Assembly (NCBI GenBank): GCA_963815115.1
Contig: CAWFFN010000005.1
Coordinates: forward strand, 128,001 to 192,000
DNA: 64,000 bases
DNA from: an uncultured delta proteobacterium
GTDB lineage: Bacteria > Desulfobacterota > Binatia > DP-6
Direction of reading: 5' to 3'
Shown one piece after another: positions 1 through 64,000 of the stretch. Below the pieces are notes generated by a model. It ran no database searches and was not told the DNA's origin. It was given only the letters and a program-made list of their open reading frames with translations. How positions within the stretch are numbered: the first letter of the stretch is position 1; each line of letters opens with the position of its first letter. The position numbers and the translations under genes are program-made.

Positions 1-1111
1 AGAACGTCTGCGCCACGATCGTCGGCACGACGGCGCTGCCGATGACGACCGTGACCAGCACGGTGTACTGCGTCTGGTCGATGTAGTGGTTCTCGAGACC
101 GAAGAGCGCCGAGATGGTACCGAAGGTGAGTCCGGTGGCCATCATGAGCGTCGTGTAGTTGGCTTCCCGACGTGGCAGCCGGAATGCGCGCGCCACCGGC
201 CACACGCCGATGAACTTCGCACCCAGCTTGACGCCGAGGAGCGCGATCACGAGGCCGGCGCTCGTCGCCAGCGCGGGGAGCGAGACGAAGAGCCCCGCCT
301 TCAGGAAATAGAACGGCGTCAGCATGGTGAAGGCTATCGAGCGCATCCGGGTGACGAGGATGCGGTCCTGCAGGAAGACCCCCGCCACAACGAGCCCGAT
401 CAAGTATGCGGGCAGCACGGCCTCGCTGCGCGCCGTCGTGGCAAGGCCGCCGAGGAAGAAGAGCACCAGGAAGAGCAACTTCACCTCCGGTTCGCTCACC
501 CGGCTCGCCCCGAACGTGCTGATGACCGCGCGCATCATCCGAGGCAGGTAGCGCAACACCACTGCAAGGATCGCCACGAAGACGATCAGCCAACGGTTGA
601 AGTCCGCGAAGAATACACCCAGCGCCAGGACCGTCCCGAAGTCGGTCACGAAGCAGGCGGCGAGAATCATCTTCCCGATGCTCCTGCTGCTGAGCCCGGT
701 CTCGACCATCACCGCGTAGACCACGGCGACCGACGTGGTCGAGAGCGCGATGCCACAGATGAGCGCCCCCTCGTACGTCCAGCCGATCACCCAGGAGGCG
801 AAGGCCCACGCCGCGAGGAAGGGCACCAGGAACGACACGATGCCGATCGTCAGCGCAGCCTTGAGGTGCGTACGCAGCGAGTCGGGATCGATCTCGGCGC
901 CGGCGAGGAAGGTGAGCAGACCCGCACCGAAGGTGGCGAGGAAGTTGATCCAGTCTGTGGTGTGGAAGCCCAGGAAGTTACCCGCGACGACGCCCATCCC
1001 GATCTCGAGCAACGCGACGGAGATGCCAGTGCGGATCGAGAGCACGCTGGCGACGAAGGCGAGCAGCATCCAGGCCGCCGCGATGAACCAGACGTTGGTT
1101 ATGTGCTCCAT
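1..1111 (-). CDS. cation:proton antiporter (CPA2 / Na+/H+ exchanger family), 3' end runs off the window
   Basis: Not in the ORF track because it is truncated. Manual translation from ATG at 1111 (GGAGGG RBS upstream) gives MEHITNVWFIAAAWMLLAFVASVLSIRTGISVALLEIGMGVVAGNFLG...LLTFLAGAEID..., a polytopic hydrophobic protein with LSTTSVAVVY and ACFVTDFGTV segments typical of CPA transporters. Confidence 0.88.
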   Translation of the reverse strand, partial: MEHITNVWFIAAAWMLLAFVASVLSIRTGISVALLEIGMGVVAGNFLGFHTTDWINFLATFGAGLLTFLAGAEIDPDSLRTHLKAALTIGIVSFLVPFLAAWAFASWVIGWTYEGALICGIALSTTSVAVVYAVMVETGLSSRSIGKMILAACFVTDFGTVLALGVFFADFNRWLIVFVAILAVVLRYLPRMMRAVISTFGASRVSEPEVKLLFLVLFFLGGLATTARSEAVLPAYLIGLVVAGVFLQDRILVTRMRSIAFTMLTPFYFLKAGLFVSLPALATSAGLVIALLGVKLGAKFIGVWPVARAFRLPRREANYTTLMMATGLTFGTISALFGLENHYIDQTQYTVLVTVVIGSAVVPTIVAQTF

Positions 1112-1346
1112 CGTCCGCCCTCCGTCTCGCCGGCCCGTCTGCGGGCGCATCCGGGCGACGAGCGCCCGGTCGTGACGACGCGATCGCGGCCACGGGGTCG
1201 AACGGTCCCTCGAGTGGCGCCGGTGAAGTCACGCCCTGCGACCGCGCTGCCCGGGACGCCGCCCCGCGTGCGCCAAGCCCTCTCGCAACCCGTCGGGCCG
1301 CGGTGCCTGGCTGTCTGCTGTGGGACCCCTCCCATGTGTTCTCCAG

Positions 1347-1397
1347 GTAGGGGTCATCAGCCCTGAGGGCGACTGTGCGGCGAACCCCATCCAAACC
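1347..1397 (-). promoter_or_regulatory. fluoride riboswitch (crcB motif) copy 1, upstream of the antiporter; 5' P1 strand atypical
   Basis: Minus strand GGTTTG-GATGGGGTTCGCC-GCACAGTC-GCCCT-C-AGGGC-TGATGACCCCTAC contains the conserved GATGG..GT..CGCC and GCTGATGAC..CCTAC blocks and a GGGGT/ACCCC pseudoknot pairing. Confidence 0.8.
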
Positions 1398-1474
1398 GGC
1401 AACAGAGGCCGCCGTCACCCGCGGTTTGGGATGTCAGCGCGCCCGCAGCAGGGCCGCCGCCCCGACAGCTCCCA

Positions 1475-2680
1475 TCACCGCCGCGTAGCCGAAGCCGGCG
1501 GCCGGCGAGACGGAGGCCAGAGCCATCCCACCAGCGCGCTGGCCACCAGGTCGCCCACGCCGTTGACCGCCGCGAGTGCGCCGAAGCCCGTGCCGCGCAG
1601 GGGCTCCGGCAGCAGCTCAGCGGCAACGGCGCGCTCGAGCACCTCCTCCGCAGACAGCGCCAGCCCGGCGAGGACGAAGAGTCCCGCCAGGACGAGGAGG
1701 CTCGGTCTCGCCGGGGCGACGAGGAAGCCCGCGGCCATGCCGCTGAAGACGAGATAGCCGCCGGCGAGCACGCGGCGGGCGCCGAAACGCTCGCCGAGCA
1801 CGCCGATGGGGTAGGCTGACACGGCGTGCACGAGATTGTGCAGGACATACAGGGCCACGGCTCCGCGCGCGGGGGTGAGGAGACCGGACGACGGGAGCAT
1901 CTCGACCGCGCGCAGGACGAGCAGCGAGCGCGCGAAATCACCGAGCCCGAAGAGGAACACCGCGCCGAGAAACGCCTTGAAGCGGCGGGGCAAGCCGGCC
2001 AGGCTCGCGCGCAGCGGTTGGCGCCGCCGCACCCGCGCGATCTCCCGCACGCTCGCGAAAGCCAGCACCGACAGGACTCCCGGCACGAGTGTGAGGGCAA
2101 AGATCGGCCGGTACGCGAGGTGCCCCATGAGGACGAGGGCGACGAGCGGACCGACGACCGCACCTGCGGTATCCATGGTGCGATCGAAGCCGAACGCCCG
2201 ACCGTAGGCCCACGCCGGCACCGCCTCGGCGAGCATCGCGTCGCGTACCGGGCTGCGCATCCCGCGGCCCGTCCAGCTGATCGCGCGGACGGCGAAGACG
2301 CCGAACGGGCTGCGGGCGAGCGCGAAGGCCGCCATGCCGACCCCGGTCGCGGCATACCCCACGATGCCGATGGGCTTGCGATGTCGGAGCCCGTCGCTGA
2401 ACCAGCCCGACACGATCTTCGCCGCCGTGGAGAGGGCGTCGGACACGCCTTCGAGCAGCCCAAAGGTCGCTGCCGAGCCACCGACGCTGCTGAGGAGGAA
2501 CATCGGTAGCACGGCGGTCGCCATCTCGTGGCCGGCGTCGGAAAACAGGCTCGCGAGGCCGAACGCCAGGATGTTCCGGCTGAACCAGTCGGAGCCGGCG
2601 ATCGGAACGGCCCCTGCCCGGGATCCGGCACCGTCAGCGTCCAGGGACTTGTCCGCGCCTCGCTCGTCGCGTCTTGCCAT
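1475..2680 (-). CDS. MFS transporter
   Basis: About 12 TM segments, motif A-like SGWFSDGLRHRK and GRGMRSPVRDAML/GRAFGFDRTMDTAGA. Start moved to ATG 2680 (GGAGG RBS), because the longer track start overlaps a riboswitch. Confidence 0.88.
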   Translation of the reverse strand: MARRDERGADKSLDADGAGSRAGAVPIAGSDWFSRNILAFGLASLFSDAGHEMATAVLPMFLLSSVGGSAATFGLLEGVSDALSTAAKIVSGWFSDGLRHRKPIGIVGYAATGVGMAAFALARSPFGVFAVRAISWTGRGMRSPVRDAMLAEAVPAWAYGRAFGFDRTMDTAGAVVGPLVALVLMGHLAYRPIFALTLVPGVLSVLAFASVREIARVRRRQPLRASLAGLPRRFKAFLGAVFLFGLGDFARSLLVLRAVEMLPSSGLLTPARGAVALYVLHNLVHAVSAYPIGVLGERFGARRVLAGGYLVFSGMAAGFLVAPARPSLLVLAGLFVLAGLALSAEEVLERAVAAELLPEPLRGTGFGALAAVNGVGDLVASALVGWLWPPSRRPPASATRR

Positions 2681-2737
2681 GCGTCCTCCTGGAGCTCCGC
2701 ATGGCATGCGCATGATCTCCCGCCGTGCGGCTCGTTG

Positions 2738-2793
2738 GCAGGAGTCATCACCCCGACGTGCTACGCGGGGAATTCGGGCGGACCCCATCGCCC
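2738..2793 (-). promoter_or_regulatory. fluoride riboswitch (crcB motif) copy 2, upstream of the MFS gene
   Basis: Minus strand GGGCG-ATGGGGTC-CGCCC-GAATT-CCCCG..CGGGG-TGATGACTCCTGC: P1 GGGCG/CGCCC, ATGG loop, second stem, TGATGAC and GGGGT/ACTCC pseudoknot. Confidence 0.88.
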
Positions 2794-2811
2794 GTCGGTA
2801 CGTCTGCAGCG

Positions 2812-2840
2812 TGGATATTCGCCGTTCCTGTCTGCGTCAA
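2812..2840 (-). promoter_or_regulatory. putative sigma70 promoter for the riboswitch 2-MFS transcript
   Basis: TTGACG-N17-TATCCA on the minus strand, about 20 nt upstream of riboswitch 2; the -10 is imperfect. Confidence 0.4.
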
Positions 2841-2884
2841 CGCCGCCGGGAAGGCATGGCGGTGCTCCTGCGGGAGCCGGCGCC

Positions 2885-2913
2885 TTGTCGCGTCGTGCGA
2901 ACGTTGCTAGGTT
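2885..2913 (+). promoter_or_regulatory. putative sigma70 promoter for the riboswitch 3-dynamin-crcB operon
   Basis: TTGTCG-N17-TAGGTT with an extended TGn, 17 nt upstream of riboswitch 3. Confidence 0.5.
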
Positions 2914-2930
2914 CCAACCAGCTAATCGGC

Positions 2931-2986
2931 GGGCATGGGGTGCGCCCGGAACCGCCGCCGGTCACCCGGCGGCTGATGACTCCTCG
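2931..2986 (+). promoter_or_regulatory. fluoride riboswitch (crcB motif) copy 3, upstream of the dynamin-crcB operon
   Basis: GGGC-ATGGGGTGC-GCCC-GG-AACC-GCCGCCGG-TCAC-CCGGCGGC-TGATGACTCCT shows P1, the AAC linker, the second stem, GCTGATGAC and the pseudoknot; it leads an operon containing crcB. Confidence 0.85.
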
Positions 2987-3010
2987 ACCGAACGTAAACC
3001 CGAGGACATC

Positions 3011-4738
3011 ATGCCCGCCGCCGCACAGCCAACCGCAACCACGCCGCCCGCGGAGCCGCTGCATCACCTAGCGACGCTCGCGGAGGCGGTCGGTCTCGCC
3101 GGCGTCGCCGACGAGGCGCGGGCCTTTGCCGGGCGCGTCGCCGAGGGGCGCTTCTTCGTGGCCTGCGTGGGGCAGTTCAAGCGCGGGAAGTCCACCCTGC
3201 TGAACGCTCTGGTCGGCGACCCTGTCCTGCCGACCGGCGTCGTGCCCGTCACCGCGGTCGTGACCGTCGTCCGACACGGAGCGGGGCGGCGGGCGCGCGT
3301 GCGCCACGTCCACGGGGACTGGGAAGACGTCCCCGTCGATCGGCTTGCCGACTACGTGACCGAGGACGGGAACCCGGGGAACCAGCGGCGCATCGCCGGT
3401 GTCGAGGTCTTCGTTCCCCATCGCCTCCTCGCCGCCGGGATGTGCCTCGTCGACACCCCCGGCCTCGGCTCCGTCTTCACCGCGAGCACGGAGGCCACTC
3501 GCGCCTTTCTCCCCCACCTGGACGCCGCCGTGATCGTGCTCGGCGCCGACCCGCCGATCTCCGCCGAGGAGCTGGAGCTGGTCGCCGCTGCGGCCGGACA
3601 GGTGACCGACCTCATCGTCGTCTTCAACAAGGCGGATCGCCTGTCCGACACCGAGCGGACGGATGCGCGCGCGTTCACCGACCGTGTGCTCCGCGAACGC
3701 CTCGGCCATTCTGTCGGCCGCATCCTCGATGTCAGCGCCACCGAGCGCCTCGCAGCGACGGGCCCGGCGCGCGACTGGGACGCCCTGTGTCTCGCGCTCG
3801 AGACGCTGGCGGTGCGCTCGGGCGCGGACCTGGTGCGCGCGGCGGAGGCCAGAGGACTGCGCGTGCTCACGGGACGCTTGCTGGGCGAGCTGGACGAGCG
3901 TCGCGACGCGCTCCTCCGCCCGCTGGACGAGTCCGTCGCACGGATCGAGGTGCTGCGCCGGAGCGTCGCGGAGGCCGAGGATGCGCTCGCCGACCTCCAC
4001 TATCAGCTCGCCGGCGAGCAGGAGCGGCTCACGCGCGAGCTGGGCGACCGGCTCCGGGGCTTCCTCGCCAAGGCGATCCACCAGGCCCGGCGCGCGTTCG
4101 CGCGCTCGATGGAGCCATCCCGCGGGCGCCGCGGCAAGGCCCTGCGCGAGGATGCCGTTCAGCAGGCGCAGGGCGTTGCGCGAGCCGTCTTCGACCGCTG
4201 GCGCGTCGAGGAGGCGCCTGCAGCCGAGGCGCGATACCGCGAGACGTCGCGCCGCTTCGTCGACACCGCGAACGCGTTTCTCACCCGCATCGGGTCGGCC
4301 GCTGCCTTCGACGCAGTACACGTCCCCCACGTCCTGGGCGAGGAGACCGGCTTCCGCGTCACGAGCGACCTTCGCTACACGGAGCTGCTGTACCTCACCA
4401 TGCCGCCGCCGCTTGCTCGCCCGCTTCTGATCCTCCTCACGCGACGGCAGGAGTTCCGTCTCGTGAGCCGTCGTGGCGCCGACTACCTCGAACGGCTCGT
4501 CTTCACGAATGCGCATCGGGTCACCAACGCGCTGATCGAGCAGGCCCTGGAGAGCCGTCGCCGGCTGGAGGCGGACCTCGGGCACCAACTGTACGAGGTC
4601 GTCCGTTGTGCCGAACGGGCGCTGGCGGAGGCGCGAGCCTACCAGGCCAGGGGGCAGGCGGCCGTCGAGGCGGAGCTCCACCGCCTCGAATCATTGCGCG
4701 ACGCGGTGGCCACGCTGACACCGCCCGGTGGCCCGTGA
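3011..4738 (+). CDS. bacterial dynamin-like GTPase (dynamin family protein)
   Basis: G1 GQFKRGKSTLLN, G2 PTGVVPVT, G3 LVDTPG, G4 NKAD, followed by a long helical/coiled-coil region. ATG 3011 with GAGGA RBS. Confidence 0.85.
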   Translation: MPAAAQPTATTPPAEPLHHLATLAEAVGLAGVADEARAFAGRVAEGRFFVACVGQFKRGKSTLLNALVGDPVLPTGVVPVTAVVTVVRHGAGRRARVRHVHGDWEDVPVDRLADYVTEDGNPGNQRRIAGVEVFVPHRLLAAGMCLVDTPGLGSVFTASTEATRAFLPHLDAAVIVLGADPPISAEELELVAAAAGQVTDLIVVFNKADRLSDTERTDARAFTDRVLRERLGHSVGRILDVSATERLAATGPARDWDALCLALETLAVRSGADLVRAAEARGLRVLTGRLLGELDERRDALLRPLDESVARIEVLRRSVAEAEDALADLHYQLAGEQERLTRELGDRLRGFLAKAIHQARRAFARSMEPSRGRRGKALREDAVQQAQGVARAVFDRWRVEEAPAAEARYRETSRRFVDTANAFLTRIGSAAAFDAVHVPHVLGEETGFRVTSDLRYTELLYLTMPPPLARPLLILLTRRQEFRLVSRRGADYLERLVFTNAHRVTNALIEQALESRRRLEADLGHQLYEVVRCAERALAEARAYQARGQAAVEAELHRLESLRDAVATLTPPGGP

Positions 4739-5106
4739 AGGGGGTTCTCTGGGTCGGCCTGGGCGGCTTTGTCGGGGCCAACGCCCGCTACCTGCTCGCG
4801 ACCTGGATCGCGGGACGCGCGGGCACCACCTTCCCGCTCGGGACGTTGGTCATCAACCTCTCGGGCAGCTTCGTCCTGGGCCTGCTCGTCGGTGTGCTCG
4901 AGAATCACGTCACTCCGCCGACGCTGCGGCTGGCGCTCGCCACCGGATTCCTCGGCGCCTATACCACGTTCTCGACGTTCACCTACGAGACGATTCGACT
5001 GGTCGAGGAAGGCAGCGTCCTGCTGGCGGCGCTCAACGCCGGCGGGAGCCTCGCACTCGGGCTCGGCGCCGTCTTCGGCGGCCTCGGTCTCGGGAGAGCC
5101 CTGTGA
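4735..5106 (+). CDS. crcB: fluoride efflux channel Fluc/CrcB
   Basis: 123 aa; GGFVGANARY, FPLGTLVINLSGSF and GFLGAYTTFSTF signatures. The GTG overlaps the upstream stop (GTGA). Confidence 0.95.
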   Translation: MKGVLWVGLGGFVGANARYLLATWIAGRAGTTFPLGTLVINLSGSFVLGLLVGVLENHVTPPTLRLALATGFLGAYTTFSTFTYETIRLVEEGSVLLAALNAGGSLALGLGAVFGGLGLGRAL

Positions 5107-5137
5107 CGCCCGGCCCACGGCACGAGGAGGTATCGTC

Positions 5138-6418
5138 ATGCGCGGCAAACGGATGACCATCTTCATCGACGAGACCGACCATTGGGGGCACCGGTCGCTG
5201 TACCTCGCCATCCTCGAGCGCCTGAAGGCCGCCGGATGCGCCGGCGCCACGGCCGTCCGCGGCGTCGCCGGGTTCGGCCCGCACTCGCAGATCAAGACCG
5301 CACGTCTGGTCGACGTGGTGATGGCGCTGCCGATCGTGATCAGCGTGATCGACCTCCCTGACCGCATCGAGCGCTTCGCCGGCGAGGTGGCGGAGATGAT
5401 GTCGGGGGGGGTGGTCGTGCTGGAGGATGTCGAGGTCCACTTCTACTCCGCCGCCTTCCGTGGGGGCCTGCCCGACGTCGAGGTGGCCGACGTCATGTCC
5501 CGCGCCCCGGAATTCGTCACGCCGGACACGCCGCTGGTGGAAGTGGTCCGGCGGTTGCTCGAGCGCGACTACACGGTGCTGCCCGTGGTGGACCCGGAGC
5601 GCCGGGTGGTGGGAGTCATCGGCGACCAAGACCTGCTCGCCCGGGGCGTCATCAGCGAGAGCCTGCACATGCACCGGGCGACCGCTGAAATCCCGCCCGA
5701 CACGCTGCAGCGGCTCACGTCGAACGGCGGCGTGGTGCGCGACGTGATGACCGCACCGGCCACGACGGTGCAGGAATCCGCGCGCGTCCCCGAAGCCGCG
5801 CGGCTGATGCACGAGCGACATCTGAAGCGGCTGCCCGTCGTCGACGACGCGGGCCACCTGGTGGGCGTGGTCGGTCGGCTCGATATCCTGAGCAGCATCG
5901 CGGCCGGCTATACGCGCAGGACGGCCCCGCGCACCGCGGGGCTTCCACAGGAACATCGCACGGTGGGCGAGATCATGGAGCGCGGGGTTCCGACCGTGGC
6001 AGAGACGACGCCCCTCGGCGACGTGGTGGAGCGCCTGCTCGACTCGGCGGTCCACGAGGTGATCGTGGTCGACGCTGAGGGGCGGCCACTCGGCATCATC
6101 ACGGCCGCCAACGTCTTGGTGAGAGCGGACCCGGTGGAGCGGCCCGGCCTGCTCACCCAGCTGCGCAGCCGCTGGAACGCGGAGGCCAAGCGGCAGGTGC
6201 GCCGCGTGTACGGCCAGCGGGCGGCGGACGTGATGGCGTCGCCTGTGATCACCGTCCGCGACACCGACCCGGTGATGACGGCGCTCACGCTCTCGGCCAC
6301 GAAGCACGTGAAGCGTCCACCGGTCGTGGACGGCGAGGGGCGGCTCGTGGGGGTGGTGGGGCGACCGGCCCTGCTGGCGGCGTCGCTCGACGTGGACACC
6401 GGCGACGCGGAGAAATGA
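5138..6418 (+). CDS. DUF190 (PII-like) domain fused to two CBS pairs
   Basis: N-terminal GCAGATAVRGVAGFG...LPIVISVID is DUF190-like, followed by repeated VADVM/LPVVD...VGVI CBS motifs (4x). GAGGAGG RBS. Confidence 0.85.
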   Translation: MRGKRMTIFIDETDHWGHRSLYLAILERLKAAGCAGATAVRGVAGFGPHSQIKTARLVDVVMALPIVISVIDLPDRIERFAGEVAEMMSGGVVVLEDVEVHFYSAAFRGGLPDVEVADVMSRAPEFVTPDTPLVEVVRRLLERDYTVLPVVDPERRVVGVIGDQDLLARGVISESLHMHRATAEIPPDTLQRLTSNGGVVRDVMTAPATTVQESARVPEAARLMHERHLKRLPVVDDAGHLVGVVGRLDILSSIAAGYTRRTAPRTAGLPQEHRTVGEIMERGVPTVAETTPLGDVVERLLDSAVHEVIVVDAEGRPLGIITAANVLVRADPVERPGLLTQLRSRWNAEAKRQVRRVYGQRAADVMASPVITVRDTDPVMTALTLSATKHVKRPPVVDGEGRLVGVVGRPALLAASLDVDTGDAEK

Positions 6419-6929
6419 GTCAGGTCATTCGGGGGGTCAGCGCGGGGAGCGCCGAAGCGGGGCCACGGACGTCTGCCGCCATTCGCCGACGATCTCCCCG
6501 GGGCTGCCTCTTGCGGACCTATCTAAAGATGTCGCATTGGCGTTGACAGATCGCGCCGCGCGGCCATCCGTCGGTCCCCGACCCCAGCGCCGCCCGGCTG
6601 TAGAGCTACTTGTCGTGCCCGACATGAAGGGGCCAGGCGAGTTCCCGCGCACCCATGGGTTGAACACGGTTGCGGCCGATCCGGGATGCTACAATGAAGT
6701 CAGCTGGAGATCCAGAAGAGGAGGCCGCATCGTGATGACGAAGTCGGGGAGGGAACAGCAGCGCCGGGGTTGCGCAAGGCGGGCGCCCCGCGCTGAGATC
6801 GAGGCTTCGTTGCTGGGCACAGCCGAAGCCCGACGTGTTCGGCGTGCAGCATGAGCTGCGGCACATCGTGCGGAGGCTCGAGGTGATTCCTGAATCGGCC
6901 GGACGAGAAGTTGTCACGGAGAAGGGACG

Positions 6930-7250
6930 ATGGTGACGAAGCCGCGCTCACGTCTGCGCGATGAGACCCTCATTGCGCTCCTCGGCCCCGGGGACACCGC
7001 CACCCTCTGCCAGTTCGGTGGCGGGCGGCGCGTGCCGAGCCACGCGCAGTACCTCGCGTGGCAGCGGCGGCTGCTGCTCCTCCACGACTGGCTGCACAAC
7101 GGCTACAGCCAGCGCGCGCTCGCGGCCAAGTACGGGCTGTCCCTCCCGGCCGTGAAGAAGCTCGCGACGTCCTACCTGCGCCAGAAGCGTCTCGCGGAAT
7201 TGCGCGGCACCACCGGACGCGGTCCGGCGTCGCCGAGGCGCGGTTCATGA
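6930..7250 (+). CDS. Mor/C-like HTH transcriptional regulator (phage-derived)
   Basis: LCQFGGGRRVP ... NGYSQRALAAKYGLSLPAVKKL resembles the Mor activator pattern; AAGGGA RBS. Confidence 0.5.
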   Translation: MVTKPRSRLRDETLIALLGPGDTATLCQFGGGRRVPSHAQYLAWQRRLLLLHDWLHNGYSQRALAAKYGLSLPAVKKLATSYLRQKRLAELRGTTGRGPASPRRGS

Positions 7251-7540
7251 CGCAGCCCTCCGTGGCCCAAGTGCTCGCCTGCCAGTGGCGAGAGCGGGCC
7301 ACGTTCAGCGCCCGAGTGGTTGCCCTCGAGCGTGCCCTCCAAGCCGACCTTGACCGCCTGCAAGACGCGCCGTTCACGCCGCGCGTCCCCGTGACCGTCC
7401 GGCTGACGCTCGACGAGCTGAGCTGTTTAGGTTTCCCAGGTAGTGGTGCCGGGCGGCAACAAGGCGGCGGTGGACCGTCTCGACGACGCTCCCGCCGCAA
7501 CGATCCGCAACCTATCCGCAACCTCCGAGGTCGCGGCTGA
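7247..7540 (+). CDS. hypothetical protein, probably truncated or chimeric at its 3' end
   Basis: ATGA overlap with the upstream gene; its tail runs out of frame through the integrase relic. Confidence 0.3.
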   Translation: MTQPSVAQVLACQWRERATFSARVVALERALQADLDRLQDAPFTPRVPVTVRLTLDELSCLGFPGSGAGRQQGGGGPSRRRSRRNDPQPIRNLRGRG

Positions 7541-7556
7541 GCTGGGAGCACGCTAA
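7446..7556 (+). pseudogene. C-terminal relic of a tyrosine integrase next to tRNA-Ala
   Basis: Frame reads VPGGNKAAVDRLDDAPAATIRNLSATSEVAAELGAR*. This resembles the post-catalytic-Tyr tail (YGHLxPGxNxxAVDRLD) of tRNA-targeting integrases and ends 17 nt from the tRNA 3' end. Confidence 0.55.
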
Positions 7557-7573
7557 GCGTGCAGAATCGTGAG

Positions 7574-7646
7574 TGGAGCCGAGGGGAGTCGAACCCCCGA
7601 CCTCTAGAGTGCGATTCTAGCGCTCTCCCAGCTGAGCTACGGCCCC
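7574..7646 (-). tRNA. tRNA-Ala(CGC)
   Basis: GGGGCCGTAGCTCAGCTGGGAGAGCG-CTAGA-ATCGCAC-TCTAG-AGGTC-GGGGGTTCGACTCCCC-TCGGCTCCA forms a cloverleaf with a G3-U70 pair and anticodon CGC; CCA not encoded. Confidence 0.96.
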
Positions 7647-7738
7647 ACAAGCGCGCCTGACGGCGCCGGACGGAGACCGCAGGCTATAGCCAGGCGACCC
7701 CGCGAAATCAACCGCCGAGCTCGACGGCGCGGGCGCGC

Positions 7739-8020
7739 TCAGCGCTTCGACGCCGGGGGCTTCACATTGATGATGAGATCGCCGTCCGTCGCCAGCGCCG
7801 CACCACCCTCGTGACGCTGCCACCCGTCTCCCCCTCGCTTCCAGCGGCTGATCTCTCGCGGCTGAGGCAGCTCGAGGCGGCGGCGGACGTCCTCCGCCAT
7901 GCGCTCGGCCCTGAGCAGATCGGTTGCGCGCGGCGTTTCGCTGCGCGGCTGATCGACCAGCCCGACAGCCCGAGAGCCCAGCAATCCGCCCAACATCAGC
8001 ATTGCCAGCATGGTGCGCAT
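7739..8020 (-). CDS. small hypothetical protein with signal-peptide-like N-terminus
   Basis: [15 protein letters not shown]... fills the gap between copA and the tRNA; no recognised family. Confidence 0.35.
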
Positions 8021-8087
8021 GCGGACCACGGGAGCACGCGTCGTGCCGGGGTTTGACACGCCGGCCGGAGGACCCGAAAGGCTCTCC

Positions 8088-10361
8088 ATGGGCGAGGCGG
8101 CGCGGGACCCGGTGTGCGGGATGAGTGTCGATCCCGCGCGAACGCCGCACCACGACGTTCGCAACGGGGTGACCTATCACTTCTGCGGCGCTCGCTGCGT
8201 CGAGCGCTTCCGTGCCGATCCCGAGCGCTTCCTCGCCCCGGCGGTGCCGCAGCCCGCGCCGATCGCGGCGGAATACACCTGTCCGATGCATCCCGAGATC
8301 GTGCGTCCGTCCCCGGGCACGTGTCCGATCTGCGGCATGGCGCTCGAGCCGCGCGCCGTCTCGCTCGATGGCGAGGAATCGAATCCCGAGCTCGACGACA
8401 TGACGCGCCGGCTGTGGGTCAGCGCCGCGTTCACCCTGCCGCTGTTCCTGCTCGCCATGTCGGACATGCTTCCGGGGCAGCCGATCCAGCACGCGCTCGG
8501 GCACCGCGCGCTGGCCTGGATCCAGCTCGCGCTCGCGACGCCCGTCGTGCTCTGGGGCGCGCGTCCGTTCTTCGAGCGCGGCGTGGCCTCGATCCGGAAC
8601 CGGCACCTCAACATGTTCACCCTGATCGCGCTCGGGACCGGCGTCGCCTACGCCTACAGCCTGGTCGCGACGCTGGCGCCGTGGCTGATCCCCTCCGGCG
8701 GGCCACACGGAGTGCCGATCTACTTCGAAGCGGCTGCAGTCATCACCACGCTCGTCCTGCTCGGCCAGGTGCTCGAGCTGCGCGCCCGCAGCCGCACCGG
8801 GAGCGCGCTGCGGGCGCTCCTGGGCCTCGCGCCGAAGACCGCGCGGCGCCTCGCCGACGATGGCGGCGAGGTCGACGTGGCGCTCGAGCAGGTCGTGGTC
8901 GGCGACCGGCTGCGCGTCCGTCCGGGCGAGAAGGTGCCCGTCGACGGCGTCGTGCTCGAGGGGCGCAGCAGCGTCGACGAGTCGATGATCACCGGCGAGC
9001 CCATCCCGGTGGAGAAGACCGCCGGCTCGCGGGTCACGGGGGGCACGGTGAACGGCACCGGCGGGCTCGTCGTCCGCGCCGATCGGGTGGGGCGCGACAC
9101 GCTGCTGGCGCAGATCGTGCGTCTCGTCGGCGAGGCGCAGCGCAGCCGCGCGCCGATCCAGCGCCTCGCCGACGTCGTGTCCGGCTGGTTCGTGCCCGGC
9201 GTGATCGCGATCGCGGTCCTGGCCTTCGTCGCGTGGATGACCTTCGGACCCGAGCCGCGCCTGGCCCACGCGCTCGTCGCCGCGGTGAGCGTGCTCATCA
9301 TCGCCTGCCCGTGCGCGCTCGGGCTCGCGACGCCCATGTCGATCATGGTCGGTACCGGCCGGGGTGCGACCGCCGGCGTCCTCGTGCGCAACGCCGAGGC
9401 CCTCGAGGTCCTCGAGAAGGTGGACACGCTGGTGGTCGACAAGACCGGCACGCTCACGGAGGGGAAGCCACGGCTCGTGGCCGCCCCCGGCGACGACGTG
9501 CTCCGCCTGGCCGCGAGCCTCGAGCGCGGCAGCGAGCATCCGCTGGCGGCGGCGGTGGTCGAGGGCGCGCGCGAGCGCGGCATCCGCGACCTGCCGCCCG
9601 CGACCGACTTTCGCTCGCACACCGGGAAGGGCGTCGTCGGGAGCGTCGAGGGCCACCAGGTCGTGCTCGGGAACGCCGCGCTGCTCGCGGAGCTGGGCGT
9701 CGGCGCGGCGGCGCTCGAGACCGACGCGGACGCCCTGCGACGCCAGGGGCAGACGGTGATGCTGGTCGGCGTCGACGGCCGGCCTGCCGGGCTGCTCGGC
9801 GTCGCGGACCCGGTGAAGGCGTCGACTCCCGAGGCGCTCGCCGCGCTGCGGGCGGACGGCATTCGCATCGTGATGCTGACCGGCGACGCCCGCGTCACCG
9901 CGGCGGCGGTCGCGCAGGCGCTCGGGATCGACGAGCTCGAGGCCGAGGTGCTGCCGGAGCGCAAGGGCGAGGTCGTCGCTCGTCTCGCCGCGGCCGGCCA
10001 CGTCGTCGCCATGGCCGGCGACGGCGTGAACGACGCGCCGGCGCTCGCCCGGTCGCACGTGGGGATCGCCATGGGGACCGGTACCGACGTCGCCATGGAG
10101 TCGGCCGGCGTGACCCTCGTGCGCGGCGACCTGCGCGGCATCGTGCGGGCGCGGCGGCTGTCGCGCGCCGTCATGCGCAACATCCGCCAGAACCTGTTTC
10201 TCGCCTTCGTCTACAACGCGGTCGGCGTGCCGATCGCGGCGGGCGTGCTGTATCCCGCCTTCGGCCTGCTCCTGAGCCCGATGATCGCGGCGGCCGCGAT
10301 GAGCCTGAGCTCGGTGTCGGTGATCTCGAACGCGCTCCGCCTCGGGAGAGCGCCGCTGTAG
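8088..10361 (+). CDS. copA: Cu+/Ag+-translocating P1B-type ATPase with YHS and heavy-metal-binding N-terminal domains
   Basis: DPVCGM..YHFC (YHS), [38 protein letters not shown] and MSLSS TM motifs. Confidence 0.92.
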
Positions 10362-10451
10362 CGGGGGGCGCGGCGGAGGATCGACTGTCTCGACCTGCTC
10401 ACGACGGACGATCCGCTGCGCGAAGCCGCAGGAGTCGCCGAGCGTCGCACG

Positions 10452-11183
10452 CTACCGCCCGACGACCGCCCCCAGGGCGGCCATGAGCGCGATGCCGCCG
10501 AGAAAGGGCACGTAGATCCAGACGCCCGACGAGGGCCGGTGGTGGTGGAGCTGGGGGATCAGATCCGAGCCGGCGATGTAGATGAACATGCCGGCGGTCG
10601 CGGTCATGAACCACGCCAGATGGTGCTCGATCGGCTTGACGGAGAAGAAGAGCAGCGGGCCGAGCATCGCCATGAGCCCGGTGGCGAAGTTGAGGAGCAG
10701 GGCGGTGCGGAACGAGTACCCGCTACTCGTGAGGATGGTGAAGTCGGCAATCTCCTTCGGTACCTCGTGGACCGTGACCGCCAGCGTGGTGGCCAGTCCG
10801 AGCTCGGGGCTGGCGGCGAAGCTCGCCGCGATGACGACGCCGTCGATGAGGTTGTGGAGGCCGTCGCCGACCAGGACCAGGTAGCGAGACGCCTTCGCGT
10901 GGCTCTCCTCGTGCTCGTGAAAGCCGTGCAGCACGCGCTCGAGGAAGAAGAACCCGATCATCGCCGCGAGGGTGGCGACGAAGATGTTGCCATCGTGAGC
11001 GCGCTCGACGGCCTCGGGAAGGAGGTCGAGGAACGCCGTCGCGAGCAGCACGCCGGCCGCGAAGCTGAGCAGGAACGCTTCGCCGCGGGCGCCGGGTCGG
11101 CGGGCGAACAGGAAGACGATGCCGCCGAGCGCGATGACGCCCACCCACAGGGTGGCGATGAGTGACAGGGCGAGCGGGGACAT
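10452..11183 (-). CDS. ZIP family metal transporter
   Basis: FAAGVLL, His-rich loop HGFHEHEESH, GDGLHNLIDG and HEVPKEIADF motifs. Confidence 0.92.
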   Translation of the reverse strand: MSPLALSLIATLWVGVIALGGIVFLFARRPGARGEAFLLSFAAGVLLATAFLDLLPEAVERAHDGNIFVATLAAMIGFFFLERVLHGFHEHEESHAKASRYLVLVGDGLHNLIDGVVIAASFAASPELGLATTLAVTVHEVPKEIADFTILTSSGYSFRTALLLNFATGLMAMLGPLLFFSVKPIEHHLAWFMTATAGMFIYIAGSDLIPQLHHHRPSSGVWIYVPFLGGIALMAALGAVVGR

Positions 11184-11250
11184 GCGCGGCGCGACACATC
11201 TGCCTACCCCGTCGCCCTTTGGCAACCTCGTTGCGGTACGCGCCGGACGA

Positions 11251-11580
11251 TCAGCCCGCGAGCTCGCGGAAGACGGCGCGCGCGACGTCGGCGGCGGTGT
11301 CGGTGCCCTCGACGTCGAGCCGGCACCGGGGCGGCTCGGCGCTCAGCCGGAAGCTCAGAAACGGCCAGCGGTCGGCGAGCGCCCGCACCAGGTGCGCCAG
11401 AGTCGCCAGGTCGATCAGCTCGAGACCGAAGCGCAGCCGCACGCCGCTCGGCAGGTCCTCGGGCAGCGCGCCGCGCAGATACGGCCGCAGCGCGCGGGCC
11501 TCGTCGGCCAGCGGCATGTCGCCCAGCGCGCGCGCGAGCCGTCCCGGGCGGACGGCCGGCAGGTCGACGATGACGTCCAC
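11251..11580 (-). CDS. hypothetical protein
   Basis: 109-aa ORF with protein-like composition filling the gap between ZIP and the thioredoxin-like gene. Confidence 0.5.
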   Translation of the reverse strand: MDVIVDLPAVRPGRLARALGDMPLADEARALRPYLRGALPEDLPSGVRLRFGLELIDLATLAHLVRALADRWPFLSFRLSAEPPRCRLDVEGTDTAADVARAVFRELAG

Positions 11581-11635
11581 GGTTCACCCGTAGCATGCCT
11601 TGCCTCGCGGCGCGCCCGGAGCTACGCCGAAATCC

Positions 11636-12193
11636 ATGGCGCTCACCGAGAACCGCGACGTGCCCCTCGGCACCCCGTGTCCCGATTTCCGGCTGGCCAC
11701 CGTCGACGGCGGCACGGTCGCGCGCGACGACCTCGCGGCCACGCCCGTCCTCGTCGTGATGTTCATCTGCAACCACTGCCCGTACGTGCAGGCGGTGGAG
11801 GACCGCCTGGTCGCGCTGGGCCGCGAGTATGCGGGCCGCGGCGTGCAGCTCGTCGGAATCTGCTCCAACGATCCCACCGACTATCCCGACGACCATCCGA
11901 AGCGACTCCTCGCGCGCTGGCGCGACAAGTGCTTCGGCTTCCCCTACGGCGTCGACGAGTCGCAATCGGTCGCGCGGGCTTTCGGCGCCGTGTGCACACC
12001 GGAGTTCTTCGTCTACGGGCCGGAGCGGACGCTCGCGTACCACGGGCGTCTCGACGACAGCTGGCGCGAGCCCGCCAAGGTCACGCGCCGCGAGCTGGCC
12101 GCGGCACTCGATGCGCTCCTCGCCAACCGGGCGCCGGCGCGCGAGCAGGTGCCGGCGATGGGTTGCTCGATCAAGTGGCGGCGGGCGTCCTGA
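11636..12193 (+). CDS. thioredoxin-like / AhpC-TSA family protein
   Basis: LGTPCPDFRL, MFICNHCPYV, GAVCTPEFF and GCSIKW motifs. Confidence 0.9.
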   Translation: MALTENRDVPLGTPCPDFRLATVDGGTVARDDLAATPVLVVMFICNHCPYVQAVEDRLVALGREYAGRGVQLVGICSNDPTDYPDDHPKRLLARWRDKCFGFPYGVDESQSVARAFGAVCTPEFFVYGPERTLAYHGRLDDSWREPAKVTRRELAAALDALLANRAPAREQVPAMGCSIKWRRAS

Positions 12194-13379
12194 GCGCCGC
12201 CACCAGCGCCGCCTGGTGGACCACCTTGAGCGGCACGCGCTTCTCCCGCGCCAGCGCGCGGCAGTCCTCGAACTCGGGCGCGACGTTCAGGGTGCCGTCC
12301 GGCGCGCGCGCGACCTTGACCCGCACGCTGCCGTAGGGCGTCTCCACGCGGCGTTCCTCGCGCGGCAGCACGAGCCGGCGCCAGGTGGCGTAGCGCAGCC
12401 CGATGGTCGACGTCTCCGCGAACACGATGGCAGCGAGCCTGTCCTGGTCGGCCGGATCGGCGAGCACGCGCAGCGTCGTGCCGGGCCGGCTCCTCTTCAT
12501 CAGCACGGGCTCGAGGAAGGCGTCGCGCGCACCGGCCGCGAGCAGCCGCTCGAGCACGTGCTCGTAGATCTGCGGGCTCGAGTCGTCGATCGTCGCCTCG
12601 AGCACCACGACCTCGTCCGACTCGAGTGCGGACATCGGATCGCCGACCAGGATGCGCAGCAGGTTCGGCCGGTCGGCAAGCGTCCGATCGCCCGCGCCGT
12701 ACCCGACCCCCGTGAGCCGGAACGGGGGCGCCGGGTCGGGACGTCCGAGTCCGGCAACGATCGCGGCGCCCGTCGGCGTGACCAGCTCGCCGTTGCCGTC
12801 GCCTGCCCGCACCGTCCAGCCGCGCAGGAGGGCGAGCACCGCCGGCCCCGGCACGGGAAGCGGGCCGTGCGACGCCTGCACCAGGCCGTGCCCGACGGGG
12901 AGCGCGCTCACGTGCACGGCGTCGATGCCGAGGTGCACGAAGCCGAGCGCCGCACCGACCACGTCGACGATGGCGTCGAGCGCGCCGACCTCATGGAACT
13001 CCACGCGGTCGGTCGGGACGCCGTGGACCTGCGCCTCGGCCTCGGCCAGGCGAGCGAAGATGGCGAGGGCGCGCTCGCGCACCGCGGCGTCGAGCGCGCT
13101 GCCGGCGATCAGGTCGCGGATCTCGACCCAGCGCCGATGTCCGTGCTGCGAGCGCGGCGCGTCGGGGTGCTGCCCGTGCACTCGCACCTGGAACTTCGTC
13201 GCGGCGATGGCGGAGCGCTCGGTGCGTTCGGCCCACACCTCGACACCGTCCAGAGCGAGCACGTCCACCGCCTCGCGCACGCGCTCGATCGGGAGACCGA
13301 GGTCGAGGAGGGCCCCGACCGTCATGTCACCGCTGATGCCTGAGAAGGTGTCGAGGTATGCGATGGACAAAACGCTCAC
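12171..13379 (-). CDS. larC: nickel-pincer cofactor nickel insertase LarC
   Basis: YLDTFSGISGDM, FHEVGALDAIVDV, HGPLPVPGPA, ELVTPTGAA, MKRSRPG and PEFEDC. Confidence 0.92.
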   Translation of the reverse strand: MSVLSIAYLDTFSGISGDMTVGALLDLGLPIERVREAVDVLALDGVEVWAERTERSAIAATKFQVRVHGQHPDAPRSQHGHRRWVEIRDLIAGSALDAAVRERALAIFARLAEAEAQVHGVPTDRVEFHEVGALDAIVDVVGAALGFVHLGIDAVHVSALPVGHGLVQASHGPLPVPGPAVLALLRGWTVRAGDGNGELVTPTGAAIVAGLGRPDPAPPFRLTGVGYGAGDRTLADRPNLLRILVGDPMSALESDEVVVLEATIDDSSPQIYEHVLERLLAAGARDAFLEPVLMKRSRPGTTLRVLADPADQDRLAAIVFAETSTIGLRYATWRRLVLPREERRVETPYGSVRVKVARAPDGTLNVAPEFEDCRALAREKRVPLKVVHQAALVAALRTPAAT

Positions 13380-13436
13380 TCCGTCATTGCGCGCCTAGAC
13401 CCCTGGTGCTAGGTTCCGGCATCTCGTGGAAGCCGC

Positions 13437-13802
13437 ATGAGACAACGCGAACTTAGCACCTTCCAGAAACTCCTACACGAGCGACGCCGAGAGCTCCTGG
13501 GCGAGGCCCTGCGTACGGTCGACGGTATGGGTGAAGGGCGCGAGCTGTTCCCCGATCCGACCGATCGAGCCACGCTGGAGTACAGCCGCAACCTCCTGCT
13601 GCGCATCCGCGACCGCGAGCGCAAGCTGATCTCGAAGATCGACGAGGCGCTGGGGCGCATCGAGGACGGCTCGTACGGGAAGTGCGAGGAGTGCGGGGGT
13701 GAGATCGGCGTCGATCGCCTCCGGGCGCGTCCCGTCACCACGCTCTGCATCAACTGCAAGTCGCAGCAAGAGGCGGAAGAGCGCCGCCGCCGCCTCGGCT
13801 GA
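13437..13802 (+). CDS. dksA: RNA polymerase-binding protein DksA
   Basis: FPDPTDRA coiled-coil tip, RIRDRERKLI, and C4 zinc finger CEEC...CINC. Confidence 0.95.
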   Translation: MRQRELSTFQKLLHERRRELLGEALRTVDGMGEGRELFPDPTDRATLEYSRNLLLRIRDRERKLISKIDEALGRIEDGSYGKCEECGGEIGVDRLRARPVTTLCINCKSQQEAEERRRRLG

Positions 13803-13810
13803 CCGCGAGC

Positions 13811-15556
13811 TCATCGCCCCGGCGGCGGCCTGAGCTCCACCAGCACGGCGTCTGCCGTGTGACCCGGATCGACGAACCAGTCGCGGAGCTCCGCGCCGCT
13901 CAGGCGTCCCACCTCGACCACGTTCGGGAGCTGCACGCCCTTGCCGGGAAGCAGGACGAAGACTCGCCGCCCCGTCGCCAGCCAGCGGCGCGCTGCCTCC
14001 GCGGGATCGCTGCCCAGCTGGGAGAACTCCCCGTCGTAGTGCGCCTCGGCGTGCGTGTAGTGGGTGATGTTCTCCGCCGGACGCCCGAGGGCCGGCGTGG
14101 TGATCACCAGCGCCCCGGCCGGAACGAGGGACTCGACCGCGTCGCGCGCCCGGATCACCTGCTCCTCCTGGAACCGGTCGCGCGCACCCGACCCGCCGGC
14201 GACCCGGACGAGGCCCACGCCGGCAAAGGCGAGCGCGGGGACCAGCGGACCGACCGCCGCCGCCGCGGGAGCGAGCGCGGGAGCGAAGGCCGCCACGCCG
14301 ACCAGCGCGGCGCCCGTGCCCACGACCAGCTCGAGAAGCCGTCGCTGCTCCTGGGACGGAAAGATCGCGGGTGACACCGCGACGGCGGCGATCGTGAGCG
14401 CGGTCAGGACGAGCCGCATCCCCGCGGAGAGGCCGGGTCGCGAGAGTGCCGCGCACCATCGCGCCGTGCCGGCGGCGGTGAGGACGAGCAGCGCCAGGGC
14501 CACCCCGACCAGGTAGCGCGCGTCCCCGTGTCCCCAGCAGCTGAAGAACAGCACGGAGGCGAGAGCGTACGGTCCGAGCGCCGCCGCGATCAGCCGCCCG
14601 CGCAGCGCGCCGAGCGCGGGCAGCAGAAACAGCCCGAACGCGCCGGCGAGGTAGCTCAGATTTGCGGGCAGCACGCGCGGCAGGTTGCGGAGCTGGAAGC
14701 CGCCTCCCGAGGTGAGCGGCAGCCGGGGCAGCACGCCTGCCATCGCGACGGCGTAGCGCCCGGATACGGCGCCGAGCAGGTGGCGGAACTCCATGCCCTG
14801 CGTGAAGGCGAGCGGGTGTCCCTGGGTGATCGTGTTGTAGGCCAGCAGCGGCGCGATCCCGACGAGGAAGGTGAGGCTGCCACGCATCAGCTCCGCGCCG
14901 CGCGGGCGCAGGACGAGCGCCAGCGCGCCGAGCGAGAACGAGTAGAGGATGGCATCGGGGCGCATCGTGCAGGCGATCCCGAGGGCGAGCCCGGCGAGAG
15001 CGAACCGGCCAGTGCAGGCCGCGGCCAGCGCGCCGATCGCGAGCAGGTGCGCCGGCAGATCGCGGACGACGGTGATGCCCCAGTAGTGCACCTCGGCGGG
15101 AATCACGAGCAGCGCCCACGGCGCCGCCGCCGCGGCCGCCGTGGCGAGTCCCGGCGGGGCGCCGTCGAGGAGCCGGCGGGTGAGCCACGCGAGGGCGGCC
15201 AGCAGCGCCAGGTAGAGCAGCGGATTCAGCAGGTGCTGGGCGCGCTCCCCGCCGACGGCGCCGGCGAGCGCCAGCAGCAGCGGGAAGCCCGGCGGATAGC
15301 GCGAGAAGACCTTCCCGTCTCGCCAGATATACGTCTGGTAGTAGGCGTCGGCGGTCTGGCCGCGCGGTACGCCAGCGGCCAGCGCCGCAAGCGAGTCCGG
15401 GTCGTGGAAGACGCTGCCGTGACGCAGGTCGTCCGCGAAGGTGAGGAAGGCGAACTGATCGCTCGCGAGGTACCAGGTGGTGCGGCGCTCGAGCCCGCGC
15501 GCGGCGACCGCGAGCGCCAGCAGGACGAGGCCGAGCGCGACGCGCCGGCCCGTCAC
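13811..15556 (-). CDS. polytopic membrane protein, GT-C-fold (PMT/GT39-like) glycosyltransferase
   Basis: Early ASD motif, SRYPPGFPLLLA loop, many TM helices, RY motif and a soluble C-terminal domain. Confidence 0.6.
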   Translation of the reverse strand: MTGRRVALGLVLLALAVAARGLERRTTWYLASDQFAFLTFADDLRHGSVFHDPDSLAALAAGVPRGQTADAYYQTYIWRDGKVFSRYPPGFPLLLALAGAVGGERAQHLLNPLLYLALLAALAWLTRRLLDGAPPGLATAAAAAAPWALLVIPAEVHYWGITVVRDLPAHLLAIGALAAACTGRFALAGLALGIACTMRPDAILYSFSLGALALVLRPRGAELMRGSLTFLVGIAPLLAYNTITQGHPLAFTQGMEFRHLLGAVSGRYAVAMAGVLPRLPLTSGGGFQLRNLPRVLPANLSYLAGAFGLFLLPALGALRGRLIAAALGPYALASVLFFSCWGHGDARYLVGVALALLVLTAAGTARWCAALSRPGLSAGMRLVLTALTIAAVAVSPAIFPSQEQRRLLELVVGTGAALVGVAAFAPALAPAAAAVGPLVPALAFAGVGLVRVAGGSGARDRFQEEQVIRARDAVESLVPAGALVITTPALGRPAENITHYTHAEAHYDGEFSQLGSDPAEAARRWLATGRRVFVLLPGKGVQLPNVVEVGRLSGAELRDWFVDPGHTADAVLVELRPPPGR

Positions 15557-15573
15557 CCGGGGGTCTCCGCGAA

Positions 15574-15619
15574 GACGGCGAAGCCCCCGGAAGGATGAAG
15601 TCCCTCCGGGAGCCCCGTC
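15574..15619 (-). terminator. GC-rich hairpin downstream of the 15640-16371 gene
   Basis: Minus strand GACGGGGCTCCCCGGAGGGA-CTTCA-TCCTTCCGGGGGCTTCGCCGTC forms an imperfect stem; weak U-tract. Confidence 0.35.
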
Positions 15620-15639
15620 ATCGTGCGGGACAGATCGTG

Positions 15640-16371
15640 TCAGTCGAGCTGGTCGAGTCGCGGGTCGAGGAATGCCGCACTCGGCGACCCGGGCATCGTG
15701 GTCGTGGTGGTGGGGGCGCTGGTCGTCGTGGTCGTGATGCCGCCGGGGCAGCCCTCGATCGACGGCCGGCGCACCTTGAAGAGCCGGTCACCGTCGTTCT
15801 TCACGCTGCCGTCGGCGCCGTACTGCACGCAGTAGCGATCGCCATTGGCGATCTTCAGCGTGATGAAGCCGTCCGTGCCGAGGTTCGGCGGGACCACGTC
15901 GAGCGGCCCCTTCTTCCCCCGCACGACCACCTTGATGCTGAACACGCCGCCTACCGTCTTCTTGATGAGGACGACCTTGACCGCGCCCTGCTGGCCGTCG
16001 GGGTCCTTGTACTTGAAGCCCGTGGTCCCGCTGGCACGCCAGAACGGCTTTCCGGCGGAGGTGGTCCCCTGCTTGAGAGGGAAGACCTGCTGGGTCGGGT
16101 TGTCGCCGTTCGCGATGACCGTGAGGATCGCGCCGCCCGCGCTACCGAGGAGGGCGCCGCCCGCGCTGCTCGCGATCGTCGGGTCGCCGACGATGGTGGC
16201 CGAGCTTCCGGTCTCCTTCGCAACGCCGGTCACCTTGCGCTTGTCGGGAGTGCCCGGGTTCTTCACGATGAACGAGCGTCCGAGAACCGTCTGGTCCGCG
16301 GCCCCCGCCCATGCCCCCAACACCATCGACAGCGCCACAGCCAGCGCAGACAACCTCGCGATCCGCTTCAT
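15640..16371 (-). CDS. secreted protein with Thr-rich linker and C-terminal SPSAAFLD tail
   Basis: Signal peptide MKRIARLSALAVALSMVLGAWAGA, GFKYKD motif, TTTTT linkers; AGGAGG RBS. Confidence 0.75.
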   Translation of the reverse strand: MKRIARLSALAVALSMVLGAWAGAADQTVLGRSFIVKNPGTPDKRKVTGVAKETGSSATIVGDPTIASSAGGALLGSAGGAILTVIANGDNPTQQVFPLKQGTTSAGKPFWRASGTTGFKYKDPDGQQGAVKVVLIKKTVGGVFSIKVVVRGKKGPLDVVPPNLGTDGFITLKIANGDRYCVQYGADGSVKNDGDRLFKVRRPSIEGCPGGITTTTTSAPTTTTTMPGSPSAAFLDPRLDQLD

Positions 16372-16468
16372 GTGAGCCCCTCCTGACGTACGGAATTCGC
16401 GCCGGTAGCCGGCGCCGCATCGCCTCATGACCGGCTATCGTTCCGACCTGTACGTTGTCAAGGTCACA

Positions 16469-17131
16469 TCACGCGAGGAGCACCGAGGGAATTCGCAGAA
16501 AGTTGGACGCCAGCGCCGGGTCGTCGAGGTGCGGTAGCTCGCCGAGGCAGGGGAGGCCGGTGAGGGTCCGGATCGTGGCCGCGTTGGTGGCAGACGACGG
16601 GTCGCGTTCCCGATCCGGCTGGGAGAGCACGAAGCCCAGCGCGGTGAGGCCCATCGACTCGGCCACGCGGGCGGTGAGGGCGCAGTGGTTCACGGTGCCG
16701 AGCCGGTTGGCGGCGACCACGAGAAGCGGCAGCTCGAGCCGGGCAGCGAGGTCGGCGTAGGTGACGCCGTCCGCGATCGGGACGAGCAGGCCGCCCGCGC
16801 CCTCCACGAGGAGCACGTCCGCCACGGTCCGACGCCGGCGGACCAGCGCTTCGAGCCGCCCGAGGTCGATCGTGACCCCCTCGGCGCGCGCCGCCACCGA
16901 CGGGGCGACCGGCGTGCGCAGCCGGTAGGGGCAGACGTCGTCGAGCGCCGCCTGATCGGCCGCCGCCTCGCGCAGCCGCCGGGCATCCTCGGGCACGGAG
17001 ACGACGCCCGTCTCGACCGGCTTCATCACCGCAACGGTGCGCCCGCGCGCGCGCAGCGCGTGCGCCAGCGCGCAGGCCACGAAGGTCTTGCCGACGCCGG
17101 TGTCGGTGCCGGTGACGAGCAGCGCGCTCAT
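16469..17131 (-). CDS. bioD: dethiobiotin synthase
   Basis: VTGTDTGVGKT, KPVETG, VEGAGG and LGTVNH; ATGA overlap with bioA. Confidence 0.95.
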   Translation of the reverse strand: MSALLVTGTDTGVGKTFVACALAHALRARGRTVAVMKPVETGVVSVPEDARRLREAAADQAALDDVCPYRLRTPVAPSVAARAEGVTIDLGRLEALVRRRRTVADVLLVEGAGGLLVPIADGVTYADLAARLELPLLVVAANRLGTVNHCALTARVAESMGLTALGFVLSQPDRERDPSSATNAATIRTLTGLPCLGELPHLDDPALASNFLRIPSVLLA

Positions 17132-18480
17132 GCGGCCGTGGCTTCCGCGATGGCGTCCCGCGCGACGTCGACCAGCGTCTCCAGCTCCGACGGCGAGATC
17201 GCCAGCGGCGGCATGAGCACGATCACGTTGCCGAGCGGACGCAGCACGACGCCGCGCGCGCGAGCGGCCCGCACGACGCGTTGCCCGATGCGGGCGGCGG
17301 GCGGGTAGGGCACACGTGCGGCGCGATCGGCGACCAGCTCGATGCCGGCCATGACGCCCTGCTGCCGGACGTCGCCGACGTGGGGCAGCGGCCCGATCTC
17401 GCCGGCGAGCCGCTCGCGCAGCCGTGCGATCTTCGGTTGCAGGCGCTCCAGCGTGCACTCCTCGCTGAAGAGCCGCAGGCTCGCCAGTCCGACGGCACAG
17501 GCGAGCGCGTTGCCGGTGTAGGTGTGACCGTGGAAGAAGGCCCGGAACTCCTCGTAGGGGGCGAGGAACGCGGCGAAGACCTCCTCGGTCGCGAGGGTCG
17601 CGGCCAGCGGCAGATATCCGCCGCTGATGCCCTTCGCGAGACACAGCAGGTCGGGAGTGATGCCCGCGTGCTCGCACGCGAACATCCGTCCCGTGCGCCC
17701 GAAGCCGGTCGCCACCTCGTCCGCGATGAAGAGGACGTCGTGGCGGCGGGCGAGGGTGTGCAGTGCGCTCAGGTAGGCGGGCGGGTGGATCCACATGCCC
17801 GCGGCTCCCTGCACCAGGGGCTCCACGATCAGCGCGGCGAGCGTGTCGCCGTGCTCGGCGAGGGTTTGCTCCGCCTCGGCGGAGGCGGCGGCGAGCGCCG
17901 CCTCCGCGTCCATGCCGCGCTGCCAGCGGAAGACGTGCGGCGGCGTGAGGCGGACGGCGGGCCGGACGGCGCACTCGACGAAGCGATGGAAGGTCTCCGA
18001 GTACCCGACGCCGACCGCGCCCAGCGTGTCGCCGTGATACGCCTCGACCAGCGAGGCGAAGCGCGTGCGCGCCGTGGCGCCGCGGAGCTGCTGGTACTGG
18101 AGGGCGATGCGCAGCGCCGCCTCCACCGCGGTGGCGCCGGCGTCGGAGTAGAAGACGCGCGTCAGACCCGGGGGCACCACGCCGATGAGCGCGTGGGCGA
18201 GCTCGATCGCCGGCACGCTGCCGAGCCCGAGCAGCGTCGTGTGGGCGACGCGCTCGAGCTGGCCGCGTAGCGCGGCGTCGAGCGCGGGATGGCGATGGCC
18301 GTGGACGTTGCACCACAGCGACGACACGCCGTCCAGGTACCGGCGCCCCTGTGCGTCGACGAGCCAGCACCCTTCCGCCTCCGCGATGACCAGCGGCTCC
18401 TCCCGCAGCCAGTCGGCCATCTGGGTGAACGGGTGCCAGAGGTGACGGTGGTCCCAGTCGACGAGACGTGGATCGCTCAC
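17128..18480 (-). CDS. bioA: adenosylmethionine-8-amino-7-oxononanoate transaminase
   Basis: LWHPFTQM, DGVSSLWCNVHGH, YHGDT, IADEVATGFGRTG and AKGISGGYLP. Confidence 0.95.
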   Translation of the reverse strand: MSDPRLVDWDHRHLWHPFTQMADWLREEPLVIAEAEGCWLVDAQGRRYLDGVSSLWCNVHGHRHPALDAALRGQLERVAHTTLLGLGSVPAIELAHALIGVVPPGLTRVFYSDAGATAVEAALRIALQYQQLRGATARTRFASLVEAYHGDTLGAVGVGYSETFHRFVECAVRPAVRLTPPHVFRWQRGMDAEAALAAASAEAEQTLAEHGDTLAALIVEPLVQGAAGMWIHPPAYLSALHTLARRHDVLFIADEVATGFGRTGRMFACEHAGITPDLLCLAKGISGGYLPLAATLATEEVFAAFLAPYEEFRAFFHGHTYTGNALACAVGLASLRLFSEECTLERLQPKIARLRERLAGEIGPLPHVGDVRQQGVMAGIELVADRAARVPYPPAARIGQRVVRAARARGVVLRPLGNVIVLMPPLAISPSELETLVDVARDAIAEATAA

Positions 18481-19655
18481 GCCGCTCCTCCGACGGTACG
18501 CGCCGCCGCGGCGAACGCGGCGAGGGCGCGCTCGATGTGGGCATCGGTGTGGGTGGCCATGGGCGTGACGCGCAGCCGGGCGGTGCCGGGAGGAACCGTC
18601 GGGGGACGGATGGCGTGGGCCAGCACGCCACCCTCGAGGAGCGCCGACGCGAATGCCATGGCGCGGGCATTGTCACCGAGGAGGACGGGCACGATATGGG
18701 TGTCGCCGCCGGTGCGGAGGCCGAGCGCCTCGAGGCCGCCGCGCAGGCGCTCCGCATGCCGGCGCAGCACCGTCCGGCGCTCGGGCTCGGCAGCGAGGAT
18801 GCGCAGCGCCGCACCCGCGGCTGCGACCGCGGCCGGCGCCAGCCCCGTCGTGTAGACGAAGCTGCGGGCGCGGTTCGCCACCAGCTCGACCAGCGCTCGC
18901 GACCCGGCGACGTACGCGCCGGCGCTGCCGAGCGCCTTGCCGAGCGTGCCCATGTGGACTGCGATGTCCGCGCTCAACCCTTCCGCCTCGGCCAGCCCGG
19001 CCCCCCGGGCGCCGAGGACTCCGGTGGCGTGGGCCTCGTCCAGGAACACGCTCGCGTGATAAGCACGGCCGAGCGCGACGAGGTCATGCAGGGGGGCCCG
19101 GTCGCCGTCCATGGAGAAAACCGAATCGGTCACGATGAGGCGCCGTCCCCCGACCGGAACCCCCTCGAGCTGCCTCCGGAGCGCCCGGACGTCGCGATGG
19201 GGATAGACGTGGACGGTCGCTCGCGAGAGCCGGCAGCCGTCGACGATGCTGGCGTGGTTGAGCGCGTCGCTGAAGACGTGATCGCCGCGGCCGACGAGCG
19301 CGCTGATCGTGCCGACGTTGGCCTGGTAGCCGGAGGGGAAGAGCAGTGCGGCCTCGGTATGCTTGAAGGCGGCGAGCTGGGCTTCGACCTCGACGTGCAG
19401 GTCGAGATGGCCCGCGATGAGGCGGGACGCACCCGTTCCGCATCCCCAGCGCCGGGTCGCCTCGCAGGCCGCTGCCATCAGCGCGGGATGGCCGGCGAGA
19501 CCCAGGTAGTTGTTCGAGGAGAAGAGGAGGACACGCCGTCCGGCGAGCTCCACCTCGGCAGCCGAGCCGGTCGCCAGCGGGCGCAGCGAGCGGCGGAGGC
19601 CGAGGGCCTCCAGACGGGCCAGCTCGGCTTCGAGCTCGCCATCGAGCGGCTGCAT
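18477..19655 (-). CDS. bioF: 8-amino-7-oxononanoate synthase
   Basis: SSNNYLGL, SRLIAG, LNHASIVDG, FSMDGD, DEAHATG, GTLGKALG and IRPPTVP. Confidence 0.95.
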   Translation of the reverse strand: MQPLDGELEAELARLEALGLRRSLRPLATGSAAEVELAGRRVLLFSSNNYLGLAGHPALMAAACEATRRWGCGTGASRLIAGHLDLHVEVEAQLAAFKHTEAALLFPSGYQANVGTISALVGRGDHVFSDALNHASIVDGCRLSRATVHVYPHRDVRALRRQLEGVPVGGRRLIVTDSVFSMDGDRAPLHDLVALGRAYHASVFLDEAHATGVLGARGAGLAEAEGLSADIAVHMGTLGKALGSAGAYVAGSRALVELVANRARSFVYTTGLAPAAVAAAGAALRILAAEPERRTVLRRHAERLRGGLEALGLRTGGDTHIVPVLLGDNARAMAFASALLEGGVLAHAIRPPTVPPGTARLRVTPMATHTDAHIERALAAFAAAARTVGGAA

Positions 19656-19704
19656 CGGGCGGTGATGCCGGCGGCCAGGTCGCTTGTCAACCTCGATCGA
19701 GCCA

Positions 19705-21081
19705 ATGGTTGACAAGGCTCGCCGAACCGCTTTCGTCTGCCAGCAGTGCGGTCACACGACGCCTCGCTGGCACGGCCAGTGTCCTTCCTGCTCGACGTGG
19801 GAGTCGCTGGTCGAGGAAGCGGTGCGCGAGCCGAGAGCGCGATCGGGCGCCTCACGAAGCGCCTCCGGCGGTCGGGAGCCCCGGGCGCTGTCGGCGGTTC
19901 CGTCCGAGGATTCCATCCGGCGTTCGACGGGGCTCGGCGAGCTGGACCGGGTGCTGGGCGGCGGTCTCGTGCAAGGGTCGGTCACCCTCATCGGCGGTGA
20001 TCCCGGCATCGGCAAGTCGACCCTCACCCTGCAGGCCTGCAGCGCCCTCGCGCGCCGCGGTCTCGGCGTGCTCTACGTGGCGGGCGAGGAGTCGCCGCAG
20101 CAGGTGCGGCTGCGCGCGGACCGTCTCGGGCTCGGCAACGCCGAGGTGATGATCCTGGCCGAGACCGCGGCGGAGGCGGTGATCGAGCAGCTCGAGGCCC
20201 TGCGGCCCGCGGCGGTCGTCGTGGACTCCATCCAGACGCTGCACACCGCCGCGCTCGCGTCGGCGCCGGGCAGCGTCGGACAGGTACGCGAGTCGGCGGC
20301 GTTGCTGACGGCGCACGCCAAGGCGAGCGGCACGGCGTGCATCCTGATCGGACACGTGACCAAGGAGGGCGCGCTCGCCGGACCGCGGGTGCTCGAGCAT
20401 CTCGTCGACACCGTGCTCTACTTCGAGGGCGACGGCGCGCACGCGTTGCGGGTGCTGCGCGCGGTGAAGAACCGCTTCGGATCGACCAACGAGGTGGGCG
20501 TGTTCGAGATGGGCGAGCGCGGTCTCGCCGAGGTGCAGAACCCGTCCGCCGCCTTCCTCGCCGAGCGGCCCGTCGGCGCGCCGGGATCGGCCGTGCTGGC
20601 GACGCTCGAGGGGAGCCGCCCGGTGCTGGTCGAGATCCAGGCCCTGGTCTCGCGCTCGGGGCTCGCCATGCCGCGGCGGACCGCGATCGGCCTCGATGCC
20701 GGCCGCGTCGCGCTCCTCCTCGCCGTGCTCGAGAAGCGGCGGCGCATGCAGCTCCACGATCAGGACGTCTTCCTGAACGTCGCCGGAGGCCTGCGCGTCG
20801 ACGAGCCGGCCGCCGACCTGGCGGTCGTCGCCGCGGTGGCGTCGAGCGCGCGGGGCCGTCCGCTCCCCGAGGACACGGTGCTGTGGGGCGAGGTCGGCCT
20901 CACCGGCGAGGTCCGATCGGTTGCCCGGGCCGAGGCCCGAGCCCGCGAGGCGGCGCGACAGGGCTTCCGGCGCTGCGTGCTGCCGGCCGGGAACGTCCGC
21001 GGCCTCCGGCCCGTCGACGGTCTCGCGACGACGGGGGTGGCGACGCTCGATGCCCTCTTCGAGGTTCTCGATCTCGGATGA
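19705..21081 (+). CDS. radA: DNA repair protein RadA/Sms
   Basis: N-terminal C4 Zn finger CQQC..CPSC, Walker A GDPGIGKST, KNRFG motif and Lon-like C-terminus. Confidence 0.97.
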   Translation: MVDKARRTAFVCQQCGHTTPRWHGQCPSCSTWESLVEEAVREPRARSGASRSASGGREPRALSAVPSEDSIRRSTGLGELDRVLGGGLVQGSVTLIGGDPGIGKSTLTLQACSALARRGLGVLYVAGEESPQQVRLRADRLGLGNAEVMILAETAAEAVIEQLEALRPAAVVVDSIQTLHTAALASAPGSVGQVRESAALLTAHAKASGTACILIGHVTKEGALAGPRVLEHLVDTVLYFEGDGAHALRVLRAVKNRFGSTNEVGVFEMGERGLAEVQNPSAAFLAERPVGAPGSAVLATLEGSRPVLVEIQALVSRSGLAMPRRTAIGLDAGRVALLLAVLEKRRRMQLHDQDVFLNVAGGLRVDEPAADLAVVAAVASSARGRPLPEDTVLWGEVGLTGEVRSVARAEARAREAARQGFRRCVLPAGNVRGLRPVDGLATTGVATLDALFEVLDLG

Positions 21082-22943
21082 GCACCGCGCTCCTCGTCCT
21101 GGCCAATCTCGTCCTGGTGGTGGTGTTCGCGCGCCTGCTCTGGAAGCGCGACCTCCTCGGCTTCGCCCAGGGCGGCAAGTGGTACCTCACCTGGATCTCG
21201 ATCGGCGTGATCACGCTCATGGACGAGCTGACGTCGGTCTTCTACGCCCCGGCGGAAGCGCACCGCTTCATCGGCACGCAGGCGATCTTCTTCATCGCGT
21301 TCACCTCGATCCTGATGCGGCTGCTCTCCAGCCGGATGGTCGAGATCGCCCAGATCCTCGAGCGCAACGGCATCCGCGGCGGCGGCGTGTACTCCTTCTC
21401 CTACCTCGTGCTCGGCCCGGTGGCGTCGTTCGTCGCCGTCGCGTCGATCATGGTCGACTACATCCTGACCGCGTGCATCTCGACCGTCAGCGCGGTCATC
21501 AACGGAACCGCCTTCCTCCCCCTGTCGGGGGGCACGGAGTACGCGCTGATCCTCGCCATCATCTGGGGCGTCGCGGTGCTGAACATCATCGGCATCCGGG
21601 AGAACGCGCGCGTCACCTTCTCGATCTTCATCGCCGCGAGCTTCGTGTTCGTGAACCTGATCGCGCTCGGATTCATCCACCTCGATCCGCAGAGTCCCGG
21701 CATCATCGCGGACAGCGCGCTCAGCGTGAAGCGAGGCCTCGAGCACACCGGGGTTGCACACTTCATCTCCGTGATCACCGTCGGCGTGGCGAGCTGCGTG
21801 CTCGCCTACTCCGGCATCGAGTCGGTGATCCAGACCGCGGGCCTGGTGCAGAGCTGGCGCGACATCGCCAAGGCCTACTGGTTCCTCGCCCTCACGGTCG
21901 GCATCGTGACGCCGCTGGTGTCGGCGCTGGCGCTCTCGGCGCCCATCGACCTGAAGGCCCACGAGGGCGACCTCATCACGTACTACGCGACGCTGGTCGG
22001 CAACGTGCCCTTCGGGGTGCTCGTCGGCGTCTTCGGCAGCATCATCCTGATCATGGCGGTCAACACGGCGTACGTGGCGTCGAGCGAGCTGCTCGAGCGG
22101 GTGGCGCACCGCTATCGTGTGGACTGGCTGATCGAGACCAATCGCAGGGCGTCGCTGTACCGCATCCACATCGTGAACGCGTCGCTCTACACCTCCATCA
22201 TCCTGCTGACGCGCGGCTCGCAGGCGGTGCTCGCCGAGATGTACGCCGTGGGGCTGCTGGCGAGCTTCTGCCTGAACGTCGGGTGCCTGCTGGTCTACCG
22301 CTACTTCAAGGGCACCAAGGAGATCCCCGACTACTACACGTCGCGCGTGGGGACGCTGCTGCTCGAGTTCGTGCTCGTCGCCTGCTTCATCTACCTCGCG
22401 CTCCACAAGCCGTACGGCACGGGACTCTGGGCCAGCGTCGTCGCCGTCATCCTGCTCGCCGGCATCCCCTTCTCGCGCCGCTACGGTCCCGAGGCGAAGC
22501 AGAAGCGGCGCAGCGACTATCCCATGGAGATGCTGCTCGCCCTCGGCGAGACCGACGGGCCGATGCATGTCTGGTTCCGGCGGCCGGGCGAGGGTGAGCT
22601 GAGCGACGACCCCGCGACGGCCTTCATCACCTTCTTCTCGCCGCGCCAGGAGATGCCCGAGAAGCTCGGTCCGAACCACTACCGCTTCGCCGTCCAGGGC
22701 GGCAGCGTCCATCGCAGCATCACCGTGGTGCTCGACCTTCTGGTCGAGGAGCTCGGCGGCCGCGACATCACGGTGCACTTCGGCTGGCCCACCTCCTCGT
22801 GGCTCGACCGCATGTCGACGGGGGTGCTGGTGCACAACCTGATGCGGCTGCCGCCGAAGTATCCCGCGCTGCACTTCGCGATGGAGTGCGCTGCGGCGCC
22901 CGCGCCGATCGAGGACGGCAGGCGGGCGGCCCTGCTCTCCTGA
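21078..22943 (+). CDS. APC-superfamily permease with cytoplasmic C-terminal domain
   Basis: ATGA-coupled to radA; DELTSVFYAP, GGGVY, DYILTACISTVSA and LAYSGIES motifs; about 12 TM segments. Confidence 0.8.
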   Translation: MSTALLVLANLVLVVVFARLLWKRDLLGFAQGGKWYLTWISIGVITLMDELTSVFYAPAEAHRFIGTQAIFFIAFTSILMRLLSSRMVEIAQILERNGIRGGGVYSFSYLVLGPVASFVAVASIMVDYILTACISTVSAVINGTAFLPLSGGTEYALILAIIWGVAVLNIIGIRENARVTFSIFIAASFVFVNLIALGFIHLDPQSPGIIADSALSVKRGLEHTGVAHFISVITVGVASCVLAYSGIESVIQTAGLVQSWRDIAKAYWFLALTVGIVTPLVSALALSAPIDLKAHEGDLITYYATLVGNVPFGVLVGVFGSIILIMAVNTAYVASSELLERVAHRYRVDWLIETNRRASLYRIHIVNASLYTSIILLTRGSQAVLAEMYAVGLLASFCLNVGCLLVYRYFKGTKEIPDYYTSRVGTLLLEFVLVACFIYLALHKPYGTGLWASVVAVILLAGIPFSRRYGPEAKQKRRSDYPMEMLLALGETDGPMHVWFRRPGEGELSDDPATAFITFFSPRQEMPEKLGPNHYRFAVQGGSVHRSITVVLDLLVEELGGRDITVHFGWPTSSWLDRMSTGVLVHNLMRLPPKYPALHFAMECAAAPAPIEDGRRAALLS

Positions 22944-22950
22944 CGCGGCC

Positions 22951-23760
22951 TCAGGCGGCCTCGACCCGCGACAGGAAGTCGACGGCGAGCCGGCCCACCT
23001 CGGCGCGCTCCGCGTCCTCGGTGAGGACGTGCCAGCTGCGCTCGAGAATCCGCGTCTCGATCCAGCGCGACCCGAGACGACGCTGGAGCAGGGTGACGTT
23101 GGCCGGCGGGGCCGTGTGATCCTGCCGGCCGTGGAGCACGAGCACGGGCTGCGTGACCTGGCCGAGCTCGCGGCGAACCACCTTGCGGAGCTCGAGGAAC
23201 GAGAGCAGGGCGGGCAGGGGCATGACGTCGTAGCTCGAGCTGGCGGCGCGCGCCACGGGATCGCCGATGTCGCGCCCGGCGGCCTTGGGGATCACGGCGT
23301 AACGCCGCCGGATCGGCGGCAGCCAGCGCAGCGAGCCGAGCACGGCCGGGCGACGGTCGGAGAGCAGGAGCGGCGTCGCGCAGCATACGACGGCGGCCAC
23401 CTCCGCCGGCCGGCGGGCGGCGAGGAGGAGAGCCAGGAGCGCGCCGAGCGAGACGCCCGCAACGGCGGTGCGGGGCGCGCCCGCGCGCGCTGCCGCCAGG
23501 CCCTCCTCCGCGCAGCGGAACCAGTCGCGCCAGCCGGTCCGTGCCAGGTCGGCCGGCGTCGTCGCGTGGCCTGGCAGCCGGATGGCACGCGAGGCAAATC
23601 CGGCGTTCGCGAGCGTGACGCCGAGCGGGCGCACCTCCTCGGGAGTCGCCGTGAAGCCGTGCAGCAGCAGGCAATCGAGAGACCGACTGCCTGGCAACGC
23701 GAAGCCGCCGTCGGTGAGCTCGCTCGGAACGCTGGTCCCGGGCGATTCCGACCGATCCAC
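22951..23760 (-). CDS. alpha/beta hydrolase (carboxylesterase / monoacylglycerol lipase-like)
   Basis: LLLHGFT, LPGH, GVSLG nucleophile elbow, D in QDH, and SWH catalytic His. Confidence 0.88.
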   Translation of the reverse strand: MDRSESPGTSVPSELTDGGFALPGSRSLDCLLLHGFTATPEEVRPLGVTLANAGFASRAIRLPGHATTPADLARTGWRDWFRCAEEGLAAARAGAPRTAVAGVSLGALLALLLAARRPAEVAAVVCCATPLLLSDRRPAVLGSLRWLPPIRRRYAVIPKAAGRDIGDPVARAASSSYDVMPLPALLSFLELRKVVRRELGQVTQPVLVLHGRQDHTAPPANVTLLQRRLGSRWIETRILERSWHVLTEDAERAEVGRLAVDFLSRVEAA

Positions 23761-23766
23761 CGGGCG

Positions 23767-25665
23767 TCAGCCCTCGGCCACGGCCTCGGCCTTCACCTCG
23801 AGCGCCCCTTGCTGCTGCGCGCGCTCCTTCAGATGATTCATGAAGGCCTGCATGGCGTCCTGCTGCTTCTGCTGCATGAGGGACTGGCGAACCGTGTCCT
23901 TGGCCTCGCCCAGCCCGGCGAGGTCGGCAGGAGTGCGCTCCTTCAAGGCGACGACGAGCCCATCTCCGCCCACGGCGTAGACGTGCGGCGCGAGCGGCTG
24001 CTCGGCGGTCAGCGTGAAGGCGTCGGCGCGGAGCTCCGCCGCGCCCGACAGCTTCGGTACGGTGCCCGAGCGCCGCTCGAAGGCGCCGGTCTCCTCGACG
24101 GTGGCGCCCGACTCCGCGGCGGCCTTCTGGAGCCCGATCTCCTTCGCGCGCGCCAGGACCTTCTCGGCCTTCTCCTTGGCCAGGGCTTCCCCGCGCACCC
24201 GCTTGAGGTCGTCGACGGGCTTGGCGCCCAGCTCGGCGACGGGCGGCACCGTCGGCTCGATGCGCTCGATCGGCTCGAGCAGATAAATGACGTCGTCGCC
24301 CTCCACGAGGTCGCTCGGCTGGTTCGGCCCGAGCGCGAAGGCGGCGTCCGTGAAGGCTTTCACCCGCCCGATACCGGGCACGTCGTCGGTGGCCGCGAAC
24401 GGCGGCGTCTCCTTCAACCGGCTGCCGGCGACGTCGGGCAGGCTCTTGCCACGCACGACGTCACGCCGATCCGATTCCGCCTGCTGCCGGGCCAGCTCGA
24501 GCCCCTTCTCCTCGGTGAGGGTCTTCACGATCTCGTCGCGTACCGCATCGAACGGCTTGGGGCCGCCGGGCACCTTCTCCTCGACCTTGATGATGTGGAA
24601 GCCGAAGGGCGTCTCCACGATGTCGCTCACCGTGCCCGGCTCGAGCGCGAACGCCGCCGCCTCGAACGCCGGCACCATCCGCCCCCGCGCGAAGAGCCCG
24701 AGGTCGCCGCCCTTGGTCGCCGAGCCCGGATCCTGGGAGTACTTCTTGGCGAGCCCGGCGAAATCGCTCCCCGCCCTGACCTCCGCGAGGACGTCCTCGG
24801 CCTTCTTGCGGGCTTCGGCGCGCGCCTGCTCGTTCGCGTCGGGCGCCAGCTTGATGAGGACGTGGCGCGCGTGGATCTGCTCCGGGACGGTGAAGCGGTC
24901 GTCGCGATGGGAGTCGTAGTACGCGTGCACGGCGTCCTCCGACGGCGCCGCGAGCGTCGCGAAGTCCTTGGGGCTGTAGGCCACGTAACGCACGCGCACG
25001 CGCGGCGGCGTCCGGTAGCGATCGGGATGGTCGGCGACCCACTTCGCCACCTCCTCGTCGGACACCGTGGCGGTTTTCGCCAGCGCGTCCGCCGGGATGC
25101 GGACGTAGAGGAGGTCGATCTGCTCGCGATCCTGGCCGAAGCGCTCCGCGACTTCCTCGTCGCTCACCTGCACGCCATCGACGACGAGCGCCCGCACCCG
25201 GCGGTTCACCAGGTCCTGGCGGACCTGCGCCTCGAACTCGCCACGATCGCGCTGTACCTGCAGCACGCGCTCGAGCAGCTCGCGATCGAAGGTGCCCTCC
25301 CGCTGCAGCTCCGGCATGGTGGTGATGGCGTTCAGGACGTCCTGATCGCTGACGTCGAGCCCGAGCCGGTCCGCCTCGTGTCGCAGCAAGGCGTCGTCGA
25401 CCAGCTGGTCGAGCGCCTGTCCGCGCAGCATGCGCGCCTGGGGCGGCGTGGCGCCCTTCATGAGCTCCTGGAAGCGGTTCTGGAGGGCCGCGGTCTCGGT
25501 GTCGAGATCGCGGCGCGTGATGCGCTCCCCGTGGACGCGAGCGACGACGTCGAGATGAGCCTGGCGGCTCGCGCCGACGCCCCAGCCGATGAACGACACG
25601 GCCAGCAGCGCGTAGAGCACCTTGATGCCTCTCGACGACGAGTATTTGCGAAGGTTGGCGAGCAC
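23767..25665 (-). CDS. ppiD: SurA-N-terminal / parvulin peptidyl-prolyl isomerase, PpiD-like
   Basis: N-terminal TM anchor, SurA_N helical region, parvulin HARHVL...FAGLAKKYSQDPGSATKGGDLG...FGFHII. Confidence 0.85.
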   Translation of the reverse strand: MLANLRKYSSSRGIKVLYALLAVSFIGWGVGASRQAHLDVVARVHGERITRRDLDTETAALQNRFQELMKGATPPQARMLRGQALDQLVDDALLRHEADRLGLDVSDQDVLNAITTMPELQREGTFDRELLERVLQVQRDRGEFEAQVRQDLVNRRVRALVVDGVQVSDEEVAERFGQDREQIDLLYVRIPADALAKTATVSDEEVAKWVADHPDRYRTPPRVRVRYVAYSPKDFATLAAPSEDAVHAYYDSHRDDRFTVPEQIHARHVLIKLAPDANEQARAEARKKAEDVLAEVRAGSDFAGLAKKYSQDPGSATKGGDLGLFARGRMVPAFEAAAFALEPGTVSDIVETPFGFHIIKVEEKVPGGPKPFDAVRDEIVKTLTEEKGLELARQQAESDRRDVVRGKSLPDVAGSRLKETPPFAATDDVPGIGRVKAFTDAAFALGPNQPSDLVEGDDVIYLLEPIERIEPTVPPVAELGAKPVDDLKRVRGEALAKEKAEKVLARAKEIGLQKAAAESGATVEETGAFERRSGTVPKLSGAAELRADAFTLTAEQPLAPHVYAVGGDGLVVALKERTPADLAGLGEAKDTVRQSLMQQKQQDAMQAFMNHLKERAQQQGALEVKAEAVAEG

Positions 25666-25688
25666 GGCGGGGTGACCAAAGAAGCTAG

Positions 25689-26816
<1,128 letters not shown>

Positions 26817-26840
26817 CTCGCCGCGATCCGGCGGGGCGTC

Positions 26841-27719
26841 ATGCTCGAGTTCCTTCGTCGCAACCGGCTGCTGGCGACGGCGGCCGTCTTCCTCGTGCTG
26901 GCCGCGGGCCTGATCCTGCGCACCGGCACGACCCGCGGCCGCGACGACCAGCTGGGCCGCATCTTCCTGGAGCTGATGGCGCCGCTCGACCGCGCGGGAA
27001 CCTTCGCGAGCCGCACCGTCGCCGACGCCTGGCAGGGGGCGGCCGCCCTGATGCGCGCGCGCGACGAGGCCGAGGCGCTGCGCGGGCGCGTCCGTCAGCT
27101 CGAGCAGGACACCGCCCGCCTGGCGGAGACCGAAGCGGAGAACGCCCGCCTGCGCACGCTGCTCGACTTCCGCAAGACCCTGGGCGGCAAGCTGCTCACG
27201 GCGCGGGTCATCGGCCGCGACGCGGCGGGGCTGTCGCGGACGCTGGTCATCGACCAGGGCTCCGCTGCCGGCGTCGCGAAGGGCGCCGCCATCCTCGCAC
27301 CCGAGGGGGTCGTCGGCCAGGTGTTCCTGGTGAGCCCGCACGCCGCCCGCGTGCTCCTCGTGTCGGACCACAACAGCGGCGTCGACGCCGTCGTGCAGCG
27401 CACGCGAGGCCGGGGCATCGTCGAAGGGACCGCCGACGGACGCTGCGGCCTCAAGTTCGTCCGGCGCACCGAGGATCTCCAGGTGGGCGATCTGGTGGTC
27501 AGCTCCGGGCTCGACGGGATCTTCCCGCGTGGCCTGCCCATCGGGCGCATCCAGACGGTGGACAAGCAGGGGCAGGGGCTGTTCCAGTACGCGCAGATCG
27601 AGCCCGCCGTCGACGTCGAGCGGCTCGAGGAGGTGCTCGTCACGCTGGAGGCCCAGGCCCCCCCGCCGCCCGCCGCCGACGAGGGACCGGAGCCGCCGGG
27701 GCCGCCGCCCGGCCGATGA
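26841..27719 (+). CDS. mreC: rod shape-determining protein MreC
   Basis: N-terminal TM, coiled coil ENARLRTLL, GVVG and SSGLDGIFPRGLPIG; position after mreB. Confidence 0.95.
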   Translation: MLEFLRRNRLLATAAVFLVLAAGLILRTGTTRGRDDQLGRIFLELMAPLDRAGTFASRTVADAWQGAAALMRARDEAEALRGRVRQLEQDTARLAETEAENARLRTLLDFRKTLGGKLLTARVIGRDAAGLSRTLVIDQGSAAGVAKGAAILAPEGVVGQVFLVSPHAARVLLVSDHNSGVDAVVQRTRGRGIVEGTADGRCGLKFVRRTEDLQVGDLVVSSGLDGIFPRGLPIGRIQTVDKQGQGLFQYAQIEPAVDVERLEEVLVTLEAQAPPPPAADEGPEPPGPPPGR

Positions 27720-27725
27720 CCGGCC

Positions 27726-28220
27726 GTGCGACGCGCCTTCGCCATCGCGGTCGCCGGCATCCTCGCGATGCTGCTGCAGACGGCCGTCTTTCCCGTGCTC
27801 GTGCCCGCGGGGCTGGCACCGAACCTCGTGCTCGTCCTCGTCGTCTACCTCGGCGTGCACCAGTTCGGTGCCTGGGGCGCGCTGGGGGCGTTCCTCCTGG
27901 GCTACTTCCTCGATACCTTCTCGGGTACGCTGCTCGGCCTGCATGCCTTCGCGTTCACCGCGCTGTATCTCGCCGTCCACCACGTCGCGCGCCTGCTCTG
28001 GACGGAGGGTGGCGTGCCGGCCATGCTGATCGTCTTCGCGGCGGCGTGCGGGCACGGGTTCATCGCGCTCGCCTGGATGTCGCTGGTCACCGCCGCCGGC
28101 GCATCGGTCTGGCAGCACGCCCTGCGTCAGGGGCTGATCGGCGCGGTGGTGGCGGCAGCGGTCACGCCCGCCGTCTTCGCCTTCGTCTCCTGGGAGCAGC
28201 GGCTCCTCGGGCGCGGCTAG
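27726..28220 (+). CDS. mreD: rod shape-determining protein MreD
   Basis: Hydrophobic 164 aa with PNLVLVLV and GYFLDTFSG; between mreC and mrdA. Confidence 0.92.
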   Translation: MRRAFAIAVAGILAMLLQTAVFPVLVPAGLAPNLVLVLVVYLGVHQFGAWGALGAFLLGYFLDTFSGTLLGLHAFAFTALYLAVHHVARLLWTEGGVPAMLIVFAAACGHGFIALAWMSLVTAAGASVWQHALRQGLIGAVVAAAVTPAVFAFVSWEQRLLGRG

Positions 28221-28229
28221 GGCACGCGC

Positions 28230-30122
28230 ATGGATCTCGACGAGCTGCGCGTCATTCCGCGCGACGTGCCGCCGGAGCTGAGCCGCCGCATCGGGGTCGC
28301 CAGCGCCATCGTCCTGGTCGCCTTCGTCGGCATCCTGGTGCGGCTCGTCTCACTCCAGGTGGTGCAGGGTTCCGAGATGCGTTCGCTCTCGGAGCACAAT
28401 CGCATTCGGCTGGTCCGGGTGCCCGCCGCTCGCGGCGTGGTCTACGACCGCAACGGCGAGCTGCTGATCGACAACCGCGCTTCCTTCGACGTCGTCTTCG
28501 TGCCGGAGGACGCGCGCGGCAAGCCCGGCGTGCTGCGCACGCTGGCCGCCCGGTTGAACGAGCCCGAGAACGCCGTGGTCGAGCGCCTGCGCGCACCCTC
28601 CAAGCGCCCCCCGTACGCGGGCATCGTCGTGGCGCGCGACCTCGACTGGTCGGGTGTCGTGGCGCTCGAGACCCACCAGCTCGACCTGCCGGGCGTGTCG
28701 GTGCGGGTCGGTCCGCGGCGCTTCTACCCGTACGGGCCGCTGGCGGCGCACCTCCTCGGCTACGTCGGCGAGGTCAGCGAGAGCGAGCTGACGCGCAACG
28801 AGAACAGCGAGATCCGGGGCGGCGACCTGGTCGGCAAGGCGAATCTCGAGAAGGCCTGGGATCGGGAGCTGCGCGGCCAGACCGGTGGCCAGCAGGTCGA
28901 GGTCGACGCGCTCGGACGCCGCGTCCGCATCCTCGAGGAGGTGCCCGACGTCGCCGGGGACACCCTGGTGCTCACGCTCGACCGGGACCTCCAGGAGACG
29001 GCGGAGCGCGCGCTCGGAGACCGCAGCGGCGCGGTGGTCGCGCTCGACCCGCGCAACGGCGACGTGCTGGTGCTCGCCTCGCGCCCGGCGTACGACCCCA
29101 ACCTCTTCTCGCGCGGCATCCGGCACGCCGAATGGCGGACGCTGGTGCAGGACCCGCTGAAGCCGCTGAGCAACCGCGCCGTCCAGGGCCAGTACCCGCC
29201 GGGCTCCACGTTCAAGGTGGTGGTGGCCGCGGGCGGGCTCGAGCAGGGCGTCATCACGCCCGGCACGGGGGCCTACTGCCGGGGCGGCCTGCAGTTCGGC
29301 AACCACTTCTTCCGCTGCTGGCGCCACGGCGGTCACGGCCACGTGCGGCTGCACGAGGCGATCGTCCAGTCGTGCGACGTGTTCTTCTACCAGGCCGGGC
29401 AGCGGCTGGGTGTCGACCTCATCGCCGACTACGCGCGCCGGCTCGGCCTCGGCCTCGCGACCGGCATCCGCCTCGAGCACGAGAAGGCGGGAACGATTCC
29501 GGACTCGCAGTGGAAGCAGCGCCGGTTCCATCGCCCCTGGTTCGCGGGCGAGACCCTCTCGGTGGCCATCGGCCAGGGCTACGTCACCGCGACGCCGCTC
29601 CAGATGGCGAACCTCGCGGCGACGATCGCCAACGGGGGAACGAGATACCGTCCGCAATACGTGAAGCGCGTCATCGCCCCCGACGGGACGGTGCGGGAGG
29701 AGCTCCAGCCCGACGTGCTCGGCGACGCGGGGATCGATCACCGCGCCCTGGCCGAGGTTCGCGCCGGCATGCGGGACGTCGTCATGACCGACCGGGGCAC
29801 CGGCAAGGCGGGGCGGGTCCGCGGCATCGAGGTGGCCGGCAAGACGGGCACCGCGCAGGCCGTGGCGCTGCGCGGCTCGAATCGCCGCGCGCGGCGGAGC
29901 CGCGACCATGCCTGGTTCATCGCCTTCGCGCCGGTGGCGGCGCCCGAGATCGCGCTCGCCGTGCTGGTCGAGCACGGTGGCGGCGGAGGCGGCAAGCTCG
30001 CCGCCCCGATCGCGAAGGAGGTCCTGGAACGCTACTTCACCCGTGACGTGGGTCCGCAGCCGAACACCCAGAAGACCCAGGAGGCACATGCGGTTCGACC
30101 GAAGACTGCTCACGCATTTTGA
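28230..30122 (+). CDS. mrdA: penicillin-binding protein 2
   Basis: RGVVYDRNG, YPPGSTFK (SxxK), SCD (SxN variant) and KTGTAQ. Confidence 0.96.
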   Translation: MDLDELRVIPRDVPPELSRRIGVASAIVLVAFVGILVRLVSLQVVQGSEMRSLSEHNRIRLVRVPAARGVVYDRNGELLIDNRASFDVVFVPEDARGKPGVLRTLAARLNEPENAVVERLRAPSKRPPYAGIVVARDLDWSGVVALETHQLDLPGVSVRVGPRRFYPYGPLAAHLLGYVGEVSESELTRNENSEIRGGDLVGKANLEKAWDRELRGQTGGQQVEVDALGRRVRILEEVPDVAGDTLVLTLDRDLQETAERALGDRSGAVVALDPRNGDVLVLASRPAYDPNLFSRGIRHAEWRTLVQDPLKPLSNRAVQGQYPPGSTFKVVVAAGGLEQGVITPGTGAYCRGGLQFGNHFFRCWRHGGHGHVRLHEAIVQSCDVFFYQAGQRLGVDLIADYARRLGLGLATGIRLEHEKAGTIPDSQWKQRRFHRPWFAGETLSVAIGQGYVTATPLQMANLAATIANGGTRYRPQYVKRVIAPDGTVREELQPDVLGDAGIDHRALAEVRAGMRDVVMTDRGTGKAGRVRGIEVAGKTGTAQAVALRGSNRRARRSRDHAWFIAFAPVAAPEIALAVLVEHGGGGGGKLAAPIAKEVLERYFTRDVGPQPNTQKTQEAHAVRPKTAHAF

Positions 30123-31188
30123 GTGGCTCCTGCCGCTGCTCGCGATCGCGGTGAGCGGGCTCGGCATCCTGACCGTGTACAGCGCGAGCTACACGCTGGG
30201 CGCGGACACGCCGTCGCCCATGGCGATGCGCCAGCTCGTGTGGTGCATCGCCGGCCTCGGGGCCATGCTCGGGATGCTCAGCTTCGACTACCGCCGGCTC
30301 GAGCGCCACGCCTACCTGATCTACCTCGTCGTGCTCCTTGCCGTGCTCGTCGTCCCGCTCATCGGACAGGTGGGCGGGGGGTCGCGGCGCTGGATCCGTC
30401 TCGGTCCGATGTCGGTGCAGCCGTCCGAGTTCGTGAAGCTCGGGCTCGTCCTGGTCTTCGCGCGCCATTTCTCGCAGACGCCGCCGGCGAAGCTGGGGCT
30501 GCGCGAGGCGCTCGTGCCGCTGGTCCTCACGGCCGTGCCCGTCGTCGCGATCCTGGTGCAGCCCGACCTGGGCTCGGCCGCGCTGCTGGGACTGCTGGCG
30601 CTGACGATGCTCGTGCTCGGCGGGGTGCAGCTGCGCTGGCTCGCGCTCCTCGCCTCGCCCGTCGTGCTGGTGGCGCCGCTGCTGTGGCGCCACCTGAAGG
30701 AGTATCAGCAGAAACGCATCCTCACCTTCCTCGATCCCGGACAGGATCCGCTCGGTGCGGGCTACCACGTGATCCAGTCGAAGATCGCCGTCGGCTCGGG
30801 AATGCTGTGGGGCAAGGGTTTCCTGCAGGGAACCCAGAACCACCTGAGCTTCCTGCCCGAGCAGCACACGGACTTCATCTTCTCGGTGTTCTCGGAGGAG
30901 TGGGGGCTGATCGGCGGGGCGGTGCTGGTGGGGCTCTACCTGGCGCTGCTCTTGCGCGGGACCATCATCGCCGTGCGCGCGCGGAATCGCTTCGGGGCGC
31001 TGCTGGTGCTCGGCGTCCTGTCGATCGTGTTCTGGCAAGTCGTGGTCAATGTCGGCATGACCACGGGCCTGCTCCCCGTGGTGGGCATCCCGCTCCCGTT
31101 CTTCAGCTACGGCGGCTCGTCCCTGCTCTGCCTGCTGATGGGAATCGGGCTCGCGATGAACGTCTCGATGCGCCGCAACCTGTTCTAG
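30088..31188 (+). CDS. rodA: rod shape-determining protein RodA (SEDS)
   Basis: RRWIRLG, QPSEFVK, QPDLG, PEQHTDFIFS and PFFSYGGSS. Confidence 0.96.
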   Translation: MRFDRRLLTHFEWLLPLLAIAVSGLGILTVYSASYTLGADTPSPMAMRQLVWCIAGLGAMLGMLSFDYRRLERHAYLIYLVVLLAVLVVPLIGQVGGGSRRWIRLGPMSVQPSEFVKLGLVLVFARHFSQTPPAKLGLREALVPLVLTAVPVVAILVQPDLGSAALLGLLALTMLVLGGVQLRWLALLASPVVLVAPLLWRHLKEYQQKRILTFLDPGQDPLGAGYHVIQSKIAVGSGMLWGKGFLQGTQNHLSFLPEQHTDFIFSVFSEEWGLIGGAVLVGLYLALLLRGTIIAVRARNRFGALLVLGVLSIVFWQVVVNVGMTTGLLPVVGIPLPFFSYGGSSLLCLLMGIGLAMNVSMRRNLF

Positions 31189-31202
31189 TCGAGGAAGAGA
31201 GA

Positions 31203-31232
31203 CCGGGGGCCGGCGATGGCGCCGGCCCCCGG
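31203..31232. terminator. 13-bp perfect hairpin between convergent rodA and Cys-rich genes
   Basis: CCGGGGGCCGGCG-ATGG-CGCCGGCCCCCGG. Confidence 0.5.
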
Positions 31233-31264
31233 CGTTCACCCGGGCGTTCGCTCGCCCGGTGCAG

Positions 31265-32398
31265 CTACTGACAGCTGTTGGTAGCGACGTTGCAGATGAG
31301 CGAGCAGCAGTCGAAGTCCGTCGTGCAGAGCGCGTTCGTCGGACCGCAGCAGCTGCAGCTCCCCGGCGGCGCCCCGGAGATGCGGCACTGGGAGTTCGTC
31401 CCGTCCGGACGGAGGCACTGGACCGCGTTGCACGCCGCGCCCTGCGCGCACGGGTCGCACGGCGCGGGGCACTGGCTCGGATTGCAGAAGAGCGGCGCCG
31501 GGCACGGCTGACTCGTGGAGCAGGGGATCGTCGTGCAGGCTCCGGCGGGTCCGGCGGTCGGATCGAAGCAGGTCCCGCAGTCGCAGTGTCCGGTGGCGTT
31601 GCAGGTCGAGTTCGGAACGGTGCTGCACCCGGTCGGACACTGGCCGTTCGTGTTGAAACACGCCTGTCCCGGGCACTCGCAGCAGACGGGCGGGGCGACG
31701 CAGCCGCACTTCCCGGTCGAGAGCTTCGCGCACTGCGAGCCGGGAGGCGCGCCGGCGGGGCAGGCGCCCGTGCAGGCGTTCGTCGCCGCGTCGAGGTGGC
31801 AGATGAGCGTCGTCGTGGTCGTCGACGTCGACGTCGTAGTCGTAATCGTCGTGCTCGTCGACGTGGTCGTCGTCGGCTGGCCGACGACCTTCTTGTCGAC
31901 GGGCGCGCAGAACATCTGCGGCGGGCCCACGGGCAGCGGACCCTCGGGCCCGAACTGATCGCGGAGCAGGACCTGGATGTTCTTCGGGAAGGCGGTGAGC
32001 TTCGTGCAGTCGCCGTTCGGGCAGGTCTTCGCCTTGATCTTGTAGCACTTGAAGTGGGGCAGGCCCGGCGCGGGCACCGGGTTCGGCTTACAGGCGGCCG
32101 GCGAGCACGGGGCGCCGTTGACGCAGCAGCTCTTCAGGCTCGGCACGCAGAGCATCACGGGTTGCAGCTTGAAGACGAGCTCACGGCCGAACTGGTTGTC
32201 GACCTGGAGGAGCGCGGACTTGGAGGTCGTTCCGACGAGCGCCTTGTCCTTGATCTTGTAGCACTTGAGATGGTTGCACGCCGGATCGAGCGGGCTCGTG
32301 CAGGCGGTGCCGGGCGACTGTCCCCGGGCAGGGAGCGCAGTCAGGACGGCAAGCAATCCAGCGGCCACAGAGAGAGAGACGGATCGTTTCGACGGCAT
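31265..32398 (-). CDS. secreted cysteine-rich protein with two H(L/F)KCYKIK repeats and a Thr linker
   Basis: Signal peptide from MPSKRSV (AAGGAGG RBS); two HxKCYKIK...DNQFG/RDQFG...(L/F)CxP units; Cys-dense C-terminus. Confidence 0.8.
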   Translation of the reverse strand: MPSKRSVSLSVAAGLLAVLTALPARGQSPGTACTSPLDPACNHLKCYKIKDKALVGTTSKSALLQVDNQFGRELVFKLQPVMLCVPSLKSCCVNGAPCSPAACKPNPVPAPGLPHFKCYKIKAKTCPNGDCTKLTAFPKNIQVLLRDQFGPEGPLPVGPPQMFCAPVDKKVVGQPTTTTSTSTTITTTTSTSTTTTTLICHLDAATNACTGACPAGAPPGSQCAKLSTGKCGCVAPPVCCECPGQACFNTNGQCPTGCSTVPNSTCNATGHCDCGTCFDPTAGPAGACTTIPCSTSQPCPAPLFCNPSQCPAPCDPCAQGAACNAVQCLRPDGTNSQCRISGAPPGSCSCCGPTNALCTTDFDCCSLICNVATNSCQ

Positions 32399-32594
32399 CG
32401 GCTCCTCCTTGATAGGTTGACGGGCCAATCGCGAACGGGTTCGCAGCGCCTCTAGACCGACGTCCTCAGATGGGACGAGGCAACGTCTCGGAGGCTTGGT
32501 ATCGCGCTCCCAAGCTTGAAAGGCAAGCATTTTCTGCAGGGGGCGCGAAGGAGGGCACGCGCGAGGCCCGGCCCCGGTGGTGCGGAACGTTTCC

Positions 32595-32868
32595 GGGGAG
32601 TTGCGGGCCGACCCGTCGGCGTCGATCGTCTCCGCATCGCCGGCGAGACGCCCGAACACGGACCGACCCGGCGGAGGGCTCAGACCGTGGGGACCGTTGC
32701 GCCCGGAACGAGGGCCGGCGAGCCCGTCGGCCGCCCTCCCGATGAGGTCGAGCGCGTCATCGGGCTCCCGGAGGCCGCACAGGCCCGCGCGGGAGGTGAC
32801 GCTCGCGCCGCGAAGCTCGGGCTCCAGCTCTCAACCGACGGTCGAACGCCACCCGCCGCCTCGTCCAT
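32595..32868 (-). pseudogene. degenerate IS1380-family transposase N-terminal fragment
   Basis: Frameshifted reading VAFDRRL / ELRGASVTSRAGLCGLREPDDALDL...RSGRNGPHGL...RSVFGRLAGDAETIDAD matches the IS1380 N-terminal pattern FDRRL..F.G..ITSDAGLLAYRELDDALGL...RTG.NGRH.L..L.RQSVFGRLAGYEDVNDA. Confidence 0.7.
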
Positions 32869-32884
32869 CCACCACGCCAAGTCT

Positions 32885-32981
32885 GCCGCGCCGGCTCCGC
32901 CGGCCGCGGCACGGCACTCGCCTGACCCGTGAGCGCCGCACACTCGCGTTCCCTCTCGCCCCGAGACGCAGTCTCGGGGCG
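32885..32981 (+). repeat. ~95-bp two-hairpin dispersed repeat, single copy
   Basis: GCCGCGCCGGCTCCGCCGGCCGCGGCACGG...CCCCGAGACGCAGTCTCGGGGCG; similar to copies at 45442-45534 and 48081-48177; abuts the trxA stop. Confidence 0.75.
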
Positions 32982-32982
32982 A

Positions 32983-33309
32983 TCACACGACTACGTTGCA
33001 GATGGCGCGCACGAGCTGCGCCTTCGGGACGGCGCCGAGGAGCTGCTCCTTCACCTGGCCGCAGTGGATCAGTATCAGATTGGGGATGGCGCGCACCCCG
33101 TACTGCTGCGGGGTCTGGGGATTCTCGTCGACGTTCATCTTGACGACCTTGAGCTTCCCGGCATACTCCCGCGCCAGATCCTCCACGACCGGGCCGATGG
33201 CCCGGCAGGGGCCGCACCAGGGCGCCCAGAAGTCGATCAGCACGGGCGTCGAGCTCTGCAGCACCTCGCGCTCGAAGGACTCGTCGGAGACGGCCAACAC
33301 GTCTGCCAT
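32983..33309 (-). CDS. trxA: thioredoxin
   Basis: DFWAPWCGPC active site, VVKMNVDENP and IPNL cis-Pro; 108 aa. Confidence 0.95.
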   Translation of the reverse strand: MADVLAVSDESFEREVLQSSTPVLIDFWAPWCGPCRAIGPVVEDLAREYAGKLKVVKMNVDENPQTPQQYGVRAIPNLILIHCGQVKEQLLGAVPKAQLVRAICNVVV

Positions 33310-33387
33310 GCGAGGACCGTAGCAGAGGGTAGACGGCGAGGGAAGAACGCGTGGTGGGCGGCCGCGGCCCCGTGCTAGGAGGCCGCC

Positions 33388-33771
33388 ATGCTGACCGACG
33401 CGGAGGCGCAGGCGCTGTTCGCACGCCGGTGCGACGCCTGGTTGCGCGAGGACATGGACGCGTATCTCGCCTGCTGGGCCGAGGACATGACCTTCGGTTC
33501 CCCGGCACATCCCGAGCCTCTGCGCGGGCGTGCCGCCTACGAGGCGCTGGTGCGCGCCTCGTCCACCGCCGTGCGTCCGGTGCGCTTCGAGGTGGCCCAT
33601 CTCGCGGTGCGGGGCGACGTGGTGCTCGCCGAGTGGGAGATCGAGGCCGAGCATCGCGCCACCGGCACCCGGCTGCGCTGGCGCGGGATGAGCGCCGCCG
33701 GGTACCACGACGGACTCATCGCCTGGTGGCGCGAGTACTGGAACCCGGCCGATCTCGGGATTCGGGGATGA
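33388..33771 (+). CDS. SnoaL-like / NTF2-fold protein
   Basis: AW..ED...LACWAED..F..P...LRGR and GLIAWWREYWNP; AGGAGG RBS. Confidence 0.85.
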   Translation: MLTDAEAQALFARRCDAWLREDMDAYLACWAEDMTFGSPAHPEPLRGRAAYEALVRASSTAVRPVRFEVAHLAVRGDVVLAEWEIEAEHRATGTRLRWRGMSAAGYHDGLIAWWREYWNPADLGIRG

Positions 33772-33789
33772 CGGTGGCGCGCGCCGCGC

Positions 33790-34632
33790 CTACACCATCG
33801 TCTGGCCGCCGCTCACGTTGAGCGCCTCGCCCGTGATGTAGCCCGCGTCGTCGCTGCACAGGAAGGCGATCGCCGCGGCGACCTCCTCGGCCGTCTCGAG
33901 CCGGCCGAGCGGGATCTCACGCGCGATCCAGCGCTCGACGCTGCCCTCGAGCGCGCCCACCATCTGCTCGAACTGTCCGTCCTTGTTGAGGAGGTCGGTG
34001 TCGACCGTGCCCGGGCAGACGGCGTTGACGGTGATCCCCGCGGGACCGAGCTCCTGGGCCAGGACCTGGGTGAGGAGGATGACGCCCGCCTTGGCGGCGC
34101 AGTAGGCGCCGAGCAGCGGGAAGCCCCGCTTGCCCGCCTGCGAGGAGACGTTGACGATGCGCCCGCCGCGTCCCGCGCCGATCATCCGCTCCGCGCATGC
34201 TCGCGCCACCATCCACGTCCCCTTCAGGTTGACGTCGAGCACCCGGTCCCATTCCTTCTCGGCGATCAGGAGCAGCGGCCCCGCGCCCATGCCCGGGCCG
34301 GCGCCGCCGGCGACGTTGCAGCACAGGTCGACCGGCCCGAGCGTGTCGTGTGCGCGGGCCACGGCGGCGTGCACGTCATCCCAGGACGAGACGTCGGCAC
34401 GCAGCGCCAGGGCCCGCCGGCCGAGACCCTCGATCTCGCGCACCACCTCCGCGAGCTCGTCGCCGCCGGCGACACCGTAGCCCGGAAAATCGGCGTAGGG
34501 GCGCGCGATGTCGAGACAGGCGACGTCGGCGCCCTCGCGGGCGAGCCGCAGCGCCACGGCGCGACCGATGCCCCGTCGGCGCGCCGCGCCGGTGACCAGG
34601 GCGACCTTGCCAGCAATCCCCGCGAGTGCCAT
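33790..34632 (-). CDS. SDR family oxidoreductase
   Basis: TGAARRRGIG, NVAG, SS, YCAAK and VNAVCPG. Confidence 0.92.
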   Translation of the reverse strand: MALAGIAGKVALVTGAARRRGIGRAVALRLAREGADVACLDIARPYADFPGYGVAGGDELAEVVREIEGLGRRALALRADVSSWDDVHAAVARAHDTLGPVDLCCNVAGGAGPGMGAGPLLLIAEKEWDRVLDVNLKGTWMVARACAERMIGAGRGGRIVNVSSQAGKRGFPLLGAYCAAKAGVILLTQVLAQELGPAGITVNAVCPGTVDTDLLNKDGQFEQMVGALEGSVERWIAREIPLGRLETAEEVAAAIAFLCSDDAGYITGEALNVSGGQTMV

Positions 34633-34737
34633 CGCCGTTCGTGCGGCGGGTTAGCACCACCAGAGCGACGGGCGCAAACCGCGATGCGACAAATCGAGGG
34701 TGGCGTGTCAACCCGGCGGTATGGTACCGATCCAAGC

Positions 34738-35928
34738 ATGCTACGTCGTGCACTCCTGGCCGTTGCCCTACTCCCGATGCTCGCAGCACCCGCGTTGGCG
34801 CGTCGCTCGTACACGGTGCGCGTGCCGGCGTTCGAGGTGCCGGCGGCTCACAATCGGGAGATCTGCGTCTATGTCCCCCTGTCCTCGAAGAAGGAGATGG
34901 ACATCGGCGAGGTCCGCATCCTGAACCGCGGCGGCACGTCCTCCTTCGCCACACACCACCTGATCGTCTATGCCTACCACGGCAGCCCGGAGTCGGTCGC
35001 CGGCGTCGAGGGGAAGGTGATCGACGACACCGCGTGCCTGAACTTCGGCAGCGGGAAGCCCTCCGACCTGCAGCTCGTGGCGACGTCGCAGGGGCCGGAC
35101 ACGCGCTGGCTGACGCCTCGTGGCACCGCACTCGAGCTACAGCCCGGCACGACGACCGCGGGGAAGAAGGTCATCGGCCTCGTACTGAACTCGCACTGGA
35201 TCAACGGCGACAGCGTGCCGCACAAGGCTCGGGCGAAGATCACCTTCGTGACCCGCAAGGCGAAGGAGGTGAAGCGCCAGCTCAAGCCGATCTTCGAGGT
35301 CGTCGCGAACGGCTTCATCGACGTCCCTCCGGGCGCCACCCGACAGGTCGGCTGGACCTGGGGGCCCAACCGCCTCGACATCGGCGGGTTCCTCGGTGGC
35401 TCGAACTATCCCAAGGGGCCTGCTTGCGTGACCATGTTGACCAGCCACATGCACAAGCGTGGCGCGCTCTTCACGACCGACTTCGTCGACAGCACGGGGA
35501 CCAAGAAGCAGCTCTATGCCAACACGCAGTACTCCGATCCGCCCGCACGGAGCTTCACCCCGCCGATGCTGGTGTCGCCAGGTGAGCACATCGAGTACCA
35601 CTGCACCCACGACAACGCGACCAATCCCAAGCTCGGCTGCGAGGAGCAGCCCGGGCAGACCCCGGGTCAGTCGGTGTCGACGCTGATTCTCGAGTACGGC
35701 GATTTCACCCACCTCGACGGCGCGGCGAAGAGCTGCACGCGCCAGGGACCGAGCCCCGACGAGTGCCCGGCCACCGACCCGAAGTATCCCGACCGCAGCT
35801 TCACCGGGAACTGCGTCCCGGCGAATCTCGTCTTCGGCTTCACCTCCGAGGACGACATGTGCATCCTGCCGGGCTACTACTACGACGCGGATCCGGCCGC
35901 CGCGCCCGGGCAGGAGTGCACGCTGTAG
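34738..35928 (+). CDS. secreted copper type II ascorbate-dependent monooxygenase-like (PHM/DBH fold) protein
   Basis: Signal peptide; ordered motifs THH, NSHW, SHMH and EDDMC matching the CuH/CuM ligands. Confidence 0.7.
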   Translation: MLRRALLAVALLPMLAAPALARRSYTVRVPAFEVPAAHNREICVYVPLSSKKEMDIGEVRILNRGGTSSFATHHLIVYAYHGSPESVAGVEGKVIDDTACLNFGSGKPSDLQLVATSQGPDTRWLTPRGTALELQPGTTTAGKKVIGLVLNSHWINGDSVPHKARAKITFVTRKAKEVKRQLKPIFEVVANGFIDVPPGATRQVGWTWGPNRLDIGGFLGGSNYPKGPACVTMLTSHMHKRGALFTTDFVDSTGTKKQLYANTQYSDPPARSFTPPMLVSPGEHIEYHCTHDNATNPKLGCEEQPGQTPGQSVSTLILEYGDFTHLDGAAKSCTRQGPSPDECPATDPKYPDRSFTGNCVPANLVFGFTSEDDMCILPGYYYDADPAAAPGQECTL

Positions 35929-35958
35929 GGCGAGCGGAGCGACCCGGCGTGATCGCTC

Positions 35959-38403
35959 TCACGCCGGGTGTGGCAGGCGGTCGAGAACGGTGAAGGCGAC
36001 GAGCGCCACGGCATAGCCCATCGCCGCGGCGACGAGGACCGCGGTGAAGCTGCCGAGGATCGCCACGATGATGGCGAGGACCGAGCCGAGCACGCTCATG
36101 CCGCCGTTGACCGCCCACATCCACGGCACGCTGTCCTTGCCGTGCGTCGACACGATGCGGATGCCGGTCGGGAAGGGCATCCCCATCAGGAAGCCGAGCG
36201 GCACGACGAGCAGCACGGTGAGCGCTCCGCGCATCCAGAGCGGCTGGCCGAGCGCCCGGCTGATGATGGCCGGATAGACGAACGCCACGCCCAGCAGCGC
36301 CACCGTCAGGACCCCGAGCGCCACCGGAAGCGACAGCCGCGGCCACGACGACGCGTAGCTCCCGACGCCGGCGCTGAAGAGCAGGGCCGCGAGCACCAGC
36401 GCGAGCGAGCGGGACGGGTGGCCGAGGAGCAGCGCGAAGCGCTGCATGAGCGCGATCTCGACGAAGATGAAGGCGCCGCCCAGACAGGCGAAATAGAGCA
36501 GCCAGACCGGAAACATCGGCAGCGCCCCGCGTCCCGAGCGCAGCAGCGGGAGGAACATGAAGAGGGCGACCGCGATCCCGGCGAGCACCAGCAGCGCGTA
36601 CAGCGTCAACGAGGCCCAGTGGCCGCGAACCAGGTTGGGCGCGTTGCTCTCCGTGCGGAGCCGGGCGAGAACCGGAACCTTGTCGTAGTTGAAGAAGAAC
36701 GGATTGTCGTCGTACACGGGGTCGACCCGGAGCGGAAGCGATTTGAAGTACGCCCGCTGCCGGCCCTGGGCTCTCGCCTTGACCGTCTGCTGCACGATGC
36801 GCTGCTGCTGGTCGTGGGCCTCGCCGTCCGCCAGCGGATGCATGAAGCGGCCGGGCCCGTCCGGCTGTCCGCTGTCCACGTAGCGTTGCACCTGGGCGCG
36901 TGCCGCCGCGACCTCCTCCGGTGCGAACGGCGTGTTGCGGACGCAGACGGTGCTGTAGGGCGCAGCGAACGCGAGGACGTTCTTCCCCGGTCGAGGGAGC
37001 TTCAGGCGATAGAGCGCCTCGAGGGCGACGCTGAAGAGTCGCGGGCCCTCCACCGAGTAGTCCCAGCGCGTGACACACATCGTCCCGCCCGGCTTGAGAT
37101 GCGAGATGTAGTCCATGAAGGCGTCGACCGTGTACAGGTAGGTCTCCGAGAGGACGTAGGCGCCGCTGCTCATCGCGGTCAGGGTGTCGACCACGTTCAT
37201 CGCGATCACGTCGTAGCGGTACGGGGTGTTGCGGACGAAGCTCCGGCCGTCCTCCACGATCAGGCGGACGCCGGGGAGGTTCGCGAGCCCATGCGTCGCG
37301 TCGCGGTACTCGTTCGACAGCAGGCGGCCCGTGGTCGGGTTGATCTCGATCCCGTCGACGTGCTGCGCTCCGGCGCGCAGCGCCAGGTAGACGTCGATGC
37401 CGCCGCCGACCCCGATCACGAGGACGCGCTCGGGCGACCTGTGAAAGAGGTAGGGGGTCTCGTGATCGACGAAGAGCTGCTGGGGAGGAAACGGGGGTGC
37501 CGGCGACCTCGCCTGCGTGACGATCCCCGTCCAGGCATCGCCGTCGATGTACACCCGCTTCTCGAGCGGATTGTTCTTCGTGGACACCACGTCGATCCGC
37601 GACAGGGCGTTCCACTCCGACAGCTCGACCACCTTCTCGTCGCCCGCGGCGAGTTGCTCGAAGTTCGCGTTGATGGCCTTCAGCGGGTCGGAGCGCAGGA
37701 TGCGGTTCACCTGCGGCGCCAGCAGGAAGATCGCGGCAAGCGGGACGGCCAGGCCGGCGAGGACCGCCCGGCTGCTGCGCCGGCGCGGGTCCCCAAGCAG
37801 GATGGGGACGGCGACCAGCAGGCACGCGAGCACGATGCAGCGAACCGCGCCCAGCGGCTGCATGAGGGCGAGAAACGCCACGCAGCCGACCGCGGCGCCG
37901 ACCAGGTCGGCGAAGTAGAGCACGGAGATGTGCGCCGCCTGATCGCGATAGATCGAGCCCAGGATCCAGCCGGCAAAGAAGTACGGACAGACGGCCGCGG
38001 CATAGGTCGCGAGCATCAGGAGGAACTGGGGAGCGCTGTGGAAGATCGACTGCAGCTGCACTCCCAGCTGCGGGACCAGGAACGAGGAGAGCAGGGTGGT
38101 GAGGACGAAGCCGACGGCGGCCGAGCGCAGCGTGAGCACGCGGACGAGCAGGTTGCGCTCGCCGAAGGCGAGCCAGGTTCCGCTGATCCCGAACCCCAGG
38201 AGGGCGATCGAGACGATGAAGTAGACCAGGTGGTTCCAGTAGACGAGGGCGTAGATGCGCGTCTGCAGGAGCTGCAGGAGCAGGGTCGAGAGGGCGACGC
38301 AGAATGCGACCGTCGCCGGAAACCACAGGCGGGGACGTTGCTCGTCCGCCACCGCGAGCATCTCCGCCTCGCCGCGCCGCCTCGCCTCGCCCGCTGTCGT
38401 CAT
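35959..38403 (-). CDS. membrane-fused spermidine synthase-like SAM-dependent protein
   Basis: N- and C-terminal TM bundles flanking VLVIGVGGGID, IEINP, EDGRSFV and YLYTVDAF motifs. Confidence 0.85.
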   Translation of the reverse strand: MTTAGEARRRGEAEMLAVADEQRPRLWFPATVAFCVALSTLLLQLLQTRIYALVYWNHLVYFIVSIALLGFGISGTWLAFGERNLLVRVLTLRSAAVGFVLTTLLSSFLVPQLGVQLQSIFHSAPQFLLMLATYAAAVCPYFFAGWILGSIYRDQAAHISVLYFADLVGAAVGCVAFLALMQPLGAVRCIVLACLLVAVPILLGDPRRRSSRAVLAGLAVPLAAIFLLAPQVNRILRSDPLKAINANFEQLAAGDEKVVELSEWNALSRIDVVSTKNNPLEKRVYIDGDAWTGIVTQARSPAPPFPPQQLFVDHETPYLFHRSPERVLVIGVGGGIDVYLALRAGAQHVDGIEINPTTGRLLSNEYRDATHGLANLPGVRLIVEDGRSFVRNTPYRYDVIAMNVVDTLTAMSSGAYVLSETYLYTVDAFMDYISHLKPGGTMCVTRWDYSVEGPRLFSVALEALYRLKLPRPGKNVLAFAAPYSTVCVRNTPFAPEEVAAARAQVQRYVDSGQPDGPGRFMHPLADGEAHDQQQRIVQQTVKARAQGRQRAYFKSLPLRVDPVYDDNPFFFNYDKVPVLARLRTESNAPNLVRGHWASLTLYALLVLAGIAVALFMFLPLLRSGRGALPMFPVWLLYFACLGGAFIFVEIALMQRFALLLGHPSRSLALVLAALLFSAGVGSYASSWPRLSLPVALGVLTVALLGVAFVYPAIISRALGQPLWMRGALTVLLVVPLGFLMGMPFPTGIRIVSTHGKDSVPWMWAVNGGMSVLGSVLAIIVAILGSFTAVLVAAAMGYAVALVAFTVLDRLPHPA

Positions 38404-38569
38404 GGGGGCGGCAAGATAGCGCAGTCGGGCGCCGTCATGAACCGCCGCCGGCGCCGGTGCTCGCGCCGGCCCGACCGGCGCCGCGAGGCGGCCTTGACCC
38501 GCGTTCGCCGTGCGCCGTACTTCCCGACGGAGGGTATCTCGTGCCGTGACCAGGCCAGGAGGGAGCGCG

Positions 38570-38854
38570 ATGGAATCGACGTTCTGGAAGCGCTGCAGCA
38601 CGTGCAAGAAGGAGATTCCCTTCCGGGCCGCCTACTGGGTGTGCAACGTGTCGACCTGCAACCGCGCGAACACGGGGTTTGCCTTCTGCTCGGTGAACTG
38701 CTGGGACGCGCACGTGCCCATGCTGCGCCATCGTGAGTCGTGGGCCGAGGAGGCGCGCTCGCCGACGCCGGAGGAATGGGCGCGGCGCCAGCGGGAGACG
38801 GCTGCGAAGCAGGGCCGGCGCGGCGTCCGCAATCTCGGCCGCCCCGGGCGCTGA
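38570..38854 (+). CDS. small Cys/His-rich putative zinc-binding protein
   Basis: WKRCSTCKKEI...CNVSTC...FCSVNCWDAH; GGAGGGAG RBS. Confidence 0.7.
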   Translation: MESTFWKRCSTCKKEIPFRAAYWVCNVSTCNRANTGFAFCSVNCWDAHVPMLRHRESWAEEARSPTPEEWARRQRETAAKQGRRGVRNLGRPGR

Positions 38855-38915
38855 GTCGGACGGCTGGCACTGCCTGGCGACTGCAGGTATCTGTCGGCGA
38901 GCGAGCGAGGACTCC

Positions 38916-39911
38916 ATGAGGACGCGTGAACTGCTGAAGCTGCGCAACACCGGTCATCCCGGCATCAACGCGCTCTTCGCCAAGGCGCATTCGGCCGACT
39001 GGGACTTCGAGAAGGACGTCGACTGGAGCGTGCCGGTCGAGCCCGAGGATCCGCTCGTGGGACACGGGTGGGCCGCATACGGCAAGACGCCGACGTTCCA
39101 GGCCCTCCCCGAGCCGGCGAAGGTCCACGCGACCCGGCGCGCGGTCGGCCGCATGCTCAACATTCTCCAGGTCGGCGAGAGCGTGGCGCAGAACGTCTGC
39201 GCCAGGCTGGTCCTCACGCTCCGCGAGGAGGACTACCGCAACCACGCCGCGGCGCAGGCGATGGACGAGGCCCGGCACCATCTCGCATACCGCCGCTTCC
39301 TCGACGCGATGGACGAGCAGGTCGAGGACATCGACGCCGGCACCGAGATGATGTTCGACGCCCTCCTGGCGATGAACGATCCCCTCGAGCTGATCGCGAC
39401 CGAGCAGTTCTTCCTCGAGAGCTTCGCGATGAGCATCTTCGAGGGCATCCGCCGGGAGGCACGGCACCCGTTGCTGCGCAGGATCATCGAGCTCATCACG
39501 CGAGACGAGAGCCGCCACATGGGATTCGGTGTCCTGTACATCGCGGAGTGGATGCGCCGGGAGCCGCTCGAGCGCCGGATCGCGTTCGCGCGCCGCTGGA
39601 TGGCACAGATACTCGGCTCCGTGCTGGACCGTCCCGGTCCGATCATGCTCGCGCGCGTCATCCGCCGGCTGCGCGAGGCGGGCGTGGCCGATGCGGAGAC
39701 GCTGGCACCCCGGATGCTGCGCGAGCAGCAGGAGATCAACGCCGCCGAGCTCGCCGAAGCCGCCTCGGGCGCGAGCGTTCCTCACCTCCTGCGCAGCGCG
39801 CGCCGCGCGGGCCTGCTCGAGCCCGAGATCCTGGAGGCGCTCGACCTGTCGAGCGAGCCCTTGATTCTCGGGGCGCTGCGCGGGTCGATCGAGGCGGAAG
39901 CGCGCGCCTAG
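38916..39911 (+). CDS. ferritin-like diiron protein (AurF / R2-like)
   Basis: E...DEARH...E...DESRH carboxylate-His diiron pattern. Confidence 0.8.
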   Translation: MRTRELLKLRNTGHPGINALFAKAHSADWDFEKDVDWSVPVEPEDPLVGHGWAAYGKTPTFQALPEPAKVHATRRAVGRMLNILQVGESVAQNVCARLVLTLREEDYRNHAAAQAMDEARHHLAYRRFLDAMDEQVEDIDAGTEMMFDALLAMNDPLELIATEQFFLESFAMSIFEGIRREARHPLLRRIIELITRDESRHMGFGVLYIAEWMRREPLERRIAFARRWMAQILGSVLDRPGPIMLARVIRRLREAGVADAETLAPRMLREQQEINAAELAEAASGASVPHLLRSARRAGLLEPEILEALDLSSEPLILGALRGSIEAEARA

Positions 39912-39930
39912 CCGCCGCCTAGCCGTCGGA

Positions 39931-40407
39931 TCAGCTCGCTGCCGCGGCCAGCGCGTCGCCGGTGAGCCGATGCATGGTCCAGGTGTCCAGCGCGACGGCG
40001 CCGAGACGCCGGTAGAACCCCAGCGCGGGGGCGTTCCAGTCGAGCACGGCCCACTCCAGCCGGCCGTACCCCCGCGCCACGGCCAGCCGCGCGACGTGCG
40101 CGAGCAACGCGCGCCCGATCCCGCGACGGCGGTGCGATTCCAGGACGAAGAGATCCTCGAGCCAGAGTCCCTGCTTGCCGAGCCACGTCGAGTAGGTCGG
40201 GAAGCAGAGCGCGAACCCGACCGTCTCGCCGTCGTCCTCGGCCAGGAAGCACTCGAACGGTGGTCGCGGGTCGGCGAGCTGTGCCCGGATCACGTCGGGC
40301 GTCGAGAGGACGGCGTCGGGCTCGCGCTCGTACGCGGCCAGCGCGGCGATCAGCCGGTGAACCTCCGCAGCGTCCTCGGGCGCGGCGGGGCGGATGGTCG
40401 TCGACAT
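39931..40407 (-). CDS. GNAT N-acetyltransferase (diamine acetyltransferase-like)
   Basis: LAAYE, YSTWLG, LWLEDLFV, RRRGIG and WAVLDWN. Confidence 0.92.
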   Translation of the reverse strand: MSTTIRPAAPEDAAEVHRLIAALAAYEREPDAVLSTPDVIRAQLADPRPPFECFLAEDDGETVGFALCFPTYSTWLGKQGLWLEDLFVLESHRRRGIGRALLAHVARLAVARGYGRLEWAVLDWNAPALGFYRRLGAVALDTWTMHRLTGDALAAAAS

Positions 40408-40507
40408 GACACGGGATCGTGCCCCAGCGCCGGTCCGCGATCCAGCGCGTCCTCGAATCGGCACTTCTCGCGTGGTACGAGTCCGGCGAGCAGCCGGAAC
40501 GTTGGTG

Positions 40508-41695
40508 ATGAAGCATGTTGGCTTCGCGGTGCGCGCGCCGGGCGACGGGTCGGGACGCGACGTGCTCGACGATCTCGCCGCGCGCGGCTTCACGCGGCGT
40601 CACGTGCTGCGCGTCGCCGCGCTGCTGAGCGCGAGCGCGGCCCTGCCCCTCGGCTCGGAGCGCGCGCTCGCCCAGCTCTCCAACACGGGTGCGCTTCCCG
40701 ACGACGCGGTGAAGATCAATGCCAACGAGTTTCCCGAGGGCCCGTCGGAGCGTGCACTCGCAGCGCTGGCCGGGGCGGCGCGACGTGGGAACCGCTACCA
40801 GTACCCGGAGACCGACGGCCTCGTCGAAGCGGCCGCCGCGCTCGAGGGGCTGAAGCCCGAGCACTTCGCGGTGTACCCGGGTTCGAGCCTGGCGCTGCAT
40901 CACGCCGTGATCGCGTTCACCTCGCCCGAACGCGCGCTGGTCGTCGCCGAGCCGGGCTACGAAGCTGCGGCCGTCGCGGCGACCTTCATCGGCGCACCCG
41001 TCGTCCGCGTGCCGTTGCGCGCGGACGCCTCCCACGACCTGCCGGCCATGCTGGCGGCCTCCAGGCAGCACCCGGCCGGGTTGTTCTACGTGTGCAATCC
41101 CAACAACCCCACCGGCACGGTGACGCCGCGCGCCCAGATCGAGGCGCTGGTGGCGGCCATGCCGCGCGACTCCGTGATGCTGCTCGACGAGGCGTACATC
41201 CACCTGTGCGACGAGCCGCGCGGCGTCGACCTCGTGCGGGCGGGCAAGAACGTCGTCGTGCTGCGCACCTTCTCGAAGATCTTCGGCATGGCCGGCCTGC
41301 GCGCCGGGTTCGCGATCGCCCGCAAGGACCTCCTGGCGCGCATGACGCCCTGGAACACCGGCGCGATGCCCGCCACCGCCATGGCCGCGGCGCACGCGGC
41401 GCTGGGCGAGACCGAGCTCATCGCCGCGCGCAAGCGCGGCAATGCGGAGCGCCGCGCCGACCTGATGCGCTTCTTCGACGCGCACGGCTTCCGCTACACG
41501 CCGTCCGTCGCCAACCACCTGATGGTCGACGCGCGCCTGCCCACCAGCCAGGTGATCGACGGGCTGAAGCAGCGCAACGTCTACATCGGCCGTCCGTGGC
41601 CGGCGTGGCCGACGCACGCGCGCGTCTCGATCGGCAGCGCTCCGGACATGGAGCGCTTCAAGAGCGCGTTTCTCGCGGTCGTGGGGCGCGGGTAG
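40508..41695 (+). CDS. PLP-dependent class I/II aminotransferase (HisC-like) with twin-arginine signal
   Basis: FTRRHVL...ALA signal; NANE, CNPNNPTG, LDEAY and RTFSKIFGMAGLRAG. Confidence 0.85.
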   Translation: MKHVGFAVRAPGDGSGRDVLDDLAARGFTRRHVLRVAALLSASAALPLGSERALAQLSNTGALPDDAVKINANEFPEGPSERALAALAGAARRGNRYQYPETDGLVEAAAALEGLKPEHFAVYPGSSLALHHAVIAFTSPERALVVAEPGYEAAAVAATFIGAPVVRVPLRADASHDLPAMLAASRQHPAGLFYVCNPNNPTGTVTPRAQIEALVAAMPRDSVMLLDEAYIHLCDEPRGVDLVRAGKNVVVLRTFSKIFGMAGLRAGFAIARKDLLARMTPWNTGAMPATAMAAAHAALGETELIAARKRGNAERRADLMRFFDAHGFRYTPSVANHLMVDARLPTSQVIDGLKQRNVYIGRPWPAWPTHARVSIGSAPDMERFKSAFLAVVGRG

Positions 41696-41710
41696 GCGCG
41701 CTGCGCGGCT

Positions 41711-41908
41711 CTAGTGCGCAAGCAGTACCCGCTCGGAGGAGTTGTACTCGTCCAGCGCCTTTAGAACGTCCTCGCCCGTGCTTCGGAGAGCAAGCTGGCA
41801 GGCGCGCGCGATTGTTCGATCCCATAGAGGAAGGAACCTTGGGGCGAGAAGATGGAGGCATTTGGCGGCCAGTCGCTCAGCGATACGCACGCTCAGCACC
41901 CTTGACAA
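41711..41908 (-). pseudogene. fragment of an unknown gene (lower-GC relic)
   Basis: AAKCLHLLAPRFLPLWDRTIA...LKALDEYN reads like an internal/C-terminal piece of a conserved protein; no RBS; codon usage atypical. Confidence 0.35.
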
Positions 41909-41975
41909 TCAAGCCCGCTCGCCGAGCGAACTATGCGAGAGGCAGCGACGAACCGCCCATCGGTGCGCGAGCCGC

Positions 41976-42617
41976 TCAGGCCGCCTCCGGTCCGCGCCAG
42001 TCGAACGGGAAGTGCTTGCTCGACTTGCCGCTGCGGTCCCACTTGAAGCCGAAGCCGTCGGCGCGGTCCGTCGTGGCGACGCCCCAGGTGGCGACCTGCC
42101 CCGGGCCGACTTCCGCGCCCGGCGCGTTGTGCACCTGCACGCGCCGGCCCGGTGGCGTGGTCGGCCCGGTGAGCGCCTGCGCCTCGCCGAGCGCGATGCC
42201 GGGGATTTCAACGCGCCAGCTCGACAGGTCATCGGCGACCTCGAAGTCGATGTGGGCCAGCGCGGTGCCGCGTACCGTTTCGACAAGGCCGGCGAAGCCG
42301 GCCATCCAGCCCCCGGCCTGCCCGCCCCAGATGGCCTGGAGGGCCTGCTGCTGCTCGGCGCTGGCGCTGTCGTCGATGTAGAACGCCATCTGCGCCTTCG
42401 CGCCGGCCCAGATGTTGCCGGTGAAGCTCGACAGCGCCACCACGCTGAGCCCCGACAGGGCGACCGCGCCGTAGTGGCCTTGGTCGATGTGCCAGGCCAG
42501 GATGCCGTCGCAGGTGTTGTCGGTCGGCGGCTGCGCAAACGTGCAAGGGCACGGGATGTTGCACTTGCAGACGTCGAACCAGTCGCCCTTCAAGTGCCAC
42601 TGCGGAACGTCGGCCAT
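41976..42617 (-). CDS. DUF1326 domain protein
   Basis: W.LKGDWFDVCKCNIPCPC...PT...CDG..AWHIDQG.YG.V.LSGL pattern. Confidence 0.85.
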   Translation of the reverse strand: MADVPQWHLKGDWFDVCKCNIPCPCTFAQPPTDNTCDGILAWHIDQGHYGAVALSGLSVVALSSFTGNIWAGAKAQMAFYIDDSASAEQQQALQAIWGGQAGGWMAGFAGLVETVRGTALAHIDFEVADDLSSWRVEIPGIALGEAQALTGPTTPPGRRVQVHNAPGAEVGPGQVATWGVATTDRADGFGFKWDRSGKSSKHFPFDWRGPEAA

Positions 42618-42719
42618 CGCGGGCCTCCCTTCAGCGCCTGATAGAGCGGCCACGCTAGCCGATCGAAATCGGTCCTTTCAAGGCTTGGGGCACGAAGGCT
42701 CGGCTCATCGCGCCGCAAT

Positions 42720-42950
42720 TCACCAGATGCTCACCCGCTGCTGCGGCGGCAAGTGCATCACATCGCCCGGCTTGGCGCCGAAGGCTTCGTAGAACGTATG
42801 CAGGTTCGGCAGCACGCCGTTGACGCGAAACTCCCCGGCGAGTGGACGCCCTCCTTGACCGTCTCGACCAGGTCCTCGTTCCTCCACTTGATTCGCCAGA
42901 TACGCGCCCACCCGTGGAAGAAGCGCTGGTCGCTGCTCAGGCCGCCGAGG
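42720..42950 (-). pseudogene. C-terminal fragment of an M13 (neprilysin/PepO) metallopeptidase, frameshifted
   Basis: DQRFFHGWARIWR...GVHSPG / EFRVNGVLPNL..FYEAFG.KPGD.M.LPP..RVSIW; one G is missing in a G-run near 42835. Confidence 0.8.
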
Positions 42951-43292
42951 TGCAAGCTGGGGTTCACCCTTCCGCCGTGCAGCGTGGTGAAGCGGACCGC
43001 CTCCATTGAACCGGCCGACCTGCCGCCGTTCACGAACCAGTCCGCTCCCTGTCCGCGCTGCGGTTGCCGTTCCCCATTCGGGTGCACTTCGACCGCGACT
43101 GCGCGCGGGCGCGCGCCGATTTCGATCGGCCGTCCCCGTGCGCCGCGGAGTGGATCGAGCGCCGCCCCGCGCTCGCCGAGACGTGCGGGCAAGCGGGTCG
43201 CGTTGTGGGCGCCGGGACAGCTCGGGGACACTTCGGGGACACGCGGTGGCCTAGCTTGCTAATCATCGCGCGCAAGGCCACGAATTTTCGAA

Positions 43293-43376
43293 TGCCGAGG
43301 AGGGGAATCGAACCCCTAAGGGCGTGAGCCCGGGCGATTTTGAGTCGCCTGCGTCTGCCAGTTCCGCCACCTCGGC
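43293..43376 (-). tRNA. tRNA-Leu(CAA)
   Basis: GCCGAGGTGGCGGAACTGGCAGACGCA-GGCGA-CTCAAAA-TCGCC-long variable arm-AGGGGTTCGATTCCCCT-CCTCGGCA. Confidence 0.96.
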
Positions 43377-43778
43377 GTTTGTGCGGGATGAGGAACCTAC
43401 GGCGGTCCTGCCGTCCGGTGCAACCCCGGAGTCGGCCCGTATGCCTTCCTGATCGAGACCGAGCCTCCGGATCCCGGGACAGTCATCGGCGCTAGGAAGA
43501 TGTCGGCGTATCCCTGCTGCCTTTTGGATCTCACGCCACGATGCCACGCATGCGGGCATGATCTCTACTATCGGCACGGTCGGCACGTTCGCGTAGGTTG
43601 GTTTCGCCCGAGGGGCGCGTCGAGGCTTCCCACCGTTCGTCCCTGCGCGCTGCCCCCGCCTCTGAACGCGCGGGCGCCGGCCGGGGCAGGAAGGGGTCTA
43701 CGACCGCTCGGCGGACCGCAAGAAAGGGGGGTAGCCCCGCAGGAAGGTCCGTGCTACCTCGGGTCAGGAGGATCGGCC

Positions 43779-43976
43779 GTGGCACCTCGCAGCAGTTCCG
43801 CATCCGCCGGCGACGCGAGCCCCGAGCCCCTCGTAAACCTGAACGCCCGCGTACCCAAGCATCTGTGGCGACGGGTACGTTTGCGCTGCCTCGAAGAGGG
43901 CCGCCTTCTTCGTGCCTTCATCACCGAGGCCCTGCAGGAGCATCTCCGGGCCCGCGCGCGCGGCCGGCGACACTAG
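43779..43976 (+). CDS. small ribbon-helix-helix-like DNA-binding protein
   Basis: AGGAGG RBS then GTG; VNLNARVPKHLWRRVRLRCLEEG..LRAFITEALQEHL fits a beta-helix-helix pattern. Confidence 0.6.
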   Translation: MAPRSSSASAGDASPEPLVNLNARVPKHLWRRVRLRCLEEGRLLRAFITEALQEHLRARARGRRH

Positions 43977-44053
43977 CGCTCCGCTTCCATAGCGCGACGC
44001 ACGCAACGTCGCGAGCGCACCGGCCGGCGCGGCGCACCGCCTTGCGCGCGGCG

Positions 44054-44755
44054 CTACGGCGTCTGGTCGGCGGGACCGCCGCCGCGGCGGCGATCGGCGG
44101 CGAGCGCCGACGGAACCAGCTCGGGCCCCGGTTTGCTGTCGATCTTGTGCACCGCCGTCTGCGCCAGGGCGCGCAGCGTCGGGTCGCTGCCTTCATCCAC
44201 GATCCGCCGCAGCGGGCCGAGCGCATCCTTGTCGCCGATGTCGCCGAGGGCAAAGATGGCGTTGCCGCGCAGGCCACGGTCGCCGTCGCGAGCGAGGAAG
44301 TCGAGGATCGGTTTGGTCGCTCGCGGATCGCCGATCTTGCCGAGCGCCACCAGGATGTGCTGCTTCGTCGTCGTCTCGGTGCCGCGCATGAAGAGCTGCT
44401 GGACGAGCGGACCGACGGAGTCCTTGGCGTGCATGTTGCCGAGCACGTCGACGGCCTTCAGGCGAATGGCCATGTCGGGATCGTTGGCGGCCTGCAGCAG
44501 GTAGCCGACGGCCTTCGCCTCGTCGTCCGTCTGGCCGAGCTGCTGCACGCCTTCGAGACGGCTGGCCTGGTCGTCGGAGTTGAAGTTGCGCAGCGCCTCG
44601 TCCAGCTTGATCTTGGACTGGGCCTTCGCGCCCGGCGCGCTCAGCTTGTCGCGCAGCTGCCCGCGGTTGTTCTGGTCCTGCGGGCTGAAGTTCAACTGTG
44701 CCTGCGCGAGCGCTGGAACGAGCAGCACGAGAAGCGCGGGGAGCCGGCGCAGCAT
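44054..44755 (-). CDS. exported HEAT-repeat protein
   Basis: Signal peptide MLRRLPALLVLLVPALAQA; repeated ALGKIGD/ALGDIGD units. Confidence 0.8.
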   Translation of the reverse strand: MLRRLPALLVLLVPALAQAQLNFSPQDQNNRGQLRDKLSAPGAKAQSKIKLDEALRNFNSDDQASRLEGVQQLGQTDDEAKAVGYLLQAANDPDMAIRLKAVDVLGNMHAKDSVGPLVQQLFMRGTETTTKQHILVALGKIGDPRATKPILDFLARDGDRGLRGNAIFALGDIGDKDALGPLRRIVDEGSDPTLRALAQTAVHKIDSKPGPELVPSALAADRRRGGGPADQTP

Positions 44756-44858
44756 GGAGGTGGGGAGTGTTCCCGAAGGCGGCGCAGATTGCAAACGTCG
44801 AGCGGGTACCTTTCGCGACGTGCGGGCGGTCTGCTAGAAGGCGCCGGCGGAGGTGGAG

Positions 44859-45341
44859 ATGGGTTGGACGGCGGTGCTCCGGGGTGTGGGGCGGCTGCTC
44901 GACGCGAGCGGTCTCGAGGACCTGTTCGACGGCTCCGACGATGAGGTCTCCGACCTCTACGCCGTCCTTGCCGACATCGCCCTCGGCCCTCGCGGCCGGC
45001 GCTATACGACGGTGTGCTGGGCAGCTCGTCGCCGCGGGGTGACGCCGTCATACGTGTGCGACCGGGCCGCGACCCTGCTGGCCGCGCTCGACGCGCGCCG
45101 GCGGACCGATCTCTACCGGCTGCTGGGGGTCACCCCCCTGGCGTCTCCCGAGGAGCTGGCTGGCCGCTGGCACGAGCTGCTGCGGAGCGGGCATCCGCGA
45201 GTGGGAGGCGATCCGGCGCGGTTCCGGGATGCAAAGGAAGCCTGGGAAGTGCTCGGCCATCCGCAGCGCCGCGCCGAGTACGAACGCTGGTGGGTGCAGG
45301 CGCTCGCTCCCTTCCAGCGGGTTCCCGGGGCGAGCGCCTAG
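44859..45341 (+). CDS. protein with a C-terminal degenerate J (DnaJ) domain
   Basis: DLYRLLGV...HPRVGGDPARF...EAWEVLG.P.RRAEYE; HPD appears as HPR. Confidence 0.65.
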   Translation: MGWTAVLRGVGRLLDASGLEDLFDGSDDEVSDLYAVLADIALGPRGRRYTTVCWAARRRGVTPSYVCDRAATLLAALDARRRTDLYRLLGVTPLASPEELAGRWHELLRSGHPRVGGDPARFRDAKEAWEVLGHPQRRAEYERWWVQALAPFQRVPGASA

Positions 45342-45539
45342 GAGCGCGACCGAGACGGAGGGCGAGAATCAGACTCGATGAACCGTGTGTTCGTCGTACC
45401 GCGAGCGGCGAAGCCGCCGCGGCAAACGTTCCGGAGGACGGGCCGGCTTTGCCGGCCGCGGCACGTCGTCCGCTCGATTCGCCGAACGCCACCCGCGCGC
45501 CTCCGCTTTCGACCCGAGACAGAGTCTCGGGTCGCGCTC
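45342..45539. mobile_element. 198-bp MITE-like inverted pair of the two-hairpin repeat, flanked by CTAG
   Basis: Terminal inverted repeats GAGCGCGACC(C)GAGAC; CTAG at 45338-41 and 45540-43; internal units 45342-45423 (-) and 45442-45534 (+). Confidence 0.65.
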
Positions 45540-46214
45540 CTAGTCGAGGGCCCCGGAGGCGGGTTCCTCGGGGCGGATCACGAGGCGTGGCGGAGGTCCG
45601 GCCGGAACCGCGCCTCCCGTGTCGCGGGCCAGGGCCGCTTCCCAGGCCGCGGTGGCCGCCACGAGCTGCTCGACGTCGGCCCAGGGCAGGGTGCCGGCGG
45701 GGCTTCCGGCGAGCCGGGCGCGGCCCTCGCGCATCAGGGTGCGAGCCCCGCGCGGATTCCCGTGTGCCAGGTGATGGAAGGCAACCGCCACCTGGATGAG
45801 GCCCTGCAACGCCTGACGGCGGGCGCCGCCCTCGCGCTGCCACACGGCTTCGAGGACCTCGTGCACCTCGAAGAAGAGCTCCTGCTCCCAGAGCGCGCCC
45901 GCCTGCACGATGGCGCGCCCGACCGGGTCCGCGTGCCTGCCGTCGCGCGCGCGGTGCGCCGTCGCCGCGCGCAACCCCCGCTCGGCGTGCGCTCGCACGG
46001 CCGCATCCCAGGGCGCATGCACCGCGAGCAGGCTGCTGCCGCCCGGATCGACCAGATGAACCGCGGCGAGTCGGCGCGCGGCGGCGGCGGAAGGCTGCTC
46101 GTCCGGTGCTGCGAGCCACGCGAGCGCGGCGAGCGAGTCGTCTCCCTCGAGAGCACTACACACCAGATCCGCGAGCGCGTTGCGCAGCGGGAGCGGGAAG
46201 CCGGGAGTTGCCAT
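45540..46214 (-). CDS. DUF309 domain protein
   Basis: LW..ELFFEVHEVLEAVW...LQGLIQVAVAFHH...GNPRGA. Confidence 0.85.
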   Translation of the reverse strand: MATPGFPLPLRNALADLVCSALEGDDSLAALAWLAAPDEQPSAAAARRLAAVHLVDPGGSSLLAVHAPWDAAVRAHAERGLRAATAHRARDGRHADPVGRAIVQAGALWEQELFFEVHEVLEAVWQREGGARRQALQGLIQVAVAFHHLAHGNPRGARTLMREGRARLAGSPAGTLPWADVEQLVAATAAWEAALARDTGGAVPAGPPPRLVIRPEEPASGALD

Positions 46215-46265
46215 GACGTTCTCGGTCGCGGCGTGCCGAGGACTGTGGTAGCAGGCCGGAGCGCC

Positions 46266-47126
46266 GTGGGTCACGTCTACACCGGACAGATACGCGTTCG
46301 CCATGATGAGCTCGATGCGTTCGGGCGGGTGCATCCGTCGGCGTATCTGCGTCACCTGGCGCAGATCGCGATCGACGCCAGCAGCGCAGTCGGCTTCGAC
46401 GCGCGCTGGTACGAAGCGGCGGGGGCACACTGGCTGGTGCGGCGAACGACCTTCGAGCTGCTCCGGCCGGCTCGTGCCGAGGCGGCGCTCGACGTTCGCA
46501 CTTGGGTCGAGGACTTCCGGCGCGTGCGCTCGCGCCGGCGCTACGAGGTCGCCGAGCCGCACGGGACGCTCGCCCTCACGGCCGTCACCGACTGGGTCTT
46601 CGTCGACCTGGCCAGCGGGCGGCCGCGACGTGTCCCGGCAGAGATGGAGCGGCTCTTCGGGGTCGAGGTCAAGTCGGGCGCGGCTCGTCCGGCGTGGCGC
46701 GCGCCCGCGCCCCCGCCGAACCCCGGGCGCAGCACCTACCGCGCGCGCTGGGCCGAGCTCGACGCCCTGGGGCACATGAACAACGCGGCCTACCTCGATC
46801 TGCTGATCCAGGCCACGCTCGACGTGCTCGCCGGCCTCGGCTGGCCGATCGAGCGGCTCTCGGTCGATGGCGCGGTCCCGCTCGTGACCGGGGGCGACGT
46901 CGAGTATCTCGACGAGGTGCGCCACGACGATCGTCTCGAGACCTGCACGTGGTTCACGCCCGCGTCGCACGGTCTCGACGTCCACCAGCGCACCGTACGG
47001 CTCGCGGACGGCCGTGCCGTGGTGCAGGCGAACACGGCGTGGCGCTGGGCCGATGCGGTGAGCGACGCACCCGCCGAGCCACCACGCGAGGTGCGCTCCG
47101 CCCTGCGCCCCCTCCTGGCGGCGTAG
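46266..47126 (+). CDS. double hot-dog acyl-ACP/acyl-CoA thioesterase
   Basis: VRHDELDAFGRV and second repeat RWAELDALGHMNNAAY. Confidence 0.85.
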   Translation: MGHVYTGQIRVRHDELDAFGRVHPSAYLRHLAQIAIDASSAVGFDARWYEAAGAHWLVRRTTFELLRPARAEAALDVRTWVEDFRRVRSRRRYEVAEPHGTLALTAVTDWVFVDLASGRPRRVPAEMERLFGVEVKSGAARPAWRAPAPPPNPGRSTYRARWAELDALGHMNNAAYLDLLIQATLDVLAGLGWPIERLSVDGAVPLVTGGDVEYLDEVRHDDRLETCTWFTPASHGLDVHQRTVRLADGRAVVQANTAWRWADAVSDAPAEPPREVRSALRPLLAA

Positions 47127-47137
47127 CGGGAGCGGAG

Positions 47138-47902
47138 GTGTCGCCGCCGCTCGCCGACCGCGTCGGAGTGGTCACTGGCGCTTCGTCCGGGATCGGCGCC
47201 GCCACCGCCGTGGCGCTCGCAGAGGCTGGCATGACCGTCGTGCTGGGCGCCCGTCGCGCCGACGCGCTCGCGGCGGTGCGAGATCGGATCCGGCAGGCCG
47301 GCGGTCGGGCGGAGGCCATCGCGACCGACCTGCGCGATCCCGATCAGGTCACCGCACTGGTGAACGCAGCCGTCGACCGATTCGGGCGGCTCGACGCGCT
47401 CGTGAACAATGCGGCCATCGGATATCTCCGGCCGATCGCGGAGGGCCGGATCGACGAGTGGCGCGCCGTCCTCGACACCAACGTGCTCGGGACGCTGGTC
47501 GCGTGCCGCGCGGCGCTCGACCACATGGTGCGCCGCGGGCGAGGGGACATCGTGATGATGGGGTCGGCCGCCGCGAACGAGCCGTGGCCCTATCTCGGCG
47601 TGTACGCCGCGTCGAAGGCGGCCATCCTGGCGCTGGCGCGCAGCCTGCGCGCGGAGGTGGCGGCGCGCGGCATTCGTGTGATGACGGTGGAAATCCACAA
47701 CGTCGGCGGCACGGGATTTGCCGAGAACTTCGATCCCGCGCTGCTGCCGGCCGCCCTGAAGCGCTGGGCGGAGCTCGGAGTTCTCAACCCGCAGGCGCCG
47801 ACCATCACCCCGGAGGCCGTGGCGCGAGCCGTGGTCTTCCAGCTCGCCCAGGCGGAGCCGGCGAGCATCCACTCGGTCGTGATCCGCTCGCGCGAAAATT
47901 AG
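47138..47902 (+). CDS. SDR family oxidoreductase
   Basis: TGASSGIG, ARR, NNA and YAASK. Confidence 0.9.
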   Translation: MSPPLADRVGVVTGASSGIGAATAVALAEAGMTVVLGARRADALAAVRDRIRQAGGRAEAIATDLRDPDQVTALVNAAVDRFGRLDALVNNAAIGYLRPIAEGRIDEWRAVLDTNVLGTLVACRAALDHMVRRGRGDIVMMGSAAANEPWPYLGVYAASKAAILALARSLRAEVAARGIRVMTVEIHNVGGTGFAENFDPALLPAALKRWAELGVLNPQAPTITPEAVARAVVFQLAQAEPASIHSVVIRSREN

Positions 47903-48177
47903 AGTCCGTCCCGAGACTTCGTCTCGGGACGGAGAGCGAGCGTGAGGCGTCATGAACAGTGCGGACGTCGTGCCGCGGGCGGCGAAGCCGCCGCGGCAGA
48001 CGTGCCGGAGCATGAACGGCGGCATGCTGGCAGGCGGGCTCAGGACGGATGGGCGGGAGCCGCGGTTGTGTCCACGTTTTGCCGCGCCGGCTTTGCCGGC
48101 CGCGGCACGGCGTTCGCCGGATCGCGGAACGCCCCACCCTCGCCTCCGCTCTCGACCCGAGACGGAGTCTCGGGTCG
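47903..48177. repeat. second inverted pair of the two-hairpin repeat (units ~47905-47997 '-' and 48081-48177 '+')
   Basis: CCCGAGAC-TTC-GTCTCGGG ... GCGGCGAAGCCGCCGCGGC, then GCCGGCTTTGCCGGCCGCGGCAC ... CCCGAGAC-GGA-GTCTCGGG; starts just after the SDR TAG. Confidence 0.75.
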
Positions 48178-48684
48178 TTCGGGGATGAGCTCGCGACACC
48201 GCGCGAGCCAGCGGAGGTGGGCTTCGGCGTGTCCCAGCGCCGCCTCGTGGGCCATGCGTCGTGTGACGGAGGAGCCCGCGCGCGCATCCTCCTCGTGAAT
48301 CAGGGCGAGATAGCGCCGGTACTCGGCCTCCTGACGGTCGAGCTGCGAACGGACGGCTTCCGGCCCGTGACGCTCCGCCGCGAGGAAACGGACGAATATC
48401 TCGTCGCGGATTGGCGGCGGCCAGCTCGGCCGGCGGTCCAGCCAGAGGCGAAGCGCGCGCTCCCCGCGCTCGGTCAAACGAAACCGGCGGCGGGATCGGG
48501 TGCCATGCAGCTCGTCGCGCCGGGCGATCAACCTGCGCCGCTCGAGGTCGTGCAGCAGCTGGTAGACCTGGCCGATGTTGGGATGCCAGAACGGGCCGAG
48601 ACGCTGTCCGAAACGCTTCAGCAGCTGATATCCATGCGCCTCGCCGTCGGCCAGCAGCGCGAGCAACGCGTAGCGTAGCGGCAT
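48040..48684 (-). CDS. PadR family transcriptional regulator
   Basis: LRYALLALL..GEAHGYQL...GQVYQLL..LE...RRRF.LTERG plus the C-terminal PIRDE domain; the last ~45 codons are encoded by a repeat copy. Confidence 0.9.
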   Translation of the reverse strand: MPLRYALLALLADGEAHGYQLLKRFGQRLGPFWHPNIGQVYQLLHDLERRRLIARRDELHGTRSRRRFRLTERGERALRLWLDRRPSWPPPIRDEIFVRFLAAERHGPEAVRSQLDRQEAEYRRYLALIHEEDARAGSSVTRRMAHEAALGHAEAHLRWLARCRELIPERPETPSRVESGGEGGAFRDPANAVPRPAKPARQNVDTTAAPAHPS

Positions 48685-48912
48685 GCCTCACCCTCCCTGC
48701 GCGGGCCTGCGAGGGCCGTGCCAGCGCGCGGATGCCCGATTGTCGGACCATTGGCCGCCGGGCCCGTATGCTCCCCTTCACGGGAACGCGGACTCCTTCG
48801 AGATGCGGTGAGTCCCGCGGCTCCCGGGGCTTCACGCAGCACGCGGTCTGTACCCTGGGTAAGGAAGTTTTCATTGACGGCGGCAGGAGTGGCTGTGCTA
48901 AGAGACGGCCCG

Positions 48913-49905
48913 ATGCGAGGGGGATCCCGGTCGCTCGCGATCGTCGCGGGTGTGTGGCTCGCGACAGCGACGGCGGCCAGCGCCCAGGAACTCATCACCG
49001 TCACCATCGGTGGCGGCGGCAGCTCGAAGACCGACTGCCTCCTGGTGCTGCAGGCCCCCGCCAACGACCCGCCCACCAAGCCGAAGAAGGTGACCTGCAC
49101 CGACGGCGACACGAGCTGCGACCACGACGGGATCGTGAACGGCGTGTGCGAGTTCCAGGTGGCGGCGTGCGCCAACAGCACGTTCGATCCCGACCGGTGC
49201 ACGCTCGCCGGCGTCCGCTCGGTCACCGTCGATCACGCGCAGGACAACGGCGATCCCAAGTTCGACACCGAGTTCCAGGCGCTGCAGTCGCGCATCACGG
49301 GGCGGTTCGATCTTCCCACCGAGACCACTCCCGACCTCTGCACCTCCCCGACCAACATCCACGTCGTGCTCCAGGGGCCGTTCCCGGGCGACGTGTGCAA
49401 GCGGTCGAGGAAGGAGATCAAGATCGTCACCCTGTCGACGTTCCAGCAGGGCAAGTCCTACAAGGATACGGACAAGCTCCAGCTCACCTGCAACCCGCCG
49501 CCCGGTGCGTGCGACCCGCAAGTCATCTTCCCCAACGGCACCTTCGAACGCATCCAGCGGCAGATCTTCAGCCAGAACTGCGCGCTGAGCGGCTGCCACG
49601 ACTCGCAGACCCACGCCGGCAACCAGATACTCGAGTCCGGAACCGCCTACGATGCCATCGTCGACGTCGTGCCGAACAACCAGGCGGCCGCCGGCCTCGG
49701 GTGGCTGCGGATCGACGGGACGAACCGCAGCGCCGACACCAGCTTCATGTACCACAAGCTGACGGGCGATCTCCCGGACAAGACCGCGTTCGGGGAGCGC
49801 ATGCCGCGCGGGCGCGGCAAGCTCGACCAGTTCCTGATCGACATCCTGAAGCTCTGGATCGAAGCGGGGGCGCCCCGGACGACCTGGGTCCCCGGAACCG
49901 ACTGA
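48913..49905 (+). CDS. secreted Cys-rich protein with a C-terminal c-type cytochrome-like domain (CX4CH)
   Basis: Signal peptide; CTDGDTSCDHDG..NGVC; IFSQNCALSGCH ... GERMP ... WIEAGAP. Confidence 0.65.
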   Translation: MRGGSRSLAIVAGVWLATATAASAQELITVTIGGGGSSKTDCLLVLQAPANDPPTKPKKVTCTDGDTSCDHDGIVNGVCEFQVAACANSTFDPDRCTLAGVRSVTVDHAQDNGDPKFDTEFQALQSRITGRFDLPTETTPDLCTSPTNIHVVLQGPFPGDVCKRSRKEIKIVTLSTFQQGKSYKDTDKLQLTCNPPPGACDPQVIFPNGTFERIQRQIFSQNCALSGCHDSQTHAGNQILESGTAYDAIVDVVPNNQAAAGLGWLRIDGTNRSADTSFMYHKLTGDLPDKTAFGERMPRGRGKLDQFLIDILKLWIEAGAPRTTWVPGTD

Positions 49906-49936
49906 GACGGCGGATCGCCGCGCCGGAGGACCACCC

Positions 49937-51415
49937 ATGCCAGTGAATCCTGGAGCGACCCTGAGCGACGCGGAAGCGCGCCACCTCCTGCGGCGCGCGG
50001 GGCTGGGCCCCCTCCCCAAGGACTTCGAGCACATCCAGGGATTGACCCGCGGCGCCGCCGCCGACCAGATGCTCGACTTCCGGGCCAAGCCCTTCAAGCC
50101 CGGCGGGAAGGACTTCGACAAGTTCCACAACAAGTGGGTGAAGTTCATCCTGAAGATCAAGACGCCGCTCCACGCCAAGCTTGCGCTCTTCTGGCACGAC
50201 CACTTCTCGGTCGGAAACACCAAGGTCCAGGACACCAAGCTGATGGCGCAGTACGTCCAGGTGCTCCACACCTATGCGAAGGGCAACCTGAAGGACTTCG
50301 TCAAGGTGATGGGGAAGACCGCGGCCATGATGGAGTTCCTCGATACGGTGCGAAACGACCGGCACGAGCCCAACGAGAACTACGCGCGCGAGCTGCAGGA
50401 GCTGTTCACGCTCGGCGTGAAGGACCTGAACACGCCGCCGCAGAGCAACTACACGCAGGACGACGTCGTCCAGATCGCGCGCGCCTTCACCGGCTGGGAC
50501 TACGACAAGGGCTTGCACGCATTTCTCGACGACGGCCAGCACGACACGACCGCCCGCTTCCCGGGTCGCGGCCCGAAGGTGATCTACCAGTCGACCGGGG
50601 GCTTCGGCGCCGGCGGCGTGGACTACACGCAACCCCAGGGCGAGGGAGCCGGCGAGATCGACCGCGTCATCGACATCATCTTCCAGCATCGCGACTCGGC
50701 CGGGAAGAACACGGTGGCACGCCGGACCGCCTACCGGCTGTGCGAGTACCTCGCGCATGCGAACCCCGCGCTCACCACCTTCGTCGACGAGGTGGTGGCC
50801 GACTCGAGCTTCGACACCGCCTTCGACATCGGCGCGCTCGTGCGCTCGATCCTGACCCATGACGACTTCTATCTCACCGCCGCGGGCGAGCCCTACGGCA
50901 GCACGACCCAGAAGTCGGTCAAGTGGCCGATCGACTACGTCGCGAGCACCCTTCGCCTGCTCCAGATGAAGCCGAAGGGAAAGGACTTCCAGATCCTGGG
51001 CGGCAGCTTCAGCCGCCTCATCGACCACCTGAGCAACATGGGACAGGTGCTCGGCGACCCGCCGAGCGTCTTCGGCTGGGACTGGGAGCAGGGCTGGGTG
51101 AGCAGCGCGACCCTCCTCGCGCGCTACAACTTCGCGCGCGACATCGGCTCCGCCCGCGGCGGCGGCGGCGCGTTCCGGCCCGAGAAGCTGATGGACCTCG
51201 GCCTCACCGATCCGGGCGACATCGTCGACGCCGTCGCTTCGGTGCTCGGCGTGCAGGATCATCTGAAGGCCGCCGACCGGACCGCGCTCGTCGACTACCT
51301 CACCGACGACGGAGCGCATCCGACGCTCGACCTGAACGACTTCGACACCCGGGACGAGAAGCTGAACGGCCTCTTCATGCTGGTGATGCAGTCGCCGGCC
51401 TACCAGCTCCACTAG
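49937..51415 (+). CDS. DUF1800 family protein
   Basis: ARHLLRRAG, LALFWHDHFSV, PNENYARELQELFTLG, ARAFTGW and SPAYQL. Confidence 0.9.
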   Translation: MPVNPGATLSDAEARHLLRRAGLGPLPKDFEHIQGLTRGAAADQMLDFRAKPFKPGGKDFDKFHNKWVKFILKIKTPLHAKLALFWHDHFSVGNTKVQDTKLMAQYVQVLHTYAKGNLKDFVKVMGKTAAMMEFLDTVRNDRHEPNENYARELQELFTLGVKDLNTPPQSNYTQDDVVQIARAFTGWDYDKGLHAFLDDGQHDTTARFPGRGPKVIYQSTGGFGAGGVDYTQPQGEGAGEIDRVIDIIFQHRDSAGKNTVARRTAYRLCEYLAHANPALTTFVDEVVADSSFDTAFDIGALVRSILTHDDFYLTAAGEPYGSTTQKSVKWPIDYVASTLRLLQMKPKGKDFQILGGSFSRLIDHLSNMGQVLGDPPSVFGWDWEQGWVSSATLLARYNFARDIGSARGGGGAFRPEKLMDLGLTDPGDIVDAVASVLGVQDHLKAADRTALVDYLTDDGAHPTLDLNDFDTRDEKLNGLFMLVMQSPAYQLH

Positions 51416-51434
51416 AGCGCCGGGGGACACGCGC

Positions 51435-52886
51435 ATGGCAATCACGCGACGGCAGTTCATCAAGCGGACCGGGCTCGCGACGGCGGGAACGCTCCTCGGG
51501 CCCGGACTCTTCTCGAACCCGTTCGTTCGCCAGGCCATGGCGGACACGATCGGCCACCGCTACCTCGTCGTCGTCTTTCTCGACGGCGGGAACGACGGGC
51601 TGAACACCGTGACGCCTTACCAGAGCGGCGCGCTCCGGGTCGCCTACGACGCGAATCGCCGCACCGACGGCGGTGGCATCAACCTGACCCAGGGACAGCT
51701 CGACGGCAGCGCCATCGGCACCGGCGGCACGCTCATCGGCAACGACCCGGGAAGCGGCTTGCGGCTCGCCTTGCACCCCGGATTCGCCTCCCTGAAGCAG
51801 CTCTACGATCTCGGGAAGGTCGCCGTCGTCCAGGGCTGCGGCTATCCCGAGTACAACCTGTCGCACGATCAGGCGCGCACCATCTGGGAGACCGCCAATC
51901 CACTCAACCTCTCCGCCTACAGCGGCACGGGCTGGGTGGGCCGGCACCTGGCGGGCGAGTACGGCGGCAGCGCCATTCCCGGGGTGTGCATCTCGGACCA
52001 GGTCGCCCCCGAGTTCCGGCAGACGGCCACCAGCGTGCTGGCGGTGAACCGCCTGCGCGACTTCGGCTTCCCGTACGACGGCGACCACGGCGACGATCAG
52101 GACGCCAAGCGCGACACCTTCCAGAGCCTGTACGACAACGCGGTGGCCGACGCGCAGCCGCTGCGCAGCTACCTCGGCAGCAGCGGCACCGCGACGCTGC
52201 TCAGCAGCGAGAGCTATCCGCAGGCGCACGACCTCTACGAGACCGACCGGGGGGCGGCGAGCCAGACGTACGACGACGTCGGCAGGAGCACGGCGACGGA
52301 CCTGCGCGAGATCGCGAAGGTCATCTACGCCGTCGAGCAGGGCGTACCGAACATCGCCGCGCACTTCTTCCGGCTGAGCAACGGCGGCTACGACACGCAC
52401 TCCGATCAGGGCGGCTACGACCCGGAGAACGGCCAGCAGCACGGGCTCCACGCCGAGCTCGGCGACTCGCTCAAGGCGTTCTACGACGACCTCGCGACCA
52501 TGAGCCATCCGCTCGACCCGAGCCCGGTCGTGAACCGCGTCTGCGTCGTGGTGTGGAGCGAGTTCTCCCGCCGCATCCCGCAGAACGACAACGGCACCGA
52601 TCATGGGTCGCAGGGGCCCATGTTCGTGGTCGGCGGCTCCGTGGTCGGCGGCGTGTACGGCCGCCATCCCGACATCGCCAACCTCGACGACAACGAGAAC
52701 ACCGTCTACTCGCAGTCGGCGGGTCCGAGCCGCTCCACCGATTTCCGCGACGTCTTCGGCACCATCTTGAAGCACCACGTCAACATGACCCAGGCCAACA
52801 TCCTGGCCAACGTGCTGCCGATCGACGCCGGCAATCCGGCGAAGTACTGGACGGTGCCGAACTTCGACCTGGGCTTCCTGCCGTAG
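51435..52886 (+). CDS. DUF1501 family protein with Tat signal
   Basis: ITRRQFIK, VFLDGGNDGLN, NLSH, GGYDTH, SEFSR and GTDHG. Confidence 0.9.
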   Translation: MAITRRQFIKRTGLATAGTLLGPGLFSNPFVRQAMADTIGHRYLVVVFLDGGNDGLNTVTPYQSGALRVAYDANRRTDGGGINLTQGQLDGSAIGTGGTLIGNDPGSGLRLALHPGFASLKQLYDLGKVAVVQGCGYPEYNLSHDQARTIWETANPLNLSAYSGTGWVGRHLAGEYGGSAIPGVCISDQVAPEFRQTATSVLAVNRLRDFGFPYDGDHGDDQDAKRDTFQSLYDNAVADAQPLRSYLGSSGTATLLSSESYPQAHDLYETDRGAASQTYDDVGRSTATDLREIAKVIYAVEQGVPNIAAHFFRLSNGGYDTHSDQGGYDPENGQQHGLHAELGDSLKAFYDDLATMSHPLDPSPVVNRVCVVVWSEFSRRIPQNDNGTDHGSQGPMFVVGGSVVGGVYGRHPDIANLDDNENTVYSQSAGPSRSTDFRDVFGTILKHHVNMTQANILANVLPIDAGNPAKYWTVPNFDLGFLP

Positions 52887-52914
52887 GCGGGCGGTGCGCG
52901 GCGGCGGCCGCTGC

Positions 52915-54591
52915 ATGACGCTCGACGAGTACTACTTCGGCGACCCCCGGCTGGTCCTCGTTCCCATCGAGCATCTCGGCACGACGGGGATGAGCCGCGA
53001 GTTCGCGGCGCTCGTGGCCGCGCGCGCCGGCTGGTCGCCGGCGACCGTCGCCCTCTTCGACGCCGGCTTCGCGCGCTACTGGGAGCGCAGCGCCTCGCTG
53101 GCTCGTCGCACCGCCACCTGGCCGCCGCCGCGTCGCCGGCACGTCGCCGTCGTCGTCGGCCAGCCATACGACGTGCGCCCCTGGGTCCAGCTGCTCAACA
53201 CGAGCGCATGGCTGGTCTACGCGAGCGACATCGACCCGGGCTCCTCGGACGCCGAGTTCTTCGCCTTCCTCCTGGCCCACGGCGACTGGATGGCGCAGAC
53301 CGGCGAGGTCGCGTTCGCGGCGGTGCGCGGCGCGGCGTGGTGGCTCGAGCGCAGCGACGCCGAGTGCGCCGCCTTCGCCGCCGCGGCGGCGCAGAGCACG
53401 CGTCCCGATGCCGCGGCCTGGCGCGCGCTGGCCGACGCGCTGCCCTGGCTGCGCCGGCTCGGTCACGAGACGCTCCGGCCTCCGCAGATCGTGAGCCCCC
53501 GCCGAGCCATCCCCGGGACCGGCCTCCTGGTGCCCGGCGCGCTCGAGGCCGAGCCGCCGCGGCTCGCGGAGCGCTGGACGGCCGTCGCGCGCGACACGCT
53601 CGCCGGCTACCGGGCCGCCTGGCGAGGGAGCCAGCCGGCGGCGGTGCGTGATCTCTCGGGCTGGATCGCCGAGAGCGCGCCCCGGCTCCTGGTGACGGGT
53701 GCGGGCGGGGAGATCCTGTGGCATCCCGACGCGCCCGCGCACCTCGACGCGCTGCGCGCGGCGCTGGAGCCGGCCGACGGCGTCGCCGTCCGTGCGGTGC
53801 ACGCCGACCTCGAGGTCGTGGCGGGCCGCACCGAGGCCTTTCTCGGCGCGGTCGTGGACCTGGCCGCGCTGCCGGCGCCGCAGCCGAACACGTTCCAGAG
53901 CGGCTACACCTATCTCCACGCCACCCGGCGGCTGGTGGCGTACAATCTCCACGAACCCGGGATGGATCGGCTGCACGGTCCGCCCCTGCCGTACGCGCGC
54001 GAGATGGTGGCGGCACGCACGGCGCACGAGTGGGCCCACCTCGCCGACGCGGCCGGCTGGGTTCCGCGAACCGTGGCGGGTGACGAGTACGCCGGCCTCC
54101 GTTCGGCGCTCGCCGGCGCGCTCGACGCGGCGATCGCCGCCGCACCGGCGGCCATCCGGCGCGTCACGGAAGACGACCTGGCGGCGCTCGCCGTCGAGGG
54201 CTGCGCCGGCACCGGGCTCGCCCGCCTCACCCTGACCCGCATGCCGGACTACCGCGCCAACCTGGTCGCGCGCGACTTCCTCGGCGATGCCGAGCGCGAG
54301 ACCTACGTGCGTCACAACGTCCGCTCGCTGCGCGCCGAGTACCCGCCACCGTTGCTGTGGCGCATGCTCGTCCGCCATCTCTTCGAGTACCAGTACCTCG
54401 GCAGCGCGCTCGGCATGACCGGCGTGGCGGATGCGCGCGCGTACTTCCTGCACAGCACGTTCTTCGCCGACGACTTCCTGGCCACCGGCGTCCTCGACGG
54501 GGATCGCTTCGACGTGCTGGCGGCGGCGGTCGCCCGCCTGTGTGCGTGTCACGCGGTCGATCGCGCGCGACTTCGCCTGCCGGCGTCCTGA
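52915..54591 (+). CDS. hypothetical protein with an HExxH (HEWAH) motif
   Basis: 558-aa ORF with typical GC3-rich codon usage; RTAHEWAHL; no family recognised. Confidence 0.7.
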   Translation: MTLDEYYFGDPRLVLVPIEHLGTTGMSREFAALVAARAGWSPATVALFDAGFARYWERSASLARRTATWPPPRRRHVAVVVGQPYDVRPWVQLLNTSAWLVYASDIDPGSSDAEFFAFLLAHGDWMAQTGEVAFAAVRGAAWWLERSDAECAAFAAAAAQSTRPDAAAWRALADALPWLRRLGHETLRPPQIVSPRRAIPGTGLLVPGALEAEPPRLAERWTAVARDTLAGYRAAWRGSQPAAVRDLSGWIAESAPRLLVTGAGGEILWHPDAPAHLDALRAALEPADGVAVRAVHADLEVVAGRTEAFLGAVVDLAALPAPQPNTFQSGYTYLHATRRLVAYNLHEPGMDRLHGPPLPYAREMVAARTAHEWAHLADAAGWVPRTVAGDEYAGLRSALAGALDAAIAAAPAAIRRVTEDDLAALAVEGCAGTGLARLTLTRMPDYRANLVARDFLGDAERETYVRHNVRSLRAEYPPPLLWRMLVRHLFEYQYLGSALGMTGVADARAYFLHSTFFADDFLATGVLDGDRFDVLAAAVARLCACHAVDRARLRLPAS

Positions 54592-54645
54592 TCGCGTGCC
54601 GGCGCCCCCCATGACAGCCGTGCGGCGGACGGCTAGGATGCTCGC

Positions 54646-56211
54646 GTGCGCCTGGCCGCCATCGACCTCGGCACCAACTCGGTGCACATGGTCGTCGCCA
54701 ACGTCACCCCGGACGGTCGCATCGAGGTCATCGACCGGGTGAAGGAGATGGTGCGGCTCGGCAAGCGGACCTTCACCACGGGGAAGCTGTCGCCCGAGAC
54801 CATGGAGCTGGCGTCACGCGCGCTCACGAACTTCGGGAGGCTCGCACGCGTCCGGCGCGTCGAGCGGCTGCGCGTCGTGGCCACCAGCGCCGTGCGCGAG
54901 GCGCGCAACGGCGAGCGCTTCGTCCAGCGCCTGCGCCGGGAGACCGGGCTCCCCGTCCAGATCATCTCGGGTGCCGACGAGGCCCGGCTCATCTTCCGCG
55001 CCGCGCGCCACGCCCTCGGCCTCGAGGGGGGTCCGCACCTCCTGGTCGACGTCGGCGGCGGCAGCGTCGAGCTGTCGCTGGCGCAGGACGGCCGCCCGCT
55101 CTGGATGCGCAGCCTGCCGCTCGGGGTGGCCCGGCTGACGCAGCAGTTCCTCCTGAAGGACCCGCCCTCGACCGGACAGGTCCGCGCCCTCGAGAATCAC
55201 CTCCATCACGAGCTCGACGACCTGCTGACGCGCGTGCGCCGCGCCGGGGCGGTGCAGGCGATCGGCACGTCGGGCACCATCCACACGCTGGTCGCGATGG
55301 CGCTCGCCGCGCGCGGCGAGGACGCGCCGCGGCTGCACGGCGCGAGCGCCACGAGCGAGCAGATCGCGCGGCTCCGCCAGCGCGTGCTGGCGCTCGACGC
55401 CGAGGAGCGGGCGGAGATGCCCGGGATGGACGCGAAGCGCGCCGACCTGATGCCCGCGGCGGTCGTCCTCCTCGACACCATCCTCTCGCGCGCCGGCGGG
55501 CTCGACCTGGTGGCCTGCTCCTGGGCGTTGCGCGAGGGGGTGCTCCTCGACCTGGCGCGCGTGCCGAGCGCGCAGGGGCCCGCCTCGATCGCCGGCCGGC
55601 GGCGGAGCGTGCAGGCGCTCGCCACGCGCTATGCCGGCACGAATGCTCACGGCAGGCAGGTGGCGTCGCTCGCGCTCCAGCTCTTCGATGCGCTCGCGCC
55701 GGACCTGGGTCTGCCACCGAGCGCGCGCGAGCTCCTCGAGCATGCCGCGCTCCTGCACGATATCGGGCACGCGATCGAGCACGACCGCCATCAGCGCCAC
55801 ACCTACTACCTCATCCGCGGCAGCGAGCTGCTCGGCTTCTCACCCGTGGAGCTCGAGGTGATCGCGCAGGCGGCGCGTGGCCATCGCAAGCAGGCGCCCC
55901 GGATCTCCGCCGTCGACGTCCAGGCCCTGCCGCCGGCCAGACGGCGGCTGGTGCGCGGGCTGGCCGCCCTGCTCCGGGTGGCCGACGCTCTCGACCGGAC
56001 ACACTTCGGTGTGATTAAGGAGTTGCGGATTTCCCGGCAACGAGGCCGTCTGATGATCACGGTCGACAGCGGGGGAGAGAGCGCGGAGCTAGAGCTGTGG
56101 GCAGCGGAACGTCGGGTCGACCTGCTTTCGCGACTCCTGGATCGGCAGGTCGTGGTGCGGGCGCGCAAGGCGGCGCGCCGGCTGCCGGAGCGCGCGCGCG
56201 CGGCGCGCTGA
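54646..56211 (+). CDS. ppx: exopolyphosphatase / Ppx-GppA with HD domain
   Basis: AAIDLGTNS, ATSAVREA, DVGGGSVE, LREG and LLHDIG. Confidence 0.93.
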   Translation: MRLAAIDLGTNSVHMVVANVTPDGRIEVIDRVKEMVRLGKRTFTTGKLSPETMELASRALTNFGRLARVRRVERLRVVATSAVREARNGERFVQRLRRETGLPVQIISGADEARLIFRAARHALGLEGGPHLLVDVGGGSVELSLAQDGRPLWMRSLPLGVARLTQQFLLKDPPSTGQVRALENHLHHELDDLLTRVRRAGAVQAIGTSGTIHTLVAMALAARGEDAPRLHGASATSEQIARLRQRVLALDAEERAEMPGMDAKRADLMPAAVVLLDTILSRAGGLDLVACSWALREGVLLDLARVPSAQGPASIAGRRRSVQALATRYAGTNAHGRQVASLALQLFDALAPDLGLPPSARELLEHAALLHDIGHAIEHDRHQRHTYYLIRGSELLGFSPVELEVIAQAARGHRKQAPRISAVDVQALPPARRRLVRGLAALLRVADALDRTHFGVIKELRISRQRGRLMITVDSGGESAELELWAAERRVDLLSRLLDRQVVVRARKAARRLPERARAAR

Positions 56212-56242
56212 CGTTTGCCCCGCCGGCGCGGTCTCGAGCCTG

Positions 56243-57214
56243 ATGGCGGACGGCGCGCGAGCCGAGCCACGCCGCCTGGCGCTGGCTCCGGGCGATGACA
56301 CCCGTCTCGCGGCTCGTCGTGTGCTCGCGTTTCACCTCGGCACCTTCGAGAGCGAGCGGCCCGCGGCTCGAGCCGGCGACGTCGAGGCGGTGCACCAGCT
56401 GCGGGTCGCGACGCGCCGGTTGCGTGCCACCTTGCAGCTCTTCGCGCCGGTGCTGCCGGCCGCGGCGGTCGGCTCGGCCGCCGAACGCCTGCGCCTGATC
56501 GGACGGGCGATCGGCGCCGTGCGCGACCTCGACGTGCTGGCGATGGCGATCAGCACGCGGGGCCGCCACCTCCCCGACGAGTCGCGCGCCGCGCTCGGTC
56601 CGCTCGAGCACGCCATCGTCGAGCGGCGCGCCGTGGCCCTCGCCGAGCTCGGCCGCGTTCTCGACGCGGCGCAATCGCGGCGCCTCCTGGTCCGCTTGAA
56701 CCGCCTCGCCGCCTCGCCGCCCGGCGCGCGCACGGCGGTGCGGCTCGGCGACGCGGCCGGCAATCTCCTCCGTCCCTTGCTGCGCGCGGTGCAGCGCGCG
56801 GGACGCGACCTCGACGAGGCGACGCCCGCCGTGGCGCTCCACCGCGTCCGGGTGCGCGTGAAGCGCCTGCGCTACGCCTGCGAGACGCTCGAGAGCCTGG
56901 TCGGGGACGAGCTCCGCGTCGTCATCCGCCGCCTGGTCCGGCTGCAGGACGCGCTCGGAGAGCACCAGGACGCCGTCATGCAGGCGAGCTGGCTGCGCGC
57001 CTACGCCGGCCCCGCCCAGCTCCCGCCGGCCACCCTGCTCGCGATGGGGGCGATCGTGGACGCGCTCGAGCGCCGCGCCGGCAAGCTGCGCCGACGCGCC
57101 GCGCGCGCGTGGCAGCGCTTCGACAAGCGCCGCGTGCGCCGCGTCCTGGCGGAGGCGCTGCGACGGTTCGGGCCGCCGCCGACGCGCGGCACCCGCGGGA
57201 GGGCACGAGCATGA
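56243..57214 (+). CDS. CHAD domain (polyphosphate-binding) protein
   Basis: VHQLRVATRRLR, VRDLDV, LHRVRVRVKRLRY and LQDALGEHQD. Confidence 0.92.
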   Translation: MADGARAEPRRLALAPGDDTRLAARRVLAFHLGTFESERPAARAGDVEAVHQLRVATRRLRATLQLFAPVLPAAAVGSAAERLRLIGRAIGAVRDLDVLAMAISTRGRHLPDESRAALGPLEHAIVERRAVALAELGRVLDAAQSRRLLVRLNRLAASPPGARTAVRLGDAAGNLLRPLLRAVQRAGRDLDEATPAVALHRVRVRVKRLRYACETLESLVGDELRVVIRRLVRLQDALGEHQDAVMQASWLRAYAGPAQLPPATLLAMGAIVDALERRAGKLRRRAARAWQRFDKRRVRRVLAEALRRFGPPPTRGTRGRARA

Positions 57215-57708
57215 TCCTCTACGTCGTGCGGCACGCCATCGCCGAGGATGCCCCGGCGGGCGGTGACGACGGCGCGCGCCGCCTCACGGCCGCCGGGCGC
57301 CGGAAGATGAAGGGCGCCGCGGCGGGACTCCGCGAGCTCGGCGTCGCGCCGTCGGTCGTGGCGTCGAGCCCGCTCGTGCGCGCGCTCGAGACGGCGCGCA
57401 TCGTGGTCGCGGCGCTTCATCGCGCGCCCGCGCCCCACGAGCTGCCCGCGCTCGCACCCGATGTCGCACCCGCCGACACGCTGAAGGCGTTGCGCGTCTT
57501 CGCCCGCAACCAGCACGTGATGATCGTGGGCCACGAGCCGAACCTGAGCCGCACGATCGCGCTCCTGCTGACCGGCGCCGTCGACGGGGCCGCGATCGAG
57601 CTCAAGAAGGGGGCGTGCGCGGCGCTGGAGCTGACGGCGTTCGCGCCGCGGGGCGCGACCCTGCGCTGGCTCCTGCAGCCGCGGGCGCTGCGGCGGATCG
57701 GTCGCTGA
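57211..57708 (+). CDS. sixA: phosphohistidine phosphatase SixA
   Basis: LYVVRHAIAED, SSPLVRALET and VGHEP. Confidence 0.88.
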   Translation: MILYVVRHAIAEDAPAGGDDGARRLTAAGRRKMKGAAAGLRELGVAPSVVASSPLVRALETARIVVAALHRAPAPHELPALAPDVAPADTLKALRVFARNQHVMIVGHEPNLSRTIALLLTGAVDGAAIELKKGACAALELTAFAPRGATLRWLLQPRALRRIGR

Positions 57709-57764
57709 CGGTCGCGCACGTCGTCGGCGTGTCGCGGCGGCGTTGCCCTCGGTCACACGCCTTC

Positions 57765-58214
57765 TCACCCTTGCGGCGTCACGGCTTGCGGGCTCAGGTG
57801 CTCCGTCAGGGCCGCGATGGTCACCGCGCCGCCCTCCCGTGCCCGGTCCATCACCTGGACCACGAAGCCATAAGGCGCGTGGTCGTCGGCATCGAAGAAG
57901 AGCACGTGATCGCTGCGCGCGGCGAAGACCCGCCGCAGCCGCTCCGGGAGCTCCTCGGAGGTGACGGGGCTGCCGTTGATCTCGAGTGCACGATCGGGGC
58001 CGATCCGGAGGACGAGCGGCTGGCTCGGATCGGATGCCGGGACGGCCACCTGCTCCTGCTCCTGGAGCGGCGTGTGGATCCAGAAGGTCTTGCTGAGGAG
58101 CGGCGTGATCACCATGAAGATGATCAGCAGGACGAGCACCACGTCGACCAGCGGCGTGACGTTCATCTGGGGAACGACGGCGGCATCATCCCGCTCGCTC
58201 GCGGTCATCGCCAT
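57765..58214 (-). CDS. exbD: biopolymer transporter ExbD/TolR (copy 2)
   Basis: MNVTPLVDVVLVLLIIFMV and DAD..PYG.VV.VMD. Confidence 0.9.
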   Translation of the reverse strand: MAMTASERDDAAVVPQMNVTPLVDVVLVLLIIFMVITPLLSKTFWIHTPLQEQEQVAVPASDPSQPLVLRIGPDRALEINGSPVTSEELPERLRRVFAARSDHVLFFDADDHAPYGFVVQVMDRAREGGAVTIAALTEHLSPQAVTPQG

Positions 58215-58218
58215 GCCC

Positions 58219-58680
58219 CTACCCCGCGGTGTCGTTCGGGTGGGCGGGCTCGTCGTGGCGATGCTTCTCGCCGACCATGAGCGCCATGCCGGGGAAGCCC
58301 ACCTTCTGGGCGCGGGCGAAGAGCTCCCGCACGTCGCCATACGGCAGGTCCTGGTCGGCCCGGAGGATCAACCGCCGGAGCGGATCGGCGGCGTGCGCGG
58401 CACCGAGGCGCTCGATGGCCCCGTCGAGATCGTAGCGCTGGTCGTCGATGAAGAACTCGCCGCTACGCGCCACGGTGACCTTGAGGGCGTCCGCCATGGC
58501 GTCGACGTCGGGATCGGGATTGAAGATCCCCGGCAGGTTGACCTGCACGTCCTGCTCGAGCCGGGGCGCCACCACCATGAAGATGATCAGCAGCACGAGC
58601 ACGACGTCGACCAGCGGGGTGACGTTGATGTCGGGCCGGACGCTGTTCTCCGACGTCTCCGGGCGCCGACGGCTCGTCAC
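58219..58680 (-). CDS. exbD: biopolymer transporter ExbD/TolR (copy 1)
   Basis: INVTPLVDVVLVLLIIFMV and RADQDLPYG. Confidence 0.9.
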   Translation of the reverse strand: MTSRRRPETSENSVRPDINVTPLVDVVLVLLIIFMVVAPRLEQDVQVNLPGIFNPDPDVDAMADALKVTVARSGEFFIDDQRYDLDGAIERLGAAHAADPLRRLILRADQDLPYGDVRELFARAQKVGFPGMALMVGEKHRHDEPAHPNDTAG

Positions 58681-59363
58681 GATCCACCACCCGGGGCGCC
58701 GTGTCCCCACCCCTCGATGCGATCCGCCAGCTCGCCCGCCGCGTCCGTGAGCGCCAGCTGATCCTGCGAGATGCGCGTCGCGAGGTAGTGGAAGGCGAGG
58801 ACGGAGGGGATGGCGACGGCCAGCCCCAGGGCCGTCACGATGAGCGCTTCGGCGATGCCTGCCGAGACCGACGACAGGCCGCCCGAGCCGGTCGCGGCGA
58901 TGCCCTGAAACGCGGCGATGATGCCGAGGACGGTGCCGAGCAGACCGACGAAGGGCGCCACGGAACCCACCGCGGCGAGGACGGGGAGTCCGCGTTTCAT
59001 CTCGGCGACGAGGAGGTCGACGCGCCGGTCGAGACGCCGGCGCGTGCGCTCGACGGGCGTGAGCCCCTGGTTGTCGATGTCGGCCAGCGCCGCCTGGTAG
59101 GTCGAGAGGCCGGTTTCCACGAGCCGCGCGAGATACCCGGCCCGGTGGGCATTGGCCTCGGAGATCACCTCCGCCAGCGCGGAGGGGACGATCCCCTCAC
59201 CCACGTGGGCCGCAAAGCGGCGCGAGACCTTCCTCGCACGACGCAGCGTCAGCAGACGCTCGACGAAGACCGTCAGCGACGCGACGCCCATGAGAAGCAA
59301 CAGCCCTGTCACGATGAGCGCCGGGGCGCCCATGTGCTGCCAGATCTCGTTCCAGTTGAACAC
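58677..59363 (-). CDS. exbB: MotA/TolQ/ExbB proton channel
   Basis: APFVGLLGTVLGII and GIAEALIVTALGL. Confidence 0.92.
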   Translation of the reverse strand: MFNWNEIWQHMGAPALIVTGLLLLMGVASLTVFVERLLTLRRARKVSRRFAAHVGEGIVPSALAEVISEANAHRAGYLARLVETGLSTYQAALADIDNQGLTPVERTRRRLDRRVDLLVAEMKRGLPVLAAVGSVAPFVGLLGTVLGIIAAFQGIAATGSGGLSSVSAGIAEALIVTALGLAVAIPSVLAFHYLATRISQDQLALTDAAGELADRIEGWGHGAPGGGS

Positions 59364-59384
59364 GCGGTCGATGTCCTCTCCTGC

Positions 59385-60191
59385 TCACGTGAGCTTGAAG
59401 GTGACCTGGAAGGTCTTGTACACGCTGATCGCCTGGCCCTTGAATCGCGCCGGCTCGTATCTCCAGGTCTTCACGGTATTGACGGCGGCGCTGGCGAACG
59501 GCTCGTCTCCGCGCACCACGCGCACCTTGTCGACGCTGCCGTCGGCCAGGACCACGATCTCCAGCACCACCACGCCGGTCCGTCCGTCCGCCCGCGCCTG
59601 CTGCGGATAGGGCGGGATGGCGTTGCTGCTCTTCGGCCGCGGCGGGATGGCGTCGTCCGGAAGCTCGATGGCGCCCCCGGCCACGCCGCCGACCACCCCG
59701 CCCTGCGTCGTGCCGCCCTCGAGGCCGGTGGGATCCTGCTTGCCCTCGTCGCCCAGCGCCGCCACCCCCTTGTCCTGGCTGGGATCGGCCTCGGGCGGCG
59801 GTTCCTTCGGCATCCGGCGCGGCGCGACCATCGGCTTGGGCGGCGGCGGCTTCTCCAGCCGCCGCACGGTCAGATGCGGAGGGACCACCGGGGCGGCAGC
59901 CGCCGCGGGAGGTTGCGGCTTCGCCTCCGGCTTCGGCGGAGGCGGCGGGGGCGGCGGCGGCTCGGGCTGCGCGATCTTCTCGACGAACGTGACGTCCACC
60001 ACCTTCTGGGCCAGCCGGACCACGGGCGCGCCGCCGAAGAGGACGATGGCCGCGACGGCCGAGCCGTAGACGGCCGACGAGACCAGCAGCGAGACGAGCC
60101 ACCGGCGCGAGCGCCGGCGCCGCTCGGGCGCGAATGCACCGAACGGCGACGACGCCCAGATCTCCTCGACACGATGCGCAGGAACCGCCAT
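59385..60191 (-). CDS. tonB: energy transducer TonB
   Basis: TM anchor, poly-Pro linker, PPYP..AR..G..G.V.LE and W.YEPA C-terminal domain. Confidence 0.9.
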   Translation of the reverse strand: MAVPAHRVEEIWASSPFGAFAPERRRRSRRWLVSLLVSSAVYGSAVAAIVLFGGAPVVRLAQKVVDVTFVEKIAQPEPPPPPPPPPKPEAKPQPPAAAAAPVVPPHLTVRRLEKPPPPKPMVAPRRMPKEPPPEADPSQDKGVAALGDEGKQDPTGLEGGTTQGGVVGGVAGGAIELPDDAIPPRPKSSNAIPPYPQQARADGRTGVVVLEIVVLADGSVDKVRVVRGDEPFASAAVNTVKTWRYEPARFKGQAISVYKTFQVTFKLT

Positions 60192-60217
60192 GGCGCAGTC
60201 TCGACTCACACTGTCCT

Positions 60218-62623
60218 TCAGGGGGTCGCCGTCGCCACCTGAGGTGCGGCGAGGAACGGCAGCGGGATGTTGACGCCGGCGTAGAAGGCTCGCCGGGGAC
60301 CGAACTGCGTCGACTGGACGCCGATGCCGGTGCCGTTGCGGATCTGGTACACCATGTCGGCGACGTTCACGACTGCGCCGCGCAGCCTGACCTCTCCGAA
60401 GTAGGGGACGGGGATGGCCTTCTCGATGCCGAGGTCGGCCTGGACGTAGTACGGCAGGTGATCGGTGTTGGCGAACCCGGAGCGCAGGCCGCTGGCCGCG
60501 ATGATCGTCGCCGTGAAGAGGAATCCGCGGTAGCGGTAGGCCGCGCCGACGCTGCTCGTGTACGTCTGGTCGTGATCGAGATGGACGAAGTGCCTCCTGA
60601 TGAAGGCCAGCTCGTCGGGATCGAAGTTGAACTGGGCCGAGGTCACTTCCTTGCCCAGCGCCTTCGAGTACGCGAAGTTGGCGTAGCCCGAAAAGGCGTC
60701 CCGGGTGTAGCTCGCCGTCGCCTCGACACCGAAGATCTGCCCCGACTGGTAGTTGAACGGTGAGATGACGAGGGCCTGGCCGAACTGGCCTTCGTCGAGC
60801 AGGTGGTTGTCGGTTCTGTAGTAGGCGTCCGCTCCCAGGGTCAGGCCCGGCAGGAGCTGGTGGTTGGCGCCGATGTCGTAGTAGTTCGTGGTGTCCGGCA
60901 CGGTTACCGTGTTGACGTTCGACCGCACGGCGTTGGTCGTGTTCCTGAACTTGGCGATGTCGGTAACCTGGACCAGCTCGGGCGCCGGCGGAGTGAAGTA
61001 GCGGGAGTAGCCCGCGTGCAGGACCGTGTGGTCCGTGAGCTTGTACGACAGCGCGAGGCGGGGACTCACCTGGTGTCGCTTGGTGAACGCCGTCACCCGG
61101 TCCAGCCGTACGCCGGCGTTCACCGTGAGCGGCTCGAGCGGCCGCCATTCGTCCTGAAGATAGACTCCGTACTGCCACTCGGTCACGTGGCTGTTGTCGA
61201 TGACCGTGAAGGGCACGTTGCTGGTCTGCATGCCCGAGGAATCGGCGGGGAAGACGCTGGAGTTGTTCTTCACGTCGGAGCGGTTGCCCTGGAAGACGAA
61301 CCCCCCGCGCAGCGTCTGCGTGTCCGTGAGCTTGTAGCTCGAATCCGTCTGCATGCCGTTGGCGAAGCTGCTCCGCACGACGTTGGAGGCGACGCCGAGG
61401 AAGATCAGGTCGCCCTCAGGGTCGGGGTCGTAGGCCAGGCGCGAGTATCGGCTGAACGCGGCGGTCTGGTAGTCCAGCTTCCCGTCCAGGGCCGTCCCCT
61501 GCAGGGCGAGCACGTTGTAGTAGTTTTCTTCCTTCTGGGATTCCTGTACGTCGACGGAGGGAAAGTTGGAGACTCCCTCCAGCGTGAAGGCGGGCGGCAC
61601 GTTGCGTGCCGCGGGAATGCCGAAGGCCGCGACCGACGTCCCGCTCAGGAAGGCGACGCGGGTGTTGGGGTTCAGGAGATACGACAGATACGCGAAGTAG
61701 CGGCCCTGATTGGTCTCGCCGTTGATCGGGGTGGGGCCCGCCGTCGGCGGCTCGATGAACCTGTCGCTCCGGAAGTACGAGCCCGTGCCGTAGTAGCTGA
61801 GCGCCCCCGACGTCCCGCCGAACTCGAGCGTGGGTGTGAACGTGCCACGCTGGCCACCGTACAGGTCGAGCGAGCCGCCGGCATTCGTGAGTCCGGTCTT
61901 GGTCTGGATGTCGACGACGCCGGCCGTGCGGAATCCGTACTCCGCGGGCAGCGCGCCGGTCAGAAAGTCGATCGTGTTGGCGAAGCGGGGCGTGAGGGTC
62001 TGGGTGAAACCGTTGATTCCCTCCGGCAGCGCGATCCCGTTGACCCGGTACTGGAGATTCCCGTGGTCGCCGCGGACGTGCACCTGCCCGAAGGAGTCCT
62101 GCACCACGCCTGGCGCTTGGAGCAGAACCTGGTTCAGCGGAGTGTTCTGGCCTTGCGGAAGCTCCTGGATGGTCTGCTGGTTGAAGTGATACACGCTGCC
62201 GCCGACGGTCGTGTAGACGTCGTTCCGCGCCCGGTCGAGGCGCTTGGCGATGACGACGATGTCCTCCGCCTGCTCCGCCTCCAGGGTGAGCGCGACGGTC
62301 GTCTCCGGCGCGGTGCCGACCACGGCCTCGGCGGTCGTGACCTGCAGCCCCTTTTTCCGTGCGACCAGCGTGTAGGTCCCCGGCGCGATCGGTGGGGTCA
62401 CGAAGTGACCCGATGCATCGCTCTCGGCGCGCGCGACGACGCGCCCGTCGGATGTCTCGACTCGGATCAGTGCTCCCGCGACGGGTTGCCCCGACGCGTC
62501 CTTGGTGGTGCCGGCTATCTTGTGTCTCCCTGGAGCTGCCCGTTCGGCCGCTCGAAGTGGTGGTACAGAAGCGACGTGAAGCAGCGCGGCTGCCAGCAGC
62601 AACCGCACGCCATGAATGCGCAT
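60218..62623 (-). CDS. TonB-dependent receptor with an N-terminal carboxypeptidase-regulatory-like domain
   Basis: Signal peptide, plug LLQAPGV..HVRGDHGN..YRVNG, LPAEYG.RTAGVVDI, and beta-barrel strands (VYLQDEW, VNAGVRLD, SPRLALSY). Confidence 0.92.
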   Translation of the reverse strand: MRIHGVRLLLAAALLHVASVPPLRAAERAAPGRHKIAGTTKDASGQPVAGALIRVETSDGRVVARAESDASGHFVTPPIAPGTYTLVARKKGLQVTTAEAVVGTAPETTVALTLEAEQAEDIVVIAKRLDRARNDVYTTVGGSVYHFNQQTIQELPQGQNTPLNQVLLQAPGVVQDSFGQVHVRGDHGNLQYRVNGIALPEGINGFTQTLTPRFANTIDFLTGALPAEYGFRTAGVVDIQTKTGLTNAGGSLDLYGGQRGTFTPTLEFGGTSGALSYYGTGSYFRSDRFIEPPTAGPTPINGETNQGRYFAYLSYLLNPNTRVAFLSGTSVAAFGIPAARNVPPAFTLEGVSNFPSVDVQESQKEENYYNVLALQGTALDGKLDYQTAAFSRYSRLAYDPDPEGDLIFLGVASNVVRSSFANGMQTDSSYKLTDTQTLRGGFVFQGNRSDVKNNSSVFPADSSGMQTSNVPFTVIDNSHVTEWQYGVYLQDEWRPLEPLTVNAGVRLDRVTAFTKRHQVSPRLALSYKLTDHTVLHAGYSRYFTPPAPELVQVTDIAKFRNTTNAVRSNVNTVTVPDTTNYYDIGANHQLLPGLTLGADAYYRTDNHLLDEGQFGQALVISPFNYQSGQIFGVEATASYTRDAFSGYANFAYSKALGKEVTSAQFNFDPDELAFIRRHFVHLDHDQTYTSSVGAAYRYRGFLFTATIIAASGLRSGFANTDHLPYYVQADLGIEKAIPVPYFGEVRLRGAVVNVADMVYQIRNGTGIGVQSTQFGPRRAFYAGVNIPLPFLAAPQVATATP

Positions 62624-62731
62624 GGGCAAGGCCCTCTCCTCGGCATCGGACGTCGACTCGGTGAGCGGCCTGGCGAACCGTCCACGGCAGGCCGCGACGG
62701 CAGCCGAGATGGCCGCTCGGATGCGAGCGGC

Positions 62732-63055
62732 TCAGGCCGATGCGGGCGGGCCTCGCCCGGGAGGCGAGGAGAGCGCGGTTGAGCACCACGTGACGCGTGG
62801 CGGCCCCGCGACGGTCTCGACTATGCCTTGCGCATGCTGAAGCGGCCGCGAGGCCGAGGAAGCGAGCGGGCTGTGGGCGGCGAATGCGCACAGGGAGCAG
62901 GAGGGAGCGGCCGAGTCCGCGGCCCGGGCCACCCCGCAGGTCGCGGGGAGGGAATGGCTGTGCGCCGCGACAGCCAGCTGGGCGGCCAGCAGGAACACGC
63001 CCCCCAGGAGGGCGCCGAACCGCCGGCCTCCACGCCCACGGAGAGCGGCGAGCAC
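62732..63055 (-). CDS. DUF2946-like leader protein (TM/signal, HxH, CxxC, C-terminal RGPP)
   Basis: RRFGALLGGVFLLAAQLAVAAHSH...SCSLC...AHSP...GRGPPASA*, directly upstream of the TonB-dependent receptor; start codon uncertain. Confidence 0.7.
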   Translation of the reverse strand: MLAALRGRGGRRFGALLGGVFLLAAQLAVAAHSHSLPATCGVARAADSAAPSCSLCAFAAHSPLASSASRPLQHAQGIVETVAGPPRVTWCSTALSSPPGRGPPASA

Positions 63056-63299
63056 CCGGGAGCCGGGACGCCGGTGTGGGCTGTGCAAGCGAAGGACGGT
63101 CACGATTCGTTGGGGGGCGCTTGGTCGACCCCCAGACGCGCAGCTACACCTCCGAAGCGGAGCAGTCAACGCGCGCGACGCGGCCCAGTGGTCGGCCGTC
63201 GGCGGAGGATGCAGGTTCCCCGTGGATCTTCCGGAACGTCGGGCGGCATCCTCGAGAAAGGCGCTCGCGAAGGACGATGGCGGGCCGCCGCGTCGTTGC

Positions 63300-63330
63300 T
63301 TGCAAATACTCTACTCCAGTATGCTATCAT
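63300..63330 (+). promoter_or_regulatory. promoter with an RcnR/CsoR-type operator
   Basis: TTGCAA (63300-05), inverted repeat ATACT-CTACTCC-AGTAT (63306-22) and extended -10 TGcTATCAT (63322-30). Confidence 0.65.
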
Positions 63331-63342
63331 CCGCCCGGGATC

Positions 63343-63645
63343 ATGGCGCACACGATCAGGGACAAGCAGAAGCTGATCAATCGGGTCCGTCGGATCCGCG
63401 GCCAGATCGAGGCGATCGAGAAGGCGCTCGGGGAGGAGCGCGAGTGCTCTCTCATTCTCCAAACGATCGCGGCCACCCGGGGCGCGATCAACGGGCTCAT
63501 GGGCGAGGTCGTCGAGGACCAGATCCGGGTCCACGTCGCCGACCCGGGGCGGCTCGCCGCAGCCCGAGGGGCTCGCGCGAGCAGCACGCGACAAGCGAAG
63601 GACGCCGAGGACCTGATCGCGGTGATCAAGACGTACCTCAAGTAG
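63343..63645 (+). CDS. RcnR/CsoR/FrmR family metal-sensing repressor
   Basis: MAHTIRDKQKL..R..RI.GQ, Cys35, IAA.RGAINGLM, His64 and C-terminal YLK. Confidence 0.92.
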   Translation: MAHTIRDKQKLINRVRRIRGQIEAIEKALGEERECSLILQTIAATRGAINGLMGEVVEDQIRVHVADPGRLAAARGARASSTRQAKDAEDLIAVIKTYLK

Positions 63646-63673
63646 GCGGGGAGCGAGGCCCGGAGGTCCCACC

Positions 63674-64000
63674 ATGACGCGCATCGGCCTGGTGGCGCTC
63701 GCCACCGCGGCGGTCTGGCGGCGCCTCTGGGAGCCGTTCCCGCGCCTGAGCGTCATCGGCCTGACGGCGGCGCTCGCCGGCGGCTTTCCGATCTTGCGGG
63801 AGGCATTCTCCTCGCTGCGCGCGCGCCGGATGACGATGGAGCTGTCGATGACGATCGCCGTCGGCGCGGCGCTGGCGATCGGCGAGTTCTTCACCGCGCT
63901 CGTGATCCTCCTCTTCGTCCTGATCGCGGAGGTGCTGGAGGGGCTGACCGTCGGCCGCGGCCGCCGCGCGATCAAGGACCTGCTCGATTTCCTGCCGCGC
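63674..64000 (+). CDS. heavy-metal P1B-type ATPase, 5' part (truncated by the window end)
   Basis: GGFPILREA..LRARRMTMELSMTIA..AALAIGEFFTA..I.LFVL.AE.LE.LT..RGRRAI..LL..LP is the N-terminal TM region of P1B ATPases. Confidence 0.8.
   Translation, partial: MTRIGLVALATAAVWRRLWEPFPRLSVIGLTAALAGGFPILREAFSSLRARRMTMELSMTIAVGAALAIGEFFTALVILLFVLIAEVLEGLTVGRGRRAIKDLLDFLPR

Follow-up and report, generated by a model that had tools for sequence, protein, structure and literature searches.

A dynamin-like GTPase gene behind a fluoride riboswitch in an uncultured delta proteobacterium, and its recurrence in soil bacteria

In the DNA analyzed here the gene for a dynamin-like GTPase directly follows a fluoride riboswitch aptamer, and the same pairing recurs in genomes of several phyla. 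The DNA is a 64,000-nt stretch (CAWFFN010000005.1, positions 128,001–192,000, of assembly GCA_963815115.1), referred to below as the window, and all coordinates are relative to it. The best overall explanation, which we hold with somewhat better than even confidence, is that the riboswitch, the dynamin-like GTPase, the Fluc fluoride channel (crcB) and a DUF190-CBS protein constitute a fluoride-inducible operon. Judged from sequence comparison, the link between switch and dynamin is not a local accident, and this dynamin clade is widespread and regularly found among the genes under fluoride riboswitches in soil bacteria.

The pairing apparently adds an undescribed component to the way bacteria respond to fluoride. 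No link between dynamins and fluoride was found in the literature searched, a search whose scope did not extend to the supplementary gene tables of Baker 2012 and Weinberg 2010, which might list such genes. Papers mentioning both crcB and dynamin belong, by title, to eukaryotic cell biology, and those retrieved for fluoride riboswitches with GTPases, or for bacterial dynamin-like proteins with fluoride, contained nothing relevant by title or abstract. The sources covered here name mutS, K+/Cl- transport, formate hydrogen lyase, exporters and phosphate genes, and no dynamin.

The roles of bacterial dynamin-like proteins are largely open and few of these proteins have a known inducing signal. 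A clade lying behind a riboswitch with a single known ligand offers a clean handle: fluoride is added and the protein should appear. The pairing suggests, too, that bacteria may respond to fluoride with a membrane-remodelling arm in addition to exporters and spare enzymes; in some genomes, no gene unit other than that of the dynamin was found under such a riboswitch. The finding is relevant to tolerance of fluoride in acid soils and to the engineering of microbes for organofluorine degradation, for which the toxicity of fluoride is the bottleneck according to the review PMC11139923.

Organization of the locus and its riboswitches

The features of the locus are listed in Table 1. As the initial annotation had claimed, the dynamin and crcB genes overlap, the tetranucleotide GTGA at 4735–4738 containing the stop codon of the former and the start codon of the latter. 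The crcB product matches CRCB with an E value of 8.3e-28 (97.2 bits against a cut-off of 32.9) and TIGR00494 with 98.3 bits (cut-off 80.45), while the product of the last gene of the unit matches DUF190 (6.6e-31) and, across four stretches, CBS (1.5e-47). A scan of positions 1200–7000 for promoters and terminators revealed one promoter-like and two terminator-like sites, which is about the level found in shuffled sequence.

Table 1. Features of the putative fluoride-responsive locus (window coordinates)
Feature	Position	Strand	Basis
Fluoride riboswitch aptamer (crcB motif), heads dynamin operon	2931..2984	+	Rfam RF01734, 34.3 bits
Putative expression platform, aptamer 3' tail versus Shine-Dalgarno	2981..3013	+	Minimum-free-energy fold
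Dynamin-like GTPase, 575 aa	3011..4738	+	Dynamin_N; AlphaFold2; Foldseek
crcB (Fluc fluoride channel), 123 aa	4735..5106	+	CRCB; TIGR00494
Final gene of the unit, 426 aa: DUF190 (PII-like) fused with four CBS domains	5138..6418	+	Pfam
Second fluoride riboswitch, divergent, before MFS gene	2732..2801	-	RF01734, 42.9 bits
MFS transporter, 412 aa, under divergent riboswitch	1475..2713	-	MFS_1, 6.4e-28
Weak third fluoride-riboswitch-like element	1341..1401	-	RF01734, 21.2 bits, below cut-off
Na+/H+ exchanger gene, truncated by window start	2..1150	-	Na_H_Exchanger, 1.7e-35

The aptamer ahead of the dynamin gene scores barely above the RF01734 gathering score of 34 and aligns to model positions 10–56. 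It possesses stem P1 (GGGC/GCCC, with one extra loop base), stem P3, the conserved stretches GAUGGGGU and CUGAUGACUCCU, and the pseudoknot pairing; all pairs are kept, one of them as G-U. The distance from the end of the aptamer to the dynamin ATG (3011), earlier put at about 25 nt, is 26 nt, and a GAGGA sequence lies 5–9 nt 5' of the ATG. The initial annotation had called this element riboswitch 3, a label that fits, the window also containing a strong minus-strand aptamer, which covers the full RF01734 model, and a weak minus-strand match (E 0.19). P3, CUGAUGACCCCU and a GGGG loop can be made out in this weak element, in which P1 is irregular; the gene downstream of it is that of the Na+/H+ exchanger. 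Two further riboswitch loci in the genome (L107 and L108) are followed by ORFs without a clear Pfam family.

The structure was also examined in an alignment of 37 aptamers directly preceding dynamin genes (that of the window and 36 others). P1 and the pseudoknot covary in this set, with 99.4% of the cells paired and compensatory change at six of the nine pairs. None of 500 shuffles matched this covariation, and slid controls pair at 42–60%. A pseudoknot pair is GC in 24 of the aptamers and AU in the other 13.

In the lowest-energy fold of positions 2925–3025 (-53.7 kcal/mol; z-score -3.2) UCCUCG, from the 3' tail of the aptamer, is paired with CGAGGA of the Shine-Dalgarno region (3001–3006), and on the 5' side GGCGGGCAUG is paired with CAUGCCCGCC. 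A CUCCU/AGGAG hairpin likewise lies ahead of the dynamin genes in five of the related loci (L001, L003, L005, L008 and L043). From this predicted fold and its conservation we infer that the leader functions as a translational ON switch. As long as fluoride is absent, the Shine-Dalgarno sequence would be paired with the aptamer's 3' tail, and the region of the start codon with its 5' arm; with fluoride the pseudoknot would capture the tail, making ribosome loading possible. Translation of crcB would probably be coupled to that of the dynamin through the GTGA overlap.

The dynamin-like protein

Intact GTPase motifs and a helical stalk had been described in the initial annotation, and both were recovered. 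The ORF at 3011–4738 specifies GQFKRGKS (residues 54–61), DTPG (148–151) and NKAD (206–209), and its product matches Dynamin_N with an E value of 4.9e-24 (85.7 bits; cut-off 27). The G1, G3 and G4 residues are invariant across 49 homologs, and a homolog with 93% identity has the same length of 575 amino acids. The protein is divided into a G domain (approximately residues 48–250), a helical neck and trunk, and a conserved tip (431–477), and the AlphaFold2 model (pLDDT 80.9) contains long helices at 256–430 and 478–567. Searched with Foldseek, this model gave full-length matches to IniA [1.8e-19; 6j72] and BDLP [2.6e-17; 2j69]. On the model, then, the protein has the BDLP fold, with mycobacterial IniA as its nearest solved structure. 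The tip is rich in aromatic and basic residues, with E445, G447, F448, R449, Y456, T457 and P467 conserved; it is of low pLDDT and lacks a strongly hydrophobic stretch.

Two named families were considered and rejected: the protein scores 55.5 bits against the DynA model (NCBIfam NF052648; equivalog cut-off 1600) and 38.3 bits against that of CrfC (NCBIfam NF007368; equivalog cut-off 1146).

A genome of a sister genus carries a stalk-only version of the protein, from which the GTPase domain has been deleted, behind a riboswitch and ahead of crcB. Because of this variant, GTP hydrolysis may be dispensable for the role of the stalk.

Recurrence in other genomes

The comparison set consisted of 76 related loci of about 13 kb each in 71 other genomes, all of which are metagenome-assembled by their record titles with the exception of two Sorangium outgroups. 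Since the genomes are kin, mostly Acidobacteriota, the following counts overstate independence: a same-strand fluoride riboswitch is situated upstream of the dynamin, inside the locus, in 53 of the 76 loci, and 57 have any riboswitch at all; a riboswitch, crcB or DUF190 is present in 68, and the remaining eight have none of the three. For seven of the 23 loci with no same-strand riboswitch inside (L010, L028, L037, L038, L040, L056 and L071), coordinates alone put a match just beyond the locus. DUF190 genes occur in 43 of the loci, and MFS homologs adjoin the dynamin in eight, as well as in L077, L082 and L088. Half of the fluoride-riboswitch matches in the 71 genomes, 75 of 150 (76 when one motif-check miss is added), fall inside dynamin loci, which by our own arithmetic make up about 0.3% of the DNA. 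A count of co-occurrence had been suggested in the initial annotation as a check, and in several phyla this clade proved to be very strongly associated with the fluoride riboswitch, crcB and DUF190.

The pairing of riboswitch and dynamin was seen in Acidobacteriota (47/60), Myxococcota (4/6), 'delta proteobacterium' (2/2), Binatota (1/2), Methylomirabilota (1/2) and Gemmatimonadota (1/1), and the gene order around the dynamin varies among phyla. A close relative (L111) has the order riboswitch, Na+/H+ exchanger, Usp, dynamin. In Acidobacteriota two members of the clade, of about 690 and about 580 amino acids, are paired in one operon. Among metagenome loci, of which 80 were fetched and 20 examined, 11 have the riboswitch. 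In a search of sequencing runs, 18 DNA runs contained at most a quarter of the sampled words, and no RNA run was listed.

Within the phylum to which the window belongs, 31 of 200 other sampled genomes contain a relative of the dynamin. A same-strand riboswitch is found no more than 3 kb upstream of this relative in 28 of the 31, and no more than 1 kb upstream in 27. Where a genome of the phylum has a single riboswitch, that lone element precedes the dynamin in 14 of 17 cases.

Possible functions and comparison with known systems

Our preferred account of the protein, drawn by analogy with IniA and DynA and offered tentatively at a little under even confidence, is that of a tip-bound GTPase acting on the membrane under fluoride stress. 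It would bind the cytoplasmic membrane by the conserved tip of its trunk, and GTP-driven assembly would then remodel, seal or stabilize the membrane in fluoride (HF/acid) stress, a role of the kind ascribed to drug-induced IniA and damage-induced DynA. According to PMC6715688, IniA is drug-induced, its tip loop binds acidic lipids, and it performs fission that depends on GTP; in the review PMC11139923 fluoride is described as raising the expression of membrane-integrity genes and as potentiating cell-wall drugs. Of the three mechanisms put forward in the initial annotation, repair of the membrane when fluoride or acid stresses the cell is the best guess. Its proposal of an undescribed and conserved dynamin-fluoride module has stood; its suggestion that the dynamin offsets inhibition by fluoride is disfavored, and support of Fluc is not a requirement, for the reasons that follow.

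It is unlikely, in our estimate, that the dynamin acts on or with Fluc, by dual-topology dimer insertion, clustering or gating, so that the operon would specify one physical machine. The stop/start overlap with crcB is found here, in a relative with 77% identity (L109), and in the G-domain-less variant of the sister genus; crcB is present in 37 of the 76 dynamin loci; and the role of Fluc regulator is vacant, because no natural regulator of Fluc is known according to the review PMC11139923. Against this, crcB lies within 1.5 kb of the dynamin in only 4 of 30 loci of the phylum, with variable downstream genes. Support of Fluc is not a requirement, for there are many genomes in which the dynamin is the one gene under the riboswitch and crcB is absent over that distance. 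Moreover, the 575-amino acid paralog of Acidobacteriota is separated from crcB by about 2.5 kb and four intervening genes, and the second crcB of the window genome, located elsewhere, has no dynamin beside it. Co-folding of the dynamin with two copies of CrcB scored 0.01, where the mark was 0.32, and so provides no evidence either way.

A scheme in which fluoride controls the dynamin twice seems to us quite unlikely. The riboswitch would set the amount of protein, and Mg- or Al-fluoride together with GDP would lock the G-domain dimer, bringing about membrane assembly around or beside Fluc; through this lock, assembly would occur solely while fluoride is inside the cell. If true, no bacterial dynamin before this one would have had a defined chemical trigger, and the fluoride channel would gain its first partner at the protein level.

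We regard as decidedly improbable the idea that fluoride acts on the GTPase itself, a dimer locked by GDP-MgF3- or GDP-AlF4- serving as a fluoride-triggered scaffold or a fluoride sink and not in ordinary GTP cycling. In the presence of metal fluorides, the G domains of dynamin-family proteins are known to be held as transition-state dimers, and the GTPase motifs are strictly conserved in this clade. Many of the source records are, by title, from acid peat or bog soils, in which aluminium is soluble. However, no sequence feature was found in support of direct action, the stalk-only variant persists, and as a sink the capacity of a protein would be trivial in comparison with that of a channel.

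The possibility that the dynamin is a spare copy, replacing a housekeeping dynamin poisoned by fluoride, is very remote and has been largely refuted. Fluoride riboswitches do drive spare enolase and pyrophosphatase, enolase genes are part of some of the shared operons (8 of the 76 loci, and L092), and GTPases are sensitive to metal fluorides. Yet the complete window genome has one clear Dynamin_N gene, the riboswitch-gated one, and among the 30 related genomes in which the phylum yielded a match, 20 have exactly one; as these genomes hold no second dynamin that it could replace, induction as a counter to inhibition by fluoride is disfavored. The paired dynamins of Acidobacteriota, furthermore, share one riboswitch-headed operon.

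We give scarcely any credence to the absence of a functional link, the gene being a passenger or a LeoA/DynA-type anti-phage gene on a mobile fluoride island: the nearest relatives of the protein are in other phyla (56% identity, Binatia locus, versus 28–42% in its own), which suggests horizontal transfer, and PADLOC returned LeoBC (2.5e-7) and LeoA (8.3e-7), but these matches are weak and confined to the shared GTPase domain, many independent gene orders have the riboswitch directly ahead of the start of the dynamin, often in units with no other fluoride gene, and the outgroup dynamins of Sorangium and Akkermansia have no riboswitch.

Among known systems, IniA of M. smegmatis and M. tuberculosis (6j72, 6j73) is the best match to the window dynamin both by sequence (E 6.8e-16) and by fold. 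It is likewise a single-headed protein of about 600 amino acids with G domain, neck, trunk and tip loop. IniA is induced by cell-wall drugs and encoded in the iniBAC operon. Unlike the window dynamin it is not riboswitch-led and has no crcB, DUF190 or fluoride link; the two share some 20% identity, and their sequence match is restricted to the G domain. In PMC6715688, IniA is described as stress-induced and is thought to maintain the integrity of the plasma membrane. The C. jejuni DLP1/DLP2 proteins (5owv), Nostoc BDLP (2j68, 2j69) and B. subtilis DynA have the same fold as the window dynamin. While the Acidobacteriota operon pair resembles the paired bacterial dynamins, the window genome differs from these in having one dynamin and no partner; none of the known pairs was found with a fluoride riboswitch or crcB in the literature searched.

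The LeoABC and 'Dynamins' anti-phage systems also contain a dynamin-type GTPase domain, but the LeoA/LeoBC gene set is absent from the window locus. Assignment to these systems was rejected, the matches being partial ones to the G domain (28.2 and 26.5 bits) and the neighbors being crcB, DUF190-CBS and MFS genes.

Canonical fluoride-riboswitch operons contain crcB/Fluc, eriC-F/CLC-F, Na+/H+ antiporter, enolase and Usp genes. The dynamin loci are similar in their aptamer class (RF01734) and in the presence of crcB, Na+/H+ exchanger, Usp and enolase genes. In the dynamin loci the first gated gene, often with no other beside it, specifies a putative membrane-remodelling GTPase, whereas in the canonical operons it specifies a transporter or a fluoride-sensitive enzyme.

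Organization of the fluoride island

The dynamin-like GTPase of the window is the first gene behind a fluoride riboswitch and is followed by crcB, which specifies the Fluc fluoride channel. Its ATG lies 26 bases past the plus-strand aptamer and 5-9 nt past a GAGGA sequence, and the tetranucleotide GTGA (4735-4738) serves both as its stop and as the GTG start of crcB. The protein carries the motifs GQFKRGKS (residues 54-61), DTPG (148-151) and NKAD (206-209). This gene anatomy is firm, and every element of it put forward in the initial annotation, namely the riboswitch, the 575-amino acid dynamin with its motifs and the overlap with crcB, was confirmed, with the caveat that the aptamer preceding the dynamin barely exceeds the Rfam cut-off.

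Features of the fluoride island and adjoining genes in the window
Feature	Coordinates	Strand	Basis or remark
Fluoride riboswitch aptamer	2931-2984	+	Rfam RF01734, 34.3 bits (gathering score 34)
Fluoride riboswitch aptamer	2801-2732	-	Rfam, 42.9 bits; back to back with the plus-strand aptamer
Weak third riboswitch-like element	1401-1341	-	permissive search, 21.2 bits, E 0.19, sub-threshold
Dynamin-like GTPase gene	3011-4738	+	575 codons from ATG; Pfam Dynamin_N, E 4.9e-24
CrcB/Fluc gene, 123 aa	starts 4735 (GTG)	+	family matches to CrcB
One DUF190 and four CBS domains, 426 aa	5138-6418	+	domain matches; next after crcB
MFS transporter gene, 412 aa	2713-1475	-	downstream of the minus-strand aptamer
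Na+/H+ exchanger gene	2-1150, runs off the window	-	downstream of the weak third element
tRNA gene	7574-7646	-	
P-type ATPase gene	8010-10361	+	YHS and heavy-metal-binding domains
ZIP metal transporter gene	10452-11225	-	

The MFS gene, which diverges from the dynamin operon, has its own strong fluoride riboswitch (1475-2801 together); literature on fluoride riboswitches and major facilitators contained nothing on such a gated transporter, judged by titles. The weak third element has an irregular P1 stem and intact P3 and pseudoknot strands; it lies about 190 nt upstream of the Na+/H+ exchanger gene, with a 78-codon ORF in a different frame in between. The tRNA gene separates the island from the P-type ATPase and ZIP genes.

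Elsewhere in the window genome are two more strong riboswitches, C5:114832-114894 (-; 55.8 bits) and C9:267757-267820 (+; 51.7 bits), the ORFs downstream of which match no clear Pfam family, a weak NYN match being the only one. A second crcB is located at C12:485070-485408 (-). Since no fluoride riboswitch match was reported on that contig, the dynamin-coupled crcB is predicted to be the inducible one of the two.

Conservation of the riboswitch-dynamin pair

Among 8000 candidates scored, 3770 proteins are related to the window dynamin at E ≤ 0.001, and the best 120 are all 537-630 amino acids long. Scanning one genome per species gave 76 loci encoding a relative, and a search of the 71 whole genomes containing them returned 150 RF01734 matches, in 66 genomes. 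The matches were placed on the loci by coordinates and each place was checked for the aptamer motif, 11 candidate placements on a different contig being dropped. Half of them (75, or 76 including one missed by the motif pattern) fall within the dynamin loci, which make up about 0.3% of the DNA of these genomes and where less than one match is expected by chance. The co-occurrence with fluoride riboswitches that the initial annotation had raised for this dynamin clade is thus real and conserved: among these mostly uncultured, phylogenetically clustered genomes a same-strand riboswitch lies upstream of the dynamin match in 53/76 loci. Any fluoride riboswitch is found in 57 loci, crcB in 37, DUF190 in 43, and at least one of the three in 68; the eight without any are L023, L029, L062, L063, L064 and, as distant outgroups, two loci from Sorangium (ca. 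30% identity) and one from Akkermansia. For seven further loci (L010, L028, L037, L038, L040, L056 and L071) a riboswitch match lies, by coordinates only, just beyond the locus. Grouped by the taxon in the record titles, dynamin loci with a plus-strand riboswitch come from Acidobacteriota (47/60) and, in smaller numbers, from Myxococcota (4/6), "delta proteobacterium" (2/2), Binatota (1/2), Methylomirabilota (1/2) and Gemmatimonadota (1/1). Of 80 metagenome loci fetched, 11 of the first 20 have a riboswitch at the Rfam cut-off.

A second, separate sample consisted of 200 other genomes evenly drawn from the phylum of the window. A relative (E ≤ 1e-30; 28-42% identity to the window dynamin) is encoded in 31, all of which possess fluoride riboswitches. 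By comparison of coordinates, 28 of these have a riboswitch on the strand of the dynamin match and no more than 3 kb upstream of it, the distance being at most 1 kb in 27; the exceptions are G151 and G185, with the riboswitch on another contig, and G243, in which the gene begins at a contig edge. Seventeen genomes have a single riboswitch match, and in 14 of them that one precedes the dynamin. Because crcB lies within 1.5 kb of the dynamin in only 4/30 phylum loci, and what lies downstream differs from locus to locus (MFS, enolase, Na+/H+ exchanger, DUF6062 and unrelated genes), the constant feature is the riboswitch-dynamin pair rather than dynamin-crcB.

Gene order also differs among the 76 loci. 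Many Terriglobales have a riboswitch followed by a ca. 690-aa dynamin paralogue, crcB, an unknown 205-aa gene, double-DUF190, single-DUF190, a small P-loop NTPase and a ca. 580-aa dynamin. The riboswitch stands immediately before the dynamin in L001, L003, L005-L008, L042, L043, L059 and L060, and before crcB-DUF190-dynamin in some others. Three additional orders are seen in the three closest relatives from metagenomes, at 74-78% identity: dynamin-crcB (overlapping)-CBS protein, Na+/H+ exchanger-dynamin-crcB, and riboswitch-Na+/H+ exchanger-Usp-dynamin. Homologues of the window MFS are found beside the dynamin in 8/76 loci, and in L077, L082 and L088 from the window's own phylum. The P-loop NTPase (ca. 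250-263 aa, weak AAA_16/STAND-like matches; e.g. L034:5153-5944) directly precedes the ca. 580-aa dynamin in 38/76 loci, and the 205-aa ORF (e.g. L034:3454-4071) lies between crcB and DUF190 in 14; similar genes occur in other Acidobacteriota loci, and both are absent from the window.

In a FastTree tree built from 125 dynamin rows, which has several long branches and is used descriptively only, the window protein lies beside a Binatia protein within a clade of ca. 580-aa paralogues. Separate groups, likewise linked to riboswitches, contain the ca. 690-aa paralogues and the proteins from the window's phylum; no riboswitch accompanies the outgroup dynamins from Sorangium and Akkermansia. The window dynamin is 56% identical to the Binatia protein, compared with only 28-42% for its own-phylum relatives, and since its nearest relatives are in other phyla, horizontal acquisition of the fluoride island is plausible.

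The riboswitch leader

When aligned with 36 others lying directly before dynamin-like genes of other genomes, the window aptamer possesses all of the invariant positions. Base pairing in stem P1 and in the pseudoknot (P1-loop GGnG with 3' CnCC) is intact in 99.4% of the alignment cells, and 6/9 pairs carry compensatory changes; the pseudoknot pair, for instance, is formed by G-C in 24 aptamers and by A-U in 13. None of 500 shuffles matched these values, and alignments slid by 1-3 columns pair at only 42-60%. In the MFE fold of 2925-3025 (-53.7 kcal/mol, z-score -3.2) the Shine-Dalgarno region (CGAGGA) is paired with UCCUCG, the aptamer's 3' tail, and the region of the start codon with the 5' arm; a CUCCU/AGGAG hairpin also precedes the dynamin genes of five other lineages. 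We infer from these folds that the leader is a translational ON switch, in which fluoride would steady the pseudoknot, withdraw the anti-Shine-Dalgarno strand and turn translation on. crcB is probably translationally coupled to the dynamin.

The protein and its possible role

The AlphaFold2 model of the window dynamin (49-sequence alignment; mean pLDDT 80.9, pTM 0.57) comprises two N-terminal helices, a G domain (ca. 48-250), three very long helices (256-430), a low-confidence tip (431-477) and a returning pair of long helices (478-567), in agreement with the helical stalk described initially. Foldseek against the PDB ranks M. smegmatis IniA first (6j72, E 1.8e-19) and Nostoc BDLP second (2j69, 2.6e-17), followed by the C. 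jejuni DLP1/DLP2 pair, mitofusins and SynDLP, and a sequence search ranks the same structures in the same order. The G1, G3 and G4 residues are invariant among the 49 homologues; the tip is well conserved (E445, G447, F448, R449, Y456, T457, P467), rich in aromatic and basic residues and not strongly hydrophobic. The protein falls below the NCBIfam equivalog cut-offs for both DynA and CrfC, and models of the anti-phage proteins LeoA and LeoBC gave weak, partial matches only. These results identify it as a true member of the bacterial dynamin-like proteins, in a clade that has no characterised member.

Genome G214, of the same family as the window genome, contains a variant. Its riboswitch (L106:2487-2549) is followed by the gene of a 334-aa protein (L106:1474-2478, -), whose alignment to the window protein covers residues 1-58 and 301-566: the whole G domain has been lost in frame. 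As in the window, crcB overlaps the end of this gene and DUF190 comes next, and there is no Dynamin_N match in the entire G214 genome. The variant is modelled as a confident helical stalk (pLDDT 82.8, pTM 0.71); either it is a recent remnant, or else the stalk has a GTP-independent role.

If fluoride switches translation on, the dynamin and the coupled crcB would be made, and the GTPase would presumably act at the membrane. Our tentative preference is for a role in protecting or remodelling the membrane during fluoride stress. That the dynamin is a direct partner of Fluc is suggested by the stop/start overlaps of the two genes and is unlikely, many units being without crcB. That metal fluorides act directly on the G domain is an attractive idea, which we consider less likely again. 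It is very improbable that the gene is a spare copy of a fluoride-inhibited dynamin: the initial proposal of induction to offset fluoride inhibition is contradicted by the window genome, which is 100% complete and has no clear Dynamin_N gene besides the riboswitch-gated one, and by the 30 phylum genomes having any Dynamin_N gene, of which 20 have exactly one. A passenger or phage-defence gene, equally improbable, fits poorly with direct riboswitch gating across many gene orders.

The full-text literature searched contained no dynamin-like protein tied to fluoride riboswitches, crcB or fluoride tolerance, in keeping with the initial view of an undescribed module, though an earlier listing in supplementary gene tables is possible. 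Dynamins and GTPases are unmentioned among the riboswitch gene associations in the available portions of Weinberg 2010, a 2020 review and a 2022 review, and neither word occurs in that of a 2024 Nat Commun review on fluoride (PMC11139923).

The membrane-protective or remodelling reading is favoured on three grounds. According to the available part of the same 2024 review, fluoride increases the expression of genes for membrane integrity and makes cell-wall inhibitors more potent. DynA is described, in the portion of the source available, as gathering in clusters on membranes following pore-forming insults. The third is the precedent of IniA, the nearest solved (ca. 20% identity) and closest characterised relative of the window dynamin: itself stress-induced, it binds acidic lipids through its tip loop and carries out GTP-dependent fission, by which, as far as the available text of the report goes, it is proposed to maintain membrane integrity (PMC6715688).
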